NCBI RefSeq assembly: GCF_030689645.1 | Contig: NZ_JAUYFU010000024.1 | Location: forward strand, 56,807-120,806 | Direction of reading: 5' to 3' | Origin: Humidesulfovibrio sp. | GTDB taxonomy: Bacteria > Desulfobacterota > Desulfovibrionia > Desulfovibrionales > Desulfovibrionaceae | Length of the DNA stretch: 64,000 nt | Shown: positions 1-64,000 of the stretch, in pieces | Layout of the letters: each line of letters begins with the position of its first letter | Position numbering within the stretch: position 1 is the stretch's first letter | Made by a program: the position numbers and the translations under genes | The notes under the pieces: model-generated | Databases searched by the model: none | Told to the model about the DNA's origin: nothing | The model's input: the letters and a program-made list of their open reading frames with translations, nothing else

Positions 1-1140
1 GCGCTGGCCTTCAAGCTCATGACAGACCCCTTCGTCGGTCACCTTACCTTCCTGCGCATCTATTCTGGTCGCATCGAATCCGGTGCCACAGTTGTGAACG
101 CAGGCAGCGGTAAGAAGGAGCGCATTGGTCGTCTGCTCAAGATGCATGCCAACAAGCGTGAGGAGATCAAAGAGGCTCTGGCTGGCGACATCGTTGCAGC
201 CGTCGGTCTCAAGAGCGTCTCCACGGGCGACACCCTGGCCGACCTTCGGGCTCCGGTCATTCTGGAGTCCCTGGACATTCCAGAACCCGTCATCGAGGTC
301 GCAATCGAGCCCAAGACCAAGGCTGACCGCGATCTGCTCTCCCAGAGCCTGGCCAAGCTGACCAAGGAAGACCCCTCGTTCCGCGTCAAGGGCAACGAGG
401 AGACCGGTCAGACCCTTATCGCTGGCATGGGCGAGCTGCACCTGGAGATCATCGTTGATCGCCTTCTGCGCGAGTTCAACGTCAACGCCAACGTGGGCGC
501 GCCCCGCGTTGCCTACCGCGAGACCATCACCAAGCCTGCGAAGTGCGACATGAAGTACGCCAAGCAGACCGGTGGCCGCGGTCAGTACGCCCACGTCGTC
601 ATTGAGATCGAGCCCAACCCCGCTGGCGGCTATCTCTTCGACGACGAGATCAAGGGCGGCCTGATTCCCAAGGAATACATCGCCCCGGTGGGCCGCGGCA
701 TTGAAGATGCCCTGAAGAACGGCATCCAGGCCGGATTCCCCGCCGTGGACGTCAAGGTCAAGCTCGTTCATGGTTCCTACCATGAGGTGGACTCCAGCGA
801 ACAGGCCTTCTACATTGCCGGCTCTATGGCCGTCAAGGAAGCCGCCAAGAAGGCTGGCCCTGTGCTTCTCGAGCCCATCATGAGCGTCGAGGTCGTCACC
901 CCCGAAGATTACCTGGGTGACGTCATGGGCGACCTGAACGGTCGTCGTGGCCGCGTGAGCAACCTGGAGGCGCGTGTCACCTCCCAGGTCATTCGCGCTC
1001 AGGTGCCTCTGTCCAACATGTTCGGCTACGCCACGGATTTGCGTTCCCGCACCCAGGGCCGCGCCACCTTCACCATGCAGTTCGACCATTACGAGCAGGT
1101 GCCCAACAGCATTGCTGAAGAACTGATGAAGAAGAAATAG
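1..1140 (+). CDS. fusA: Elongation factor G, C-terminal 379 codons (5' end outside window)
   Basis: Frame 1 is open from base 1 ([23 protein letters not shown]...). EF-G domains II-V run through ...[19 protein letters not shown]. Stop at 1138-1140. Confidence 0.97.
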
Positions 1141-1152
1141 GCTGATTGATGC

Positions 1153-1194
1153 CGTGCTCCGCTTTTCTCCTTGACAGGAGAGGAGCGGAGCACG
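1153..1194 (+). promoter_or_regulatory. Extended stem-loop in the fusA-rpsJ spacer (possible attenuator or processing structure)
   Basis: cgtgctccgct (1153-1163) is the exact reverse complement of agcggagcacg (1184-1194). Inner pair is tctcc/ggaga (1166-1170 / 1177-1181), loop ttgaca. No U-run follows, so it is not a classical intrinsic terminator. Confidence 0.4.
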
Positions 1195-1346
1195 TAAGGC
1201 ATCCTTCCGCTGTTTAATAAATATCCGGGGGCTGTCCCCGGAACATTTGTCGAGAACCAGTTAACCCCCAGCATTTCCGCGGAGTCACAGGCGCATGGGC
1301 GCTGGTGGCGAGGGGCCTGTAAGCCCCCGGAAACGAAGGAGAGTTT

Positions 1347-1664
1347 ATGGCTGCGATGACGAGCGATCGTATTCGGATCAAGCTCAAGGCTTACGATTAC
1401 CGCATTTTGGATAAGGCGGTGACGGAAATCGTCGATACCGCCCGGAACACCGGTGCGGCTATCGCCGGGCCTGTGCCCCTTCCCACCAACTTTCACAGAA
1501 CAACCGTCAACCGCTCCGTTCACGTGGACAAGAAGTCCCGTGAGCAGTTTGAGATGCGCATTCATAAGCGCCTTTTGGACATCCTGGAGCCCACCCAGCA
1601 GACCGTCGACGCCCTGGGCAAGCTTTCGCTGCCCGCCGGTGTTGACGTTGAGATCAAGCTGTAG
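1347..1664 (+). CDS. rpsJ: 30S ribosomal protein S10
   Basis: 105 aa with the S10 N-terminus ([18 protein letters not shown]...). AAGGAG at 1336-1341 lies 5 nt before the ATG. Confidence 0.97.
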
Positions 1665-1677
1665 GGAGGTGCGGGAA

Positions 1678-2310
1678 ATGTCAAAAACTCTCGGACTTCT
1701 CGGACGTAAACTTGGCATGACGCGGATCTTTGCGGATGACGGCACCATCGTGCCTGTCACCCTTATTTCTGCTGGTCCCTGCCCGGTTCTCCAGGTCAAG
1801 ACCTCGGAGAAAGAGGGCTACAATGCCCTGCAGGTCGGCTTTGACGCCATTCCTGAGCGCAAGCTCAACAAGCCCGACCTCGGCCATCAGGCCAAGGCCG
1901 GTAAGGGTTTCTACCGTCATCTGAGGGAGTTTCCTCTGGATGTGGTGGACGGATACGAAGTCGGCCAGGACATCACTGTCGACATCTTCCAGCCTGGCGA
2001 AAAGGTTAAGGTCACCGGAACCTCCAAGGGCAAGGGCTTTCAGGGCGTCATGAAGCGTTACAACTTCAAGGGCCTCAAAGCTACCCACGGCGCGGAGAAG
2101 GTTCACCGCTCCGGTGGTTCCATCGGCACCAACACCGAGCCCTCGCGCGTTTTCAAGGGCAAGAAGATGCCCGGACACATGGGCGACGAGCGCGTCACCC
2201 TGCCGAGCGTCGAGATCGTTGATGTCCGCCTTGAGGAGAACATCATCGTGGTCAAGGGCCAGGTGCCCGGCTGCAAAAACGGCTTGGTTATGATCCGCAA
2301 GGCCGGGTAG
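1678..2310 (+). CDS. rplC: 50S ribosomal protein L3
   Basis: [18 protein letters not shown]... is the typical L3 start. ATG 1678 is preceded by GGGAGG. The track ORF from 1453 is an in-frame upstream extension overlapping rpsJ. Confidence 0.96.
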
Positions 2311-2321
2311 GGGATACACAC

Positions 2322-2942
2322 ATGGCAACCATTACCGTGTTCGATCAGATGAAGAAGGAAGTGGGCAGCATTGACCTGTCCTCTGATGTCTTTGAGGTGG
2401 AAGTCCGCCCCGAGATCCTTCACTTCGTTGTGCGTGCACAGCTGGCCGCTAAGCGCGTCGGCACCCACGCCGTCAAGACCCGCGCGTATGTTTCCGGTGG
2501 CGGCAAGAAGCCCTGGAAGCAGAAGGGTACGGGCCACGCCCGCGCCGGTTCCAACCGTTCGCCCCTGTGGCGCGGTGGCGCCATCATCTTTGGACCCCAG
2601 CCCCGCAGCTATGAGTTCAAAGTGAACCGCAAGGTGCGCCGCCTGGCTCTGAAGATGGCCTTGTCTTCCCGGCTTCTCGAGGACAACCTCATGGTGCTGA
2701 ACACCATCGACATGCCGGAGATCAAGACCAAGCGCTTCGCCGAAGTGGCCAAGGCCCTCGGTTTGGAAAAGGCCTTGATTGTTTTCAACGAAGCGGATAA
2801 AAACCTGCTTCTTTCAGCGCGCAATCTACCCGGCATCAAGCTGCTTCCGGCTGACAAGCTCAACGCATATGATGTGTTGCTCTATCCGAAGCTGGTCATG
2901 CTTGAGAGTGCGGCTGTTTCCGTCCAGGAGAGGTTGAAGTAG
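2322..2942 (+). CDS. rplD: 50S ribosomal protein L4
   Basis: 206 aa with the L4 core KPWKQKGTGHARAGSNRSPLWRGGAIIFGP. Confidence 0.97.
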   Translation: MATITVFDQMKKEVGSIDLSSDVFEVEVRPEILHFVVRAQLAAKRVGTHAVKTRAYVSGGGKKPWKQKGTGHARAGSNRSPLWRGGAIIFGPQPRSYEFKVNRKVRRLALKMALSSRLLEDNLMVLNTIDMPEIKTKRFAEVAKALGLEKALIVFNEADKNLLLSARNLPGIKLLPADKLNAYDVLLYPKLVMLESAAVSVQERLK

Positions 2943-2943
2943 T

Positions 2944-3234
2944 ATGGACTACACGAAAATCATCATCCGGCCCGTCATCACTGAGAAGGCCAACCTTGCT
3001 AAGGAATACCTGAACCAGGTTTCCTTTGTTGTCGCACCCAGCGCCAACAAGATCGAGGTCAAGCGCGCCGTTGAGGCCGCTTTCGGCGTCCATGTCGAGG
3101 CCGTGAATATTGTCCGCAGGCGTCCCTCCCGCCGACTCCGCCATGGGCGGACCATCGGTAAGGTGTCGGGGTACAAGAAGGCCTTCGTCACTCTGGCAGA
3201 GGGCGACAAAATCGAGTTCTTCGAGGGAGTCTAG
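2944..3234 (+). CDS. rplW: 50S ribosomal protein L23
   Basis: 96 aa ([15 protein letters not shown]...), in the conserved position between rplD and rplB. Confidence 0.95.
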
Positions 3235-3236
3235 CC

Positions 3237-4067
3237 ATGTCCATCCGCAAGGTTAAACCCACATCGGCTGGACGCCGCTTCCAGACCATTTCGACGTTTG
3301 AGGAGATCACCCGGAGCACCTCCGAGCCTTCCCTTACCGTTGGTCTTTCGAAGAAGTCCGGTCGCAATCACTTTGGACGCATCACCTCCCGCCGTCGCGG
3401 CGGTGGGCACAAGCGCTCGTATCGCATCATCGACTTCCGTCGCGACAAGACCGGCATTCCGGCCAAGGTCGCCTTCGTGGAGTATGATCCGAACCGCAGC
3501 GCGCGCATCGCTCTTCTGCACTACGCAGACGGCGAAAAACGCTATATCTTGTCCCCCCTTGGTCTCAAGGTTGGTGACAACATCCTGGCCGGCGATACCG
3601 CCGACATCAAGCCCGGCAACGCGCTCACTTTGTCCCGCATTCCCGTGGGCACCGTGATCCACAACGTCGAGCTGCACCCCGGCCGTGGCGGCCAGTTCTG
3701 CCGCGCCGCTGGAGCCTACGCCCAGCTGGTGGCCAAGGAGGGCGCATACGCCCTGCTTCGTCTTCCCTCGGGCGAGGTTCGCAAGGTGCTTTCCCATTGC
3801 ATGGCCACCATTGGTCAGGTGGGCAACATCCACCACGAGAAAATCGCCCTGGGCAAAGCCGGTCGCAACCGCTGGTTGGGCAAGCGCCCCGAAGTGCGCG
3901 GCGTGGCCATGAACCCGGTTGACCATCCTCTGGGCGGCGGCGAAGGCAGGAGCTCCGGCGGCAGGCATCCGTGTTCCCCGTGGGGCATGCCGAGCAAGGG
4001 TTACAAGACCCGCAAGCCGAAGAAGTCGTCCTCGAAGCTCATCGTCAAGCGCCGCGGGCAGAAGTAG
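3237..4067 (+). CDS. rplB: 50S ribosomal protein L2
   Basis: 276 aa with L2 motifs [14 protein letters not shown] and [18 protein letters not shown]. Confidence 0.98.
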
Positions 4068-4076
4068 GAGTATAAC

Positions 4077-4355
4077 ATGGCCAGATCTATCAAAAAAGGT
4101 CCCTTCGTCGACGGGCATCTTCAGAAGAAGATCGAGACCTCGACCGAGAACAAGGACCGTCGCGTTATTAAAACCTGGTCCCGCCGGTCAACCATACTTC
4201 CGGAGATGGTCGGGCTCACCTTTGCCGTCCACAATGGCCGGAAATTCATTCCCGTGTTCGTCACCGAGAACATGGTCGGGCATAAGCTGGGCGAGTTTTC
4301 GCCCACCCGCACCTTCTTCGGTCACGCTGCGGACAAGAAAGCCAAGGGCAAGTAG
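4077..4355 (+). CDS. rpsS: 30S ribosomal protein S19
   Basis: 92 aa, [12 protein letters not shown]...[13 protein letters not shown]. Confidence 0.97.
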
Positions 4356-4367
4356 GGAGCGTTACCA

Positions 4368-4700
4368 ATGGAAGCCAAAGCTATCGCCAAGTACCTGCGC
4401 GTATCCGCGCGTAAGGTGCGTATCGTGGCGGAGAACATCAAGGGCAAGCCCGTTGAGGATGCGCTGAACATCCTGAAGTTCACGCCCAAAAAGTCGGCTC
4501 AGCTCATCAGTAAAGTGTTGTATTCGGCCATCGCCAACGCCGGGCAGATCCCCGGCTGCGACGTGGACGCCCTCGTGGTCGGCAATGTGATGGTGAACGA
4601 AGGCCCGTCGTGGAAGCGCATTATGCCCCGCGCCATGGGCCGCGCCTACCGGATCCACAAGCGCACCAGCCACATAACCGTTATCGTGAAGGAAAAGTAG
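4368..4700 (+). CDS. rplV: 50S ribosomal protein L22
   Basis: 110 aa, ...ARKVRIVAENIKGKPVEDALNILKFTPKK... Confidence 0.96.
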   Translation: MEAKAIAKYLRVSARKVRIVAENIKGKPVEDALNILKFTPKKSAQLISKVLYSAIANAGQIPGCDVDALVVGNVMVNEGPSWKRIMPRAMGRAYRIHKRTSHITVIVKEK

Positions 4701-4709
4701 GGGGGCGCC

Positions 4710-5348
4710 ATGGGTCAGAAAGTCCATCCGATCGGGTTCCGCCTGGGATACAATAAGAACTGGCTTTCCCGCTGGTTCAGCAAGAAGGAATATCCGGCCT
4801 TCGTGCTCCAGGATGACCAGCTGCGTAAGTACGTCAAGAAAAAGCTCTACCACGCGGGTCTCGCCAAAATCGAGATCGAGCGCGCTGGTGGCAAGGTGCG
4901 CCTTGTGCTGCACACCGCCCGTCCGGGCATTGTCATCGGCCGCAAGGGCGCGGAGATTGAAAAGCTGCGTGAAGACCTCAAGAAGGAATTCGGAACGGAC
5001 ATCACCATCGAGGTGAATGAGATCCGTCGTCCTGAGGTCGAGGCCCAGCTTGTGGCCGAGAGCATCGCGACCCAGCTGGAGCGCCGCGTGGCCTTCCGCC
5101 GGGCCATGAAGCGCACTGTCGCCCTGTCCCGCAAGTTCGGGGCTGAGGGCATCAAAGTCGCCTGTGCGGGCCGCCTGGCTGGTGCCGAGATCGCCCGCTC
5201 CGAGTGGTACCGTGACGGCCGCGTGCCCCTGCACACCCTGCGCGCCGACATCGACTACGGCTACGCCACCGCCAAAACTACCTATGGTATCATTGGCGTC
5301 CGGGTGTGGATCTTCAAGGGTGAGATTCTCGACGAGAGAGGTAAGTAA
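4710..5348 (+). CDS. rpsC: 30S ribosomal protein S3
   Basis: 212 aa, [18 protein letters not shown]..., with KH and S3-C regions. Confidence 0.98.
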
Positions 5349-5765
5349 ATGCTGTCTCCCAAAAAGACGAAATTCCGGAAGAAGCAAAAGGGCCGGATCA
5401 AGGGGCCTGCCGTTAAGGGCAGCACCATCGCCTTTGGCGACGTGGCCTTGAAGACCCTGGAGCCCGGCAAGATATCGAGCCAGCAGATCGAGGCCGCCCG
5501 TATCGCCATCATGCGCCATATCAAGCGCGGCGGTAAGGTCTGGATCCGCATGTTCCCAGACTACCCGATGACCAAGAAGCCCGCTGAAACCCGCATGGGT
5601 TCCGGTAAAGGCGCTCTTGAGGGCTGGGCCGCTCCGGTTCGTGCTGGCCGCATCCTTTATGAAGTCAAGGGCGTCGAGCTTGAGGTGGCCAAAGTGGCGC
5701 TTACCCGCGCCATGCACAAGCTGCCCGTCAAGACCGTCATCGTGGTCAAGGAGGGGGCTGAGTAA
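5349..5765 (+). CDS. rplP: 50S ribosomal protein L16
   Basis: 138 aa, [16 protein letters not shown]... Confidence 0.97.
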
Positions 5766-5959
5766 TGAACGCTAAAGATATTCGCGCCCTGGACGCTGCA
5801 GAGCTGTCCACCAAGCTGGCCGAGTTCCGCAAGGAACTCTTTAACCTGCGCTTCCAGCACGCCACGGCGCAGTTGGAAAACACCCAGCGCATTCCCGCTG
5901 TCAAGAAAGTTATCGCGCGCATTATGACCATTCAGCGTCAGCGCGAACTGGGAGCATAA
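5765..5959 (+). CDS. rpmC: 50S ribosomal protein L29
   Basis: 64 aa. The ATG overlaps the rplP stop (TAATG at 5763-5767). Confidence 0.94.
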   Translation: MNAKDIRALDAAELSTKLAEFRKELFNLRFQHATAQLENTQRIPAVKKVIARIMTIQRQRELGA

Positions 5960-5963
5960 GCCA

Positions 5964-6230
5964 ATGGCTGAAACCACTCACGAAAGCAACCGGCGTACCC
6001 TGACCGGAACTGTGGTGAGCGACAAGGGCGACAAGACCATCGTGGTCAGCGTTGCAACCCTTGTGAAGCACCCCCTGTTCAAGAAGTACATTCGTCGCCG
6101 CAAGAAGTTTATGGCCCATGACCCCAACAACGACTGCGGCATCGGCGATACCGTGACCATCATCGAGCATCGCCCCATGAGCGCCCGCAAGCGTTGGCAC
6201 TTGTCCAAAATCGTTGAGAAAGCGGTGTAG
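5964..6230 (+). CDS. rpsQ: 30S ribosomal protein S17
   Basis: 88 aa, ...[18 protein letters not shown]...[10 protein letters not shown]... Confidence 0.95.
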
Positions 6231-6238
6231 GTGCAGCC

Positions 6239-6607
6239 ATGATCCAGAGCGAATCCAATCTCGATGTCGCCGACAACTCCGGCGCGAAACTGGTCTGCTG
6301 CATCAAGGTGCTTGGCGGCTCCAAGCGCCGGTACGCCTCGGTGGGCGACATCATCGTCGTGTCCATCAAGGACGCTATGCCTCATTCCAAGGTGAAGAAG
6401 GGCGCTGTGATGAAGGCCGTTGTGGTCCGCACCCGCAAGGAAGTTGGCCGTCCCGATGGTTCCTACATCAAGTTTGACAGCAACTCCGCAGTTCTTCTGA
6501 ACAATGCGAACGAGCCCCTGGGAACCCGTATTTTCGGACCCGTTGCGCGCGAACTTCGCCTGAAGAACTTCATGAAGATCGTATCCCTGGCCCCAGAAGT
6601 CCTGTAG
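6239..6607 (+). CDS. rplN: 50S ribosomal protein L14
   Basis: 122 aa, [17 protein letters not shown]... Confidence 0.98.
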
Positions 6608-6637
6608 CTTCTGGTATTGGGACGAAAGGATAGAATC

Positions 6638-6958
6638 ATGAACTGTAAGATTCGGAAAGACGACAAGGTTATGATCCTTGCCGGCAAGGACAAGGGCAAG
6701 ATCGGCAAAGTGATCAAGATCCTTCGCAAGAAGGACCGCGTCCTTGTCGAAGGCGCCAACAAGGTCAGCCGTCACACCAAGGCCAATCCTTACGCCAATC
6801 AGCCTGGCGGGATTGTGGAAAAGGAAGCCCCGGTGCACGTCTCCAACGTGGCTGTGGTCTGCAACGCCTGCGCCAAGGCCACCCGTGTCGGTTATCGGGT
6901 GAACGAGGACGGCAAGAAAGTTCGCTTCTGCAAGAAGTGCAACGAAACCATCCAGTAG
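6638..6958 (+). CDS. rplX: 50S ribosomal protein L24 with C-terminal Cys4 ribbon
   Basis: ATG 6638 is preceded by AAAGGA. The KOW region is [22 protein letters not shown]. The C-terminus carries CNAC...CKKC. The track start at 6617 (TTG) adds 7 non-conserved residues. Confidence 0.93.
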
Positions 6959-6967
6959 GTGTGCGCC

Positions 6968-7507
6968 ATGAGACGGCTTGAAAAAGACTACAACGAGCGG
7001 GTTGTCGCTGAACTCAAGAAAGAGTTCGGTTACAAGTGCAACATGGAGATTCCCCGCGTTTCCAAGATCTCTTTGAACATCGGCCTCGGCGAAGCCAGCC
7101 AGAACGCGAAGCTCATTGACGAAGCCGTCATCGAGCTGACCAAGATCGCTGGACAGAAGGCTGTTGTCACTCGTGCCAAGAAGTCCATCGCAGCCTTCAA
7201 GCTGCGCGAAGGCCAGCCTGTGGGCTGCCGCGTGACCCTTCGTGGGGAGCGCATGTGGGACTTCTACGATAAGCTGGTGTCCTTTGCTCTGCCTCGCGTG
7301 CGTGACTTCCGTGGTGTCCCTGATCGTGGCTTCGATGGCCGCGGCAATTTCACCATGGGCGTCAAGGAGCACACGATCTTCTTCGAATTGGAGATCGACA
7401 AGGTTGAGAAAGTCAAAGGCATGAATATTACCATCTCCACCACCGCGAAGACGGACAAGGAAGGCAAGCTGCTGCTCGACCTCCTTGGCATGCCTTTCAA
7501 AAAATAG
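6968..7507 (+). CDS. rplE: 50S ribosomal protein L5
   Basis: [22 protein letters not shown]... The start is ATG 6968; GTG 6959, directly after the rplX stop, is an alternative. Confidence 0.95.
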
Positions 7508-7519
7508 GAGGAAACCGGT

Positions 7520-7705
7520 TTGGCAAGGACTAGTCTCAGGGTGAAAGCCCAACGCAAGCCGAAGTTCAAGGTCCGGGCATACAATCGCTGCCCCATCTGC
7601 GGACGCTCCAGGGCGTTTTTGCGCAAGTACGGCTGTTGCCGCATCTGTTTCCGCAACAAGTCCCTGGCTGGCGAACTCCCCGGCGTGCGCAAAGCCAGCT
7701 GGTAA
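7520..7705 (+). CDS. rpsN: 30S ribosomal protein S14, short zinc-binding (type Z) form
   Basis: 61 aa with a TTG start and CPIC...CRIC. Confidence 0.95.
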
Positions 7706-7724
7706 GTCTCAAGGAGTACTGACA

Positions 7725-8108
7725 ATGTCTGTCGTTGATCCCATTGCCGACATGCTCGCGCGCATCCGGAACGCCCATGGCGCCTTCCACTCCACTGTGG
7801 AGATGCCCGGTTCTAAGATGAAGACGGCTATCGCCGAAATCCTCAAGGACGAAGGCTACATCACCGATTGCGCGAGCTCTGAAGGTTCGCTCAAGTTGAC
7901 CCTTAAGTACGTTGCTGGCAAACGCGCCATCTGCGGCCTCAAGAAGGTCAGCACCCCGGGACGCCGCGTTTACGTTGGCGTCGAGGACATCCCCAAGGTC
8001 CAGAACGGACTGGGGATCTGCATCCTGTCTACTTCCCGCGGCTTGCTCGTGGGTGGACAGGCCGCCGCCGATAAGATCGGTGGCGAACTTCTGTGTGAAA
8101 TCTGGTAA
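7725..8108 (+). CDS. rpsH: 30S ribosomal protein S8
   Basis: 127 aa, MSVVDPIADMLARIRNA... Confidence 0.97.
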   Translation: MSVVDPIADMLARIRNAHGAFHSTVEMPGSKMKTAIAEILKDEGYITDCASSEGSLKLTLKYVAGKRAICGLKKVSTPGRRVYVGVEDIPKVQNGLGICILSTSRGLLVGGQAAADKIGGELLCEIW

Positions 8109-8120
8109 AAGAGGTCAGTC

Positions 8121-8660
8121 ATGTCTCGAATCGGGAAAAAACCTGTTCCCATCCCTGCCGGGGTGGAGGTGAAAGTCGGCGCTGACGCCGTGCAGATCAA
8201 GGGCCCCAAGGGTTCCTTGTCCACCCCCGTGCATCCGAGCGTCACCTATGTGGTGGAAGGCTCCGAGGTCACGGTCAATCGCGTGGACGACTCCCGTGTG
8301 GCTTGCAGCCAGCACGGTCTGCGCCGCACCCTGCTGTCCAACTGCATTGAGGGAGTCACCAAGGGCTTCCAGAAGACCCTTGAGGTCATCGGCGTTGGTT
8401 ACAAGGTCGCGGTCCAGGGCAAGAAAGTGGTTCTCACCGTGGGCTTTTCGCACCCGGTGGAGTTTCCCTTGCCACAGGGCATCGATGCGGCGGTTGAAGG
8501 CGTTAAGCTGAACTTGACCGGCATCGACAAGCAGCTTTTGGGCGAAGTGGCCGCACAGATCCGTCGTGTGCGCCCGCCCGAGCCGTATAAGGGCAAGGGC
8601 ATCAAGTACGCGGAAGAACACATCAGGCGTAAGGCCGGCAAGTCCGGTTCTAAAAAATAG
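8121..8660 (+). CDS. rplF: 50S ribosomal protein L6
   Basis: 179 aa, MSRIGKKPVPIPAGVEV... Confidence 0.97.
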   Translation: MSRIGKKPVPIPAGVEVKVGADAVQIKGPKGSLSTPVHPSVTYVVEGSEVTVNRVDDSRVACSQHGLRRTLLSNCIEGVTKGFQKTLEVIGVGYKVAVQGKKVVLTVGFSHPVEFPLPQGIDAAVEGVKLNLTGIDKQLLGEVAAQIRRVRPPEPYKGKGIKYAEEHIRRKAGKSGSKK

Positions 8661-8672
8661 CGGAGTGCGGCT

Positions 8673-9032
8673 ATGAAGAAGACCAAAGAACAAGCGCGGG
8701 CTCGCAGAAAGCTGCGCATCCGCAAAAAGGTGAATGGCACAGAGCAGAAGCCCCGTCTGGTGGTTTTCCGCTCCAACCTTCACATCTACGCCCAACTCGT
8801 GGACGACGAGACTGGCGCCACTCTGGTGAGTTCTTCCACTCTCGTTCTGGCCCGTGCGGGACAGACGGCTCGCGCCAATCGCGAGGGTGCGGCCATTGTC
8901 GGCAAGGATATTGCCGAGAAGGCCAAAGCCAAGAACATCGAGGCCGTGGTCTTTGACCGCAACGGCTACATCTACCACGGCCGTATCAAGGCCCTTGCTG
9001 ACGGCGCCCGCGAGGGCGGCCTCAAATTCTAG
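8673..9032 (+). CDS. rplR: 50S ribosomal protein L18
   Basis: 119 aa, ...RKLRIRKKV...[19 protein letters not shown]... Confidence 0.96.
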
Positions 9033-9043
9033 GGTGGGTTGAC

Positions 9044-9535
9044 ATGGAACAGAACGATTCCGGTTTCATCGAAAAGATCGTGTACTTGAACCGCGTGGCC
9101 AAGGTCGTCAAAGGCGGCCGCAGGTTCAGCTTCAGCTGCCTGGTCGTCGTGGGTGACGGGAAAGGCAAGGTCGGTTACGGCCTTGGAAAAGCCAATGAAG
9201 TGCCCGAGGCCATTCGCAAGGCTACTGATCGCGCCCGCAAGGACATGATCACCGTGCCCGTGCTCGACGGCACCCTGCCTTATGAGGTTCTCGGCCGCTT
9301 CGGCGCCGGGCGCGTCATGCTGAAGCCCGCCAGCCGCGGTACCGGCATCATTGCCGGCGGCCCGGTGCGCGCGGTCATGGAGGCCGTGGGTGTCCACGAC
9401 ATCCTGACCAAGGCCATCGGCACGTGCAACCCGCACAACGTTTTGCGCGCCACCATGTGCGGACTTGCCTCCCTGCGCAGCGCAGAGAGCGTGTCCGAAG
9501 TGCGCGGCAAGACGCTGTCCACCCCCAGGAAGTAG
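9044..9535 (+). CDS. rpsE: 30S ribosomal protein S5
   Basis: 163 aa, ...[38 protein letters not shown]... Confidence 0.97.
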
Positions 9536-9567
9536 ACCCCTCACCGGGTTCATATACGAGGTTTGCC

Positions 9568-9741
9568 GTGGTTACGATTAAACTCCTCCGCAGCCGCATC
9601 GGTTGTTCGCCCACCCAGCGCAAAACGCTGGACGCTCTGGGCCTCAAGCGCATCCGGCAGGAAAAGACGTTTGAGGAAGCCCCTTCTGTTGCGGGCATGG
9701 TTGAGAAAGTGAAGCACCTGGTTGAGGTTACTAAGTCATGA
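9568..9741 (+). CDS. rpmD: 50S ribosomal protein L30
   Basis: GTG 9568 lies 7 nt after ACGAGG. The 57-aa product is VTIKLLRSRIGCSPTQRKTLDALGLKRI... The track ORF from 9424 is an in-frame extension inside rpsE. Confidence 0.9.
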   Translation: MVTIKLLRSRIGCSPTQRKTLDALGLKRIRQEKTFEEAPSVAGMVEKVKHLVEVTKS

Positions 9742-10184
9742 GACTGCACGATCTGTATCCCTTCCCGGAAGAGTATGCTCAGCGCAAGCGCGTTGGCCGT
9801 GGCCCCGGCTCCGGCTCAGGCTGCACCTCCGGTCGTGGCAATAAAGGACAGAACTCCCGCTCCGGCGGCGGTCGTCCGGCTTGGTTCGAAGGCGGCCAGA
9901 TGCCTCTGGCCCGCCGTTTGCCCAAGCGCGGCTTCAAGAACCCGCACCGCGTGGTGTACGAGGCCATTAACCTCGACCACCTGCTGGCGGCCTTTCCAGA
10001 CGCCACTGAAATCACCCTTGAGGACATCTACAAGCGCGGCCTGTGCAAGCCAGGCTCACCGCTGAAGATCCTTTCCCGTGGTGAAGTGGCCGTCAAAGTC
10101 AGCGTGGAGGCTCACCGTTTCAGCGTTGCTGCTGCGGAGAAGATCACCAAGGCTGGCGGAACCGTCAAGGCTCTGGAAGGTTAA
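9738..10184 (+). CDS. rplO: 50S ribosomal protein L15
   Basis: 148 aa, ...RVGRGPGSGSGCTSGRGNKGQNSRSGG... Overlaps the rpmD stop by 4 nt. Confidence 0.96.
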   Translation: MRLHDLYPFPEEYAQRKRVGRGPGSGSGCTSGRGNKGQNSRSGGGRPAWFEGGQMPLARRLPKRGFKNPHRVVYEAINLDHLLAAFPDATEITLEDIYKRGLCKPGSPLKILSRGEVAVKVSVEAHRFSVAAAEKITKAGGTVKALEG

Positions 10185-10190
10185 CCAACC

Positions 10191-11510
10191 GTGGCGCTCT
10201 CCGGTGTTGAAAATCTCGCCCGCCTGCCCGAGCTGAAGAAAAAGCTCCTCTGGACCTTCGTTCTTCTGGCCGTGTACCGCCTCGGGATCCATATCCCGGT
10301 GCCGGGCGTGGACAGCCATGCTCTGACGGAGTTCTTCAACAGCGCTTCGAACACCCTGTTCGGCCTGTTTGATATGTTCTCCGGCGGTGGCTTGAAAAAA
10401 CTGTCTATTTTCGCACTGGGCATCATGCCCTATATCTCCGCGTCCATTATCCTCCAGCTTCTTACCGTCGTGAGCCCCGAGCTTAAGCGGTTGAGCAAGG
10501 AGGAGGGCGCGGAGGGCCGTAAGAAAATCACCCAGTATACGCGCTACGGCACGGTACTCATCACCTGCATTCAGGGCTTTGGCGTTGCCGTGGGCCTTGA
10601 GAGCATGTCGAGTCCAACAGGACAGTCGCTGGTCCTCTTCGGGGGATGGGGCTTCCGCTTGGTGACTATGGTCACATTGACCGCAGGCACCGTGTTTCTC
10701 ATGTGGCTGGGTGAGCAGATGACCCAAAAGGGCATCGGCAACGGCATCTCTATGATCATCTTCGCAGGTATTGTTGCTGGGCTGCCCTCAGCCCTGATGA
10801 ACACCTTCCAGTTGGTCGGCGCAGGCGAGCTTTCGCTCATCATGCTCCTGGTCATCCTGGCGCTCATGGGCGCCGTGCTGGTCTTCATTGTCTACGTGGA
10901 GCGCGGTCAGCGCCGTATCCCCATCCATTACGCGAAGCGAATGCTTGGTCGTAAGATGGTCGGCGGCCAGACCACGCACCTTCCCTTGCGCGTCAACGTC
11001 GCAGGCGTCATTCCCCCGATCTTCGCATCGAGCATTCTGCTCTTCCCTGCTACGCTGGCGAACTTCTCCAGTGTTGAGTGGCTTCAGAAGATCTCTCAAT
11101 ACATGACACCTTCGTCGATTATTTACAATGTCGCTTTCATTGGCCTCATCTTGTTCTTCGCCTACTTCTACACGGCTATTCTCTTTGATCCCAAGGGTAT
11201 CTCTGAGAACATCCAGAAGCAGGGCGGGTTCATTCCTGGCATACGCCCCGGGGCCAAAACCCGGGAATACATCGACAGAGTTCTTGCGCGCATCACTTTG
11301 TGGGGCGGCATCTATATGTCGGTGATCTGTGTTTTGCCCATGCTGCTCATCAGCCAGTTCAACATTCCCTTCTACTTTGGCGGCACGAGCTTGCTTATCG
11401 TGGTTGGCGTTGCCATGGACTTCATGGGTAAAATCGAGTCTTATCTCATCTCCCGTCAGTACGAAGGTCTGATGGGCGGTGGCAAGGCCCGCATCAAGGG
11501 CAGGCAGTAG
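10191..11510 (+). CDS. secY: Preprotein translocase subunit SecY
   Basis: 439 aa polytopic membrane protein with a GTG start (...LLWTFVLLAVYRLGIHIPVPGVD...GIMPYISASII...). Confidence 0.97.
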   Translation: MALSGVENLARLPELKKKLLWTFVLLAVYRLGIHIPVPGVDSHALTEFFNSASNTLFGLFDMFSGGGLKKLSIFALGIMPYISASIILQLLTVVSPELKRLSKEEGAEGRKKITQYTRYGTVLITCIQGFGVAVGLESMSSPTGQSLVLFGGWGFRLVTMVTLTAGTVFLMWLGEQMTQKGIGNGISMIIFAGIVAGLPSALMNTFQLVGAGELSLIMLLVILALMGAVLVFIVYVERGQRRIPIHYAKRMLGRKMVGGQTTHLPLRVNVAGVIPPIFASSILLFPATLANFSSVEWLQKISQYMTPSSIIYNVAFIGLILFFAYFYTAILFDPKGISENIQKQGGFIPGIRPGAKTREYIDRVLARITLWGGIYMSVICVLPMLLISQFNIPFYFGGTSLLIVVGVAMDFMGKIESYLISRQYEGLMGGGKARIKGRQ

Positions 11511-12281
11511 TTGAAAAAGGCGCGCGGCATCTTTCTCAAGAACGAGAAGGAGCTTGGCCTCATGCGCGAGGCCGGGCGTATCGTGTCCCGCATCTTGGAT
11601 GAAATAGGCAAAGCCGTTAAACCCGGCGTGCCGACCATGCTCTTTGAAGACATTGCGCGCAGAATGTGCGATGAGTACAAGGTCAAGCCTGCTTTTTTAG
11701 GCTACCTTGGCTTTGAATACGCAATCTGCTGTTCCGTGAACGAGGTGATCGTGCACGGGTTCCCCGCCACCGAGCGCATTCTCAAGGAGGGGGACATAGT
11801 GAGCATTGATATGGGGGTTGTGTATCAGGGTTTCCACGGTGACTCCGCGAGGACGTTTGCTGTGGGAGTTGTAAGTCCTGTTGCGCAGCGCCTTATGGAT
11901 GTGACGAAGGATTCGCTGGACCTGGGCATAGCCCAGGTGCGCAGCGGGGCAAACCTCTACGATGTGTCTGCTGCAATACAGCATCACTGTGAAGAGGCCG
12001 GGTTTGGAGTGGTTAGGAGGTTCGTTGGGCATGGCATTGGTGTCAAGCTGCACGAGAAGCCAGAAATTCCGAACTTCGTTCCCCGCGGGCTTGCCGGTGT
12101 GACGCTCAAGCCTGGCATGTGCCTGGCCATAGAGCCGATGATCACCGAGGGCAGTTATGATGTGGATATTATGGAGGATCGCTGGACCGCAGTGACCAAG
12201 GACCGTAAACTTGCCGCCCATTTTGAACATACGGTGGCAGTGACTCATGACGGTCCGGTTATTTTAACGGTAAGCGACTAG
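11511..12281 (+). CDS. map: Type I methionine aminopeptidase
   Basis: 256 aa with metal-ligand context (DIVSIDMG, GHGIG, EPMI, HFEHTV). The TTG start immediately after the secY stop is uncertain by a few codons. There is no adk or infA between secY and rpmJ. Confidence 0.93.
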   Translation: MKKARGIFLKNEKELGLMREAGRIVSRILDEIGKAVKPGVPTMLFEDIARRMCDEYKVKPAFLGYLGFEYAICCSVNEVIVHGFPATERILKEGDIVSIDMGVVYQGFHGDSARTFAVGVVSPVAQRLMDVTKDSLDLGIAQVRSGANLYDVSAAIQHHCEEAGFGVVRRFVGHGIGVKLHEKPEIPNFVPRGLAGVTLKPGMCLAIEPMITEGSYDVDIMEDRWTAVTKDRKLAAHFEHTVAVTHDGPVILTVSD

Positions 12282-12288
12282 AAAAAGC

Positions 12289-12315
12289 TTGCGTTCTTTG
12301 AACAAGGCATATATT
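12289..12315 (+). promoter_or_regulatory. Possible internal promoter ahead of rpmJ-rpsM-rpsK-rpsD-rpoA-rplQ
   Basis: TATATT at 12310-12315. The -35-like TTGCGT at 12289-12294 leaves only a 15-nt spacer, so the match is weak. Confidence 0.25.
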
Positions 12316-12416
12316 TTCCTCCGTCTTAAGAATGGTCGTTAACGCTCGGCCTCAGGCCAAGCATACTGTGTAGAACGGCACCTTTACGTGAGGAGCCGAG
12401 CAAAGTGGAGTAGGGC

Positions 12417-12530
12417 ATGAAAGTACGGCCTTCCGTGAAGAAGATGTGTCCCAAGTGCAAAATCATCCGTCGGCGCGGCGTTTTGCGGGTTATCTGCGAG
12501 GATCCCCGGCACAAGCAGCGCCAGGGTTAA
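12417..12530 (+). CDS. rpmJ: 50S ribosomal protein L36 (zinc-binding form)
   Basis: Absent from the ORF track because it is under 60 aa. Read directly: ATG 12417, [40 protein letters not shown] at 12528-12530. GGAG lies 6 nt upstream. Confidence 0.95.
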
Positions 12531-12548
12531 TCAGAGAGGGGTACAAGA

Positions 12549-12929
12549 GTGGCTCGCATTGCAGGCGTTGATCTGCCCAGAAACAAGCGGCTGGACATCG
12601 CGCTGACGTATATTTTCGGCATTGGCCGTACGACAGCGCTTTCGATTCTCGACACAGTCGGAATCGATTGGACCAAGAATACCGACGGTCTCTCCAATGA
12701 GGAAGTTAACCTCATTCGCGTGGAGATCGAGGCCAACCACAAGGTCGAAGGTGACCTGCGTCGCGACGTGACGCAGAACATCAAGCGCCTGATGGACATT
12801 GGCTGCTACCGTGGCCTCCGGCACCGCAAGGGCTTGCCCGTGCGTGGTCAGCGCAGCCACACCAATGCGCGTACCCGTAAGGGACCGCGCCGCACCGTGA
12901 TGGGCAAGAAGAAGTCTCCCGCCAAATAG
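12549..12929 (+). CDS. rpsM: 30S ribosomal protein S13
   Basis: 126 aa with a GTG start, [26 protein letters not shown]... Confidence 0.97.
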
Positions 12930-12958
12930 GTGGGGGGTCTCTTCGGGGAATGAATCTC

Positions 12959-12984
12959 GGACGCCATGAGCAATCATGGTGTCC
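12959..12984 (+). other. Hairpin with GCAA (GNRA) tetraloop in the 103-nt rpsM-rpsK spacer
   Basis: ggacgccatga (12959-12969), loop gcaa, tcatggtgtcc (12974-12984). This is 11 bp including one G-U pair, followed by gtgcttttcc. Confidence 0.4.
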
Positions 12985-13032
12985 GTGCTTTTCCGAATGA
13001 TATGATCGCCTGCGGGCGAAGCGAGGACAGAC

Positions 13033-13419
<387 letters not shown>

Positions 13420-13436
13420 GACCAAGGAGGAACAAC

Positions 13437-14063
13437 TTGGCTCGTTACACCGAAGCGAAATGCAGGCTCTGTCGCCGCGAAGGCCAGAAGCTTTTTCTGA
13501 AAGGCGACCGTTGCTTCACCGATAAGTGCGCCTATGAGCGTCGTCCCTACGCTCCCGGCTTTGCCGGCAAGCTCCGCAAGAAGCTTACCGACTACGCCGT
13601 GCAGCTGCGTGAAAAGCAGCGCGTGCGCCGCATGTACGGCATCCTTGAAGGTCAGTTCCGCAACTACTTCAAGCGCGCTGAGGATCAGAAGGGCGTCACC
13701 GGCGCCAACCTGCTGATTCTGCTTGAGCGTCGTCTGGACAACGTGATCTACCGCTTGGGCTTCGCCAATTCGCGCGACCAGGCCCGCCAGCTGGTGCGTC
13801 ACGGCCTGTTCACTCTGAACGGTCACAAGGTGAACATTCCGTCTCTGCTCATCCGCCCCAACGACGTCGTTGAGGTGCGCGAGAAGAGCCGCAAGGTTCC
13901 TGTCATCACCGAGGCACAGGAAGTTATTGCCCGCCGTGGCTGCCCCTCCTGGCTCGAGAGCGACGGCGCCGCTTTCAAAGGCGTTGTGAAGGCTCTGCCG
14001 ACCCGGGAAGACATCCAGTTCCCGATCAATGAGCAGCTCATCGTCGAACTGTACTCCAAATAA
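13437..14063 (+). CDS. rpsD: 30S ribosomal protein S4
   Basis: 208 aa with a TTG start, [26 protein letters not shown]... Confidence 0.97.
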
Positions 14064-14075
14064 GCAGGTGTAGAC

Positions 14076-15116
14076 ATGCTTATTCAAAACGGCGACAAGC
14101 TTATCAATACACGCAACTGGTCCGAGCTGGTGAGGCCGGAACAGCTCGCGCGCGATCCCAAGTCTAACGACATGTATGGGAAATTCGTGTGCGAGCCCCT
14201 GGAGCGCGGATTTGCCACCACCATCGGCAACTCGCTCCGGCGCGTGCTGCTGTCTTCGTTGCAGGGCGCGGCCATTGTCGCTGTCCGCATCGAAGGCGTT
14301 CAGCACGAGTTCACCACGGTCAAGGGCGTGCTTGAGGATGTCACCGAGATAGTCCTCAATCTCAAGCAGGTCCGCCTGGCCATGACCAGCGTCGAGCCGC
14401 AGAGGCTCGTGCTGGAAGCCAAGAAGAAAGGCCCGGTGACCGCCGCCAACATCAAGGAAAACCAGAACGTGCGCGTCCTGAATCCTGATCAGCTCATCGC
14501 CACCCTCTCTGAGGACCGCGAGCTGCGTATGGAGCTTGAGATTCGCATGGGCAAGGGCTACGTGCCCTCCGAGATGCATGAGGGCTTGGAAGACGAGATC
14601 GGGCTCATCACCCTGGACGCCAGCTTCGCCCCGGTGCGCAAGGTGGCCTACATGGTTGAGCAGGCCCGCGTCGGCCAAATGACCAATTATGACAAGCTCC
14701 TGCTTGAGGTCTGGACCGACGGGTCCCTGTCCCCCGAGGACGCGGTGGCTTACAGCGCCAAGATCCTCAAGGACCAGCTCAGCGTTTTCATCAACTTCGA
14801 CGAGCAGTCCTCGGACAAGAAGAAGAGCGCTGACCTCGACATGGACCTGAATCCCAATCTGCTCAAGAGCATTGACGAGCTTGAGCTGTCTGTGCGCGCC
14901 ACCAACTGCCTCAAGGCGGCCAATATCGCCTATGTGGGCGAGTTGGTTCAGCGCACCGAGGGCGCCATGCTCAAGACCAAGAACTTTGGCCGCAAGTCCC
15001 TGGATGAGATCCGCCGCGTTCTGGAGAGCATGGACCTGCGCTTTGGCATGACCGACGAGGTCGTGGAGAAAAAATTCCAGGAATTGCTCAAGAGGAAAGA
15101 AAGAAATGAGGCATAA
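14076..15116 (+). CDS. rpoA: DNA-directed RNA polymerase alpha subunit
   Basis: 346 aa with N-terminal assembly domain and C-terminal domain (...[23 protein letters not shown]...). Confidence 0.98.
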
Positions 15117-15522
15117 CAAGTCCGGGCGCAAGCTCAATCGCAATAGCTCTCACCGTAGCGCCATGTTCAAGAACATGGCCCGGGCCGTCATGACCTACGA
15201 AACCATCCGCACCACCGAGGCCAAGGCCAAGGAACTGCGGAGCGTGGTCGACGGTCTGATCACCCTGGCTCTGAAGAACGATCTGCCCGCTCGTCGGCAG
15301 GCCTTCAAGGTGCTGGGCAACCACCAGATGGTTAAGCACCTGTTCGACGTTGTCGGTCCCCGCTACGTCGGCGGCATGGGCGGGTACACCCGTATCGTGA
15401 GGCTTTCCCAGCCACGCATTGGCGACTCCGCTCCCATGGTCATCTTCGAGCTGACCAAGCTGGCCGAGAAGGCCGCTGTGGAAACCGCCGCTCCCAAGGC
15501 CGAGGAAAAGGCTGCTGAATAA
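15106..15522 (+). CDS. rplQ: 50S ribosomal protein L17
   Basis: 138 aa, [24 protein letters not shown]... Overlaps the rpoA end by 11 nt. Confidence 0.97.
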
Positions 15523-15562
15523 GCCTCGACTCATGCGCCATTAAGAAAGTATTCATTTTATG

Positions 15563-15590
15563 AAAAGGACGGTTCGCCGTCCTTTTTTTT
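15563..15590 (+). terminator. Intrinsic terminator of the ribosomal superoperon
   Basis: aaaa GGACGG ttcg CCGTCC followed by T8 (stem 15567-15572 / 15577-15582, T-run 15583-15590). Confidence 0.9.
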
Positions 15591-15645
15591 GGCTTGCGCT
15601 ATAGGTATATTCGATGGTAGAAGGCTTTGAGATCGGAGGTGCCGG

Positions 15646-16542
15646 ATGGATTTTCGAAAACTAGAGGCCTTTTGCAAGGTCTACGAATTGAAAAGTTTTT
15701 CCAAGGCCGGGCTGGAGCTCCAGCTTTCCCAGCCAACCATCAGCGCGCATGTTGCGAATCTGGAGGAGGAGCTCGGCGTACCACTCTTTGACCGTTTGGG
15801 TCGCACGGTTCTTCCCACGCAGGCTGGCGAGGTTCTTTACCGGGGCGCCAAGCAGGTCTTTCAACAGGTTGGGCGCATCAACTCAGAAATTGGCTTGCTG
15901 CGCGATATGGTGGTAGGCGATCTGCTTCTGGGTGGCAGCACCATTCCAGCGAACTACATCCTTCCGACGCTGCTCAAAGCCTTTCTCGGCCTATACCCAT
16001 CGTTGCGCGTGCATATGACTATTGGCGACACTGACTCCATCATTCGCCAAGTTGGTCAGGGCCGGCTAGAACTCGGCATAGTGGGGTCGCAGCCGGAGCA
16101 GCAGGGCATCGCATCCTACCCTTTGCATCGCGACGAGCTGGTCATGTTGGCCGCGCCTTGCCTCATGGAGGGCCGCTCTGAACCCAAGACTCTACGCGAT
16201 CTGCGCGTCTGGCCCTGGATACTTCGTGAGCGCGGATCGGGCACGAGACGGTTTTTGGAGACCCTGCTGAAGGGCGCGGGCATCGCCATCAACGACCTTA
16301 AGGTGAGTTTGTGGGTGGAGAGCACCGAAGCGGCCATCCAATGCGTTCGCTCAGGCCTGGGAGTCAGCGTGGTTTCAAAGCTTGCAGCGCAGCCGTATCT
16401 AGACCGCGGCGAACTTGTCGTGCTTGATGTTATGGCCCAGAAGCTGGAGCGCTCGTTCTACCTTATTCAGCGCCAGGGCCGCGATCTGTTGCCCGCAGCC
16501 AGCCTGTTCATCGAACACGTGCGCAACGCGACCAAGGGCTAG
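15646..16542 (+). CDS. LysR-family transcriptional regulator
   Basis: 298 aa. N-terminal wHTH is FSKAGLELQLSQPTISAHVANLEEELGVPLFDR, followed by a substrate-binding domain. Confidence 0.9.
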   Translation: MDFRKLEAFCKVYELKSFSKAGLELQLSQPTISAHVANLEEELGVPLFDRLGRTVLPTQAGEVLYRGAKQVFQQVGRINSEIGLLRDMVVGDLLLGGSTIPANYILPTLLKAFLGLYPSLRVHMTIGDTDSIIRQVGQGRLELGIVGSQPEQQGIASYPLHRDELVMLAAPCLMEGRSEPKTLRDLRVWPWILRERGSGTRRFLETLLKGAGIAINDLKVSLWVESTEAAIQCVRSGLGVSVVSKLAAQPYLDRGELVVLDVMAQKLERSFYLIQRQGRDLLPAASLFIEHVRNATKG

Positions 16543-16561
16543 GTCTCGAACTTCTGTCATT

Positions 16562-17407
16562 TTATTCCAGTGATAGGAAGCATAGCTCTGGCGGGGCGGG
16601 AATCACTCCCGCCTTCGCCAGACGCTCATAGAACAGCCGCAGGCCTGCAAGCTCCTTCTCCCCAAGATCATACACCAACCCAGCGAAATACGAGCGCATC
16701 TCCGCTTCGGTAAGAATGCTGCCCTTGGCCGCCACGGCAGAAATCCTGCCCAGATGTCCCTGCCCCCATTTCTTGGCCTCGATGAGAAGCTTGGCTCCGG
16801 CCACCACCTCGGACCGGCGCGTTCGCACGGCCTCGCGGTTGGCTATCCATAGCCCGAAGATGAAGGGCATGCCTGTCCATTCCCGCCACGACTCACCCAG
16901 ATCCATGCGGTGCGGGTAGTCTGGGTGCCTACGCAGGTTGAGCGCCTCGTCCCCGATGCAGAGGATGGCCTCGGGGCGATCGCCATTTTCCAGTATGGCC
17001 GTGGCGTCTCCCGTGCGGTAGCTTGGTTTGACGCCGATGTGCTGGCGCAAAAGCAGATCCACCAGGGCGGCGGAGGTATGGGTCTGTGCGCTCACCAGAA
17101 TGGTCTTGCCGTCCAGGTCTTCTGGTCTTGTGCGGCAGAGCAGCAGCACGCTCTGAACCGGGCCCCGGCTCCCGATGGCCAGGTCCGGCACCACAAAGTA
17201 CTTATCCGGGTGGCGCGCATACTCTATGCATGAGCAGCCTGAGAGGTCCAGGCGGCCACGGTCCATGAGAATGTTCAGCTCTGCAGGCGGGCCGGAAACG
17301 AGTTCGAAGTCGCCCTTAAGGATGCCCTGCTCAAGCGGATAGTGCAGGGGCAGCACGTTCAGGTAGCCGATGCGGCCCAGGCGGATGGGGGAAGGCGTGC
17401 CGTGCAT
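16562..17407 (-). CDS. mqnA: Chorismate dehydratase MqnA (futalosine pathway)
   Basis: 281 aa. IRLGRIGYLNVLPLHYPL... is the typical MqnA N-terminus, with a periplasmic-binding-protein-like fold family. Confidence 0.8.
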   Translation of the reverse strand: MHGTPSPIRLGRIGYLNVLPLHYPLEQGILKGDFELVSGPPAELNILMDRGRLDLSGCSCIEYARHPDKYFVVPDLAIGSRGPVQSVLLLCRTRPEDLDGKTILVSAQTHTSAALVDLLLRQHIGVKPSYRTGDATAILENGDRPEAILCIGDEALNLRRHPDYPHRMDLGESWREWTGMPFIFGLWIANREAVRTRRSEVVAGAKLLIEAKKWGQGHLGRISAVAAKGSILTEAEMRSYFAGLVYDLGEKELAGLRLFYERLAKAGVIPAPPELCFLSLE

Positions 17408-19668
17408 CAGGCAAGGCCCTCAGCTGCATCAGTCTCGCCATCCTGGGTCACAAGAGCGTAGTTCATACGCCGCTGTTTGGGCTCAAAGCCTGCCGCGTGC
17501 ACAAGGGTGTCAATCTCCTGCCGCGAGAGCCGGAAGCTGACTCCTGCCGCGCGCACCACGTTCTCCTCAATCATGGTTGAGCCGAAGTCGTTGCCACCAA
17601 AATACAACGCCAACTGTGCGATTTTTGGTCCCATGGTGACCCAGGAGACTTGCACATTCTCCACGTTGTCCAGCACCAGCCGCGCGAGAGCCAGCATGCG
17701 TAGGTATTCCGCGCTGGTCAGAGGCCGGGCGCTGATGTTCGTGTTCTCCGGCTGGAAGGTCCAGGGGATGAAGGCAGTGAAACCATGGGTGCGGTCCTGG
17801 CTTTCGCGCACGCTGAACAGATGCCGCAAGCGGTCATCCTCGGACTCCTCGTGGCCGAACATCATGGTGGCCGTGGTGCGCAAGCCCAGCGCGTGGGCCT
17901 CCTCCATGATGCCGAGCCACTGCCCGGCCTGGCATTTGTTGGGCGAAACCTTGGCGCGCACGCTGTCCACCAGGATCTCCGCGCCGCCGCCGGGTATGGA
18001 GTCCAGGCCCGCAGCCTTCAGCCTGGTGATGACCTGGACGGTGCTCAAACCGCTCAGTTGGGCGAAATGGGCTATCTCCGGCGGTGAGAACGCGTGTACG
18101 TGGATGGGGTAGTTGTCCTTGATGAAGGTCAGCATGTCCTCATACCATGAAAGCGGCAGGTCCGGGTGGTGTCCGCCCTGCATGAGGATTTGGGTGCCCC
18201 CCAGGGCCAGGGTCTCCTCGATTTTTTTACCGATCTCTTCAAAGGAAAGCACGAAGCAGTCCTTGTCTCCCGGAGCGCGATAATAGGCGCAGAAGCGGCA
18301 GGCGCACACGCAGACATTGCTGTAGTTGATGTTCCGGTCAACCACGTACGTCACCATTGGCTTGGGGTGTTTGCGCAGGCGAACCTTGTGCGCGGCGTGC
18401 CCCAGCGCGTGCAGTTCGGCATGCCGGTACAGGACGCGGGCGGTGTCGAAGTCCAGCCTCGCCCCGGCGGCGGCGGCGTCCAGCAGCCCCTGCAAGGTGG
18501 CGGAGGAGGGCGCGTCGGTCCAGGCTTTGGGCGCTGGCTTCGCCACATTTATGGGGTTGAAGCGTGCGTCGCGCTCCACAGGCGTCAGGCCCAGGCCGCG
18601 TATCATGGCCTCCAACTGGCTTTTGGTGAGCCCTTGCTCGCTGGTGGCCCCGGCCATGTGCCCGATCTTCTCCTCCACCACCGTGCCGTCCAGGTCGTCG
18701 GCCCCGAAGAACAGGGCGGCCTGGGCCTGCTTCACGGTGAGCATTACCCAGTAGGCCTTGATGTGCGGGATGTTGTCCAACATCAGGCGGCTGATGGCGA
18801 TGGTCTTGAGTTCGTCCACGCCGGTGAGGGGCTGCTCCACCTTGATGGCGTTGTTCTCCGTCTGGAAGGGCAGGGGGATGAAGCAGGTGAACCCGTCGCT
18901 CCCATGCTGTCGGGACAGGTCTTGCTGTCGGCGCAGGGCGTCCAGATGGTTCAGCCGGTCGTCGATGTTCTCAAGATGGCCGAAGAGCATGGTGCAATTG
19001 GTGGCGAGCCCCAGTTGGTGGGCTTCCCCGTGGATGCGTAGCCATTCCTCTGCCGTGGATTTTTTTGGGCAGATGCGGCGGCGCACGCTGGGCTCGAAGA
19101 TTTCCGCCCCGCCGCCTGGCAGCATGGCCAGTCCGGCGTCCTTGAGACTTTGCAGCACCTCGCGGGTGCTGATGCCTTCCAGGCTGGCGAAGTGGGCGAT
19201 CTCAACAGCGGTGAAGCATTTGAGCGTCGCGTCGGGAAGGGACTTTTGCACGGCGCGCAGCAGATCCACGAAGAATGATAGCCGCAGGTCCGGATGGCAG
19301 CCGCCCACGATGTGCACCTCGCGCGGGGGCAGGGGGGCGTTTTGTAAACGCTCCACCGCATCGGCGATGGACAGCTCGAAGCCGCCTTCCTCGCCCTTGG
19401 TGCGCTGGTAGGCGCAGAAGGCGCAGCCGTTGACGCAGACGTTGGTGTAGTTGATGTGCCGATTCACCACGAAAAAGGCGCGGTCGCCGTGCAGCTGGGT
19501 GCGCCGAAAGTGCGCCAGAGCCCCCACGGCGGTGACGTCCGGGCATTGGTAGAGCCTTCGGCCATCCTCGATGCTCAGGCGTTGTCCCGACGCGACCTTC
19601 CGGGCTATGTCGGTCAGCCCTAAGGCGGCGAAGCGTTTCTCGTCAATTATTAATGTTTCTGTTGTCAT
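17407..19668 (-). CDS. Fusion of two CofH/MqnC/MqnE-type radical SAM modules (aminofutalosine synthase plus dehypoxanthine-futalosine cyclase candidates)
   Basis: 753 aa with two complete modules. Each has NINY(T/S)NVC...C..C (CVNGCAFCAY and CVCACRFCAYY), GGGAEI and FIP...F(Q)(T/P)EN motifs. The gene overlaps the mqnA start by 1 nt. Confidence 0.8.
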   Translation of the reverse strand: MTTETLIIDEKRFAALGLTDIARKVASGQRLSIEDGRRLYQCPDVTAVGALAHFRRTQLHGDRAFFVVNRHINYTNVCVNGCAFCAYQRTKGEEGGFELSIADAVERLQNAPLPPREVHIVGGCHPDLRLSFFVDLLRAVQKSLPDATLKCFTAVEIAHFASLEGISTREVLQSLKDAGLAMLPGGGAEIFEPSVRRRICPKKSTAEEWLRIHGEAHQLGLATNCTMLFGHLENIDDRLNHLDALRRQQDLSRQHGSDGFTCFIPLPFQTENNAIKVEQPLTGVDELKTIAISRLMLDNIPHIKAYWVMLTVKQAQAALFFGADDLDGTVVEEKIGHMAGATSEQGLTKSQLEAMIRGLGLTPVERDARFNPINVAKPAPKAWTDAPSSATLQGLLDAAAAGARLDFDTARVLYRHAELHALGHAAHKVRLRKHPKPMVTYVVDRNINYSNVCVCACRFCAYYRAPGDKDCFVLSFEEIGKKIEETLALGGTQILMQGGHHPDLPLSWYEDMLTFIKDNYPIHVHAFSPPEIAHFAQLSGLSTVQVITRLKAAGLDSIPGGGAEILVDSVRAKVSPNKCQAGQWLGIMEEAHALGLRTTATMMFGHEESEDDRLRHLFSVRESQDRTHGFTAFIPWTFQPENTNISARPLTSAEYLRMLALARLVLDNVENVQVSWVTMGPKIAQLALYFGGNDFGSTMIEENVVRAAGVSFRLSRQEIDTLVHAAGFEPKQRRMNYALVTQDGETDAAEGLA

Positions 19669-20329
19669 CGGAGTATCCTCGGGGAGCCAGCAGCAAGCCC
19701 TGGCTCAAGATGTCCGCCAAGACCGAAAGGCGCGCTTGGCGGGTTGTTTCGTCGTCGTGGCTCAGACCGAAGCCTGCGTCCAAAAGGGGCGAATCCTGGG
19801 CGGTCAAGGCCCGGTCCAGGGCCGCCTCGATGAGAAAGCTGGCGGCCTGCGGGTCAACGTCGGGCCGCAGTTCGCCACGGGCCTGCCCGCCCTCCACCAG
19901 TTCGCGGAAATACGTCAGAGCTTCGTCGCGTACTTGCGAAAGCAACAGCGCCCGCAGGGGGAAGTCGTCCTGGGTGACCATGCGCCGGTACACCCGCCAG
20001 ATGAGCGGATGCGAGCGGGCAAAGGCAGCGCCGGCCACGAACACGCGGCGCAGGCGCACCGGGAAGGGCTCTGCGCTGTCCGCGTCGCGGATGGCTTTCA
20101 ATGGGGTCTTGATCTCGTCGAGCGCGCGGGCGAATAGGTGTCGGAATAGGCCTTCTTTGGTCCCGAAGTACTGGAAAAGCGACCCCTTGGCGATACCGAG
20201 CCGCCCCACGATGCGGTTCACGCTGGCTTGATGGTAGCCATGCTCCGCGAACTCATGCAAGGATTCCTCAAGCACTCGGCCACGCTTCTGCGGGTCCAGG
20301 TTGTCGAAGGTTGAGCGCGGGATATCCAT
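19643..20329 (-). CDS. TetR-family transcriptional regulator
   Basis: Start is ATG 20329 (MDIPRSTFDNLDPQKRGRVLEESLHEFAEHGYHQASVNRIVGRLGIAKGSLFQYF...). The 3' end overlaps the radical-SAM fusion gene by 26 nt. Confidence 0.88.
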   Translation of the reverse strand: MDIPRSTFDNLDPQKRGRVLEESLHEFAEHGYHQASVNRIVGRLGIAKGSLFQYFGTKEGLFRHLFARALDEIKTPLKAIRDADSAEPFPVRLRRVFVAGAAFARSHPLIWRVYRRMVTQDDFPLRALLLSQVRDEALTYFRELVEGGQARGELRPDVDPQAASFLIEAALDRALTAQDSPLLDAGFGLSHDDETTRQARLSVLADILSQGLLLAPRGYSDDNRNINN

Positions 20330-20377
20330 TGCTTGGAGCTTGCCTCTCCGGCTTTGGCCGGGTACATTGCCCGGAGA

Positions 20378-20395
20378 AATGACCGGGTGGTCATT
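20378..20395. promoter_or_regulatory. Perfect 7-4-7 palindrome (candidate TetR operator), with an extra half-site at 20407-20413
   Basis: AATGACC gggt GGTCATT at 20378-20395. GGTCATT is repeated at 20407-20413. It lies in the 155-nt divergent spacer between the TetR gene and mqnD. Confidence 0.6.
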
Positions 20396-20484
20396 CGTAT
20401 GCTTGCGGTCATTTCCTGTCAACCGCCCTCGTACGCCAATCGCATCCGTCTGTGCTGGAAGTTCAAGTGTCTCGGAGGTTTGCC

Positions 20485-21333
20485 ATGCGTCTGTCCCTGA
20501 ATTTTTCGCCTTGCCCCAATGACACCTTCATCTTTCACGCCCTGGCGAACGGATTGGTACGCGTGCCTGGGGTGGAGTTCGACATCACCCTGGCTGATGT
20601 GGAGCGCCTGAACGAATCCGCCGCCAAGCATGCGCCGGATGTCTGCAAGGTTTCTGTTGCCGCCGCTGCCGACGTGCTGGACGAGTACCGCATCTTGCGC
20701 TCGGGGGGAGCCCTTGGCCGTGGCGTTGGGCCGATCCTGGTGAGCAGGGGGGGCACTCGCCTTGAGGCTCTGGACGATCAGACCGTGGCCATACCAGGCA
20801 GCCGCACTACGGCCAATCTCATTTTCGGATTGCTCTGCCGGGAGCGCGGCATATCGCCGCAGGTTGCGGAAATGGTTTATGACGAGGTCATGCCCGCCGT
20901 TATTTCCGGTGCCTGCGCCGCGGGCGTGGTCATCCACGAGGGCCGCTTCACCTATGCGGAGCAGGGGCTTTCCCGTCTGCTGGATTTGGGCGCCTGGTGG
21001 GAGCAGGATCGCGGCCTGCCTATTCCGCTGGGCTGCATCGTCATGCGGCGCTCCCATGGTTTGGATCTGGCGCGAGCCGTCAACCAGGGCATCCGCGCCA
21101 GCCTGCTTTATGCGCGCCAGCACCCGGAGGCCAGCGCGGGCTACATCCGCGAACACGCGCAGGAGATGGATCCAGGCGTCATCGCTCGGCACATCGAAAC
21201 CTTTGTCACTGATGCCAGTCTGGACATCGGGCCGGAAGGCGAGGCCGCCGGGCTGGCGCTCATGGCCGAGGCCAGAAGGGGCGCGGGCGGTTTGCCGCAA
21301 GACGTGTACCTGAAGGCGGATGCCGGGCTGTAG
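20485..21333 (+). CDS. mqnD: 1,4-dihydroxy-6-naphthoate synthase MqnD
   Basis: ATG 20485 follows GGAGG. MRLSLNFSPCPNDTFIFHAL... is the typical MqnD N-terminus. Confidence 0.8.
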   Translation: MRLSLNFSPCPNDTFIFHALANGLVRVPGVEFDITLADVERLNESAAKHAPDVCKVSVAAAADVLDEYRILRSGGALGRGVGPILVSRGGTRLEALDDQTVAIPGSRTTANLIFGLLCRERGISPQVAEMVYDEVMPAVISGACAAGVVIHEGRFTYAEQGLSRLLDLGAWWEQDRGLPIPLGCIVMRRSHGLDLARAVNQGIRASLLYARQHPEASAGYIREHAQEMDPGVIARHIETFVTDASLDIGPEGEAAGLALMAEARRGAGGLPQDVYLKADAGL

Positions 21334-21390
21334 CGCCGGGCCGGAGCAGGGGGAAGCCCCACCAGCGCGTCCGGCTCCGTAGGCGCAAGC

Positions 21391-21972
21391 TTATTTCTTG
21401 GGCTGGTAGATCAGCTTTGCATCCAGGTCGTTGGTCCACGGCAGGTTGGAGTTGCGCCAGCCGTTCAGGCTGCGCTTGCCAAAGTCCTTGCTGGCCTTGT
21501 CCGCCACCGTGTCTCCCTCGAAACCATCCACCATGTTGTAGACGTTGGTGAAGCCGGCGGCGATGAGTTTGCGGGCGGCCAAGGCGCTGCGGTAACCGGA
21601 GCGGCACATGATCACAATGGCGTCGCCGGGCTTGAAACGCTGCTTCATGAGGTCCACGAAGGCCGGGTTGTCCGCCAGGGGCATGTCCTGCTTCCCGGCG
21701 CCTGGCCCGCCTAGCCGGAGCTGCGCAGGAATATTGGGCGACATGGGCGGGTGGCCGACGAATTCGTATTCCTCAGGTGTTCTCACATCCACGATGGCGA
21801 CCTTGCCGCCGCCCTTTTGCCAAAGATCGTATGCTTCGGCTGCAGTGACGTATTTTCCGAGAGCCGTGTGCTTGCGCTGGTCCTGTGGAGGTTCCGCAGC
21901 CAGGGCGGCGGCAGCAAGGCCAAGGCACAAGACCAGGGCGCAGGCGAGCTGAAACACTATGCGCTGGAACAT
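21391..21972 (-). CDS. Periplasmic single-domain rhodanese (sulfurtransferase)
   Basis: ATG 21972 follows AGGAGG. Signal peptide is MFQRIVFQLACALVLCLGLAAAALA. The active-site loop is CRSGYRS. Confidence 0.85.
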   Translation of the reverse strand: MFQRIVFQLACALVLCLGLAAAALAAEPPQDQRKHTALGKYVTAAEAYDLWQKGGGKVAIVDVRTPEEYEFVGHPPMSPNIPAQLRLGGPGAGKQDMPLADNPAFVDLMKQRFKPGDAIVIMCRSGYRSALAARKLIAAGFTNVYNMVDGFEGDTVADKASKDFGKRSLNGWRNSNLPWTNDLDAKLIYQPKK

Positions 21973-22130
21973 GGATATCCTCCTGAGTTTGGTGCGACGG
22001 TGGAGCATGCTGCCCTTTATATCCATAAAATACAGAGAGGCTCTGATGAAGGCAAGTTTAGCCGGAGGATGAGCGTAATTGATGCATCCCGCCAGCTGGC
22101 AGCAGATTCCTGCTCCAGGTGTGGATGTGG

Positions 22131-22877
22131 TTAGGAGACGGGCTGGTCGGCCAGGAGCTTCTTGCGCTCACGCCAGTCTGGCATCACTGCTGTGAGCAGG
22201 GCATAGAATTGCGCGTTATGACCATGGTGCCGCAGGTGACACAGCTCGTGGGCGGCCACGAATTCGATGCACGGAAGCGGAGCCTTGATGAGGTGCCGGT
22301 TCAGGTTGATGCAGCCCGCACGGGAGCAGCTGCCCCAGCGGCTGGTCATGGCCCGGATCTTGAGCCGTTGCGGCCTGGGTGCGCCGTGGGCGTCCATGCG
22401 CGGCAGAAGCTCGCGGATGACCTTGGTGAACACCTCACGGGCCTGATCAAGGTGCCAGGCGTCCAACAATTTGCGCACAGTCTCCGGCTTAGGCTCAGAG
22501 CGGGTGGTCACCAGCAGGCCATCCCCGGCCAGACGCACGGAGTTGCGCCCTTCCTGACGGACGAGAAGGGTGTAGCGTTGACCCAAGAACGGGTGGGCCT
22601 CGCCGTTGACGTAGTGCAGGGGGGGCGCTGCCTGTCTCCGGTCGCGGAAGCGCGCCAGGTGCAGCTCAATCCAAGGGGCTTTGGCCTGCAGATGCTCGTG
22701 GACGAAGGTGAGGCTAGCGCCTTTGGGGGCGCGCACGCGCACGGTCCCGTCGCGCCGGATGGAGATGCGCAGGGTGCGGAAGCGGTCGAACTCCACCGCA
22801 ACAGCTATGCGCTCCTCACCAAGCACGAGGTTAACCTGTGTGGGCGCGGCTGGCTTGTGCTTCAGAAAACCGAGCAT
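22131..22877 (-). CDS. YgjP/DUF45-like zinc metallohydrolase
   Basis: 248 aa from ATG 22877, with HELCHLRHHGH (HExxH). The upstream 255 codons of the 503-aa track ORF overlap the EamA gene in another frame. Confidence 0.8.
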   Translation of the reverse strand: MLGFLKHKPAAPTQVNLVLGEERIAVAVEFDRFRTLRISIRRDGTVRVRAPKGASLTFVHEHLQAKAPWIELHLARFRDRRQAAPPLHYVNGEAHPFLGQRYTLLVRQEGRNSVRLAGDGLLVTTRSEPKPETVRKLLDAWHLDQAREVFTKVIRELLPRMDAHGAPRPQRLKIRAMTSRWGSCSRAGCINLNRHLIKAPLPCIEFVAAHELCHLRHHGHNAQFYALLTAVMPDWRERKKLLADQPVS

Positions 22878-22879
22878 GT

Positions 22880-23788
22880 TCAGGCCTTGGCCGGGGCCTT
22901 CCTGGGCTTGCGGTCCTGGCTCAAGAGCACGCCGCCCAGCACCAGGGCCGATGCCAGATACTGACCCAGGCTGAACACTTCGTCCAGCACCAGGCGGGCC
23001 ATGATCACGGTGACAACGGGAATGAGGTTCACGAAGGCCGAGGCCTGGCTGGCGGGGATCTTGCTCACGCCATAGCTGTACAGGCCATAGGCCCCAAAGG
23101 TGCTTGCCGCGCCCAGGTAGATGATGGACAGGGCCGGGATGAGCACAAACTCCGTGGGCAGGCTCTGGCCGGGCAGAAACATCAGCGGCAGGAAAAAGAA
23201 GCCGCCGAACACAGCCTGGGTAAAGGTCAGAAACATTGGCGAGTAGCGTGCGGAGAGCTGTTTGAGCAGGATGGTGTAACCCATGGCGCAGATCATGGCC
23301 AGGAACTCCAGGAAGTTGCCCAGGGTCGGGTTGGGCGCGTTCTCCGTTGCCGTGGACATGAGCGAAAGCATGGCCGCGCCGATGACGGCCACCACGAACC
23401 CGGCCCAGGTGCGCAGGCTGACGCGTTCCTTGAGGATGAAATGAGCGCCCACGGCCACCAGCAGGGGCAGCATGGCCACGATCATACCCGCTTGGGCCGC
23501 CTCTGTGTTCTTGATGGCTGCGGTCTCGAAGAGAAAATACAGGCCGGGTTCGCACAGGCCCATGAGCGCGATGGGTTTCCAGTCGCCCTTGCGGTAGGGC
23601 TGGGAGCGGAAGCGCGGGTACAGGGGGATGAAGCAGACGCAAGCCACCAGCATGCGCGCGAAGACCACGAACATGGTGTCGTAGGCCTGGAAGGCCAGCT
23701 TGAAGGCGATGAACGCGCTGGCCCAGAGGATGCTGGCCGCCGTGAGCGCCAGGATGGGCAAAAGCGCGGCGCGGCGTTCTTCGGTCAT
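22880..23788 (-). CDS. EamA/DMT-family transporter
   Basis: 302 aa with about 10 hydrophobic helices in two EamA-like halves. Confidence 0.85.
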   Translation of the reverse strand: MTEERRAALLPILALTAASILWASAFIAFKLAFQAYDTMFVVFARMLVACVCFIPLYPRFRSQPYRKGDWKPIALMGLCEPGLYFLFETAAIKNTEAAQAGMIVAMLPLLVAVGAHFILKERVSLRTWAGFVVAVIGAAMLSLMSTATENAPNPTLGNFLEFLAMICAMGYTILLKQLSARYSPMFLTFTQAVFGGFFFLPLMFLPGQSLPTEFVLIPALSIIYLGAASTFGAYGLYSYGVSKIPASQASAFVNLIPVVTVIMARLVLDEVFSLGQYLASALVLGGVLLSQDRKPRKAPAKA

Positions 23789-23875
23789 GTTTGAAACCCC
23801 TGGTTAGCCCGTCGAGTGGTGGCGGGAAGGCAGGGGTAGCACCAGCAGCAGCGGAAGTGAAGTCACAATAATTGA

Positions 23876-25132
23876 TCAGCCCGCGTCGTTTTGTTGATCC
23901 AACCCCGCCACGCGGCGGAAATACTCATCCCGGCAAAAGCGCTCCACCTCCAGCAACGTGGCGAAGGCGTCGCGGAAGTCCACAGCTCCGGTGGTGAAGA
24001 GCCCGTGTCCGTAAACGATGACCCCGCGCTGGCCCCCTCCAGATGTCAGCGCCGGAGGCAGGGTGTTGCACAGGCCAAACGGGCCGGTGCCCACCTCGCC
24101 CGGCACAATGGGGATGTGCAGTCCGCCCGGATCGCCATTCACGGCGCGGGGCGTGGCGCAGGCCCGGTGGCAGTTGCCCAGGCCGGGGCAGTCGAGCTTT
24201 TCGCAGTCCATGGAGAGTATAACTGCGAAGCGTGGGTGCCCGTGCAGGATGGTTTTGGCCGGTCCGCCGTCGTAGATGGCCTTGTGCGCGGTGAGCTCGC
24301 TGGAGGCCGTGAGGCCCACGCAGGAGGTTCCATCCATGCGGCAGGGGTCGATGACGCCGCCCAGCTCGTCAAGGGCGCTGCCTGTCTGGCTGATGAGCAG
24401 AAGCTCGCCGCCAGTTGTTGATTGCCTGCACGACACGTTGCCAAAGGACGAGTCCACCAGCCCGTGCTCCACCACGGCGCGCCCGGCCTGGATCATGGCG
24501 GCCCGCGCCTGGTCGGCATTGGCGAAGGGACCGGACAGAAGCTCCGGCGCGGTTTGCGGCAAGCGGGCCATGTCCGCATCCAGCAGGGCGCGGATGGCTG
24601 CGAACTCCGCCCGGCGCGCGCTGGTTATCTGCCCGGCGCGCGCATCGCGCAGATGTTTGGCGAAGTAGGCCACGAAGCAGGCAAAGGCCATGGAACTGGC
24701 GGTGACGAAGGTCTGCTCCGGGCTCACGGACCCGGCTGCGGCCATGAGCGCCCGGCCCTGGTGCAAAATGATGCAGCCCTTGCGGCGGCGCAGGGCCTGA
24801 AGGATCAACGCGGTGTCGAGGCCGTTCACCACGGGCAGGTCGTGCAAAAAGGTGCGCGTCTCGCAGTCTCCGGGGATGACGGCGGCCTCGCCCTGTTCCA
24901 GCGCTTCTCGCGCCAGAGCGTACATCGTGGCCTGGCACGCCCCGATGGGCTCGGCCAGGAGCAGGGCGCTGGCCCCCAGGCCAAGGAGCACCTCCACGGC
25001 CAGAGACTGGCGCGGGTCGCCCGCGTGGTTGAAGGAAAGCTCGGCGTCCAGGGCTGCAAGCAGCGGCTCCCCTGGTGCGCACAACCCGGCGTCCGCCAGT
25101 TTCGCGGCGTATTTCGCAAGTTGGTCGTTCAT
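23876..25132 (-). CDS. Class II aldolase/adducin-domain protein (degenerate N-terminal half, C-terminal half with Cys-rich insertion)
   Basis: The C-terminal half has FGNVS...ISQTGS...SSE..H...HGH...GHG. The insertion is CEKLDCPGLGNCHRAC. ATG 25132 overlaps the aor stop (ATGA). Confidence 0.7.
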   Translation of the reverse strand: MNDQLAKYAAKLADAGLCAPGEPLLAALDAELSFNHAGDPRQSLAVEVLLGLGASALLLAEPIGACQATMYALAREALEQGEAAVIPGDCETRTFLHDLPVVNGLDTALILQALRRRKGCIILHQGRALMAAAGSVSPEQTFVTASSMAFACFVAYFAKHLRDARAGQITSARRAEFAAIRALLDADMARLPQTAPELLSGPFANADQARAAMIQAGRAVVEHGLVDSSFGNVSCRQSTTGGELLLISQTGSALDELGGVIDPCRMDGTSCVGLTASSELTAHKAIYDGGPAKTILHGHPRFAVILSMDCEKLDCPGLGNCHRACATPRAVNGDPGGLHIPIVPGEVGTGPFGLCNTLPPALTSGGGQRGVIVYGHGLFTTGAVDFRDAFATLLEVERFCRDEYFRRVAGLDQQNDAG

Positions 25133-26928
25133 GCCCGCTCCCATTGTTTTGGCCAGGGCAGGCCCAGGCGCTGGACCGTGTCCCGCGTGGGCAGGCCGTT
25201 TAGGTCCAATCCCCGGATGCGGTAGTAGGCCGCGCGCGCAGCGAGGAAGTCCTGGCGAGGAATGGGCGGCACCGGCAGGTCCGGCGCGCCGCTGCCGGAT
25301 TCGGTGAAGAAGCGCTGCGGCAGGTCGTCGTCCTTGGCTGTGAAGCCGTTCTGCGCGTTCAACAAACGCTCTTGCATGCAGATGCGCTCTCCGGCCAGCA
25401 GCAGGTCGCCCGCAGTTGCAGGAAGACCCGTCACCGCGGCAAAGGCTTTGGCGTATTCCTCCAGGCTGGCGGCCAGCAGCAGGTGCCGGCAGATGGGCAG
25501 GGAGTCGGCTGCGGCCAGCATGTCCTCTGCGCTTTTGATGCTGCGCGCCTTGCCGGAAAAGCTGAAACGGTCCGTGGCCACGGGTTTGCGCAGCACCTCG
25601 TGGCTGAGGGGGTTGGCGCGTAGATGGCTGCCGCCCTGGGTGCTCACCGCGTAGGACAGGGCAAGGCCGTAGGCCCCGCGCGGGTCATAGGCGGGCAGGT
25701 CCAAACCCTTCACGCTCATGGCCAGGTCAGGGCGTCCGTGGCTGGCGGCGTAGCTCGCAGCGCCTTGACCAAGCTCCCGGCCAAGCTCGGCCTCTGGGCC
25801 TTGGCTTGTGGCCATGCCCAGCAGCAGTGCCAGCACCCGGTCCGGGCCGTAGTCTTCGCCGGTGCGCTCCCGGTGGCAGGCCAGGGTCGAGGCAGCGCTC
25901 ACGGGATCCAGGCCCAGGCAGGCGCAAAAATCCGTGGCGCGCATGGCCAGCTCGATCATCTCATTGCCGATGAGCGCTGTGAAGTGGCTCATGGCCTCGT
26001 ATTCCGGCAAGGGGCGGCCATCGCCAGAAAGGCCTTTGCACTGCACAAGGCAGCCTGGGCAGCCACGGCGCACCGGGTGGTACCGCTGGGCATAGGCGTA
26101 GGCGTTTATTCCCGGGGCAGGAGGAAAGTGCGTGCGCGCGAAATTGTCCGTGGGCATCATGCGCCGGGAGTCCATGAGGTCGTAAAGGCTGCCGGTGCCA
26201 TAGCGCGCAAAGCCGTGTTGGCCCATGAGCGCCGGAGAGGCGTTGGCCAGGCGTTCAATATCCTCCACCGCAGCAGCCAGACCTGCCGGGTCGGCCACTT
26301 GGGTCGCCCCGGTTCCGCGCACGGCGATGTACTTGAGGTTCTTGAGGCCAGCCACCAGGCCCAGGCCGCAGCGCGCCGCGCTGTGGTAGGTGTCCACCAT
26401 GATGCTGGCGAAGCGGCAGCCGTTTTCGGCCGCTGGCCCGGTGGTCGCGATGCAGCCCGTGGGCCGGTGCGCGCGCAGCTTGGCGAAGACATCGGGCGTG
26501 GGGAGGCCCGTGAGGTTGGTGGCGTCAGTGAAACGCACCTCGTGGTCGTCAATTTCGATGCCGCAGGGCGTATTCGCTTGCCCGGTGACGACCAGGGCGT
26601 CATAGCCTGCGTGTTTGAGTTCCAGGCCCAGGCGACCGCCGACGCTGGCATCGCCAATTGCTCCGGTGAGGGGCGAGCGGCTCATAATGTGGCAGCGGCT
26701 GCTTGCTGGCGAATTTGTCCCGGTTAGCGGGCCGGAGGCGATGATGAGCGGCATGTCCGGATGATCGCAGGGCAGGGTAGCGAAATCGCGCAGGAAAAAA
26801 CCGCCCAGGCCCCGCCCGCCGAGAAATGTCTGGCGAATGTCCTCAGGCAGAGGCAGGTTTTCGCTCGCGCCGGTGGAGAGGTCGACGCGCAGGTACCTGC
26901 CTGTCCATCCAAAGAGTTGGCCTGTCAT
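25129..26928 (-). CDS. aor: Aldehyde:ferredoxin oxidoreductase (tungstopterin AOR family)
   Basis: 599 aa from ATG 26928, which follows GGAGG. MTGQLFGWTGRYLRVDLSTG... is the typical AOR N-terminus. The 89-codon upstream extension in the track has no homology signal. Confidence 0.9.
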   Translation of the reverse strand: MTGQLFGWTGRYLRVDLSTGASENLPLPEDIRQTFLGGRGLGGFFLRDFATLPCDHPDMPLIIASGPLTGTNSPASSRCHIMSRSPLTGAIGDASVGGRLGLELKHAGYDALVVTGQANTPCGIEIDDHEVRFTDATNLTGLPTPDVFAKLRAHRPTGCIATTGPAAENGCRFASIMVDTYHSAARCGLGLVAGLKNLKYIAVRGTGATQVADPAGLAAAVEDIERLANASPALMGQHGFARYGTGSLYDLMDSRRMMPTDNFARTHFPPAPGINAYAYAQRYHPVRRGCPGCLVQCKGLSGDGRPLPEYEAMSHFTALIGNEMIELAMRATDFCACLGLDPVSAASTLACHRERTGEDYGPDRVLALLLGMATSQGPEAELGRELGQGAASYAASHGRPDLAMSVKGLDLPAYDPRGAYGLALSYAVSTQGGSHLRANPLSHEVLRKPVATDRFSFSGKARSIKSAEDMLAAADSLPICRHLLLAASLEEYAKAFAAVTGLPATAGDLLLAGERICMQERLLNAQNGFTAKDDDLPQRFFTESGSGAPDLPVPPIPRQDFLAARAAYYRIRGLDLNGLPTRDTVQRLGLPWPKQWERA

Positions 26929-27055
26929 GCGTTTTTCCTGCCTCCGGGAGATGGCGCGGGGTTTTGGCGGCTTGACCCCGTGGCCGAAAGAAGTATGCTC
27001 TGCCGCCAGGAATCGCAAGGCCCGAACGCGCCTTGCACACGCAGGAGGACCACAG

Positions 27056-27595
27056 GTGGCCCAGGACAAAAAGGAAGAGATCGACGTTTCGCGGCGCAGG
27101 CTGCTGTTCGGTTTTTTGGATCGCGCCCGCGGTGCGGAGTCAGCGCCCATGGCAGCGGCCTCGCAGACCGCGCCGATGCTGGCCCAGGCCAACACGGCGT
27201 ATGCGGCTGCGGACTTTCCCGCTGCGGCGGGGTTCTACAAGTCTTTTCTGCAGGCGGAGTCGGACAACGCCGAGGCCCGCCAGCGTTACGGGGAGTGCCT
27301 GTACCGGCAGGGGCAGTACATCCAGGCCAAGGTGGAGTTTGAGCGCCTGCTGCAAAAAGACCGCAAGAACAACCGGGCCATCCTGTTTTTAGGGCTGGTG
27401 CTGGCGCGTCTAGACCGCGTGCAGAAGGCTGCCGTGGTCTGGAAGCTCTTTTTCGATCCTCACAGCGTTGTGCTGCAGCGCGAATTGAATTTGCAGATAG
27501 CCCTTGTGGAGACTGCGGCAGAGGAACAGTTGCCTGCCGCCGCTTCCGTGGCCGATGCCGTGGAGCGCGTGCTGGCGCAGCCCAAGACCGCCTAG
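27056..27595 (+). CDS. TPR-repeat protein
   Basis: GTG 27056 lies 7 nt after AGGAGG. TPR-like helices include AAADFPAAAGFYKSFLQAESDNAEARQRYGECLYRQGQYIQAKVEFERLL. The start is uncertain. Confidence 0.6.
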   Translation: MAQDKKEEIDVSRRRLLFGFLDRARGAESAPMAAASQTAPMLAQANTAYAAADFPAAAGFYKSFLQAESDNAEARQRYGECLYRQGQYIQAKVEFERLLQKDRKNNRAILFLGLVLARLDRVQKAAVVWKLFFDPHSVVLQRELNLQIALVETAAEEQLPAAASVADAVERVLAQPKTA

Positions 27596-28128
27596 TTGTC
27601 TTTCTTGGCTTTTTCGTCGTCCTTCCCGGCAAGCACTGCCACGCGGGCGCGAATGTAGCTGGCCGCGATGTCGGCCATCTGCGCGTTTACGCCTTCCTCG
27701 CCCTGCGCGCTCTGGCCAAAGGCGCAGAGGTCCGCGCTCATCTGCTTTTCCATGCGCTCCGATTCCAGAAACATGACAAAAATCAGCGCCAGGGCTGCGC
27801 CGTTTTCTTCGCTGCCATCGCACAGCACGCGCAGCTGCTCTTCGGGCGCGGTGGCGAACAGCCGGTCGGCGAACATGCCGATCCAGCGGCGGTACAGCGA
27901 GGGCATGAGCGGCGGCACCATCAGGGCCAGGGTGTCTGCGGCGGCGAGGTCGGCCGCGGCCTGGGTCACCGCCAGATAATCGCGAAGGGCCTCGGCGCGG
28001 CGGGCCTCGTCCTGGGACACGCGGTCCATGATGACTGCGGTGATGTGCGCGCGCATGGCTATTTTGAGCTCGGCGTCCTGCACAAGGCTTTCGGCTGCGG
28101 CGGGAGTGGTGTCTTTCGCGGTGGACAT
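27592..28128 (-). CDS. Hypothetical all-helical acidic protein
   Basis: 178 aa from ATG 28128, which follows GGAGAAG. No recognisable motif. The stop overlaps the TPR gene stop by 4 nt. Confidence 0.55.
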   Translation of the reverse strand: MSTAKDTTPAAAESLVQDAELKIAMRAHITAVIMDRVSQDEARRAEALRDYLAVTQAAADLAAADTLALMVPPLMPSLYRRWIGMFADRLFATAPEEQLRVLCDGSEENGAALALIFVMFLESERMEKQMSADLCAFGQSAQGEEGVNAQMADIAASYIRARVAVLAGKDDEKAKKDN

Positions 28129-28276
28129 GGGGGCTTCTCCTGTAGACGTGGTGGCTGAGCCTGGGCGGGAAGGGCCTCGTGCCAGGGCTTCCCGTCCGCG
28201 CGCAAAGGGAGTATCACCGCGTCTCAATCATGGCAATGCGTCGCTGCGCCCTGCCTGGGCGTACAGGAGACTCCCC

Positions 28277-29581
28277 GTGCCCGACTTCCAAATCACCGAT
28301 ACGTTCGTGCAGCTCATGCCCCTGGGCAAGGTGCTGCTGGCCTTCGGCGTCATGCTGCTCGGCCTGCGTCTGCGCCAGCCTTTGTGGCTCTCGGTGCTGG
28401 CAGGCGGACTGGTGCTTGCCCTTTCGTTTCACATGCCCATGGCGCAGTGGGCGCAGGTGGCTGCCCTGTCAATGTTCCAGCGTGAGACCATCTTCCTGGT
28501 GCTCATTCTTGCGCTCATTCTGTTTTTGTCCGAGGTGCTGGAGAAAAGCGGTCAGACCAGGCGGCTCATGCAGGCTGCCACAGGCTTTCTGGTTGACCCC
28601 AAGCTGCGCTTGGCCTTCTTTCCCGCCCTGGTGGGCTTTCTGCCCATGCCCGGCGGGGCGGTGTTCTCCGCGCCCCTTGTTCGCGATATGGCCGACGATC
28701 TGGGCCTGCACCGGCGCGACACGGCCCTGGTTAACTATTGGTTCCGGCATCTCTGGGAGCTCTGCTGGCCCCTGTATCCGGGCATCATCCTCACCTCCAC
28801 CCTGGCCGGGGTGCCGCTGGCGCGGCTCATCGTCTACACCAGCCCGTGCATTTTTTTGTGCATGCTTATTGGCTGGCGGTTCATCATGCGCCCGGCCACA
28901 GCGCATCTTGCTGGGGCTGACCCGCAGGGCAGCGTCCCGCGCGACGTTCGTGCCGCCCTTACTGAAGGGCTGCCCATGCTCATCGCCATTTGCTGCGGCC
29001 TGGGCTTCGAGGTGGGCATGACCTTCCTTGCGCCGGGCCTGCCCTTCGAGCTGGGCATCATGGCCGCTCTTGTCCTGGCCATCGCCTGCGCGCTGATCCA
29101 GAACCGCGTGGGGCCGGGCTTTGTGGCCGGGGTGCTGACCGATCGCGAACTCTATCGGCTGGTGGCGCTGGTGGTGTCGGTGCTGGTGTTCAAAGACGTG
29201 TTGCAGGCTTCCGGCGCTGTGGAGCAGTTGGCCAAGGTGGCCTCAGGCCATGGGGCGCTTTTTGCGCTTACGCTGGGCCTGCCGTTTTTGGTGGGTCTCA
29301 TCTCCGGCATCACCGTGGCCTTTGTGGGCGCAACCTTCCCCATCATCCTGGGCGTGCTGCACAACATAGGCGCAGGGGATCAGCTTTTGCCCTACCTGAC
29401 CCTGGGGCTCTTTGCCGGTTTCACCGGGGTCATGGTTTCACCCCTGCACGTGTGCTTCATCCTGTCCTGCCAATTCTTCGGGGTAGACCTGGGCCCTGCC
29501 TGGCGGCGGCTGCTCGTTCCCTGCGGGATTTTGCTGGCCTGCGGCATCGCCTGGTTCTTGGCGCTTACGCGTCTGCTCTAA
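28277..29581 (+). CDS. Polytopic membrane protein, DUF401-like
   Basis: GTG 28277 follows AGGAGA. It has about 10-12 TM helices and GFLPMPGGAVFSAP. The family assignment is from memory only. Confidence 0.7.
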   Translation: MPDFQITDTFVQLMPLGKVLLAFGVMLLGLRLRQPLWLSVLAGGLVLALSFHMPMAQWAQVAALSMFQRETIFLVLILALILFLSEVLEKSGQTRRLMQAATGFLVDPKLRLAFFPALVGFLPMPGGAVFSAPLVRDMADDLGLHRRDTALVNYWFRHLWELCWPLYPGIILTSTLAGVPLARLIVYTSPCIFLCMLIGWRFIMRPATAHLAGADPQGSVPRDVRAALTEGLPMLIAICCGLGFEVGMTFLAPGLPFELGIMAALVLAIACALIQNRVGPGFVAGVLTDRELYRLVALVVSVLVFKDVLQASGAVEQLAKVASGHGALFALTLGLPFLVGLISGITVAFVGATFPIILGVLHNIGAGDQLLPYLTLGLFAGFTGVMVSPLHVCFILSCQFFGVDLGPAWRRLLVPCGILLACGIAWFLALTRLL

Positions 29582-29776
29582 CGTCGCTGTGCGGGGCTGA
29601 TCTTGGGGCCACGGCCAGAAATCAACCGCCCATCCAGTTGCTGTGAGAGGACCGTCGCACTGGCCGTGGCTCCCGTGCATTGAGCGAGGGGGTCTCGCGC
29701 TTGCAGCAGGGGAATCTTGCCACAAGGGGCCGACTGTAGCAAGTATTTTAAATTCGTGTTACTGTGCCCATGGGAT

Positions 29777-30703
29777 TCAAAGTCCGGTCAGCAGCCAGTG
29801 CCATAGGGGCAGGGTGAGGAAGGACAGCGGGGTTCCCACGCTCACCAGGAGCGCAGCCAGCTTGGGGTCCAGGCCGTTGTCCGTGGCCAGGATGCCGCCG
29901 AGGACCATGGGCGGCATTGCCGCTTCGAAAACCGTCACCTGGGCCACGGGGCCCGTGTTGCCGAAGCCCCATGCCGCCACGCCGAGCATCAAGAGCGGCG
30001 CCAGCGCAAGCTTGTAGGCCAGACCCAGGGCCAGCGGCCTGATGGCCCCCCTGGGCGGACGCAGGGTCAGCCCCAGCCCTACAGCGAACAGTGAGAGCGG
30101 CACCAGGGTCATGCCGATGTGCCTGAGGCCGCCCAGCAGCCATTCTGGAAGCGACACGCCCCGCAAGACAAGGCCCAGCAACAGGGCTTGAAAGGGCGGG
30201 AAAGATATTACACGGCGCACGGATTGCCAGACTTGAGAAGCAGCGCTCCCACCGGGGCGTTCCAAGGGCGAAAAGCGCATGGCCAGAAGCACGCCGGGCA
30301 GGGCCAGCACCAGCGAGGTGCCGGGGCTGTCGCACAAGAACGCCACATAGACGAGCTCATGGCCGAAGAAGGCCTCGATCATGGGCAGGCCGATGAAAAT
30401 GACATTGCTTAAGGCCGCTGTGAGCATGAGGCAGCCGAAGGTTTCGCGCGAGAAGCCGAAGATGCGCTGCGCCAGGCCGAAAAAGGCGAAGCCCCCGGCG
30501 AAGATAACCCAGGCCATGCTGGCGGGCAGGAGCATCTCGGCGGAGATGGGCATGGTCCGCGCGGCCAGAAAACATACGGCAGGGGTGGACAGCTGGATCA
30601 CCACGCCGGAGATGGTCCGGTCCGCGCCTTCGGGCAGTCTGCCCAGGCGGCGCAGCAGAACGCCAAGCAGCAGGCAGCTGACCGCAACGAAGAGGCTGTC
30701 CAC
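29777..30703 (-). CDS. AEC (auxin efflux carrier) family transporter
   Basis: 308 aa with 10 TM-like segments and a typical AEC two-half organisation. Confidence 0.8.
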   Translation of the reverse strand: MDSLFVAVSCLLLGVLLRRLGRLPEGADRTISGVVIQLSTPAVCFLAARTMPISAEMLLPASMAWVIFAGGFAFFGLAQRIFGFSRETFGCLMLTAALSNVIFIGLPMIEAFFGHELVYVAFLCDSPGTSLVLALPGVLLAMRFSPLERPGGSAASQVWQSVRRVISFPPFQALLLGLVLRGVSLPEWLLGGLRHIGMTLVPLSLFAVGLGLTLRPPRGAIRPLALGLAYKLALAPLLMLGVAAWGFGNTGPVAQVTVFEAAMPPMVLGGILATDNGLDPKLAALLVSVGTPLSFLTLPLWHWLLTGL

Positions 30704-30809
30704 TAGGTTCGCGCCTTCACGAAGTCATAGGCGCCAACGCCCTGCACCAGCGCAAAGCGACACGGGCAAGCGCCAGCGTCCCCGTGCATGCGCACGGACT
30801 CTGCGCTCA

Positions 30810-31616
30810 TCATTCGCCTTCCAGCATGATTTCGCCGCGCATGTAGAGGGCCGCGCGGCCCGCCATGCGCACCCTGTCGCCCTTGAGCTCGCAAAAGAGC
30901 CGCCCGCCGCGTTTCGAGGCTTGGCAGGCGTTGAGCTTCGTCTTGCCCAGGCGCGCCGCCCAGAAGGGCGTCAGCAGGCTGTGCGCCGAGCCTGTAACCG
31001 GATCTTCGGGAATGCCCACCTCCGGGCAGAACACGCGGGACACGAAATCGTATTCACCACCCGCCCGGCCTTGCGCGCTGGCGATGTTGCACACGTAGGG
31101 CAGGGTGTGGAAGGCCGCGTGGTCGGGCTGCATGGTGCGGATGACGTCCTCGTTTGCGAAGACGCAGAGCAGGTCGCGCCCGGCCCAGGCCTCCAGCGGT
31201 TCGGCCCCGAAGGCGCGAGTCATGGCCTGTGTCACCTCCACGCGCTCTGGCGGCCAGGAGGGGAAGTCCAGGGCCAGCATGTCGCCGTCCTTTTCAACGA
31301 ACAGCGGACCACTTTTGGATTCAAAGCGGATTCTCGCGCCTGTGAAGCGCAACTCGTTGAACACCACCCAGGCTGAGGCCAAGGTGGCGTGTCCGCACAG
31401 GTCTATTTCGAAGGTTGGGGTGAACCAGCGCAGGTGATAGCAGCCCGGTTCGACGGGCACAAAGAACGCGGTCTCAGAGAGGTTGTTCTCCTCGGCGATG
31501 GCGGCGAGGGTTTCGTCCGGCAGCCATGATTCAAGGGGCACCACGGCTGCGGGGTTGCCGGAAAACACGCCTTCGGCAAAGGCGTCCACCTGATAGAGCT
31601 TATACGAGCGCTGCAT
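30810..31616 (-). CDS. PhzF-family isomerase/epimerase
   Basis: 268 aa from ATG 31616, YQVDAFAEGVFSGNPAAVV...NLSETAF...FTPTFEIDLCGHATLA... Confidence 0.88.
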   Translation of the reverse strand: MQRSYKLYQVDAFAEGVFSGNPAAVVPLESWLPDETLAAIAEENNLSETAFFVPVEPGCYHLRWFTPTFEIDLCGHATLASAWVVFNELRFTGARIRFESKSGPLFVEKDGDMLALDFPSWPPERVEVTQAMTRAFGAEPLEAWAGRDLLCVFANEDVIRTMQPDHAAFHTLPYVCNIASAQGRAGGEYDFVSRVFCPEVGIPEDPVTGSAHSLLTPFWAARLGKTKLNACQASKRGGRLFCELKGDRVRMAGRAALYMRGEIMLEGE

Positions 31617-31787
31617 GTGCGGCCTCCGGTGATTATCCAGCCTGGAACTTTGGCTTTTGTCGGAGCAATGGCCCTGGTTGCGCATCATCACCAGAATGCC
31701 CCGCCCTGGCAAGACCCTTGCGAGGGCGATTTCGCGGGACGGCTCCAATGGAGCTCTCGGCTTTTGTCACGCCATCCCTGCGCAAAC

Positions 31788-31824
31788 GGCGGATTCCCAA
31801 GCGGGAACCGCTCAGAAATCCGCC
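31788..31824 (-). terminator. Possible terminator or structured element downstream of mrcA
   Basis: GGCGGATT (31788-31795) pairs with AATCCGCC (31817-31824). Inner pair is AGCGG/CCGCT. Only a 3-U run follows on the minus strand. Confidence 0.3.
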
Positions 31825-31896
31825 GTCATATATGAGGGCCTGGGGGATTGAGTATTCCTGCGGCCTGCGGAGCATATTGTCTGAGCCGTTTCTTGC

Positions 31897-34290
31897 CTAG
31901 AACCCCTGCTTCATGAGGTCAGAGTCGCTGGTGGCGCTTCCTGTTGCAGCCGCGCCCACGTCGGTGGTGCCGGGCTGGCTGCCCTCCACAAAGGGCAGGA
32001 AGTAGCTTTCTGGTGCGGGTTGTCCCTTGGAGCCAACGGCCTGGCTGTTCTCCACCCTCGCCCAGACGATGCCTTCGGGCGGCAGGAAGTCGTCGGGCGG
32101 GTAGCGGTCCTCGATGACCTTGCGGTATTCGAGCCAGATGGGCAGGGCGGTGCGCCCGCCGGAGCCCTCGCGTCCCATGGATTGCAGCTGGTCGTAGCCG
32201 ACGTATACGCCGGTGAGCAGATGCGGGGTGAAGCCGATAAACCAGGCGTCCTGCTCATTGTTGGTTGTGCCGGTCTTGCCTGCAAGGGGGCGGCCCAGAA
32301 CTTTGGCCGCGCCGCCGGTACCCACGTTGATGACTTCCTTCAACATGGAGGCCATGAGGAAGGCGTTCTGCGGGCTGATGGCCTCGACGTATTCCGGCTC
32401 GGACTTGTACAGGGTTTCGCCCCAGGCGCTCTTGACGCTCAGGACCAGGCGGGGCTTCACGTAGCTGCCGCCGCGGGCGAAGGCCGTGTAGGCTTGGCAG
32501 AGGTTGGTCAGGGTGACGGCGGAGGATCCCAGCGCGATGGACAGGTTTTCGGGCATTTCGCTTTCGATGCCGAGGGCGCGCGCGCGTTCGATGACGGTGC
32601 GCACGCCGATTTTTTGGGCCACGCGGATGGTGACGAGGTTGCGTGACTTCGCCAGCGCGGTGGAGAGCAGCGTGGGGCCGTAGAAGATGTCCTCGTAGTT
32701 CTCCGGGCGCCAGATGGTTCCGGCCTCGGCGTTAGCGAAGACGATGGGCGCGTCCATTATCACGCTGGCCGGCGTGAAGCCGTGGTCCAGGGCGGCGCTG
32801 TAAACGACGGGCTTGAAGGACGAGCCCGGCTGACGCTTGGCCTGGGTGGCGCGGTTGAACTGGCTTTTTTCGAAGCTGAAGCCGCCCACCAGGGCAACCA
32901 CCTCGCCGGTTTCCGGCATCATGGAGACCAGCGCCCCTTCGGGCCCGGCCTCGCGCTCCAGGTTGAGCACGAAGTGCCCGTTCCCCTTGGCTTCACGCAC
33001 GGTGACCCAGACAACATCGCCCTTGCGCATGATGCGCGAGGGATCGCCGGGCACTGGGGCCGCGTCGCCGGTGACGCTTTTTTTCGCGTTGCGGCACCAC
33101 ATGGTGCTGCTGGCCGGAATTTCTCCGGTGTTCTGGCCAAAGCGAACCGTGGCCTTGTCCTTGGCGGAGTCCACCACCAGGGCACGCATCCAGGTGCCGG
33201 GCTTGATGGCTTCGCCGGTGCGGCCCTCGTCCAGAAAGCGGTTGTATTCCTCGGGCTTCAGGCGCGCTGCCGGACCTTCCCAGCCCTTGCGCTTGGCCAC
33301 ATCGGCCAGGCCACGGCGCATGGCGTTGTCGGCTGCGATCTGGTGCGGAATCTCACAGGCGGTTTCAACGGTGAGGCCGCCCTGGTAGACTTCGTCCTCG
33401 CCGTATTTGTCGATGAGGAAGCGGCGCACTTCTTCAAGGTAGTAGGCGCCTACCTTCCAGGAGTGGTCCTCCATGCTCTTGTACACCAGCTTCTGATTCA
33501 GCGCCTGGGTGAACTGGGCCTGGGTTATCCAGCCCTGGGAGAGCATCTGCTCCAGCACGTATTTCTGGCGGGACTTGGCGGCCTCCGGGTCGGAGAGCGG
33601 GTTGTAGCGGCTGGGGGCCTGGGGCAGGCCAGCCAGAATGGCGGACTCGGCCAGGGTCAGGTCCTTCACGTGCTTGCCGAAGAACTCCCGTGCGGCGGCT
33701 TCAACGCCATACGCCCTGGAGCCCAGGAAAATCTGGTTCAGGTAGATGGTGAGGATCTCGTCCTTGGTGAGGTAGTTTTCGAGCCGGTAGGCCAGCACGG
33801 CCTCTTTGATCTTGCGCTCGAAACTTTTCTCGGGCGAGAGCAGGAGGCGCTTGACCACTTGCTGGGTTATGGTGCTGCCGCCCTGCTTGATGCCGCCAGC
33901 CTTGAGGTTCATGAGCGAGGCGCGGAAAATGGCCCAGGGGTCGATGCCGTCATGTTTGTAGAAACCGGAGTCCTCCGCCGCCAGGAAGGCCTTGGGCAGA
34001 AAGGCTGGCATGTCCTGAAGGCGCACCAGGAAGCGTTTTTCCTTGTAGAAATAGCCAAGCACTCGGCCCTCGCGCGAGAGAACCGTGGTCACCAGGGGCG
34101 GCTTGTAGTCCGTGATGTTGCGGAAGCCCGGCAGGTCGCGGGAGAAAAACCAGAAGGCCAGGGCTGCGCACAGCACAGCTCCTGCGGGCACGGCGAGGAT
34201 GGTCCAGATAATCTTGCGCTTGAACCTGCGGCTCCATCTCATGGACGATACCCTTTTGGTGGCGGTCTTTTTTGCATTTTTCTTCGGCAT
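31897..34290 (-). CDS. mrcA: Penicillin-binding protein 1A (bifunctional transglycosylase/transpeptidase)
   Basis: 797 aa with N-terminal TM helix, GT51 motifs (EDSGFYKHDGID, GGSTITQQ) and transpeptidase motifs SSFKP and KTGTT. Confidence 0.95.
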   Translation of the reverse strand: MPKKNAKKTATKRVSSMRWSRRFKRKIIWTILAVPAGAVLCAALAFWFFSRDLPGFRNITDYKPPLVTTVLSREGRVLGYFYKEKRFLVRLQDMPAFLPKAFLAAEDSGFYKHDGIDPWAIFRASLMNLKAGGIKQGGSTITQQVVKRLLLSPEKSFERKIKEAVLAYRLENYLTKDEILTIYLNQIFLGSRAYGVEAAAREFFGKHVKDLTLAESAILAGLPQAPSRYNPLSDPEAAKSRQKYVLEQMLSQGWITQAQFTQALNQKLVYKSMEDHSWKVGAYYLEEVRRFLIDKYGEDEVYQGGLTVETACEIPHQIAADNAMRRGLADVAKRKGWEGPAARLKPEEYNRFLDEGRTGEAIKPGTWMRALVVDSAKDKATVRFGQNTGEIPASSTMWCRNAKKSVTGDAAPVPGDPSRIMRKGDVVWVTVREAKGNGHFVLNLEREAGPEGALVSMMPETGEVVALVGGFSFEKSQFNRATQAKRQPGSSFKPVVYSAALDHGFTPASVIMDAPIVFANAEAGTIWRPENYEDIFYGPTLLSTALAKSRNLVTIRVAQKIGVRTVIERARALGIESEMPENLSIALGSSAVTLTNLCQAYTAFARGGSYVKPRLVLSVKSAWGETLYKSEPEYVEAISPQNAFLMASMLKEVINVGTGGAAKVLGRPLAGKTGTTNNEQDAWFIGFTPHLLTGVYVGYDQLQSMGREGSGGRTALPIWLEYRKVIEDRYPPDDFLPPEGIVWARVENSQAVGSKGQPAPESYFLPFVEGSQPGTTDVGAAATGSATSDSDLMKQGF

Positions 34291-34830
34291 TTAACGTTGC
34301 TCCGGCAGGCCCCAGGCTCTGCGCAGTTCCCGGTATGTGCGGCGGATGTCCGCGCTTGTCATGTTGAGTCGTCTCATAAGCCCAGCCCCGCCGCCGCCTG
34401 CTTCTCGTTGGGCTTGGCAGTTGCTTGACTCGAAATACAGTTCCCGCCCATGTCGGAGCCAGAAGGGATACAGCAGGCAGTAGTAGGGGCGCGATTGTCG
34501 CGGCAACCCGCAGCCCGCGCTTCCCAGCAGTTCGCAGGATCCCTGCGGGGTTATTGCCAGCCGGTCGTGCGAGCCGTCTGGAGGGAACAGGCTGTTGATG
34601 CAGTCCGCTTCATTCGGGAACAGGCGGTTGAGGTTATCCAGGAAAGGCTGCGTGTTGTGTTGGCGAAAGAAGTGTTCCGGCTTTGCCCCTGCTTTTTCCA
34701 TGACGGCGCGCTCGTCGGCCGACAGCGGGAAGCAGTATTCTTCCTGTCCGGGCACCAGGGTGCAGCAGCTTCCGTTTTGTTCGCCGCAACGGGCGCATAC
34801 ATCTGAATCGGAACCGGCGTCTGTGTCCAT
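34291..34830 (-). CDS. YkgJ-family cysteine-cluster (CxxCxxCC-type) protein
   Basis: 179 aa with N-terminal CARCGEQNGSCC and further Cys pairs. The stop abuts the mrcA ATG. Confidence 0.7.
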   Translation of the reverse strand: MDTDAGSDSDVCARCGEQNGSCCTLVPGQEEYCFPLSADERAVMEKAGAKPEHFFRQHNTQPFLDNLNRLFPNEADCINSLFPPDGSHDRLAITPQGSCELLGSAGCGLPRQSRPYYCLLYPFWLRHGRELYFESSNCQAQREAGGGGAGLMRRLNMTSADIRRTYRELRRAWGLPEQR

Positions 34831-34833
34831 GGG

Positions 34834-35844
34834 CTACTCCGGCGCAAAGCGCACCCGGCCCTTCCCCAGCAGGTCGTGCACATGCACCAGACCCACCAGA
34901 AAGCCGTTTTCGTCCAAAACCGGCAAGACGGTAATCTGCCGGGCCTCCATGAGGTCGAGCACCTGGGCCGCGCTGGACGTGACCGTCACGCTGCGCGGAT
35001 CTCTGGTCATTACCTCGGCCGCCGGGCGAACCGGGTCGAAGCCGCTTTTGCAGAGCATGCGCCGCACGTCGCCATCGGTGAGCACGCCGGTGAGCCTTCC
35101 GTCCGCGTCCGTCAGCGCCGCGAGGCCGAAGCCCCCGGTGTTGAGCGCGGCCAGAGCCTCAGTCAGCGGCGCCGAATCGCGAGTTACAGGCAGGTTCTTC
35201 GTGTGCATGAGGCTGGCGATCTTCTGTGACAGGCGCGCGCCCAGCGCCCCGGCGGGATGCACGCGCTTGAAGTCCTTTGTGCCGAAATCCTTGATGCGCA
35301 TGAGGCAGACGGCCAGCGCGTCGCCCACGGCGAGAGCCGCTGTGGTGCTTGCCGTGGGGGCCAGGTTCATGGGGCAGGCCTCGCGCGGAACGCGCACCTC
35401 GATGACCACGTCGGCCAGGCGCGCAAGGGTGGAGTCGGCCCCGGAGGTGAGGCCCACGATGACCGCGCCGAGGCTCTTGAGCGCTGGCAGAAGCGTGTTC
35501 AGCTCGTCGGTTTCGCCGCTATTCGACAGGGCCAGCACCACGTCGCCGGGGCGGATCATGCCCAGGTCGCCGTGGGCGCCCTCAACCGGGTGCAGGAAGA
35601 ATGAGGCTGTGCCCGTGCTGGACAAAGTGGCCGCGATCTTGCGTCCCACCAGGCCGGACTTGCCGATGCCGGAAACCACCACGCGGCCAGTGCAGGCAGC
35701 CAGGCGTTCAAGAGCTTCCTCGAAGCCGCCGTTCAGCTGGTTGCGAACTGCGGCAAGGCCTTCGATCTCGATGTCGAGCACCTCGCGCGCCAGTTCCAGC
35801 CAGCCGCCGGGCGGGGGGGTGCCGTTGTGTTCGCCGCGGCTCAT
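34834..35844 (-). CDS. kdsD: KpsF/GutQ-family arabinose-5-phosphate isomerase (SIS plus two CBS domains)
   Basis: 336 aa from ATG 35844, which follows GGGAGG. It has GRVVVSGIGKSG and a C-terminal CBS pair. Confidence 0.88.
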   Translation of the reverse strand: MSRGEHNGTPPPGGWLELAREVLDIEIEGLAAVRNQLNGGFEEALERLAACTGRVVVSGIGKSGLVGRKIAATLSSTGTASFFLHPVEGAHGDLGMIRPGDVVLALSNSGETDELNTLLPALKSLGAVIVGLTSGADSTLARLADVVIEVRVPREACPMNLAPTASTTAALAVGDALAVCLMRIKDFGTKDFKRVHPAGALGARLSQKIASLMHTKNLPVTRDSAPLTEALAALNTGGFGLAALTDADGRLTGVLTDGDVRRMLCKSGFDPVRPAAEVMTRDPRSVTVTSSAAQVLDLMEARQITVLPVLDENGFLVGLVHVHDLLGKGRVRFAPE

Positions 35845-35925
35845 GGCTGGCCTCCCTTGTGTGGTCTGGTCAATCTCGCCGCCCGCAGAACCGTGCACGG
35901 ATCGCCTTTCCAAGACACCCTGGCG

Positions 35926-37329
35926 CTATCCCGTGACCTTGCTCTCATTTTCTAGGCACATCTTGCCCTGATGGTTGCAGGGCTCGATGGGATAGTTCCC
36001 GTCGAAGCAGGCCAGGCAGTGGGCGTTCTTTTCGTTCACGGAATCGAGCAGGCCCGGTATGGACAGGTAGTGCAGGCTGTCCAGTCCGATGAACCGGGCG
36101 ATGTCGTTCACCGGAGTGGTGGCTGCGATGAGTTCGCCCTTGCTCGAGAAGTCGATGCCGTAGAAGCAGGGGAAGCGGATGGCAGGGCAGGACACGCGCA
36201 TGTGGATCTCGCGTGCGCCGAGCTCGCGCAGTTTTTTTACGCGGGTGCGGATGGTGGTCCCGCGCACGATGGAGTCCTCGACGATGAGGATGCGCTTGCC
36301 TTCGATCATGCTGCGCACGGGGTTCAGCTTCACGCGCACGCTGAAGTTGCGCATGTCCTGGCTGGGCTGGATGAAGGTGCGGCCAACATAGTGGTTGCGG
36401 ATCATTGCCAGCTCCAGCGGCAGGCCCGAGGCTTGGGAATAGCCCACGGCGGCGTAGTTGCCGGAGTCTGGGAAGGGCATGACGAAGTCCGCGTCCACCG
36501 GGGCCTCTTTGGCCAGGGTCGCGCCCATGGTCTTGCGGCGTTCGTACACACCCTCGTCAAAGACCATGGAGTCGGGCCGGGCGAAGTAGATGAGCTCGAA
36601 AATGCACTGGCGTTTCGGGGCCTTTTCCAGCAGGCGATGGCTGGATAGGCGTCCGCCCTCCACCACGAGCATCTCGCCGGGCTCCACCTGGCGGATGTAC
36701 TCGGCCTCGATGAGGTCAAAGGCGCAGGTTTCGGAGGCGAAGACGTAGTTGTCGTTCAGCCGTCCCAGCACAAGCGGGCGCACTCCGTGGGGGTCGCGCA
36801 CGGCGATGAGCTTGTTGTTGGCCATGATGAGCAGCGAGTAAGCGCCCCTGACCCTTGCGCACGCCTTGAGGATGGCCTCTTCGATGGTGCTGCCGTTCAG
36901 GTATTTGGCGATGAGGTGCACGAACACTTCCGTGTCCATGGTGGTCTGAAAGATGGAGCCCTGGCTTTCCAGTTCGTTGCGCAGCTCAAGGGTGTTCACC
37001 AGGTTGCCGTTGTGGCCGACTGCGATATGCCAATCCTTGAAGCGAACCAGGAAGGGCTGGGCGTTTCTGATGAGCGACACGCCGGTGGTGGAGTAGCGGA
37101 TATGTCCCAGGGCGATCTGGCCCTTGAGCTCTTTGCCCAGGTGCCGCTCGTTGAACACGTCGTGCACCAGGCCCATGCCCCGGTGCTCGCGTATGGCGCC
37201 GCCGTCCCAGGTGACGATGCCGGCCGATTCCTGCCCGCGGTGCTGCAGGGCGTAGAGTCCGAAATAGGCCATGCGCGCGGCCTCCTGATGGCCATAAATG
37301 CCGAAGAGACCGCAATACTCGCGTTTCAT
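35926..37329 (-). CDS. purF: Amidophosphoribosyltransferase
   Basis: 467 aa from ATG 37329. MKREYCGLFGIYGH... contains the Ntn catalytic Cys. The PRTase motif is ILIVEDSIVRGTT and there are C-terminal Cys ligands. Confidence 0.95.
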   Translation of the reverse strand: MKREYCGLFGIYGHQEAARMAYFGLYALQHRGQESAGIVTWDGGAIREHRGMGLVHDVFNERHLGKELKGQIALGHIRYSTTGVSLIRNAQPFLVRFKDWHIAVGHNGNLVNTLELRNELESQGSIFQTTMDTEVFVHLIAKYLNGSTIEEAILKACARVRGAYSLLIMANNKLIAVRDPHGVRPLVLGRLNDNYVFASETCAFDLIEAEYIRQVEPGEMLVVEGGRLSSHRLLEKAPKRQCIFELIYFARPDSMVFDEGVYERRKTMGATLAKEAPVDADFVMPFPDSGNYAAVGYSQASGLPLELAMIRNHYVGRTFIQPSQDMRNFSVRVKLNPVRSMIEGKRILIVEDSIVRGTTIRTRVKKLRELGAREIHMRVSCPAIRFPCFYGIDFSSKGELIAATTPVNDIARFIGLDSLHYLSIPGLLDSVNEKNAHCLACFDGNYPIEPCNHQGKMCLENESKVTG

Positions 37330-37434
37330 GGTGTGTCCTTGAGTTTTTGTCCGGGCCGGGGAACAACGCCTCGCGCACCGGGAGCGGTCAATCCGCTCCC
37401 GGCCGCCCGGCCCCTGGCGCAAAAGCGCCTGGAG

Positions 37435-40668
<3,234 letters not shown>

Positions 40669-40788
40669 TTTTCCGCCGCTTGGGTGAAAGGTTTCTGCCG
40701 TCCCTTGAAACGGGAGAGTTCTACTCGATAAGCACCCGTCAGGCAAGAGGCAAGGAGTTTGCCCCCCCGGAGGAAGGGCCGGACCGCG

Positions 40789-40817
40789 TTGACAATCGGT
40801 GTTTGGTTAATTATATT
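40789..40817 (+). promoter_or_regulatory. Near-consensus sigma70-type promoter for the lipoprotein gene
   Basis: TTGACA (40789-40794), 17-nt spacer, TATATT (40812-40817). It sits in a short AT-rich island about 40 nt upstream of ATG 40856. Confidence 0.6.
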
Positions 40818-40855
40818 TATTGTATTGGTCATAAAAGTTGTCCAAGGAGCGTTCC

Positions 40856-41392
40856 ATGATTCGCTCAAAAGCCGTGCTTCGACTTTTGTTCACGCTGTGC
40901 CTGCCCCTTTTCCTCGCATCATGCGCTTCGCAAAAGACTGCCAGCATTGCTGCGGCGCAGCAGGAGGTGCAGTTTCTTGATTCTGGCAGCTTTGACCGCA
41001 AACTTTCGTCCGCCCTGTCGGCAGATCAGCCGCAGGTGACGGTGGTATTCCCAGCCGCAATAACGTTGAACAACATACCAGAACGTCTGGATAAGTGGCT
41101 TGGCAAGGTGGAGAAGTTCGGTGGCACGGTGGAGATTCAGGCCGAGCCTGAGGCCAGCCGGGGGCTCATCTCCGAGATTTTTGGCCTGTTCATCAAGGCC
41201 TACGACGCCATCGAAGAAGCGGTGATTTATTCGTCCGCCAAGCATTACAACGTAATGATCTACTATAAGGCCCAGACCGGCCTCGTCACCCGGGTCTGCT
41301 TCGTGCGGAAGCCTGCCGGACTGAAGCCAGCGGAATCAAGCTCTGCCGTTTCTGCGCCAGAGCCTGCACCAGAGCCTGCGCCGGAGAAATAA
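40856..41392 (+). CDS. Lipoprotein of unknown function
   Basis: ATG 40856 follows AAGGAG. Signal peptide and lipobox are LFTLCLPLFLASC. The C-terminal tail is PEPAPEPAPEK. Confidence 0.8.
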   Translation: MIRSKAVLRLLFTLCLPLFLASCASQKTASIAAAQQEVQFLDSGSFDRKLSSALSADQPQVTVVFPAAITLNNIPERLDKWLGKVEKFGGTVEIQAEPEASRGLISEIFGLFIKAYDAIEEAVIYSSAKHYNVMIYYKAQTGLVTRVCFVRKPAGLKPAESSSAVSAPEPAPEPAPEK

Positions 41393-41474
41393 CGGCACCA
41401 CCCTAAAGGCTTGGCTGCGCGGGGTCGATGAGACAGGCAAGAGCTAGACCTCTTGAAAAACATACCCTTGGTTC

Positions 41475-41522
41475 AAGGCCGCTGGCGGAAGATGGGCTTC
41501 CGTTGGCGGCCTTGGGCTTTTT
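41475..41522 (+). terminator. Intrinsic terminator after the lipoprotein gene
   Basis: 17-bp stem (aaggccgctggcggaag / cttccgttggcggcctt, three G-U pairs), loop atggg, then gggcttttt. Confidence 0.8.
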
Positions 41523-41571
41523 CGGGTTCTGCCGAATGCCCTTTTGTCTCTCTAAGGGGCGGCCGGGTGGA

Positions 41572-43794
41572 CTAATCCCTTCGACCACTGGGGCCGCTGC
41601 TCCGCAATTTCGTCCGCATCGCCAGCAGGCCCGCCGCGCCACAGAGCAGAGCCGCCGTGAACAGGGTCCAGAACAGGCTTTCGGGGTCGCCGTTGGCTGC
41701 TGCGGCCAGGAGCACCACTGGGGCTAGCGCTCCGCGCACAGCGGCTCGTGCCCACGGGCGTTCGCGTATGGCTTCGGCCACGGGCGGACTCAGGCTGTAG
41801 TACGTCTCCACAAAACCGCGCCCCAGGCTGGACTGCAGAAGCACAGTGTCGCGGAAGCGGCGCAGGGTGGCCACATGCTCGTCCCATGGTTCGCCGTAGG
41901 CCGCGGTTGCGATGAAACAGTCGGCAGGGCTGCCATGGTAGGCCATGCTTTGGGCCAGGCTGCCCTGGCGGATGAGGTAGCCTTTCCAGATCCCGCCGAA
42001 GCTTGAGTCGCGCGCGGAGATGGGGATGGTGTCCAGGTCGCCGGAAAGGTCGCAGGTGAAGTCGTAATAGCCGGTGCCGAAGAGCCCCATGCTGAAGGAC
42101 CAGCGGAAGGTCAGGGTCTTTCCGGTGATCTTGATGTCGGTCACCGTGGCCTGGTTGGCCCCGCCGCCGCTTCCAGCCAGGGTCTCGCCGTTCAGTACAA
42201 AGGTGATGGTGTTGACGAAACCGGTGATGGCCTTGTCCTGCTGTGTCCAGTAAAAGGTGCCTACCAGCCTGCCCTTCAGATCAACCTTGCGCGCCAGTTC
42301 GCGCGCGTACTCGCTCTGCTCGCGCTCCGGGACCAGGGTGCGGTAATCGTCCAAGGCCTTCTTTGCCTGGTCCAGCTCGTTCGTCTTGGCGGCTGCCGTG
42401 GCCATGGCCAGTTGCACCAGGGCCTTGTCCGCGCCTTCCTCCAAGGCCCGGTTGAGCTGGTAGGAACTGTCCGTCTGCCGCCCTTCGATGCCGAGCATCA
42501 AGCCCCGCGCGACGCGTGTTCCCGGCGTGGTGAGACCGGACTCCTCCACACGCCGCACGTGATACTTGGCGTCGGCCTCGCGCCGGGTGAGCAGGTAGGA
42601 GATGGCAAGACCTGCGCGGGCGTCGGCGTCATCGGGGTGCGCCTGCACGGCGTTCTCAAAATATTTCTGGGCCTCGCTGACGCCATCGCGGGCCAGGAGC
42701 GGGAAGTAGGCCGCGTTGGCGGCCCGGGTCGCCTTGGACTGCTGCGCTGTCGGGCTGGTCGGTGCCGGTGGGGGCGGCTGCTTGGGTCGGGCGGCCATGG
42801 CCAACTGCTTGGCCTGGGTCAGCCTTTCGCGCTCGGCCTCCAGACGCTCCTTTTCGGCTTGCAGGGATTGGAGCTGCACCAGTTCCAGCTTTTCGCGCTT
42901 CAGGCGCTCTGCTTCCTCGGCCATGCGCTTCTTCTCAGCCTTGATGTCCAGCGGCTGCGCCACCGGTGCTGGAGCCGGTGCTGATGCCTGCGGCTGGGCG
43001 GTGGCAGGGGCGGCTGGTGGCGGCGCCTGCGCTGCCTGACCCTCACCGGAGAGATAGAAATAGCCGGTAAGCGAGCTGGACTCCCAAGGCACCTGTTTTT
43101 TGCCAGTCTCGGCCACCACGCCCATGCGCACGCGCATGAACACGTCGGTGATGGGCAGACCCGGAGTGCGCATGGTTTGCAGCAGGTGCTTGGTGTAGAT
43201 GCCGTTTTCTCCCGTTCCGTCGCTGGCCACGGAGCCTGGCGCCGTGGCGTAGGCGATGAGCGAGCCCGTGGGTGCGCGCATCTCGGCCAAGCCGCGCTCC
43301 GCGCTGCGGAAGCCTCTGCTGAAGGGATTGTTGCGGCAGGCGTCGAGGATGACGATGTTGAGCGCGTTGCCCGCATCCTCCATCTTGCCCAGCACCCTTC
43401 CAGCGTCCACGCACTCGAAGCGCACGTCGCTCTCGGTCTGGATTTTGGCGTCCACGGGCACGAGGTAGTTGCTGCCCTGCACCTGCAGGCCGTGCCCGGC
43501 GAAGTAGAACAGGCCTACGCCGCCGCCACGCAGATCCATGCCGAACTGGCGGACGGCCTCCTCCATGTCCTTTTGGCCTGCGTCCACCTTGAGGGTCACG
43601 CTGAAGCCCAGGGATTTGAGCAGAGTCGCCATGTCGCGGGCGTCTTTGGCGGGGTTCTTGAGCGGGGCGCTTTTATACGCGCTGTTGCCGATGACCAGGG
43701 CGATTCGTTGTTCACCACCGGCTAGTGCGTGGCGCGAAAGACAGGACAGAGCCAGGATGCAAATCAGCAGTGCGCGGAACACGCGGCATCGCAT
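41572..43794 (-). CDS. Secreted caspase-family (peptidase C14, orthocaspase) multidomain protein
   Basis: 740 aa. Order of regions: signal peptide; caspase domain with His (YFAGHGLQ) and Cys (ILDACRNNPF) dyad; Pro/Ala linker; coiled coil; TPR-like region; beta-rich region; C-terminal CFIATAAYG...RRFRD...YY..SPP motif plus a hydrophobic helix. Confidence 0.88.
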   Translation of the reverse strand: MRCRVFRALLICILALSCLSRHALAGGEQRIALVIGNSAYKSAPLKNPAKDARDMATLLKSLGFSVTLKVDAGQKDMEEAVRQFGMDLRGGGVGLFYFAGHGLQVQGSNYLVPVDAKIQTESDVRFECVDAGRVLGKMEDAGNALNIVILDACRNNPFSRGFRSAERGLAEMRAPTGSLIAYATAPGSVASDGTGENGIYTKHLLQTMRTPGLPITDVFMRVRMGVVAETGKKQVPWESSSLTGYFYLSGEGQAAQAPPPAAPATAQPQASAPAPAPVAQPLDIKAEKKRMAEEAERLKREKLELVQLQSLQAEKERLEAERERLTQAKQLAMAARPKQPPPPAPTSPTAQQSKATRAANAAYFPLLARDGVSEAQKYFENAVQAHPDDADARAGLAISYLLTRREADAKYHVRRVEESGLTTPGTRVARGLMLGIEGRQTDSSYQLNRALEEGADKALVQLAMATAAAKTNELDQAKKALDDYRTLVPEREQSEYARELARKVDLKGRLVGTFYWTQQDKAITGFVNTITFVLNGETLAGSGGGANQATVTDIKITGKTLTFRWSFSMGLFGTGYYDFTCDLSGDLDTIPISARDSSFGGIWKGYLIRQGSLAQSMAYHGSPADCFIATAAYGEPWDEHVATLRRFRDTVLLQSSLGRGFVETYYSLSPPVAEAIRERPWARAAVRGALAPVVLLAAAANGDPESLFWTLFTAALLCGAAGLLAMRTKLRSSGPSGRRD

Positions 43795-43906
43795 GGCAGC
43801 CTCCTGTCTCGAAATACTTATTTTTGAATGTTAGCAAAGCTGCAAGCAAATGCAAGTGTGGATGAGGTCCTTTCGCTCTGTGCAGGGGTTGCGCTCCGTG
43901 CCTTGG

Positions 43907-44362
43907 CTACTGCACGACCCATACGGCGCAGTTGCGCGCGTTGTGAATCAGCTTTGTGGACACGCTGCCGAACAGGAACTCCTCGCCCTTGGTGAGGCCG
44001 CGGCGGCCCACAACCAAGGTGCCGTAGTCGCCCTCCTGTTGTATTTCGAGGATGGTTTGGGCGATGCTGGGCTCCGCGCTGCACAAAACCGTGCGCTCCA
44101 CCACGGCTTCCCCCGGCAGGCCTGCGGCCAGAAGTATGACGCGCGCGTCCTTGAGGAAGTCGAACACGCGGTCATGCTCCAGCCTGCACTGGCTCAGCCA
44201 GGCGTCCTCGCTGTCGAAGCGGTCGCGGCCAGGGGCGCGCTCGATGTAGAGCAGGGTCACGCGGACTCCAGAGGCCGTGCCGAGCAATTCCGCAGTGTAG
44301 TGCACCGCGCGCCGGGCATTGTCCGAAGCGTCCACCGCGATGAGGATGTTCTTGAAGTCCAT
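43907..44362 (-). CDS. Universal stress protein (UspA family)
   Basis: 151 aa from ATG 44362, which follows AGGAGG. MDFKNILIAVDASDNARRAV...LVVGRRGLTKGEEFLFGSVSTKLIHNA... Confidence 0.9.
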   Translation of the reverse strand: MDFKNILIAVDASDNARRAVHYTAELLGTASGVRVTLLYIERAPGRDRFDSEDAWLSQCRLEHDRVFDFLKDARVILLAAGLPGEAVVERTVLCSAEPSIAQTILEIQQEGDYGTLVVGRRGLTKGEEFLFGSVSTKLIHNARNCAVWVVQ

Positions 44363-44387
44363 GGGGCCTCCTTGGGTGTTGTTGGGC

Positions 44388-45368
44388 TCAGGCCCGACGC
44401 AGCAGGGGGATGCAGGGTTCAAGATCGGCCAGGAGTTCCGGCACGGTTTCGTAGTAGACCTCGGACGCGGAGGAATAGTGCATGAGCACCCGGTTCAGTT
44501 CCTCCGGCACATAGGGGAACAGCTTTTTCAGGTTTATGATGCGGTGGCGGAAGAATAGGGCGCAGTCGGCTTCGATGATGTTTGGCGCGTCGGGGTGGGC
44601 CAGGGCGCTGTCCTGTGTCGTGTGCACGCCCATGCCGGTGATGAAGGCCAGAATGTTGCCCAGTCCGAAGAGGTCCAGGCCGAAGGGGTTCTCGGTGGCG
44701 TCGTAACCGTAGTCGAAGTCGATCCAGCAATAGTCGCCGGTCTTGTGGTCCACATAGAGGTGGTCGCGGCGGATGTCTCCGTGGCTTTCCCCATTCTGGT
44801 GCAGAAAGTGGATGGCCCGGCAGGCTTCGATGTAGCGTTCCAGTATGCCGGGGTAGATCTCGTGGAAGTAGGTCCGGTGATCGACATGCAGATCCTCCAC
44901 GTTCAGGTCCAGCCTGCGTCCGGCCACGCGCTCCAGCACCCGCACCAGATTGCCGCGTTCGTCGCGGTGTGTTTGGCCCTGCATGAAGCGTTTGTCGCCC
45001 GCAACCAAGCGCAGGATGCGCGCTTCCTTGGCGGCGCTGCGGTGGCAGGTGATGGTCAGCGGTCCGATGTGCTGGTCGAAGGTCTCCTGAAACTCCAGCT
45101 TCAGAATACGATATTGGCCGCTCTCCATCTCCACGCAGCGTTTGACCCAGAACTTGGGATCCTCCATGCCGAAGCGCCGTTCGCGCTCGTCTCCTAGCAC
45201 AAGGTAGTGGCGGCCGCCCACAAAGATGACGTCTCCGTAGGTAATGCTCATGAACTCGGTCGTGTCGATGAACACGGTGCCGAAGCTTCGCACGCTTACC
45301 GGGGGATTGAAGCGCTCCATGAGGGCGCGCACTGATAAAGAAGCGGGCTTTGGAACTGGTTCGGGCAT
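44388..45368 (-). CDS. Atypical protein-kinase-fold protein (HxDxxxxH catalytic loop, Kdo/WaaP-like)
   Basis: 326 aa. HGDIRRDHLYVD is followed by WIDFDYGY. There is no obvious glycine-rich loop. AGGAGG lies upstream of the ATG. Confidence 0.6.
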   Translation of the reverse strand: MPEPVPKPASLSVRALMERFNPPVSVRSFGTVFIDTTEFMSITYGDVIFVGGRHYLVLGDERERRFGMEDPKFWVKRCVEMESGQYRILKLEFQETFDQHIGPLTITCHRSAAKEARILRLVAGDKRFMQGQTHRDERGNLVRVLERVAGRRLDLNVEDLHVDHRTYFHEIYPGILERYIEACRAIHFLHQNGESHGDIRRDHLYVDHKTGDYCWIDFDYGYDATENPFGLDLFGLGNILAFITGMGVHTTQDSALAHPDAPNIIEADCALFFRHRIINLKKLFPYVPEELNRVLMHYSSASEVYYETVPELLADLEPCIPLLRRA

Positions 45369-45522
45369 GATGCGCCTCCTGGTTCAGCCATAACACAGAT
45401 TAGGCATTTCGCCACGCATGGTCAAGCAATGGGGCTTTTCGAAGCCCTTTTCCAAAAGCGGCGGGCCGCTTCTCCACATAATGCTGGAGAAGCGGCCCGT
45501 ATTGTTTGTGGTTGCTGCTGCG

Positions 45523-47187
45523 CTATTTGCCGAAGGGACACTTGGGGAACACGCAGGTCTTGCAGCCCAGGCAGAAGCCGCCCTCGGCCATCTGCGCCAA
45601 ATCCGCGCGCTTTATCTCCACTCCGGCCAGCACGCGCGGCAGCAGGATGTCGAAGCTGGTGGCCTTGTGGAAGAGCGCGCAGGCTGGCACGCCCATGACC
45701 TGCGCGCTGCCGGCCGGGCAGGCCAAGCGGCCCAGCAGTGTCATGGCGCCGGGCAGGATGGGCGCGCCGTAAAGCATGTCGGTCAGGCCAGCGGCGAGGA
45801 GCCCCTTGCGGGTCACATCGTCCGGGTCCACGGAAAGCCCTGCCGTGGTGACGATGAGGTTTGCCCCTGCGGCGAGCATCTTGCCAACGCTCTGGGCGAT
45901 GCGTTCGGCGTCGTCAGGCACGATGTCCACGGACACCACCTGCGACCCCAGACGCTCCACCTTTTCGCGGATCACCGGCGCGAACTTGTCCTCGATGAGG
46001 CCCTGGAACACCTCGGTGCCTGTCACCAGCACGCCCACGCGCGCGGGTTTTATGGCCGCGATTGTGAACAGCGGGCCGCTCGCCAGAACGGCCTGCGTCT
46101 TGCGGAAGTTCTCGGTGGAGAGATAGAGCGGGATGGCCCGCGCCCCGGCGAACTCCTTGCCCGCTTCAACGAGCACGCCGTGATGGCGGCTGGCCGCCAT
46201 GACATCCGGCACCAGATTGAAGGCCTCCAGGCGCTCGCGGTCCAGCAGCAGCACGCCGGTTGCGGTGGCGCGGAAGTTGATCTTCCCCTCGCGCGGCGTC
46301 TCGTCGTGGGCCACGTTTTCGCCCGCCATGAGCCTGGCGAAGCCAAGCGCGGCCTCGTTCTCATGGAGGTAGCCGTCGGGCGCGTCCTGCTCCAGGTACA
46401 CATGGGCCCGGCCCATGTACTGCAAGCGGCACACGTCCCCGCCGGATATTGCGTGCCCTTTGCTGAATTCCACGCCCTTGCTTTCGCCAGGCACGATGCG
46501 CGTCATGTCATGCAGGGTCTTTTGCCCCACAGCCTCGGAAATAGGGACGGCGGTGAGCTGCGGGCCGGTGTCGACCTGGGGGCTAGCTTCCTCCCGGACC
46601 TGCCCGGGAACGCGGCAGCCCGCCTCGCCGTATGGGGCCTCGCCCTGGCAACCGCGACAGATTGCGCCGTCGCTGGGCGGATAGGCCTCCGTGCAGATGG
46701 GGCAGATGCCCACGCGGCCCATGCTCTTGTGTTTGCGGAAGCGCTCGTCCACCTGCACCGCGGTCATGGAGCAAAGGTTCTCGCCAGCTTCTTCAATTTG
46801 GCGGAACAACCGGTCAGTGTCCTGGTCGGCTTTTTTCTTGAGTTTGAGGAACCACCCGCGTATCTCATCATAGGGTTCCATCTTTTCCACGTCGAGCCAG
46901 ACCCGCACGCCGACGCCTGTGTATTTGTCGTACAGCGACACAGCGTAGCGTCCCAGGTTCAGGACTTTCACCCAGCCGTTGCCCACGGTGCAAGGGGTCA
47001 GGATCTGCACGGCGTCGGGTAGGCATTTGGCCGTTTCCACCACAGCGTCGAAGAGGGTTCCTGTGGGCAGCTGGCGGCGGGCCAGCTCCACCATATACCC
47101 GCCGATGAGCAGGCCAGGGGCGGGGTAGCCGTGAAAGGCCGCAGCCTTGGCCTTGAATTCCTCAAAGGTGTACGGGCCTATGTTCAT
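45523..47187 (-). CDS. FmdE-domain / zinc-ribbon / MoeA-MoCF-binding-domain fusion protein
   Basis: 554 aa. The N-terminus is FmdE-like (FHGYPAPGLLIGGYMV...). The ribbon is CPICTEAYPPSDGAICRGC. The C-terminal half resembles the MoeA/MogA molybdopterin-binding fold (VGVLVTGTEV...IVTTAGLSVDPDD). The Cys-rich tail is CLGCKTCVFPKC. Confidence 0.7.
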   Translation of the reverse strand: MNIGPYTFEEFKAKAAAFHGYPAPGLLIGGYMVELARRQLPTGTLFDAVVETAKCLPDAVQILTPCTVGNGWVKVLNLGRYAVSLYDKYTGVGVRVWLDVEKMEPYDEIRGWFLKLKKKADQDTDRLFRQIEEAGENLCSMTAVQVDERFRKHKSMGRVGICPICTEAYPPSDGAICRGCQGEAPYGEAGCRVPGQVREEASPQVDTGPQLTAVPISEAVGQKTLHDMTRIVPGESKGVEFSKGHAISGGDVCRLQYMGRAHVYLEQDAPDGYLHENEAALGFARLMAGENVAHDETPREGKINFRATATGVLLLDRERLEAFNLVPDVMAASRHHGVLVEAGKEFAGARAIPLYLSTENFRKTQAVLASGPLFTIAAIKPARVGVLVTGTEVFQGLIEDKFAPVIREKVERLGSQVVSVDIVPDDAERIAQSVGKMLAAGANLIVTTAGLSVDPDDVTRKGLLAAGLTDMLYGAPILPGAMTLLGRLACPAGSAQVMGVPACALFHKATSFDILLPRVLAGVEIKRADLAQMAEGGFCLGCKTCVFPKCPFGK

Positions 47188-47239
47188 GTTTTTCCCCGCT
47201 GGATTTAGATAGTTATGCTGGAATTAACATAAGAGTTTC

Positions 47240-47258
47240 ACCCCTATCGCGCAGGGGG
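47240..47258. promoter_or_regulatory. C4/G4 inverted repeat A (candidate CsoR-family operator)
   Basis: ACCCCT atcgcgc AGGGGG, about 50 nt upstream of the FmdE-fusion ATG at 47187. Confidence 0.35.
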
Positions 47259-47307
47259 ATTCGGGTCAACTTTTTTAACGAAAATTGCCGCTGGATGCTT
47301 GACGTAA

Positions 47308-47332
47308 ATACCCCATACCGGTATTGGGGTAT
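47308..47332. promoter_or_regulatory. C4/G4 inverted repeat B (candidate CsoR-family operator) overlapping a putative promoter
   Basis: ATACCCCA taccggtat TGGGGTAT with perfect 8-bp arms. A TTGACG -35-like box at 47299-47304 lies immediately upstream. The repeat is 75 nt upstream of the cytochrome c ATG. Confidence 0.5.
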
Positions 47333-47406
47333 CAACGCTAGTGAAAAGTGCGGCCGCCTGTGGTTTGGCCGCAAATAATGGGAACACAAACCCGGAGGAG
47401 ACGACA

Positions 47407-47724
47407 ATGAAGCGCAGCACCACTCTTTTCGCCGCCCTGATCCTGGCCCTGGCCGCCGTGAGCCTGGCTTTCGCCGCTGAGGGCAACGCCCGCAAGGGCA
47501 AGTACCTGTACCGCCAGAAGTGCCGCTCTTGCCACGGCGTGAGCGCATCCGACCTTTCCCCCAGCTCCAAGACCCAGGCCGAATGGAAGAAGGCCTTCGC
47601 CAAGCCCGAAGCAATCAAGTGCTACAAGGACTGGAAGGGCGTGACCCCGGAGGAGAAGAACGACATCTTCGCCTACCTGCACGACTTCGCCAAGGATTCC
47701 CCGTCTCCGGCCAAGTGCAACTAG
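47407..47724 (+). CDS. Periplasmic monoheme c-type cytochrome
   Basis: ATG 47407 follows GGAGGAG. It has a signal peptide ending ...LAFAAEG and a single CRSCH heme motif, 105 aa in total. Confidence 0.85.
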   Translation: MKRSTTLFAALILALAAVSLAFAAEGNARKGKYLYRQKCRSCHGVSASDLSPSSKTQAEWKKAFAKPEAIKCYKDWKGVTPEEKNDIFAYLHDFAKDSPSPAKCN

Positions 47725-47799
47725 ATCTGCGCAATCAATGACCACGCCCGGCGGGAGCGGCCAGACCAGCTCTTCCGCCGGGCGGCAAGGGGAACACCT

Positions 47800-49995
47800 A
47801 TGAGCAGCAATATTTCCCGCCGCGACTTCCTGCGCCTTGCCGGAATGGCCGCCACCGCCACGGCGGCCACAGCCGCCCAGGCGGCTTTGGCCCCGGAGGC
47901 CAGGGCGGCAGGGGCCGTCACGGCTCCGCAGTGGGAGTCGAAGTTCGGGGCCTGCGATATGTGCTTCAACCGCTGCGGGCTCATCGCCCGGGTTGAGCGC
48001 GGCGTCATCAAGAAGCTCGACCCCAACCCGAAGTTCACCAAGTCGCGCGGCATGCTCTGCGCGCGGGGAAACGCAGGCGTGGATCAGGTCTACGATCCCG
48101 AGCGGATAAAGACCCCCATGCTGCGGGTGGGCAACCGGGGCGAGGGCAAGTGGAAGGCCATAGGCTGGGACGAAGCTCTGGATCTCGCCGCTTCCAAGAT
48201 GAAGGACATCGCCGCCAAGTACACCCGCTGCGGCATGCTTTTCAGCGCCGGGGCCGACACTCAGAGCCAGTTCGTGCACCGCTTCGCCGAGGCTTTCGGC
48301 TCCTACAACATCACCAGTCATGAGTCCCTGTGCCTGCTTTCCGGCAACCGGGCCTTTGTGGATACCTTCGGCGATGTGCCCCTGCCCGACGTGCGAAGCT
48401 CAAAGTACGTCATCCTGGCCGGGGCCAACCGCATGGAGGCCCTGGTGACGCCGGACAGCATGGACCTCATGACCATCATGCGCGAAGGCGCGAAGGTTGT
48501 GGTGCTGGACCCGCGCTACACCAAGAGCGCCGCTCTGGCCTCGGAATGGCACGCCATCAAGCCCGGCACGGACATGGCCTTCATGCTCGCCCTGGCCCAT
48601 GTCATCATTACCGAGAAGCTGTACGACCCGAAGTTCGTGGCTGAGCGCACAAGCGGCCTGGACCAGCTCGCCGCCCACGTGGCGGAGATGACGCCCGCCT
48701 GGGCCGAGGCGGAAACCGGCATCCCGGCTGCGGACATCCTTCGCATGGCACGAGAGCTCGCTGCTGCCGCGCCTGCTGCCATGGTCTACCCAGGCCGCCG
48801 CAGCTCGGACTACGAGAACTCTACCCAGATCCGCCGCAGTTTCGCCATCGTCAACGCGCTCCTGGGCAACTGGGACCGACCGGGCGGACTGGTTCCGGCA
48901 CGCCCGGCGGGCCTCAAGAAGGTGCCCTTTGAGCCGCCGTTCTACGACGACAATCCTCCGGGCCGCGTGGACGCCAAGAGTGTTCCCCTGCTGTTCGACG
49001 ACGAGGGGTCTTTCGTCATTACCCGCGAGAATATCATCAAGGGCGCCCCCTATCCGCTGAAGGGCTGGTTTGTGTATAAGACCAACCCCATGGCCACGGC
49101 GCCGGATCGCAGGAAGACCCGCGAGATGATCGACAAGCTGGAGTTTATGGTGGTGGTGGATATCGCCATGAGCGACACGGCCTGGATGGCCGACCTGGTG
49201 CTGCCGGCGCCTAGCGCTTTGGAACGCCAGGACCCGGTGCAGGCGTTGCAGGCCGGAGCAGAAGGCGCATGCCTGGTCTGGCGCGATCCGGTTATTCCCG
49301 CGTTGCACCAGTCGCGGCCAGTCTTTGAGATTTTGAAGACTCTTTCGGTCAAGCTCGGCTTCCCCGAGGCCTTTGATTTTGACATTCCAAAGTACCGCGA
49401 GATGCAGCTGGCCGCCTTGCCAGAGGCTGCGGAGATCCTGAAGCGCGACGGCGTGTACTATCCACCTAATCCGCCCCTTGGCGGCACGGACGGCCAGCCC
49501 TTCAAGACACCCAGCACGAAGATCGAACTTTACAGCAACCGCTATGCGGACCTGGGTTTGGATCCCCTGCCCGTGTACGCTTCGCCCAAAGCTTCCCCGG
49601 ATGCTGGCCGGAAGTTCCGGCTTGTGGCGGGCCGCAGCGCCTGCGTCACCCAGGCCAGCAGCACCAACAACGCGCTCTTGTCCGAGTTTGAGCCGGAGAA
49701 CACCCTTTGGCTGAACGAGGAGAGCGCCAAGGAGCTTGGGGTGAAGCAGGGCGATGTGGTGCAGGTGGAAAGCCCGGCGGGCAAGGGTGAACTGAAGGCC
49801 CTGGTGACGCCGAAGATCCGCAAGGACACGGTGTATATGCTCTCCGGCTTCGGCACCATCTCCGGGAAGCTTTCGCACACCACGGGCGTGGGGGCCAGCA
49901 TCGTCGAACTCATGGAGAGCCGCTTCGACGCCATCTGCGGAAACTCAGCAATCCACGAGACCTTTGTCAGCGTGAAGAAGAAGGGGGCCGCATGA
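47800..49995 (+). CDS. Molybdopterin oxidoreductase catalytic subunit, thiosulfate/polysulfide reductase-like (PhsA/PsrA type)
   Basis: 731 aa. Tat signal is SRRDFLRLAGMAATATAATAAQAALA. The N-terminal FeS motif is CDMCFNRCG...C. Size and layout fit the PhsA/PsrA branch of the DMSO reductase family. Confidence 0.85.
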   Translation: MSSNISRRDFLRLAGMAATATAATAAQAALAPEARAAGAVTAPQWESKFGACDMCFNRCGLIARVERGVIKKLDPNPKFTKSRGMLCARGNAGVDQVYDPERIKTPMLRVGNRGEGKWKAIGWDEALDLAASKMKDIAAKYTRCGMLFSAGADTQSQFVHRFAEAFGSYNITSHESLCLLSGNRAFVDTFGDVPLPDVRSSKYVILAGANRMEALVTPDSMDLMTIMREGAKVVVLDPRYTKSAALASEWHAIKPGTDMAFMLALAHVIITEKLYDPKFVAERTSGLDQLAAHVAEMTPAWAEAETGIPAADILRMARELAAAAPAAMVYPGRRSSDYENSTQIRRSFAIVNALLGNWDRPGGLVPARPAGLKKVPFEPPFYDDNPPGRVDAKSVPLLFDDEGSFVITRENIIKGAPYPLKGWFVYKTNPMATAPDRRKTREMIDKLEFMVVVDIAMSDTAWMADLVLPAPSALERQDPVQALQAGAEGACLVWRDPVIPALHQSRPVFEILKTLSVKLGFPEAFDFDIPKYREMQLAALPEAAEILKRDGVYYPPNPPLGGTDGQPFKTPSTKIELYSNRYADLGLDPLPVYASPKASPDAGRKFRLVAGRSACVTQASSTNNALLSEFEPENTLWLNEESAKELGVKQGDVVQVESPAGKGELKALVTPKIRKDTVYMLSGFGTISGKLSHTTGVGASIVELMESRFDAICGNSAIHETFVSVKKKGAA

Positions 49996-50774
49996 ACGCG
50001 AAGCTCGCCATGGTCATAGACTCGGCAAAGTGCATCGACTGCAAGGCCTGCGTGGCCGCCTGCAAACAGGCCAACGGCGTGTCGCGCGGGGTGTGGCGCA
50101 ACTGGATCAAGGAGGCCGTGCCGCCCGTTGAGAATGGGAAGCTGGGCCGTGGGCACTTTCAGCCCGGCGCCTGCATGCATTGCGACGAGCCCTCCTGCGT
50201 TATTGCCTGCCCCACCGGAGCAACCTTTAAGGACAAGGCCGACGGTTCGGTGGTCATCGATCCCAAGCTGTGCATCGGCTGCGGCAACTGCATCCCCTCC
50301 TGCCCCTACGGCGCGCGCTTCCGCGACCCGGTGCGGCGCATCGCGGACAAGTGCACCTACTGCCCGGAGCGCCGGGCTGCCGGACTGCCCCCCGCGTGCG
50401 TGGACACCTGCCCCACCAAGGCCCGCGTCTTCGGCGACATCAGCGATCCGAACAGCGATGCCGCCAAGCTGCTTGCAGCCAACCAGGGCAAGGTGGTGCG
50501 CGTCATCGCCAAGCAAAACGACACCAAACCCAACATGTACTACATCGCCAGCACCGCGCCGGACGGCTGGGCGGTGAAGCCGGTGAACCCCTTGAGCTTT
50601 GACGCCCTTTCGCAGGTGGTGGCCCCGCTGGTGAAGTACGCCGTGGGACTCTCGGGCCTGGGCGTGCTGGCCATGCTGGGCCGGCAGCTTTTGGTCGGCC
50701 AGAAGCCGGATGTCGGCACGCCGCACGAAGGCCCGGAAAAGGACAAGAAGGAGGACGGCCATGACGCCCGCTAA
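49992..50774 (+). CDS. 4x[4Fe-4S] electron-transfer subunit with C-terminal membrane helix
   Basis: Four ferredoxin-type Cys clusters (CIDCKACVAAC, CMHCDEPSCVIAC, CIGCGNCIPSC, CTYC...CVDTC). A hydrophobic segment VAPLVKYAVGLSGLGVLAML follows. The start overlaps the upstream stop (ATGA). Confidence 0.88.
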   Translation: MNAKLAMVIDSAKCIDCKACVAACKQANGVSRGVWRNWIKEAVPPVENGKLGRGHFQPGACMHCDEPSCVIACPTGATFKDKADGSVVIDPKLCIGCGNCIPSCPYGARFRDPVRRIADKCTYCPERRAAGLPPACVDTCPTKARVFGDISDPNSDAAKLLAANQGKVVRVIAKQNDTKPNMYYIASTAPDGWAVKPVNPLSFDALSQVVAPLVKYAVGLSGLGVLAMLGRQLLVGQKPDVGTPHEGPEKDKKEDGHDAR

Positions 50775-51480
50775 CAACGAAATCAAGCGCCACGACCCCT
50801 CGGACATCCGCATCCACTGGTTCAACGCGGCCTGCTGGCTGGTGCTCCTGGTCAGCGGTCTGGGGCTCATCAAGAACGACAAGCTGAACCCCCTGGGCGC
50901 TTGGCTGCCCGATGTCCTACGGGCTCTTTTTGGCGGCGGCAGCGCAGGCGGTGCTGTGCTTCTGGTGCTCCACGAGGTGGTCGGGGTGGTCTGGCTGGTG
51001 GGCATCGTCATTTACATGGGCGTCAACGCTGGCGGAACGCGGTTCTTCCTGCGCGAGATCTTCAGCCTGCGCCCCGGCGATTTCACCTGGATGGTCCGCA
51101 AGATGCTGCGCATGACCGTCGGGGGAGGCGGCGAGCTGCCCCCCCAGGGCTACTACAACATGGGCCAGAAGGCCTTTGCCCAGGCGTCCGTCCTGGGGGG
51201 CATAGCCATCGGCGCAACCGGCATGATCCTGCTGGCCTCGGACAAGATTCTGCCCGCCTCTGTCGTGTGGCTTGTGGGCTGGGCCGTGACCCTGCACTAC
51301 TTGGCCGTGGGTCTCGTGTTCGCGGGCCTGCTGGTGCACATTTACATGGCGGCCATCTCGCCGGAGGAGAAGCCCGGCTTCCGCTCCATGTTCACGGGCA
51401 CCGTGCCGCGTGACTACGCCCGCCATCACCACGGCCTCTGGGTGGATGCGCTGGACAAGGGCGAGCCCGGCGCAAAGTGA
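50761..51480 (+). CDS. Dihaem cytochrome b membrane subunit (PhsC/FdnI-like)
   Basis: 239 aa from ATG 50761 with 4-5 TM helices and conserved His residues (IHWFNA, LHEVVG, LHYLAV...LVHIY). Confidence 0.8.
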   Translation: MTPANNEIKRHDPSDIRIHWFNAACWLVLLVSGLGLIKNDKLNPLGAWLPDVLRALFGGGSAGGAVLLVLHEVVGVVWLVGIVIYMGVNAGGTRFFLREIFSLRPGDFTWMVRKMLRMTVGGGGELPPQGYYNMGQKAFAQASVLGGIAIGATGMILLASDKILPASVVWLVGWAVTLHYLAVGLVFAGLLVHIYMAAISPEEKPGFRSMFTGTVPRDYARHHHGLWVDALDKGEPGAK

Positions 51481-51552
51481 TCGGCAATAGCGGGTACGGC
51501 GGGAATCCACCGGCCCGAGAGTCTGCAAACCCTCGAACGTAAGGAGACTGAC

Positions 51553-52653
51553 ATGAGACACGGCAAGCGACTGTTGCAGGTATTTATGCTGGCCCTGCTC
51601 ACCCTGGCCTTCGCGGTCCAGGCCCAGGCCGCCAACCCGGACTATTTCTACAAGAACCTCGTAGACATCAATTACGTGAAGCCCCTGGTCAAGGTGCCGA
51701 ACCCCGAGGGCGTGAAGCTCATCGACTCGCGCCCGTACCAGGGCAAGTACATCCAGGGCTACATCCCCACGGCCATCAGCCTGCCGGACAGCGAGTTCGA
51801 GAAGAAGGCCGCCGAGCTTCTGCCCAAGGACAAGAACGTCACCCTGGTGTTCTACTGCGAAGGCCCGGAGTGCAAGCTTTCCCACAACTCCGCGCGCAAG
51901 GCGGAGAAGCTTGGCTATAAGAACGTGAAGGTTTACCCCGGCGGCTACCCGGAGTGGGTGAAGGCTGGCAACTATCCGGCCATCGGCGTGGAGAACGTGA
52001 AGGAGATGCTGACCAAGGGCGAAACCTTCCTGCTCGTGGATTCCCGTCCGCTGGTGAAGTTCCTTGAGGGCAGCATCCCCTCCGCCGTCAGCATCCCGGA
52101 CTCCGGCTTCGAAAAGAAGACCGGCCTGCTGCCTGTCGACAAGTCCACTCAGCTGGTGTTCTTCTGCGGCGGCTACGAGTGCCCCCTGAGCCACTCCAGC
52201 GCCAGGAAGGCCATGGCCCTCGGTTACTCCAACGTGAAGGTCTGTGAGGCTGGCGAACCTGCCTGGGCCAAGCTGTACGGCGCATCGGGCGGCGGTTTGA
52301 AGGTGCAGACAGGCGGCGTTGAAGGCGCCATCAGCGTGGAGCAGTTCAAGAAGATCCTGGCCGAGAAGCCGGACAGCATCCAACTCATCGACGTGCGCGA
52401 CGCCGACGAGTTCGCTGCGGGCCATTCCCCCAGCGCCGTGAACATCCCGGTGAATGAGCTTGAGAAGAAGCTGCCCGGCATGAAGTTCGACAAGCCCGTG
52501 GTGTTCGTCTGCGCCACCGGCTCCCGCAGCGGCGAGGCCTATTACATGACTCGCGACCTGCGCAAGGATGTGAAGGACGTGTTCTACCTTGAGGCCACCA
52601 CCAAGTGGTCCAAGGACGGCACCTGCACCATCACCGACAACAAGAAGAAGTAG
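51553..52653 (+). CDS. Periplasmic protein with three rhodanese-like domains
   Basis: Signal peptide is ...LAFAVQAQAA. Three repeats have loops CEGPECKLS, CGGYECPLS and CATGSRSGE. Confidence 0.85.
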   Translation: MRHGKRLLQVFMLALLTLAFAVQAQAANPDYFYKNLVDINYVKPLVKVPNPEGVKLIDSRPYQGKYIQGYIPTAISLPDSEFEKKAAELLPKDKNVTLVFYCEGPECKLSHNSARKAEKLGYKNVKVYPGGYPEWVKAGNYPAIGVENVKEMLTKGETFLLVDSRPLVKFLEGSIPSAVSIPDSGFEKKTGLLPVDKSTQLVFFCGGYECPLSHSSARKAMALGYSNVKVCEAGEPAWAKLYGASGGGLKVQTGGVEGAISVEQFKKILAEKPDSIQLIDVRDADEFAAGHSPSAVNIPVNELEKKLPGMKFDKPVVFVCATGSRSGEAYYMTRDLRKDVKDVFYLEATTKWSKDGTCTITDNKKK

Positions 52654-52663
52654 CCGAAATGCC

Positions 52664-52693
52664 GCGGGTCGGGGGCGAATGTCTCCGGCCCGC
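52664..52693 (+). terminator. Hairpin after the rhodanese gene (weak terminator candidate)
   Basis: gcgggtcgg (52664-52672) pairs with ccggcccgc (52685-52693), 9 bp including one G-U pair. The U-run begins only 14 nt later. Confidence 0.35.
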
Positions 52694-52886
52694 GTGTCCT
52701 GACTGATTTTCGACGGCGGATTTCATGCCCTGCCTAACGGGTATTTCCGATTGAAGTTGTCGGGAATTTCGGGTAGCAAAAAAGCCCTGTGCAGCTTTGG
52801 GCGTTTGGCCCGCTTGCGGAGGCTTTTCTTGCCAAGTTCTGGTTTCAATGACATGCCGATTTCTGGCGGTGGCCTTTGCACCCCGG

Positions 52887-52907
52887 ATACCCCGTGCCGG
52901 CAGGGGG
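52887..52907. promoter_or_regulatory. C4/G4 inverted repeat C (candidate autoregulatory operator, degenerate right arm)
   Basis: ATACCCC gtgccggca GGGGG, about 85 nt upstream of the regulator ATG at 52991. Confidence 0.3.
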
Positions 52908-52910
52908 CGT

Positions 52911-52932
52911 GTTGCGCTGGCGTTGCGCTGGC
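52911..52932 (+). repeat. Tandem 11-nt duplication
   Basis: gttgcgctggc gttgcgctggc, read directly. It lies immediately after inverted repeat C. Confidence 0.9.
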
Positions 52933-52990
52933 GGGGCAGCCGGACAGGAATTCTGGCGGGTCTTTTGTACAAGCATCTCAGGAGGCGGTC

Positions 52991-53278
52991 ATGGCCAAGG
53001 AAGTGAAGGATCAGGAAGCCCTCAAGAAAGACGTCATGGCCCGCATGAAGCGCATTGAGGGGCAGGTGCGCGGCATTCAGCGCATGATCGACGAGGGCAA
53101 GGAGTGCGAGGACATTCTGGTGCAGGTGCGGGCGGTGCGTTCGGCCCTGCGGTCTGCCACCACCCAGATCATGCGCCGCTATCTGCTGCGTTGCAACGAG
53201 CAGGCCGCCCAGAGCGGCGATCCCAACGCCCAGTACGAGAAGCTCATGAAGCTCGTGTCGAATTTCATCGACGGTTAA
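52991..53278 (+). CDS. CsoR/RcnR-family (DUF156) repressor with x-C-x-C fingerprint (CstR-like)
   Basis: ATG 52991 follows GGAGG, giving 95 aa. Core is RIEGQVRGIQRMIDEGKECEDILVQVRAVRSAL...RYLLRC. It has Cys39 and Cys68, and Tyr64 where CsoR has the Cu-ligand His. Confidence 0.8.
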   Translation: MAKEVKDQEALKKDVMARMKRIEGQVRGIQRMIDEGKECEDILVQVRAVRSALRSATTQIMRRYLLRCNEQAAQSGDPNAQYEKLMKLVSNFIDG

Positions 53279-53381
53279 TTTTGCCCGCCTGACACCTTGC
53301 CCGGCCATGCGCTTCCGCTCTCCAGGGCTGGCGGCGCTGACTTGCAGCTTTTCAATCCCCTGAGGTTTAGGCTTCCGCCGC

Positions 53382-56300
53382 TTAGGCCTTCGCGTCGTTT
53401 TCGGCGCGTTGCGCTTTGCCGCGTCCCATGGCGCTCGAAATCTTATGCTGCAGCTTGTCCAGGTACACATAGTACACAGGCGTGAAGTACAGCGTCAAAA
53501 GCTGCGAAACCAGAAGCCCGCCCACCACCGCCAGGCCCAGGGGCCTGCGCGCCTCCGCGCCTGCGCCGAAGCCCAGGGCGATGGGCAGGGTGCCCATGAG
53601 CGCCGCCATGGTGGTCATCATGATGGGCCGGAAGCGCACCAGCGCACCCTCGAAGATTGCCGTAGCCCCGTCTTTGCCCTGCACGCGCTGGGCCTCCAGG
53701 GCGAAGTCGATCATCATGATGGCGTTCTTCTTCACGATGCCGATGAGCATGATGATTCCGACAAAGCCATACAGGTTCAAGTCCAGCTGGAAGATCATGA
53801 GGGTGAGCAGTGCGCCCGCGCCAGCCGAGGGAAGGCCCGAAAGAATCGTCAGCGGGTGGATGAAGCTCTCGTAGAGGATTCCCAGCACGATGTAGATGAC
53901 CACGATGGACACGATAAGGAGCAGCCACAATCCCTTGAATGAGGATTGGAAGGCTTGCGCCGTGCCCTGGAAGGTGGTGCTGAAGGTGGCGGGCAGAACC
54001 TCCCGCGCAACGGCCTGAACCTTGTCCACGGCTTCGCCCAAGGACACGCCGGGGCGCAGGTTGAAGGAGATGGTCACCGAGGGCAGCTGCCCCGAGTGGT
54101 TCACGGCCATGGGGCCGACGCTTACCTCGCGCTTCACCAGGGTGGAGAAGGGGACGAGCTTCCCGCCGGTGGCGCGCACGTACAGCATGTCCAGAGCCGA
54201 GGGGTCGCGCTGGAAGCGCGGCTCAAGCTCCATGAGCACCTTGTACGAGTTGTTGGCCGCGAAGATGGTGGACACCTCGCGCGGGCCGTAGGCGATGCCG
54301 AGGGCGTCCTCGATCTGCATGGCCGTGAGGCCCAGGGCCGAGGCCTTGTCGCGGTCAATGGCAAGATTCAGCTGCGGGTTCTTGAGTTGCAGGTCGCTGT
54401 TCACGTCCTGCAGCTCCGGCAGCTCGCGCAGGCGGGCTTCAAGAGCCTGGGAGCGCTGGAACAGGTCCGCTGTGTTGGGGCTTTGCAGGGTGAACTGGTA
54501 CAGAGCCTTGGTGTAGCTGGCGCCAAGGTTGATGGGCGGCGGATTCTGCAGAAAGGTCTTGATGCCCACGACGCTCGCGAGCTTCTTGCGCAGGCTTTGC
54601 AGCACCTCGTCGGCGCTCATGTCGCGCGCGTGGCGGGGCTTCAGGCGGATGAGCAGGCGGCCTGAGTTGCCTGCCGGGTTGGGTCCGCCCGCGCCCACCA
54701 GGGACATGAAGCCCTCCACGTTGGGGTCTGCCGCGATGATGTCGGCCACGCGGTTCTGGTGCTCCAGCATGTACTCGATGGAAATGCCCTGTTCGGCCTC
54801 GGTGACGCCCACCAGTTGGCCGATGTCCTCGCTGGGGATGAACCCCTTGGGGATGTATACGAACAGGAAGCCTGTGAGCAGCAGCAGCAGCAGCGAAAAG
54901 CCCAGGGTCAGGCGGCGGTGGACCATGGTCCAGGTGAGGGTGGTGCGGTAGAGGTCGAGCATGGCCTGGAAGGCGCGCTCTGTTGCGTTGTAGAACTTCC
55001 CGTGGGCCTCCTTGGCCGCGTGGGCGCCCTGCTTAAGCATCAGGCTCGCCAGCATGGGCGTGAGCGACAGGGAAACGAAGCCGGAGATGAGGATGGCCGT
55101 CATGATGGTGACGGCGAATTCGTTGAACAGCCGCCCCACGACGCCGCCCATGAACAGCACCGGGATGAACACTGCGGCCAGTGAGATGGTCATGGACACG
55201 ATGGTGAAGCCGATTTCGCCGGAGCCCTTGAGGGCCGCCTCGCGCGGGGCCATTCCGGCCTCGGTGTGGCGCACGATGTTTTCCAGCACCACGATGGCGT
55301 CGTCCACCACGAAGCCCACGGCCAGGGTGAGGGCCATGAGCGAAATGTTGTCCAGATTGAACTTGAGCTGGAGCATGACGGCAAAGGTGCCGATGACGCT
55401 CATGGGCAGGGCCAGGCTTGGGATGAACGTGGCGGAAAGGTTGCGTAGAAACAGGAAGATGACCAGCACCACCAGCACCACGGTGAGCACCAGGGTGAAC
55501 TTCACGTCATCCACGCTTTCGCGGATGGATTCCGAACGGTCGATGAGGGTGTCGACCTGCACCGAGGCGGGCAGCTGGCTCACGTAGCCGGGCAAAGCCT
55601 TCTTGATGGCGTCCACCACGCCCACTGTGTTTGTGCCGGGCTGGCGCTGCACGGCGAGCACCATGGCTGGAATCTTGTTGAACCGGTTGAAGCGCTTGTT
55701 GTTCTCGGCAGAATCGATGGCCGTGCCGATGTCGGAGATGCGCACGGGCGAGCCGTTCCGCCAGGCCACAATGAGCGGCAGGTAGGACTTGGAGTCCTTG
55801 AGCTGGCCGCTGGCCTCCACCGTATACTCACGCGTGGGGCCGGCCATGGTGCCGGTGGCGATGTTCGAGTTGCCCTTGCGCACGGCCTCAGCCACCTCGT
55901 CCACGCCGATGTCGCGGGCCGAGAGCTGCTCTGGGTTCAGCTGTACGCGCACGGCGTACTTCTGCTGGCCGTAGATCATCACCTGGGCCACGCCGCTGAT
56001 CATGGAGATGCGCTGGGCCAGCAGGGTCTCGGCGTACTCGTTCACCTGATACAGCGGCAGGGTGGGCGAGGACACAGCCAGGTACAGTATGGGCTGGTCC
56101 GCAGGATTCACTTTGCGCAGCACTGGCGGGGTGGGCAGGTCTGAAGGCAGGTTGCGCTGGGCCGCGGCGATGGCCGCCTGCACGTCCTGGGCTGCGGCGT
56201 CGATGTTGCGGTCCAGGCTGAACTGGAGCGTGATGCGCGTGTTGCCCAGCGTGTTGGTGGAGGTCATGGAGTCGATGCCCGCGATGTTGGAGAATTCCTT

Positions 56301-56504
56301 CTCCAGGGGCGTGGCGATGGACGAGGCCATGTTTTCCGGGCTTGCGCCGGGCATTGCGGCGGAAACTTGGAGGGTGGGGAAGTCCACGTTGGGCAGGTCG
56401 CTCACCGGAAGCTTGAAATAGGCCATGACGCCGAAAATGAGGATGGCCGCCATGACTAGGGTGGTCATGACCGGGCGTTCGATGAAGATGCGGGCGGGGT
56501 TCAC
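53382..56504 (-). CDS. RND efflux permease (HAE1/AcrB family)
   Basis: 1040 aa with a GTG start overlapping the MFP stop. MNPARIFIERPVMTTLVMAAILIFG... Layout is 12 TM helices plus two large periplasmic loops. Confidence 0.95.
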   Translation of the reverse strand: MNPARIFIERPVMTTLVMAAILIFGVMAYFKLPVSDLPNVDFPTLQVSAAMPGASPENMASSIATPLEKEFSNIAGIDSMTSTNTLGNTRITLQFSLDRNIDAAAQDVQAAIAAAQRNLPSDLPTPPVLRKVNPADQPILYLAVSSPTLPLYQVNEYAETLLAQRISMISGVAQVMIYGQQKYAVRVQLNPEQLSARDIGVDEVAEAVRKGNSNIATGTMAGPTREYTVEASGQLKDSKSYLPLIVAWRNGSPVRISDIGTAIDSAENNKRFNRFNKIPAMVLAVQRQPGTNTVGVVDAIKKALPGYVSQLPASVQVDTLIDRSESIRESVDDVKFTLVLTVVLVVLVIFLFLRNLSATFIPSLALPMSVIGTFAVMLQLKFNLDNISLMALTLAVGFVVDDAIVVLENIVRHTEAGMAPREAALKGSGEIGFTIVSMTISLAAVFIPVLFMGGVVGRLFNEFAVTIMTAILISGFVSLSLTPMLASLMLKQGAHAAKEAHGKFYNATERAFQAMLDLYRTTLTWTMVHRRLTLGFSLLLLLLTGFLFVYIPKGFIPSEDIGQLVGVTEAEQGISIEYMLEHQNRVADIIAADPNVEGFMSLVGAGGPNPAGNSGRLLIRLKPRHARDMSADEVLQSLRKKLASVVGIKTFLQNPPPINLGASYTKALYQFTLQSPNTADLFQRSQALEARLRELPELQDVNSDLQLKNPQLNLAIDRDKASALGLTAMQIEDALGIAYGPREVSTIFAANNSYKVLMELEPRFQRDPSALDMLYVRATGGKLVPFSTLVKREVSVGPMAVNHSGQLPSVTISFNLRPGVSLGEAVDKVQAVAREVLPATFSTTFQGTAQAFQSSFKGLWLLLIVSIVVIYIVLGILYESFIHPLTILSGLPSAGAGALLTLMIFQLDLNLYGFVGIIMLIGIVKKNAIMMIDFALEAQRVQGKDGATAIFEGALVRFRPIMMTTMAALMGTLPIALGFGAGAEARRPLGLAVVGGLLVSQLLTLYFTPVYYVYLDKLQHKISSAMGRGKAQRAENDAKA

Positions 56505-57766
56505 TGCGGCTTCCCCTGGCCTGCAGCCGGGCTGCCCAGGGGACCGGACTGCCGGTCCGGCTTGGTGGCGTTGTCTGCGCCGCGGGTTGCGGCGGCCTGG
56601 GGGGGCGGCGCTGCGGCGTTTTGATGGCCGCTTGCGTCAGCGGGCTGGGCCTTGATCTCCACCAAGGAGCCGGGCACCAACATTATCTGCCCGTCCACCA
56701 CAACCGTTTCGCCAGGGGCCAGGCCCTTGTCCACGATGAGCGTCTGATCGCCGCCGGGGCTGGTGGCGACCTCGCGCATCTCCACGCTCATGTCGCCCTT
56801 GACCACGAAGATGAACTGGCCGTTGACGCCGGACTGCACAGCCTGGGAAGGCACGATGACCGCGTTCAGCCGCTCGGCCAGGCGTATTCGCGCGCGCACG
56901 AACTGGCCGGGCCATAGCTGCAGGGACTTGTTGGAAAAGGTGGCCTTGAGGCGGATGGTGCCTGTGGTCTTGTCCACGTTGTTGTCGATGCTGGCGAGTT
57001 CGCCAGTGTCCAGAAGCTCGCCCTCGCCGGTTCGCGCCTCCACCGGAAGCTTGCCCAGGGCCGACTGGCGCTGGATCTCCGGCAGGTGCTTCTCCGGCAC
57101 GGAGAATACGACAGAAATGGGTGTGAGCTGGTTGATGACGAGCAGCACGCGGTCATCGCCCGCCTTGCCCACGACGTTCCCTTCCTGCACCAGAACATTT
57201 CCGGCGCGGCCAGAGATGGGGGCCTTGATGACGGCGTAGCCCAGTTGCAGGCGGGCCTGCTCCACAACTGCACGGTCCAGGGCCAAGGAGGCGCGGAGGG
57301 CCTCGGCGTTGGTGCGCATCTGCTCCATCAGATCGCGGCTCACAGCGCCCTGCTCGTAGAGCGTCAGGTAGCGCCGCAGATCGTCTTCGGCCTTGACCGC
57401 CTGGGCGTGATCCTTCTGGAGCCTCGCCTGAGCCTCTTCCATGAAGGCCCGGTAGGTGCGCGGGTCGATGTGGAACAGGACCTGGTCCTTGACCACGTCC
57501 TGGCCATCGCGCACCATCTGCTTGGCTATGACGCCGCTGATCTGGGGCTTGATGGACACGGAGGCGAAGGCCTCCACGTTGCCCACGGCCTGCACGAGCA
57601 CGGGCATGGTCATGGTTTTGGCCTCGGCCACCATCACCGGGATGGGGCGCTTGGCCTTGGAGTCGTTGCCGCCCGTCCTGTTGCAACCGCTCAGCGCAAG
57701 CAGCGCGAGAACTGCGAGCAGCAGAGCAAGAGCGGTCTTCGACGCAGGCACTGCGGGGCTGGGCAT
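56501..57766 (-). CDS. RND periplasmic adaptor (membrane fusion protein) lipoprotein
   Basis: 421 aa with lipobox LALSGC, and coiled-coil hairpin, lipoyl and beta-barrel regions. Confidence 0.92.
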   Translation of the reverse strand: MPSPAVPASKTALALLLAVLALLALSGCNRTGGNDSKAKRPIPVMVAEAKTMTMPVLVQAVGNVEAFASVSIKPQISGVIAKQMVRDGQDVVKDQVLFHIDPRTYRAFMEEAQARLQKDHAQAVKAEDDLRRYLTLYEQGAVSRDLMEQMRTNAEALRASLALDRAVVEQARLQLGYAVIKAPISGRAGNVLVQEGNVVGKAGDDRVLLVINQLTPISVVFSVPEKHLPEIQRQSALGKLPVEARTGEGELLDTGELASIDNNVDKTTGTIRLKATFSNKSLQLWPGQFVRARIRLAERLNAVIVPSQAVQSGVNGQFIFVVKGDMSVEMREVATSPGGDQTLIVDKGLAPGETVVVDGQIMLVPGSLVEIKAQPADASGHQNAAAPPPQAAATRGADNATKPDRQSGPLGSPAAGQGKPQ

Positions 57767-57808
57767 TTCCGGATATCCTTTGCAGCCGGGTGTTCCGGCT
57801 CTGTTGGC

Positions 57809-58462
57809 CTATGAACGTGTTTCGTCCGGTTTCGGCATGTTCTTCAGAGCGCTTAAGGAAAAATCCGCTATGTGTTGCGCCAGGGTCGCAATGCCTGCCT
57901 CGTCGAAGCGCATGCTGGGAATAAGCCTGCCGATGACGGAGCGCGAGCGGAAAACATACTGGCACTGACCAACCACGCTCATGGCGCAGTACTGGGTGCG
58001 CTGGTCGTCGGGCTGTGCGCCGTTCCCCAGCACCTCTGCCACGATTGAGCGCAACTGCTCCGACAGGGGCCGGATGTAGCGCTCGACTATGTGGTCCAAG
58101 GCCTCTGTGGGCTCTTGCAATTCTCTCGCCATGAGCTTGCCGCACCATGCGAAACGCTCGCCGCCGAGCATGCGCAGCAGGAACGAGTGGATGAAGGCGT
58201 AGAGGCGCTGCTCGCCGCTGGCTTCTGGACCAAGGTTCATGTGTGGGGGATAGCGCTTGAGCCCGGCCTCGAAGGCTTCGACCAGGAGCGACTTGTACAG
58301 GCCAGCCTTGTCGCCGAAGTGATAATGAACCGCCGCCACGTTGGCATTGGCGTGGCGGCAAATTTCTCTTACGGTCGCGGCCTTGAAGCCTTTTTCCGAA
58401 AAGATTTCGCCAGCTGCGTCCATGAGCCTGCGCTTTGTGTCGGTCAACTCAACCTGTTGCAT
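57809..58462 (-). CDS. TetR-family regulator, first gene of the RND operon
   Basis: 217 aa, RRLMDAAGEIFSEKGFKAATVREICRHANANVAAVHYHFGDK... Confidence 0.9.
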   Translation of the reverse strand: MQQVELTDTKRRLMDAAGEIFSEKGFKAATVREICRHANANVAAVHYHFGDKAGLYKSLLVEAFEAGLKRYPPHMNLGPEASGEQRLYAFIHSFLLRMLGGERFAWCGKLMARELQEPTEALDHIVERYIRPLSEQLRSIVAEVLGNGAQPDDQRTQYCAMSVVGQCQYVFRSRSVIGRLIPSMRFDEAGIATLAQHIADFSLSALKNMPKPDETRS

Positions 58463-58562
58463 GCTATCCTCCTGATCCGGTCTTGAAACGTCAGATTAAA
58501 ACGCTTGATTGAAAGAGTCAAATGGAATACGGAAGCGCTTCTTGAAATGCACAGGGAGTTGT

Positions 58563-60005
58563 ATGCGGAACAACGGGCAGACATCGGCGGCGGGAGACTG
58601 GCGGGCATTCAGCGTGGCGGCCTCAGGCACCTTCATGGCCACCCTCGACGCCGGCATCGTCAATACTGCGCTGCCCACCATCGCCCTCGGATTCGGTGCG
58701 AGCCTGGCCCAGGCGCAATGGATCGTGGCCGGGTACTTTCTGGTCATCTCCTGTTTGCTGCCTTTGTTTGGCCGCATGGGCGACATGTATGGCCGCCGCC
58801 GCCTCTATTCCATCGGGTTCATCGTCTTCACCGCCGCCTCTCTTTTTTGCGGCTCCTCGCCGACGCTTTGGGCGCTCATAGCTGCGCGCGTGGGCCAGGG
58901 CGTTGGCGCGGCCATGCTCATGGCCAACGGCCCCGGCATCATCATGGCCGCCTTTCCAGGCCCCACGCGTGGCCGGGCCCTCGGCCTCACCGGCATGACC
59001 GTCGCCCTTGGGTCGCTGGCCGGGCCAGGCCTTGGCGGCCTGCTCATTCAGGGCTTCGGCTGGCGCAGCGTGTTCTACCTTAATATTCCCATCGGACTGC
59101 TGGGCCTGTTTCTGGCGCGGCGCTTCCTTCCCCCGCAGGAACGCCTGCGCGACGAAACCCTGGATCTTGGCGGCGCAGTGCTCTTCGCTCTGGGCATGAC
59201 CGGTTTGCTGCTTGCCATGAGCCACGGGCATGACTGGGGCTGGACCTCGCCTCCGGTGCTTGCCGGGCTGTGCGTCGCCCTGGTGGCCTTCCCCGGCTTT
59301 GCGGCCTGGGAGCGGCGCTGCCAGCATCCCATGCTGGACCTTTCGCTCTTCCGCATCTGGCCTTTTTTTTCCGGCAACGTGGTGGCGTTTCTTGCCTTTT
59401 TGAGCATGTTCACCAACGCCATTCTCCTGCCTTTCTACCTGCACGGTCAGCAGGGGCTGGAGCCCTACGCCACGGGGCTGGTGCTCTCGTCTCTGCCGCT
59501 GACCATGGCCGTGATCGCTCCGATGAGCGGGTATCTCTCCGAGCGCGTCAACTTCGCAACCCTCACGTCCATTGGCCTTGGCATAATGAGCTGCGGCCTG
59601 CTGCTGCTTTCGTCTCTGGCCTCTGATTCGCCCCTGTGGCGGGTGTATCTGGGGCAGGTTGTGCTGGGGATGGGCGTGGGCATGTTCATGTCGCCCAACA
59701 ACAACAGCGTGCTCTCCAGCGCCCCGCAGGACAAGGTGGGCCTTGTGGGCGGCGTGCTGGCCCTGGTGCGGAACGTGGGCATGGTTTCCGGCATCGCCGT
59801 GGCCATCACCGTGTTCGAGGGCTTCCAGGGCATGGGCTTGCGCGCTGGTGAGACTGCTGACGCGGCCTTCATGACCGGCTTCCATGCGGCGCTGACCGCA
59901 GGCGCCATCCTTGCTGCGGGCGCAGGATGTCTGTCGCTGTTCCGGCGCAGGCTTTTCAGCGCTAAGCCTGCCCAGGTTCACTGCGTGGTCAAAAAGGACG
60001 CCTGA
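58563..60005 (+). CDS. MFS transporter, 14-TMS DHA2 (EmrB/QacA-like)
   Basis: 480 aa from ATG 58563. FMATLDAGIVNTALPTI... and GRMGDMYGRRRLY motifs. Confidence 0.9.
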   Translation: MRNNGQTSAAGDWRAFSVAASGTFMATLDAGIVNTALPTIALGFGASLAQAQWIVAGYFLVISCLLPLFGRMGDMYGRRRLYSIGFIVFTAASLFCGSSPTLWALIAARVGQGVGAAMLMANGPGIIMAAFPGPTRGRALGLTGMTVALGSLAGPGLGGLLIQGFGWRSVFYLNIPIGLLGLFLARRFLPPQERLRDETLDLGGAVLFALGMTGLLLAMSHGHDWGWTSPPVLAGLCVALVAFPGFAAWERRCQHPMLDLSLFRIWPFFSGNVVAFLAFLSMFTNAILLPFYLHGQQGLEPYATGLVLSSLPLTMAVIAPMSGYLSERVNFATLTSIGLGIMSCGLLLLSSLASDSPLWRVYLGQVVLGMGVGMFMSPNNNSVLSSAPQDKVGLVGGVLALVRNVGMVSGIAVAITVFEGFQGMGLRAGETADAAFMTGFHAALTAGAILAAGAGCLSLFRRRLFSAKPAQVHCVVKKDA

Positions 60006-60020
60006 TCGAACATTCCGCTG

Positions 60021-60046
60021 CACGTTCCGCCTTCAGGCGGGACGTG
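60021..60046 (+). other. Hairpin downstream of the MFS gene
   Basis: cacgttccgcc ttca ggcgggacgtg, 11 bp including one G-U pair. No U-run follows. Confidence 0.35.
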
Positions 60047-60151
60047 GGCGCGCCTCATATTCCCCATTGATTTGCCCTGCCATTTTGCTACTGTGCGTAG
60101 TGTCCTTTCCCCGGACCTTCCGGGGCACGCGATGCACACGAGGCTGGCGCC

Positions 60152-61315
60152 ATGTTCAAACCATCACTTCCTGATTTCATGCGCCGCGGCACCTTCAAGC
60201 TCGCGGTCGCCATCGTGACGCTCCTCACCCTGAGTTCCACCGGAATTTATCTGCTGGAAGCTCGCACCGTTGTGCCCGGCCTGTTTGAGGCTTTGTGGTG
60301 GAGCGTGGTGACGCTGACCACTGTGGGCTATGGCGACATCGTGCCCGCCAGCACCAGCGGCAAGGTGCTGGGGCTCATGGTCATGGCTGGCGGCATTGGC
60401 CTTGTCTCCACCCTCACCGGAAACCTGGCCTCGCTCCTTGTTGAGCGCAAGGCCAAGAAACGCAAGGGGTTACTTGAAGTGAAGCAGAGCGGGCACGTCA
60501 TCATTCTTGGCTGGAATTCCTCGGTGCCGGGCCTGGTGCGGGGCCTGTGCGACAACGGCCTTGTGGACGGCGGGGGGCTGGTGCTCGTCACCGATCTGCC
60601 AGAGGAGCGTCGCGAGGAGATCGCCTTCCAGCTGGACCTGGGCGCGCGTTTGTCCTTCGTGTACGGCAAGATCGCCCAGGAGAACGTGGTGCACAAGTCC
60701 AGGCCGGACAACGCCTCGCTGGTGTATATCCTGCGCCAGGACAACATGCCGCCCCACGAGTCGGACCAGCAAAGCATATACGCCGCCCTCACCGTGCGCG
60801 GCATGGCGCCCAAGGTTCCCATATATGCCGAGGCGGCCCAGCCTGATAACCGCGTGCATCTCTTGCGCGCCGGGGTGACGGAGCTCATCGACAGGGGAGA
60901 GATTTCCAGCGGCGTGCTGGCCCTTTTGGGCGCTGCCCCGCCCGCCTGGAGCCTGCTGCAGGCCATGCTGGGCCTGCATGGCCGACCGGGCATCGCGCTG
61001 CGGCCCTTGACGCCGGAGGAGCAGGCCGACACCTGGGGCGAACTGGTGCGCCGCCTGCGCAAGCACGACGGCTGCCTGCCTCTGGCCCTGTGCCAGACCG
61101 CGCGCAGTCTTGCCCTGGAGGATATTCTGGACACGGGCTCGGCCCTTGACCAGTTCATCTTGGAGCTGTTCCAGTCCCATGGCCGGGAGACCAAGCTCGG
61201 CAACAAGGAGGCCGCTGTTCTGGTCAACCCGCAGGACGAACAGGCCCTGGCGGCCTTTGACGGGGTGCTGGTGCTGCGCGCTGGCGTGGGACCTGGCGGG
61301 GGGGAAGCTCAATGA
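60152..61315 (+). CDS. 2-TM potassium channel with cytoplasmic RCK/TrkA-N-like domain
   Basis: Selectivity filter is TLTTVGYGD, flanked by two TM helices. GHVIILGWNSSVPGLV starts a Rossmann-like domain that lacks GxGxxG. Confidence 0.88.
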   Translation: MFKPSLPDFMRRGTFKLAVAIVTLLTLSSTGIYLLEARTVVPGLFEALWWSVVTLTTVGYGDIVPASTSGKVLGLMVMAGGIGLVSTLTGNLASLLVERKAKKRKGLLEVKQSGHVIILGWNSSVPGLVRGLCDNGLVDGGGLVLVTDLPEERREEIAFQLDLGARLSFVYGKIAQENVVHKSRPDNASLVYILRQDNMPPHESDQQSIYAALTVRGMAPKVPIYAEAAQPDNRVHLLRAGVTELIDRGEISSGVLALLGAAPPAWSLLQAMLGLHGRPGIALRPLTPEEQADTWGELVRRLRKHDGCLPLALCQTARSLALEDILDTGSALDQFILELFQSHGRETKLGNKEAAVLVNPQDEQALAAFDGVLVLRAGVGPGGGEAQ

Positions 61316-61827
61316 ACGGGCTCGATTTCTCGTGCATCCCGGTGTTTCAGGACTTGAGCCCGGAGGAACTCGGCAAGGTTCAGGTCATCTTCCGCGAGGA
61401 GGCGCGGCCTTCTGGCAGCGTCATCATGGCCGAGGGCCAGGTGGGCGATGAGATGTTCATCCTGGTGCGCGGGCAGGTGCAGATTTCCAAGGCCATGCTG
61501 CTTGAGGGAATGAGCGTGCCGCTTTTGAACATGGAGTCGCCGCGCAAGGTGCTGGCCACCTTGAAGCACGACGCCCACCCTGTGCTGGGCGAACTGGCCC
61601 TCATCGACGCCGACCTGCGTTCCGCAACTGTGCGCGCAGTGACGGACTGTCTGTTTTTGATCACCAGCCGGGAGCTGTTTTTCGGTCTGGCGCAGCGCGA
61701 GCCCGAGATCGGCGTGAAGCTTCTGCTCACCCTTGGCCGACGCATGGCCAGCACTATCCGCCGCTCCAACTCCGAGGTGGTGAAGCTCACCACGGCCTTG
61801 GCCCTCTCGTTGCGAAAGGGCATCTGA
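61312..61827 (+). CDS. Stand-alone cyclic-nucleotide-binding-domain protein
   Basis: 171 aa. The phosphate-binding cassette is GELALIDADLRSATVRA. There is no HTH or other output domain. The ATG overlaps the channel stop (ATGA, 61312-61315). Confidence 0.8.
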   Translation: MNGLDFSCIPVFQDLSPEELGKVQVIFREEARPSGSVIMAEGQVGDEMFILVRGQVQISKAMLLEGMSVPLLNMESPRKVLATLKHDAHPVLGELALIDADLRSATVRAVTDCLFLITSRELFFGLAQREPEIGVKLLLTLGRRMASTIRRSNSEVVKLTTALALSLRKGI

Positions 61828-61854
61828 ATTCCGGCAACACGTTTTAGAAAATAG

Positions 61855-61883
61855 AAGGGCCGCCCCAAGTCGGAACGGCCCTT
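61855..61883. terminator. Bidirectional terminator between the cNMP-binding gene and cydB
   Basis: AAGGGCCG (61855-61862) pairs with CGGCCCTT (61876-61883). It is flanked by an A-run upstream and a T-run downstream. Confidence 0.7.
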
Positions 61884-61905
61884 TTCGCGTCGGCAAATCC
61901 AGGGA

Positions 61906-62922
61906 TTAGTATTCCATGTCCGCTTCGCTCTTGATGGGGCCGCTGAAGGTCTTGATGGCCCAGATCTGGTAGGCGATGACCAAGGGAATGAAGACCAGGG
62001 TCACGCCGAGCATGATCTTGAGGGTAAGGGCGCTGGAGGCGGAATTGTGGATGGTCAGGCTCCAGGCCGGGTTCAGGCTGGAGATGAGGATGGCCGGGAA
62101 CAGGCCCACCACGCCGAACATGACCACTCCGGCGATGAATACGGCGGAACCGGCCCAGGCCTTCCACAGCTTGCCCGCGCCCAGGTACAGCCGCGCGGCC
62201 ACAAGGCCCGACACTGCGGCGATGAGGATCAGGAACAGGTGCGGGTTCTTCATATAGTTGCCGAAGAGCTGCGTATGCACGTAAGTGTAGGCCAAAAACG
62301 CCACCACCAGGATCAGCACCGCAGGCCACAGCTTGCACGCCGTGGCCGCCGCGCGGGTCTTGAGGTCGCCGGTGGCGCGGATGGCCAGCCACAGGGCCCC
62401 GTGCATGGCGAACATGACCACGAAGAGCACGCCGCCGAGCAGGCCATAGGGGTTCAGCAGATCGACGATGCCGCCCTGGTTCACATGCTGTTCATCCAGC
62501 GGCAGGCCGTGGAACATGTTTGCGAAGGCAACGCCCAGCAGCAGGGCGGGCAGGAAGCTGCCAACTGTGTGGCAGGCGTCCCACAGGCTGCGCCAGGATA
62601 TGCTGTCCACCTTGTTGCGGAACTCGTAGGACACGCCGCGCACGATGAGCGCGAAGAGCAGCATCATCAGGGCGGTGTAAAGCCCGCTGAACATGGTGGC
62701 GTAGGCCAGGGGGAAGGCCGCGAAGGTCACGCCGCCAGCCGCGATGAGCCACACTTCATTGCCGTCCCAGAATGGGCCGCCGGCGTTGTAGATGCTGCGT
62801 TTTTCGAACTCATCCCTGGCCAGGAACGGCATCAGCGTGCCCATGCCCAGGTCGAAGCCGTCGAGGACGAAGTACATGGCCCAGAGCACTCCCCAGAGTA
62901 CAAACCAGATGGTCTCAAGCAT
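61906..62922 (-). CDS. cydB: Cytochrome bd oxidase subunit II
   Basis: 338 aa, MLETIWFVLWGVLWAMYFVLDGFDLGMG... Confidence 0.95.
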   Translation of the reverse strand: MLETIWFVLWGVLWAMYFVLDGFDLGMGTLMPFLARDEFEKRSIYNAGGPFWDGNEVWLIAAGGVTFAAFPLAYATMFSGLYTALMMLLFALIVRGVSYEFRNKVDSISWRSLWDACHTVGSFLPALLLGVAFANMFHGLPLDEQHVNQGGIVDLLNPYGLLGGVLFVVMFAMHGALWLAIRATGDLKTRAAATACKLWPAVLILVVAFLAYTYVHTQLFGNYMKNPHLFLILIAAVSGLVAARLYLGAGKLWKAWAGSAVFIAGVVMFGVVGLFPAILISSLNPAWSLTIHNSASSALTLKIMLGVTLVFIPLVIAYQIWAIKTFSGPIKSEADMEY

Positions 62923-62955
62923 TTCCGACTCCTTGGTGTCGTTTGGGTTCCGGGC

Positions 62956-64000
62956 CTAAGCGTCCTGGGGGCCCTTGCGGGCGGCGGTGACCATAAGGAA
63001 GGCCCCGGCCGCGCCGAGCAGGGTGTACAGAAGCAACATAGCCACAAGAGAACCGCCCGCCTGCGCGACAGTGATGGGCGAGACTGCGTCTGCCGTGCGC
63101 ATGAGGCCATAGACGATCCAGGGCTGGCGGCCCACCTCGGCCACGACCCAGCCCGCCTGCATTCCCAGGTAGGGCAGTGGAATGGCGAAGATGAGCGCCT
63201 TGAGATAAAGAGGATAGCTGGCAAGGGTGTCGCGCTTCAACAGGCCGAAGAGCATCAAGAGCGGCATGAGGGTGCCGATGCCCACCATGAGGCGGAAAGC
63301 GATGAAGGTGATGCCCACGGGCGGACGGTCGGCAGCGGGGTAATCCTTGAGCCCCTTCACCTCGGCGTCGGGATCATTGTAGGCGAGGATGCTCAGCAGG
63401 GAGGGGACTGGCAGGGCCTGCACCAGATTCTTCTCACCCTTTTCGTCTGGAATCTGCAGCAGGTACATGGGCGCATTCCTGGTCGTTTCCCAGTGGGCTT
63501 CCATAGCCGCAAGCTTGACGGGCTGAAGCTTGGCCACAAGGTTGCCGTGCGCGTGCCCCTGGATCGCGACGATGGCCGTGGACGCCAGGCCTATTGAAAG
63601 GGCCAGTTTCATGGACTTGGTGAAGAACTCCACGTTCTGCTTGCGCAGAAGGTGCCAGGCGCTGATGCCGGCCACGAAAAAGGCGGCCACGCAGAAGGAC
63701 GCTGACACCACGTGGACGAACTGGTTCCATGCCCATGGGTTGCTGATGACTGCCACGAAATCCGTCAACTCAGCACGCCCGTTTCTGATCTCATAACCCA
63801 GGGGGTTCTGCATGAAGCCGTTGGCGATGAGGATCCAGATGGCGGAAAGATTGCCCGCCCCGGCCACCAGCCATGCGCTTGCCGCGTGGGCCTTGGGGGA
63901 GAGCTTGTCCCAGCCGAAGTGCCACACGCCTATGAAGGTGGACTCCAGGAAAAATGCCGCCGTGGCCTCGATCGCCAGCAGCGAGCCGAAAATGTCGCCC
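62956..64000 (-). CDS. cydA: Cytochrome bd oxidase subunit I (N-terminus beyond window end)
   Basis: The frame is open to the window edge (GDIFGSLLAIEATAAFFLESTFIGVWHFGWDKLSP...). The Met at 63927 in the track is internal. Confidence 0.95.
   Translation of the reverse strand, partial: GDIFGSLLAIEATAAFFLESTFIGVWHFGWDKLSPKAHAASAWLVAGAGNLSAIWILIANGFMQNPLGYEIRNGRAELTDFVAVISNPWAWNQFVHVVSASFCVAAFFVAGISAWHLLRKQNVEFFTKSMKLALSIGLASTAIVAIQGHAHGNLVAKLQPVKLAAMEAHWETTRNAPMYLLQIPDEKGEKNLVQALPVPSLLSILAYNDPDAEVKGLKDYPAADRPPVGITFIAFRLMVGIGTLMPLLMLFGLLKRDTLASYPLYLKALIFAIPLPYLGMQAGWVVAEVGRQPWIVYGLMRTADAVSPITVAQAGGSLVAMLLLYTLLGAAGAFLMVTAARKGPQDA

Follow-up and report, generated by a model that had tools for sequence, protein, structure and literature searches.

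The persulfide-responsive repressor CstR, described in Staphylococcus aureus, Enterococcus faecalis, Streptococcus pneumoniae, and S. mitis, shares with the regulator considered here the Pfam family PF02583, the x-C-x-C fingerprint without the Cu-ligand His, the loss of the Tyr35-equivalent residue, the ATACCC-N4-GGGGTAT type of operator, and rhodanese genes among the targets. However, its Y position is occupied by Asn, where Tyr is found here, and its targets form a cytoplasmic detoxification set (persulfide dioxygenase, SQR, CoA-persulfide reductase, and TauE), whereas the putative target here is a periplasmic, quinone-linked respiratory reductase in a Gram-negative sulfate reducer. By its published description TTHA1953 of Thermus thermophilus HB8 is also a CsoR-like repressor with Cys39 and Cys68, which is insensitive to metals, loses DNA binding on cysteine oxidation, and controls dissimilatory sulfur enzymes acting in the periplasm (Sox), and its genomic sites fit ATACC-N7-GGTA as read from the published oligonucleotides (PMC10318464). 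It differs in serving sulfur oxidation and not reduction, in having targets unlinked to the regulator, and in a REPSA consensus without the C4/G4 tract.

The best sequence matches of the regulator are the Cu(I)-sensing CsoR proteins (Geobacillus thermodenitrificans 4M1P, Streptomyces lividans 4ADZ, and M. tuberculosis 2HH7), which match it in length and helices, have both cysteines, and share its operator architecture; unlike them, it carries Tyr64, Glu38, and Lys84 at the equivalents of His61, Tyr35, and Glu81 and has no copA/copZ context. The Gram-negative persulfide sensors SqrR and BigR (ArsR family) and FisR follow the logic proposed below, a cysteine-pair repressor released by sulfane sulfur, but they come from unrelated families, and their targets are genes of sulfide oxidation or detoxification. 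Among the enzymes, Salmonella PhsABC and Wolinella/Thermus Psr have subunits (catalytic, FeS, and membrane) that belong to one enzyme family with those encoded here, with a cytochrome b anchor of the FdnI/PhsC type in Salmonella PhsC and a periplasmic rhodanese partner (Sud) of Psr; the present operon differs by an extra monohaem cytochrome c, a three-domain rhodanese, and a catalytic subunit scoring under the PhsA equivalog cutoff. To our knowledge the PhsABC and Psr systems are not regulated by a CsoR-family protein.

The regulator and the genes around it

The features of the window, which is the whole 64-kb stretch of DNA analysed, are collected in Table 1. The regulator gene, with AGGAGG ahead of its start codon, is translated to MAKEV...FIDG and matched PF02583 with E=1.6e-25 and 89.7 bits against a cutoff of 22.8 (Pfam), in agreement with the original prediction of a 95-aa CsoR-family protein. 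The predicted Cys39, Tyr64, Cys68, and Ala at residue 2 were read in the translation, and in phmmer alignments to solved structures (4m1p, 4adz, 5fmn, and 7mq1) the stretch RRYLLRC lies, in an ungapped alignment, opposite ERHANHC in Geobacillus CsoR (4m1p) and TENLTEC in CstR (7mq1). Tyr64 thus stands where CsoR has its Cu(I)-ligand His, at the Y position, and none of the 120 closest homologs (55–97% identity) deviates at C39, Y64, or C68. The Cu second-shell positions are Glu38 and Lys84 in the phmmer alignment, so that all three residues with a role in Cu allostery of M. tuberculosis CsoR (Tyr35, His61, and Glu81; PMC8643695) are replaced; the generic relatives collected as a by-product are unlike the regulator in that 71 of 85 have the Y-C-H-C fingerprint. 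By sequence comparison the regulator is placed outside the characterised CstR cluster with solved structure, and its phmmer scores (63.6 bits to Cu-CsoR versus 46.4 bits to CstR, 7mq1) suggest that its His was probably lost independently of CstR, while Tyr in place of the Asn of characterised CstRs means that the chemistry may differ. C-Y-C proteins also occur in Chloroflexi, where they are fused to an OsmC peroxidase-like domain.

The predicted cytochrome c, Phs/Psr-type reductase, triple-rhodanese, and FmdE-fusion genes were all recovered by profile and structure matches. The cytochrome c gene is the first one in all related operons. Among solved structures, the catalytic subunit is closest to Thermus PsrA (2vpw; 390 bits, E=1e-115, full length), while its NCBIfam PhsA score of 528 bits is under the cutoff of 694, so the substrate of the reductase is not fixed; the matches of the 4Fe-4S subunit to NrfC, TtrB, and DsrO models are all below cutoff. 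Each rhodanese domain has its active-site Cys loop in the translation (CEGPECK, CGGYECP, and CATGSRS), and orthologs of the protein are widespread in Desulfovibrionales. The hairpin behind it, in a region alignable in relatives, was not called by the terminator scan; it may mark where the operon transcript ends, in which case the regulator would be transcribed separately. An RND efflux pump adjoins the regulator in Humidesulfovibrio; it is convergent and missing from the cluster in other genera, and a TetR-family gene stands beside it in three related loci (L081–L083). No copA or copZ was found in any locus examined.

Table 1. Coordinates of the features in the window
Feature	Position	Strand	Description
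FmdE / zinc-finger / MoCF-biosynthesis fusion gene	45523–47187	-	Pfam; conserved cluster neighbour
Inferred sigma-70-type operon promoter	47299–47327	+	-35 TTGACG 47299–47304; 17-nt spacer; -10 TATTGG 47322–47327
Candidate operator O1, ATACCCCATACCGGTAT	47308–47324		17 bp; ATACC-N7-GGTAT pseudo-palindrome
Monohaem cytochrome c, first operon gene	47407–47724	+	PF13442; CRSCH motif and signal peptide in translation
Mo-bisPGD catalytic subunit, PhsA/PsrA type	47800–49995	+	Tat signal SRRDFLRLAG
4Fe-4S electron-transfer subunit, PhsB/PsrB-like	49992–50774	+	PF13247 (Fer4_11), other Fer4-type 4Fe-4S families
Membrane cytochrome b anchor, FdnI/PhsC type	50710–51480	+	PF01292 E=1.3e-22; formate dehydrogenase gamma model 75 bits
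Secreted triple-rhodanese protein	51553–52653	+	PF00581 in three stretches; signal peptide in translation
GC-rich hairpin	52662–52694	+	Directly 3' of rhodanese stop codon; 10-nt arms, 90% complementary
Repeat C, ATACCCCGTGCCGGCAGGGGG	52887–52907		Variant palindrome TACCCCnTGCnnGCAnGGGG; 84 nt upstream of regulator ATG
CsoR-family repressor gene	52991–53278	+	95 aa; PF02583; fingerprint x-C39-Y64-C68 (W-X-Y-Z)

Operator candidates and their conservation

The inverted repeats A, B, and C of the original prediction are all present in the window sequence where it had located them. The pattern ACCCC-N7-13-GGGG has four matches in the window (three distinct sites, repeat B being counted on both strands) against 6.8 expected, which is not above chance, so that the repeats can be validated by conservation only; this was found for the O1 part of repeat B in 11 lineages and for repeat C in six, but for repeat A in no relative compared. 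Of repeat B, which had been proposed as an operator with 8-bp arms, the left two-thirds, O1, were confirmed: the conserved unit is ATACCCCnTAnnGGTAT and not the outer arms, since the window-specific extension to 47332 (TGGGGTAT) is found again in some close relatives only. The canonical ATACC-N7-GGTAT layout of O1 also removes the earlier concern about a spacer of 9–11 nt, longer than in other CsoR operators.

O1 has a single exact match in the window, and its 12 positions nTACCCCnTAnnGGTAn are invariant, with one exception at position 10, over 12 sites from 10 lineages, to which an exact-match site in Maridesulfovibrio adds the eleventh; the background at one mismatch or less is about 8 matches per 346 kb. 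All related loci that include the region ahead of the cytochrome c gene have the operator there (11 lineages, at least six genera), with regulator identities of 57–96% across these lineages, which supports the predicted family-type operator at the operon promoter. Moreover, the S. mitis cst operator core, for which binding was shown by experiment (PMC8643695), matches O1 in reverse complement at 15 of 17 positions, and ATACC-N7-GGTAT also precedes at least 19 unrelated csoR-like genes by no more than 150 nt. By its layout O1 is of the family-standard operator type and a candidate binding site of the regulator. In related sites the promoter-proximal O1 begins 3 nt past TTGAC[AG], except in D. 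africanus, where the site precedes the gene by 247 nt and no TTGAC box adjoins it; in the window it begins 3 nt after the -35 box, fills the spacer of the inferred promoter, overlaps the inferred -10 box, and is about 100 nt before the cytochrome c ATG. The layout TTGACA-N17-TATATT/TATATG is also present in loci L084, L123, and L125, while a strict promoter scan gave no call at 47299–47327 because the last base of the -10 box is not T.

Repeat C is conserved as TACCCCnTGCnnGCAnGGGG, 56–104 nt upstream of the regulator, and is degenerate or absent in relatives outside the six lineages. The pattern ACCCC.TG[CG].GG[CG]A gave six matches in 1.87 Mb (window and all loci, both strands), which are all regulator-proximal and on the regulator strand (window, L098, L100, L107, L108, and L109), with no other occurrence in this sequence; probably, it represents a putative autoregulatory operator. 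The predicted control of the divergent FmdE-fusion gene through the unconserved repeat A was not sustained, since in relatives O1 goes with the operon cassette and not with the FmdE side, and the region upstream of the fusion gene has its own conserved elements and no operator. In Maridesulfovibrio salexigens the FmdE fusion gene also adjoins the regulator.

Regulator, operon, and operator are found together in Humidesulfovibrio, Salidesulfovibrio, Pseudodesulfovibrio, Maridesulfovibrio, Desulfocurvibacter, and MAG lineages, and the regulator-operon linkage was recovered from both ends, by the regulator search and by the rhodanese search, in at least six genera; further rhodanese/thioredoxin-like genes accompany the operon in other genera. 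The operon is an indel, and many close relatives have the regulator without it. Because the regulator is intact in these relatives, the operon is not its sole purpose, and as the regulator, with repeat C in three of them, outlasts operon loss, the regulon probably exceeds this operon.

Proposed regulation and competing explanations

The explanation that we consider probable, with some reservation, is a CsoR-type repressor which acts with its cysteine pair at O1, the operon being induced by reactive sulfur and not by metal. Repression of the operon by the regulator is well supported by the sequence comparisons, while sulfane sulfur or persulfide is inferred as the effector from the lost Cu-sensing residues, the analogy with CstR, and the sulfur-handling neighbours. 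The metal site would be swapped for a plain Cys39/Cys68 pair with Tyr64 in place of the Cu-ligand His, and, judging from the position of O1, the reduced regulator would sit there and block RNA polymerase at the promoter predicted to drive the cytochrome c, the periplasmic PhsABC/Psr-type molybdoenzyme, and the secreted triple rhodanese. By the precedents of CstR and TTHA1953, processing of thiosulfate, polysulfide, or elemental sulfur would raise cytoplasmic sulfane sulfur carried as persulfides or polysulfides; a di-, tri-, or tetrasulfide would then bridge Cys39 of one subunit and Cys68' of its neighbour, and the bridged regulator would leave the DNA, inducing the operon, while repeat C would probably provide autoregulation. 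Several points count against this explanation: sulfate reducers have much sulfide in their cytoplasm to begin with, so that the specificity of a persulfide signal is not easily explained, the regulator scores higher against Cu-CsoRs than against CstR and has Tyr in place of the CstR Asn, relatives without the operon have an intact regulator, and the -10 box TATTGG is weak. Also, TTHA1953, which is alone among CsoR-like regulators of dissimilatory sulfur genes in having been characterised, gave no response to NaHS in vitro (PMC10318464).

A clearly less probable explanation, which deserves consideration nevertheless, retains the same repressor and O1 but lets the cysteine pair report another thiol-reactive signal, such as general disulfide or oxidative stress, tetrathionate or sulfite, or selenite/tellurite, and the reductase would then be a relative of PhsA/PsrA reducing selenite or other oxyanions. 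It draws on the selenotrisulfides which CstR forms with selenite, on Srr, the respiratory selenite reductase of Bacillus selenitireducens, which is a Psr/Phs relative with rhodanese partners, on the PhsA score under the NCBIfam cutoff, and on the OsmC peroxidase-like fusion of the Chloroflexi C-Y-C proteins. In addition, DNA binding of TTHA1953 with its Cys39/Cys68 is lost with H2O2 or Cu(II) and not with NaHS (PMC10318464), and both tetrathionate and persulfide release SpCstR (PMC8643695). Nevertheless, the catalytic subunit is structurally closest to Thermus polysulfide reductase over its full length, the membrane anchor is a cytochrome b like FdnI and PhsC, the three secreted rhodanese domains and the rhodanese/thioredoxin-like genes elsewhere point to sulfane-sulfur transfer, and induction of an anaerobic respiratory operon by oxidative stress would make little physiological sense.

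It is improbable that the regulator is still a sensor of Cu(I) or another thiophilic metal bound on its two cysteines, with the operon or the RND pump as a metal-related target: although Cu(I)-CsoRs are the closest solved relatives, CstR also binds Cu(I), if unproductively (PMC8643695), and the pump adjoins the regulator in Humidesulfovibrio, other residues stand in place of the His ligand and of both second-shell residues across the whole clade, the loci examined lack copA and copZ, the convergent pump is missing from the cluster in other genera and in three related loci has a TetR-family gene beside it, and the operator is at the reductase operon promoter and not at the pump. Still a little less credible, and already disfavoured, is an incidental adjacency, in which the palindromes would be GC-rich repeats arisen by chance or sites of another factor, and all targets of the regulator would be unlinked to it. 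The raw C4...G4 count at chance level, the unconserved repeat A, and the many relatives with the regulator alone would agree with it, but the 17-bp O1 is of the family's own operator type (PMC8643695), keeps a constant distance to the -35 box and, with one exception, its 12 invariant positions in 10 lineages, and the regulator-operon pair is recovered in at least six genera from either starting gene.

As the original prediction had presumed, the literature search found no published description of a CstR-type sensor wired to such a sulfur-respiration operon. The sulfur-responsive repressor favoured above would give the CstR idea a new form, with Tyr at the Y position and a Gram-negative host, which is wired to respiration and not to detoxification.

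Candidate sensing residues and family position of the regulator

The regulator matches the CsoR/RcnR (DUF156, PF02583) profile with 89.7 bits against a cutoff of 22.8 over residues 12-89, and it was aligned along its full length to five solved family members. The original prediction described a CsoR-family protein with Cys39, Tyr64, Cys68 and Ala2 and an x-C-x-C variant of the W-X-Y-Z sensing fingerprint, which both the profile and the alignments bear out. In gap-free phmmer alignments Tyr64 occupies the Y position, which precedes the second Cys by four residues; there it pairs with the His that ligates Cu in Geobacillus CsoR and with Asn in CstR 7mq1, and no His or other metal ligand is present. 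In the same way Glu38 stands at the second-shell Tyr position and Lys84 at the helix 3 Glu position of Cu sensors (Tyr35 and Glu81 in the Mtb protein); the second-shell Tyr and Glu are energetically linked to Cu(I)-driven allostery (PMC8643695). The alignments show all three Cu-allostery residues to be lost from the regulator. The remaining pattern is of the CstR type, with both Cys conserved and no metal ligand at W and Y.

In the 120 homologs closest to the regulator (55-97% identity, most of them from Desulfovibrionaceae) Cys39 is invariant and Cys68 is retained in all but one, which has Ser, while the N-terminus is variable; Tyr occupies the Y position in 121/121 clade sequences. The regulator scores higher against Cu-CsoRs (63.6 and 53.5 bits) than against the cluster-10 CstR 7mq1 (46.4 bits). 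A contig scan with the clade alignment provided a control set for both fingerprint and operator comparisons, with at least 79 generic CsoR loci and one close relative among the matches listed; within these matches 71 of 85 generic CsoR genes were Y-C-H-C. Of the best 150 cluster representatives at 50% identity nearest to the regulator, 54 were C-Y-C (about a third) and 67 were Y-C-H-C. The top dozen or so were nearly all C-Y-C, and none of the C-Y-C proteins among the 150 was tied to a named CstR. Because of this fingerprint distribution and the higher scores against Cu-CsoRs than against CstR, the regulator is read as a putative member of a two-Cys branch of Tyr type that stands apart from the characterised Asn-type CstRs.

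C-Y-C proteins were also seen in Chloroflexi. In an Anaerolineales MAG (L067, 9932-10777) one 281-aa ORF joins a C-Y-C CsoR-family domain to an OsmC-like peroxidase domain, and in two further loci (L046 and L063) the C-Y-C CsoR-family matches are limited to residues 12-68. No sulfur context was seen for these Chloroflexi proteins.

Gene order, linkage and loss of the operon

The region 45523-53278 comprises a divergent gene, an operon of five genes and the regulator, with a gap of 337 nt between the rhodanese gene and the regulator and a convergent RND pump downstream of the latter. The catalytic subunit gives a full-length match of 390 bits to the Thermus polysulfide reductase PsrA, and its 528 bits against the PhsA model lie below the equivalog cutoff of 694, so that thiosulfate and polysulfide are candidate substrates. 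A search of 44000-54000 against Rfam gave no match, which implies that no known riboswitch or leader is present there.

Genes and sequence elements of the region (positions in the window)
Feature	Position	Strand
Caspase-like (Peptidase_C14)/TPR protein (740 aa), universal stress protein and 326-aa protein without Pfam match	41572-45368	
FmdE / zinc-finger / MoCF fusion gene	45523-47187	minus
Palindrome TTATGCTGGAATTAACATAA (TTATG-N10-CATAA)	47213-47232	
Repeat A	47240-47258	
GGTCAACTTTTTT	47264-47276	
Repeat B	47308-47332	
17-bp candidate operator within repeat B	47308-47324	
G4 tract after the 17-bp site	47325-47332	
Secreted monohaem cytochrome c	47407-47724	plus
Mo-bisPGD subunit, Tat-exported	47800-49995	plus
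4Fe-4S subunit	49992-50774	plus
Cytochrome b anchor	50710-51480	plus
Secreted protein with three rhodanese domains	51553-52653	plus
Inverted repeat ATTTCCGATTGAAGTTGTCGGGAAT	52743-52767	
CTTGCCAAG	52827-52835	
Repeat C	52887-52907	
PF02583 regulator, 95 aa	52991-53278	plus

The regulator adjoins this operon in Humidesulfovibrio-like contigs, Salidesulfovibrio brasiliensis, Pseudodesulfovibrio profundus, Maridesulfovibrio salexigens, Desulfocurvibacter africanus and two further lineages. Clusters from the other genera have, as a rule, two additional genes, for a second rhodanese/thioredoxin-like protein and a TorD-like chaperone. In members of the Desulfomicrobiaceae and Desulfolutivibrio the regulator was unlinked to any such operon. 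Directly downstream of the regulator, Salidesulfovibrio, Pseudodesulfovibrio and Maridesulfovibrio encode a small EF-hand-like protein (83-86 aa, faint matches; L084 8325-8576, L089 8331-8591, L125 13145-13405) that is absent from the window.

Within Humidesulfovibrio the operon behaves as an indel. In H. mexicanus and many metagenome contigs the FmdE fusion is followed directly by the regulator, even where the regulator is 97% identical to that of the window. The operon together with its promoter and operator (about 47279-52700) is missing from eleven otherwise syntenic loci (L081-L083, L090, L091, L096, L097, L099, L101, L103, L106), and homology to the window stops at about 47278 and restarts upstream of the regulator; this break indicates that the variable cassette includes both promoter and operator. 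In L107-L109 the FmdE fusion is missing too. The stretch from the universal stress protein gene to the RND pump is a hot spot for indels; the universal stress protein and the 326-aa protein still adjoin the regulator in L107 and L109. An intact regulator in genomes devoid of the operon implies further targets. Among the rhodanese homologs listed, most of them nameless entries, none was named as an H. mexicanus protein.

Candidate operator sites in the intergenic regions

Three C4/G4 inverted repeats had been put forward as operators of the regulator, and all were located where the original prediction placed them. The count of such repeats in the window (ACCCC-N7-13-GGGG) is at chance level, so their significance was judged by conservation, using related loci obtained by regulator look-ups, a metagenome scan and rhodanese look-ups. 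By this measure the 17-bp unit of repeat B is conserved, repeat C is conserved in six lineages, and repeat A is not conserved.

In the window ATACCCCATACCGGTAT lies between the -35 and -10 elements of the operon promoter, and ATACCCCnTAnnGGTAT is found upstream of the cytochrome c gene in every related locus holding that region. At nTACCCCnTAnnGGTAn there is no variation among twelve sites from ten lineages, apart from a single deviation at position 10, and an exact match in Maridesulfovibrio salexigens adds an eleventh lineage. In these lineages, D. africanus excepted, the promoter-proximal site begins exactly 3 nt past TTGAC[AG]; 17 nt past the -35 box the window has TATTGG, and the other genera with a recognisable -10 have TATATT, TATATG or TATTGT. 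Because of these fixed distances the putative operator fills the -35/-10 spacer and overlaps the -10, which is a classic position for steric repression. Desulfocurvibacter africanus has its site 247 nt upstream of the gene, and no TTGAC box adjoins it. The operon promoter was inferred from cross-species conservation, and a strict sigma-70 scan of 47100-53400 found nothing.

ATACC-N7-GGTAT occurs exactly once in the 64-kb window, the background at one mismatch or fewer being about 8 matches in 346 kb, and at least 19 unrelated csoR-like genes have an exact copy 10-150 nt upstream. To judge from these occurrences this layout is the CsoR family's own operator type. The S. mitis cst operator ATACCCTTATGGGGTAT, used in binding assays, is identical to the reverse complement of the window site at 15/17 positions (PMC8643695), and the genomic sites of Thermus TTHA1953, by reading of the published oligos, fit ATACC-N7-GGTA(T).

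Repeat B holds a conserved 17-bp site, and its outer 8-bp arms are not conserved beyond some close relatives; L001, L105 and all other genera lack these arms, which were rejected as a general recognition unit. The earlier caution about an unusually long spacer (9-11 nt) arose because the C4 tract had been matched to a further, window-specific G4 tract; it lapses with the N7 layout. The G4 tract that follows the 17-bp site keeps equal spacing in the window, L093 and L102 and is absent from the operators of other genera; the six repeat-C sites all end in G4 as well, with spacing one base shorter (CCCC-N10/11-GGGG). Such a tract may offer a second tetramer an extended contact. Operator-like 17-mers with one mismatch were also noted within the PhsA-like gene of two genera (L084 1887-1903, L125 6651-6667), about 430-440 nt into the coding sequence, with no counterpart in the window, and are probably a coding-sequence coincidence.

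Repeat C, proposed as a site near the regulator gene, has two mismatches at otherwise invariant operator positions and defines a conserved palindrome of its own, TACCCCnTGCnnGCAnGGGG. Window and loci, 1.87 Mb in all, contain this pattern six times, in 6/6 cases 56-104 nt upstream of the regulator and on its strand, and in 3/6 in lineages without an adjacent operon. It is degenerate or absent in several relatives, and Pseudodesulfovibrio profundus carries instead the canonical ATACCCTGCGAGGGTAC 82 nt upstream of the regulator. Repeat C, confined to such positions, is probably an autoregulatory site.

Two more elements upstream of the regulator, the inverted repeat ATTTCCGATTGAAGTTGTCGGGAAT and CTTGCCAAG followed by a conserved (A/G)(A/G)TG, are kept even in operon-less loci. 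Neither fits a sigma-70 or sigma-54 promoter, a sigma-54 reading of CTTGCCAAG being rejected by eye on its wrong spacing.

Control of the divergent FmdE fusion through repeat A did not hold up. The repeat mismatches the consensus at 5/10 scored flank positions (ATACC/GGTAT), stands outside the variable cassette, on its FmdE side, and is conserved in no relative compared, and it was rejected as an operator, not being alignable in L001, L093, L100, L102 and L105. In the window only, it falls within the spacer of the fusion gene's putative TTGACC promoter on the minus strand. The box belongs to GGTCAACTTTTTT, which recurs with minor variation in 5/6 aligned related loci and in operon-less loci carrying the fusion; its minus-strand reading yields a TTGACC -35-like element, and since relatives have TATTAA or TATGAA 17 nt later, this region is likely the FmdE-fusion promoter. 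The palindrome TTATGCTGGAATTAACATAA, 26-45 nt upstream of the fusion ATG, is conserved in L093, L100, L102, L091 and H. mexicanus (L082); another regulator of this Mo/W-related gene may bind there. The fusion again neighbours the cluster in M. salexigens, which suggests a functional link with the molybdoenzyme; control through repeat A is not implied.

Proposed signal and significance

The comparison shows regulator, operon and candidate operator to be co-conserved, with a predicted family-type operator inside the operon promoter, and pure coincidence of the regulator lying beside the operon is unlikely. We infer with good support that the regulator represses the operon. Sulfane-sulfur bridging of Cys39 and Cys68' would release it, by analogy with the CstR persulfide sensors (PMC8643695) and with TTHA1953, which is metal-insensitive, is released by oxidation and represses sox genes (PMC10318464). 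The genes under the operator, a triple rhodanese and a Phs/Psr-type reductase, are of kinds predicted to handle sulfane sulfur. The main rival keeps the same architecture, the signal being oxidation of thiols in general, tetrathionate or sulfite, or selenite; this rival is supported by the lack of a TTHA1953 response to NaHS (PMC10318464), by the OsmC fusion in Chloroflexi C-Y-C proteins and by the sub-equivalog score of the reductase.

Metal sensing is unlikely, for all the closeness of the regulator to Cu-CsoRs in score. No copA/copZ was found in the window at 43-57 kb or in the related loci inspected. Nor does the protein match FrmR or RcnR/InrS: Pro2 of the FrmR pattern (P-C-H-x) is replaced by Ala2, the N-terminal His and the His at Y of RcnR/InrS (H-C-H-H / H-C-H-C) are both absent, and the scores against the NCBIfam FrmR and RcnR models are far under their cutoffs.

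CsoR-family persulfide sensors are known chiefly from Gram-positive hosts, in which they target detoxification genes (PMC8643695, PMC13467558). The 2021 family survey placed persulfide sensing in three clusters of its SSN, with characterised CstRs in clusters 3, 4 and 10, all characterised or named members Gram-positive and clusters 6-9 uncharacterised (PMC8643695), and a 2026 review likewise finds CstRs mainly in Gram-positive bacteria (PMC13467558). The gene set of known cst operons differs from the rhodanese and Phs/Psr-type operon of the window. No account of a regulator of the CsoR/CstR type acting on a Phs/Psr operon, or present in sulfate reducers, came up in full-text literature searches, in agreement with the original prediction. 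The protein family, the type of operator and the likely chemistry are known ground; the sensing-site residue, the bacterial group and the wiring to respiration rather than detoxification are new.

Tentatively, and with somewhat less than even confidence, we propose that Tyr-type x-C-Y-C proteins form a large uncharacterised CsoR branch of thiol-based sulfur/redox sensors, one Desulfovibrionales clade of which serves as a substrate-responsive switch for periplasmic thiosulfate/polysulfide respiration, probably with further unlinked targets. The finding is a useful lead for reactive-sulfur sensing and sulfate-reducer physiology rather than a categorical surprise, and it points to a large Tyr-type two-Cys CsoR branch without assigned function. 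The conserved triplet of repressor, operator and operon, with its 17-bp site and two candidate sensing Cys, offers a testable handle on thiosulfate/polysulfide reduction in Desulfovibrionales. If the proposal is true, a cytoplasmic sulfane-sulfur sensor would govern an energy-conserving pathway in organisms whose cytoplasm is filled with sulfide.
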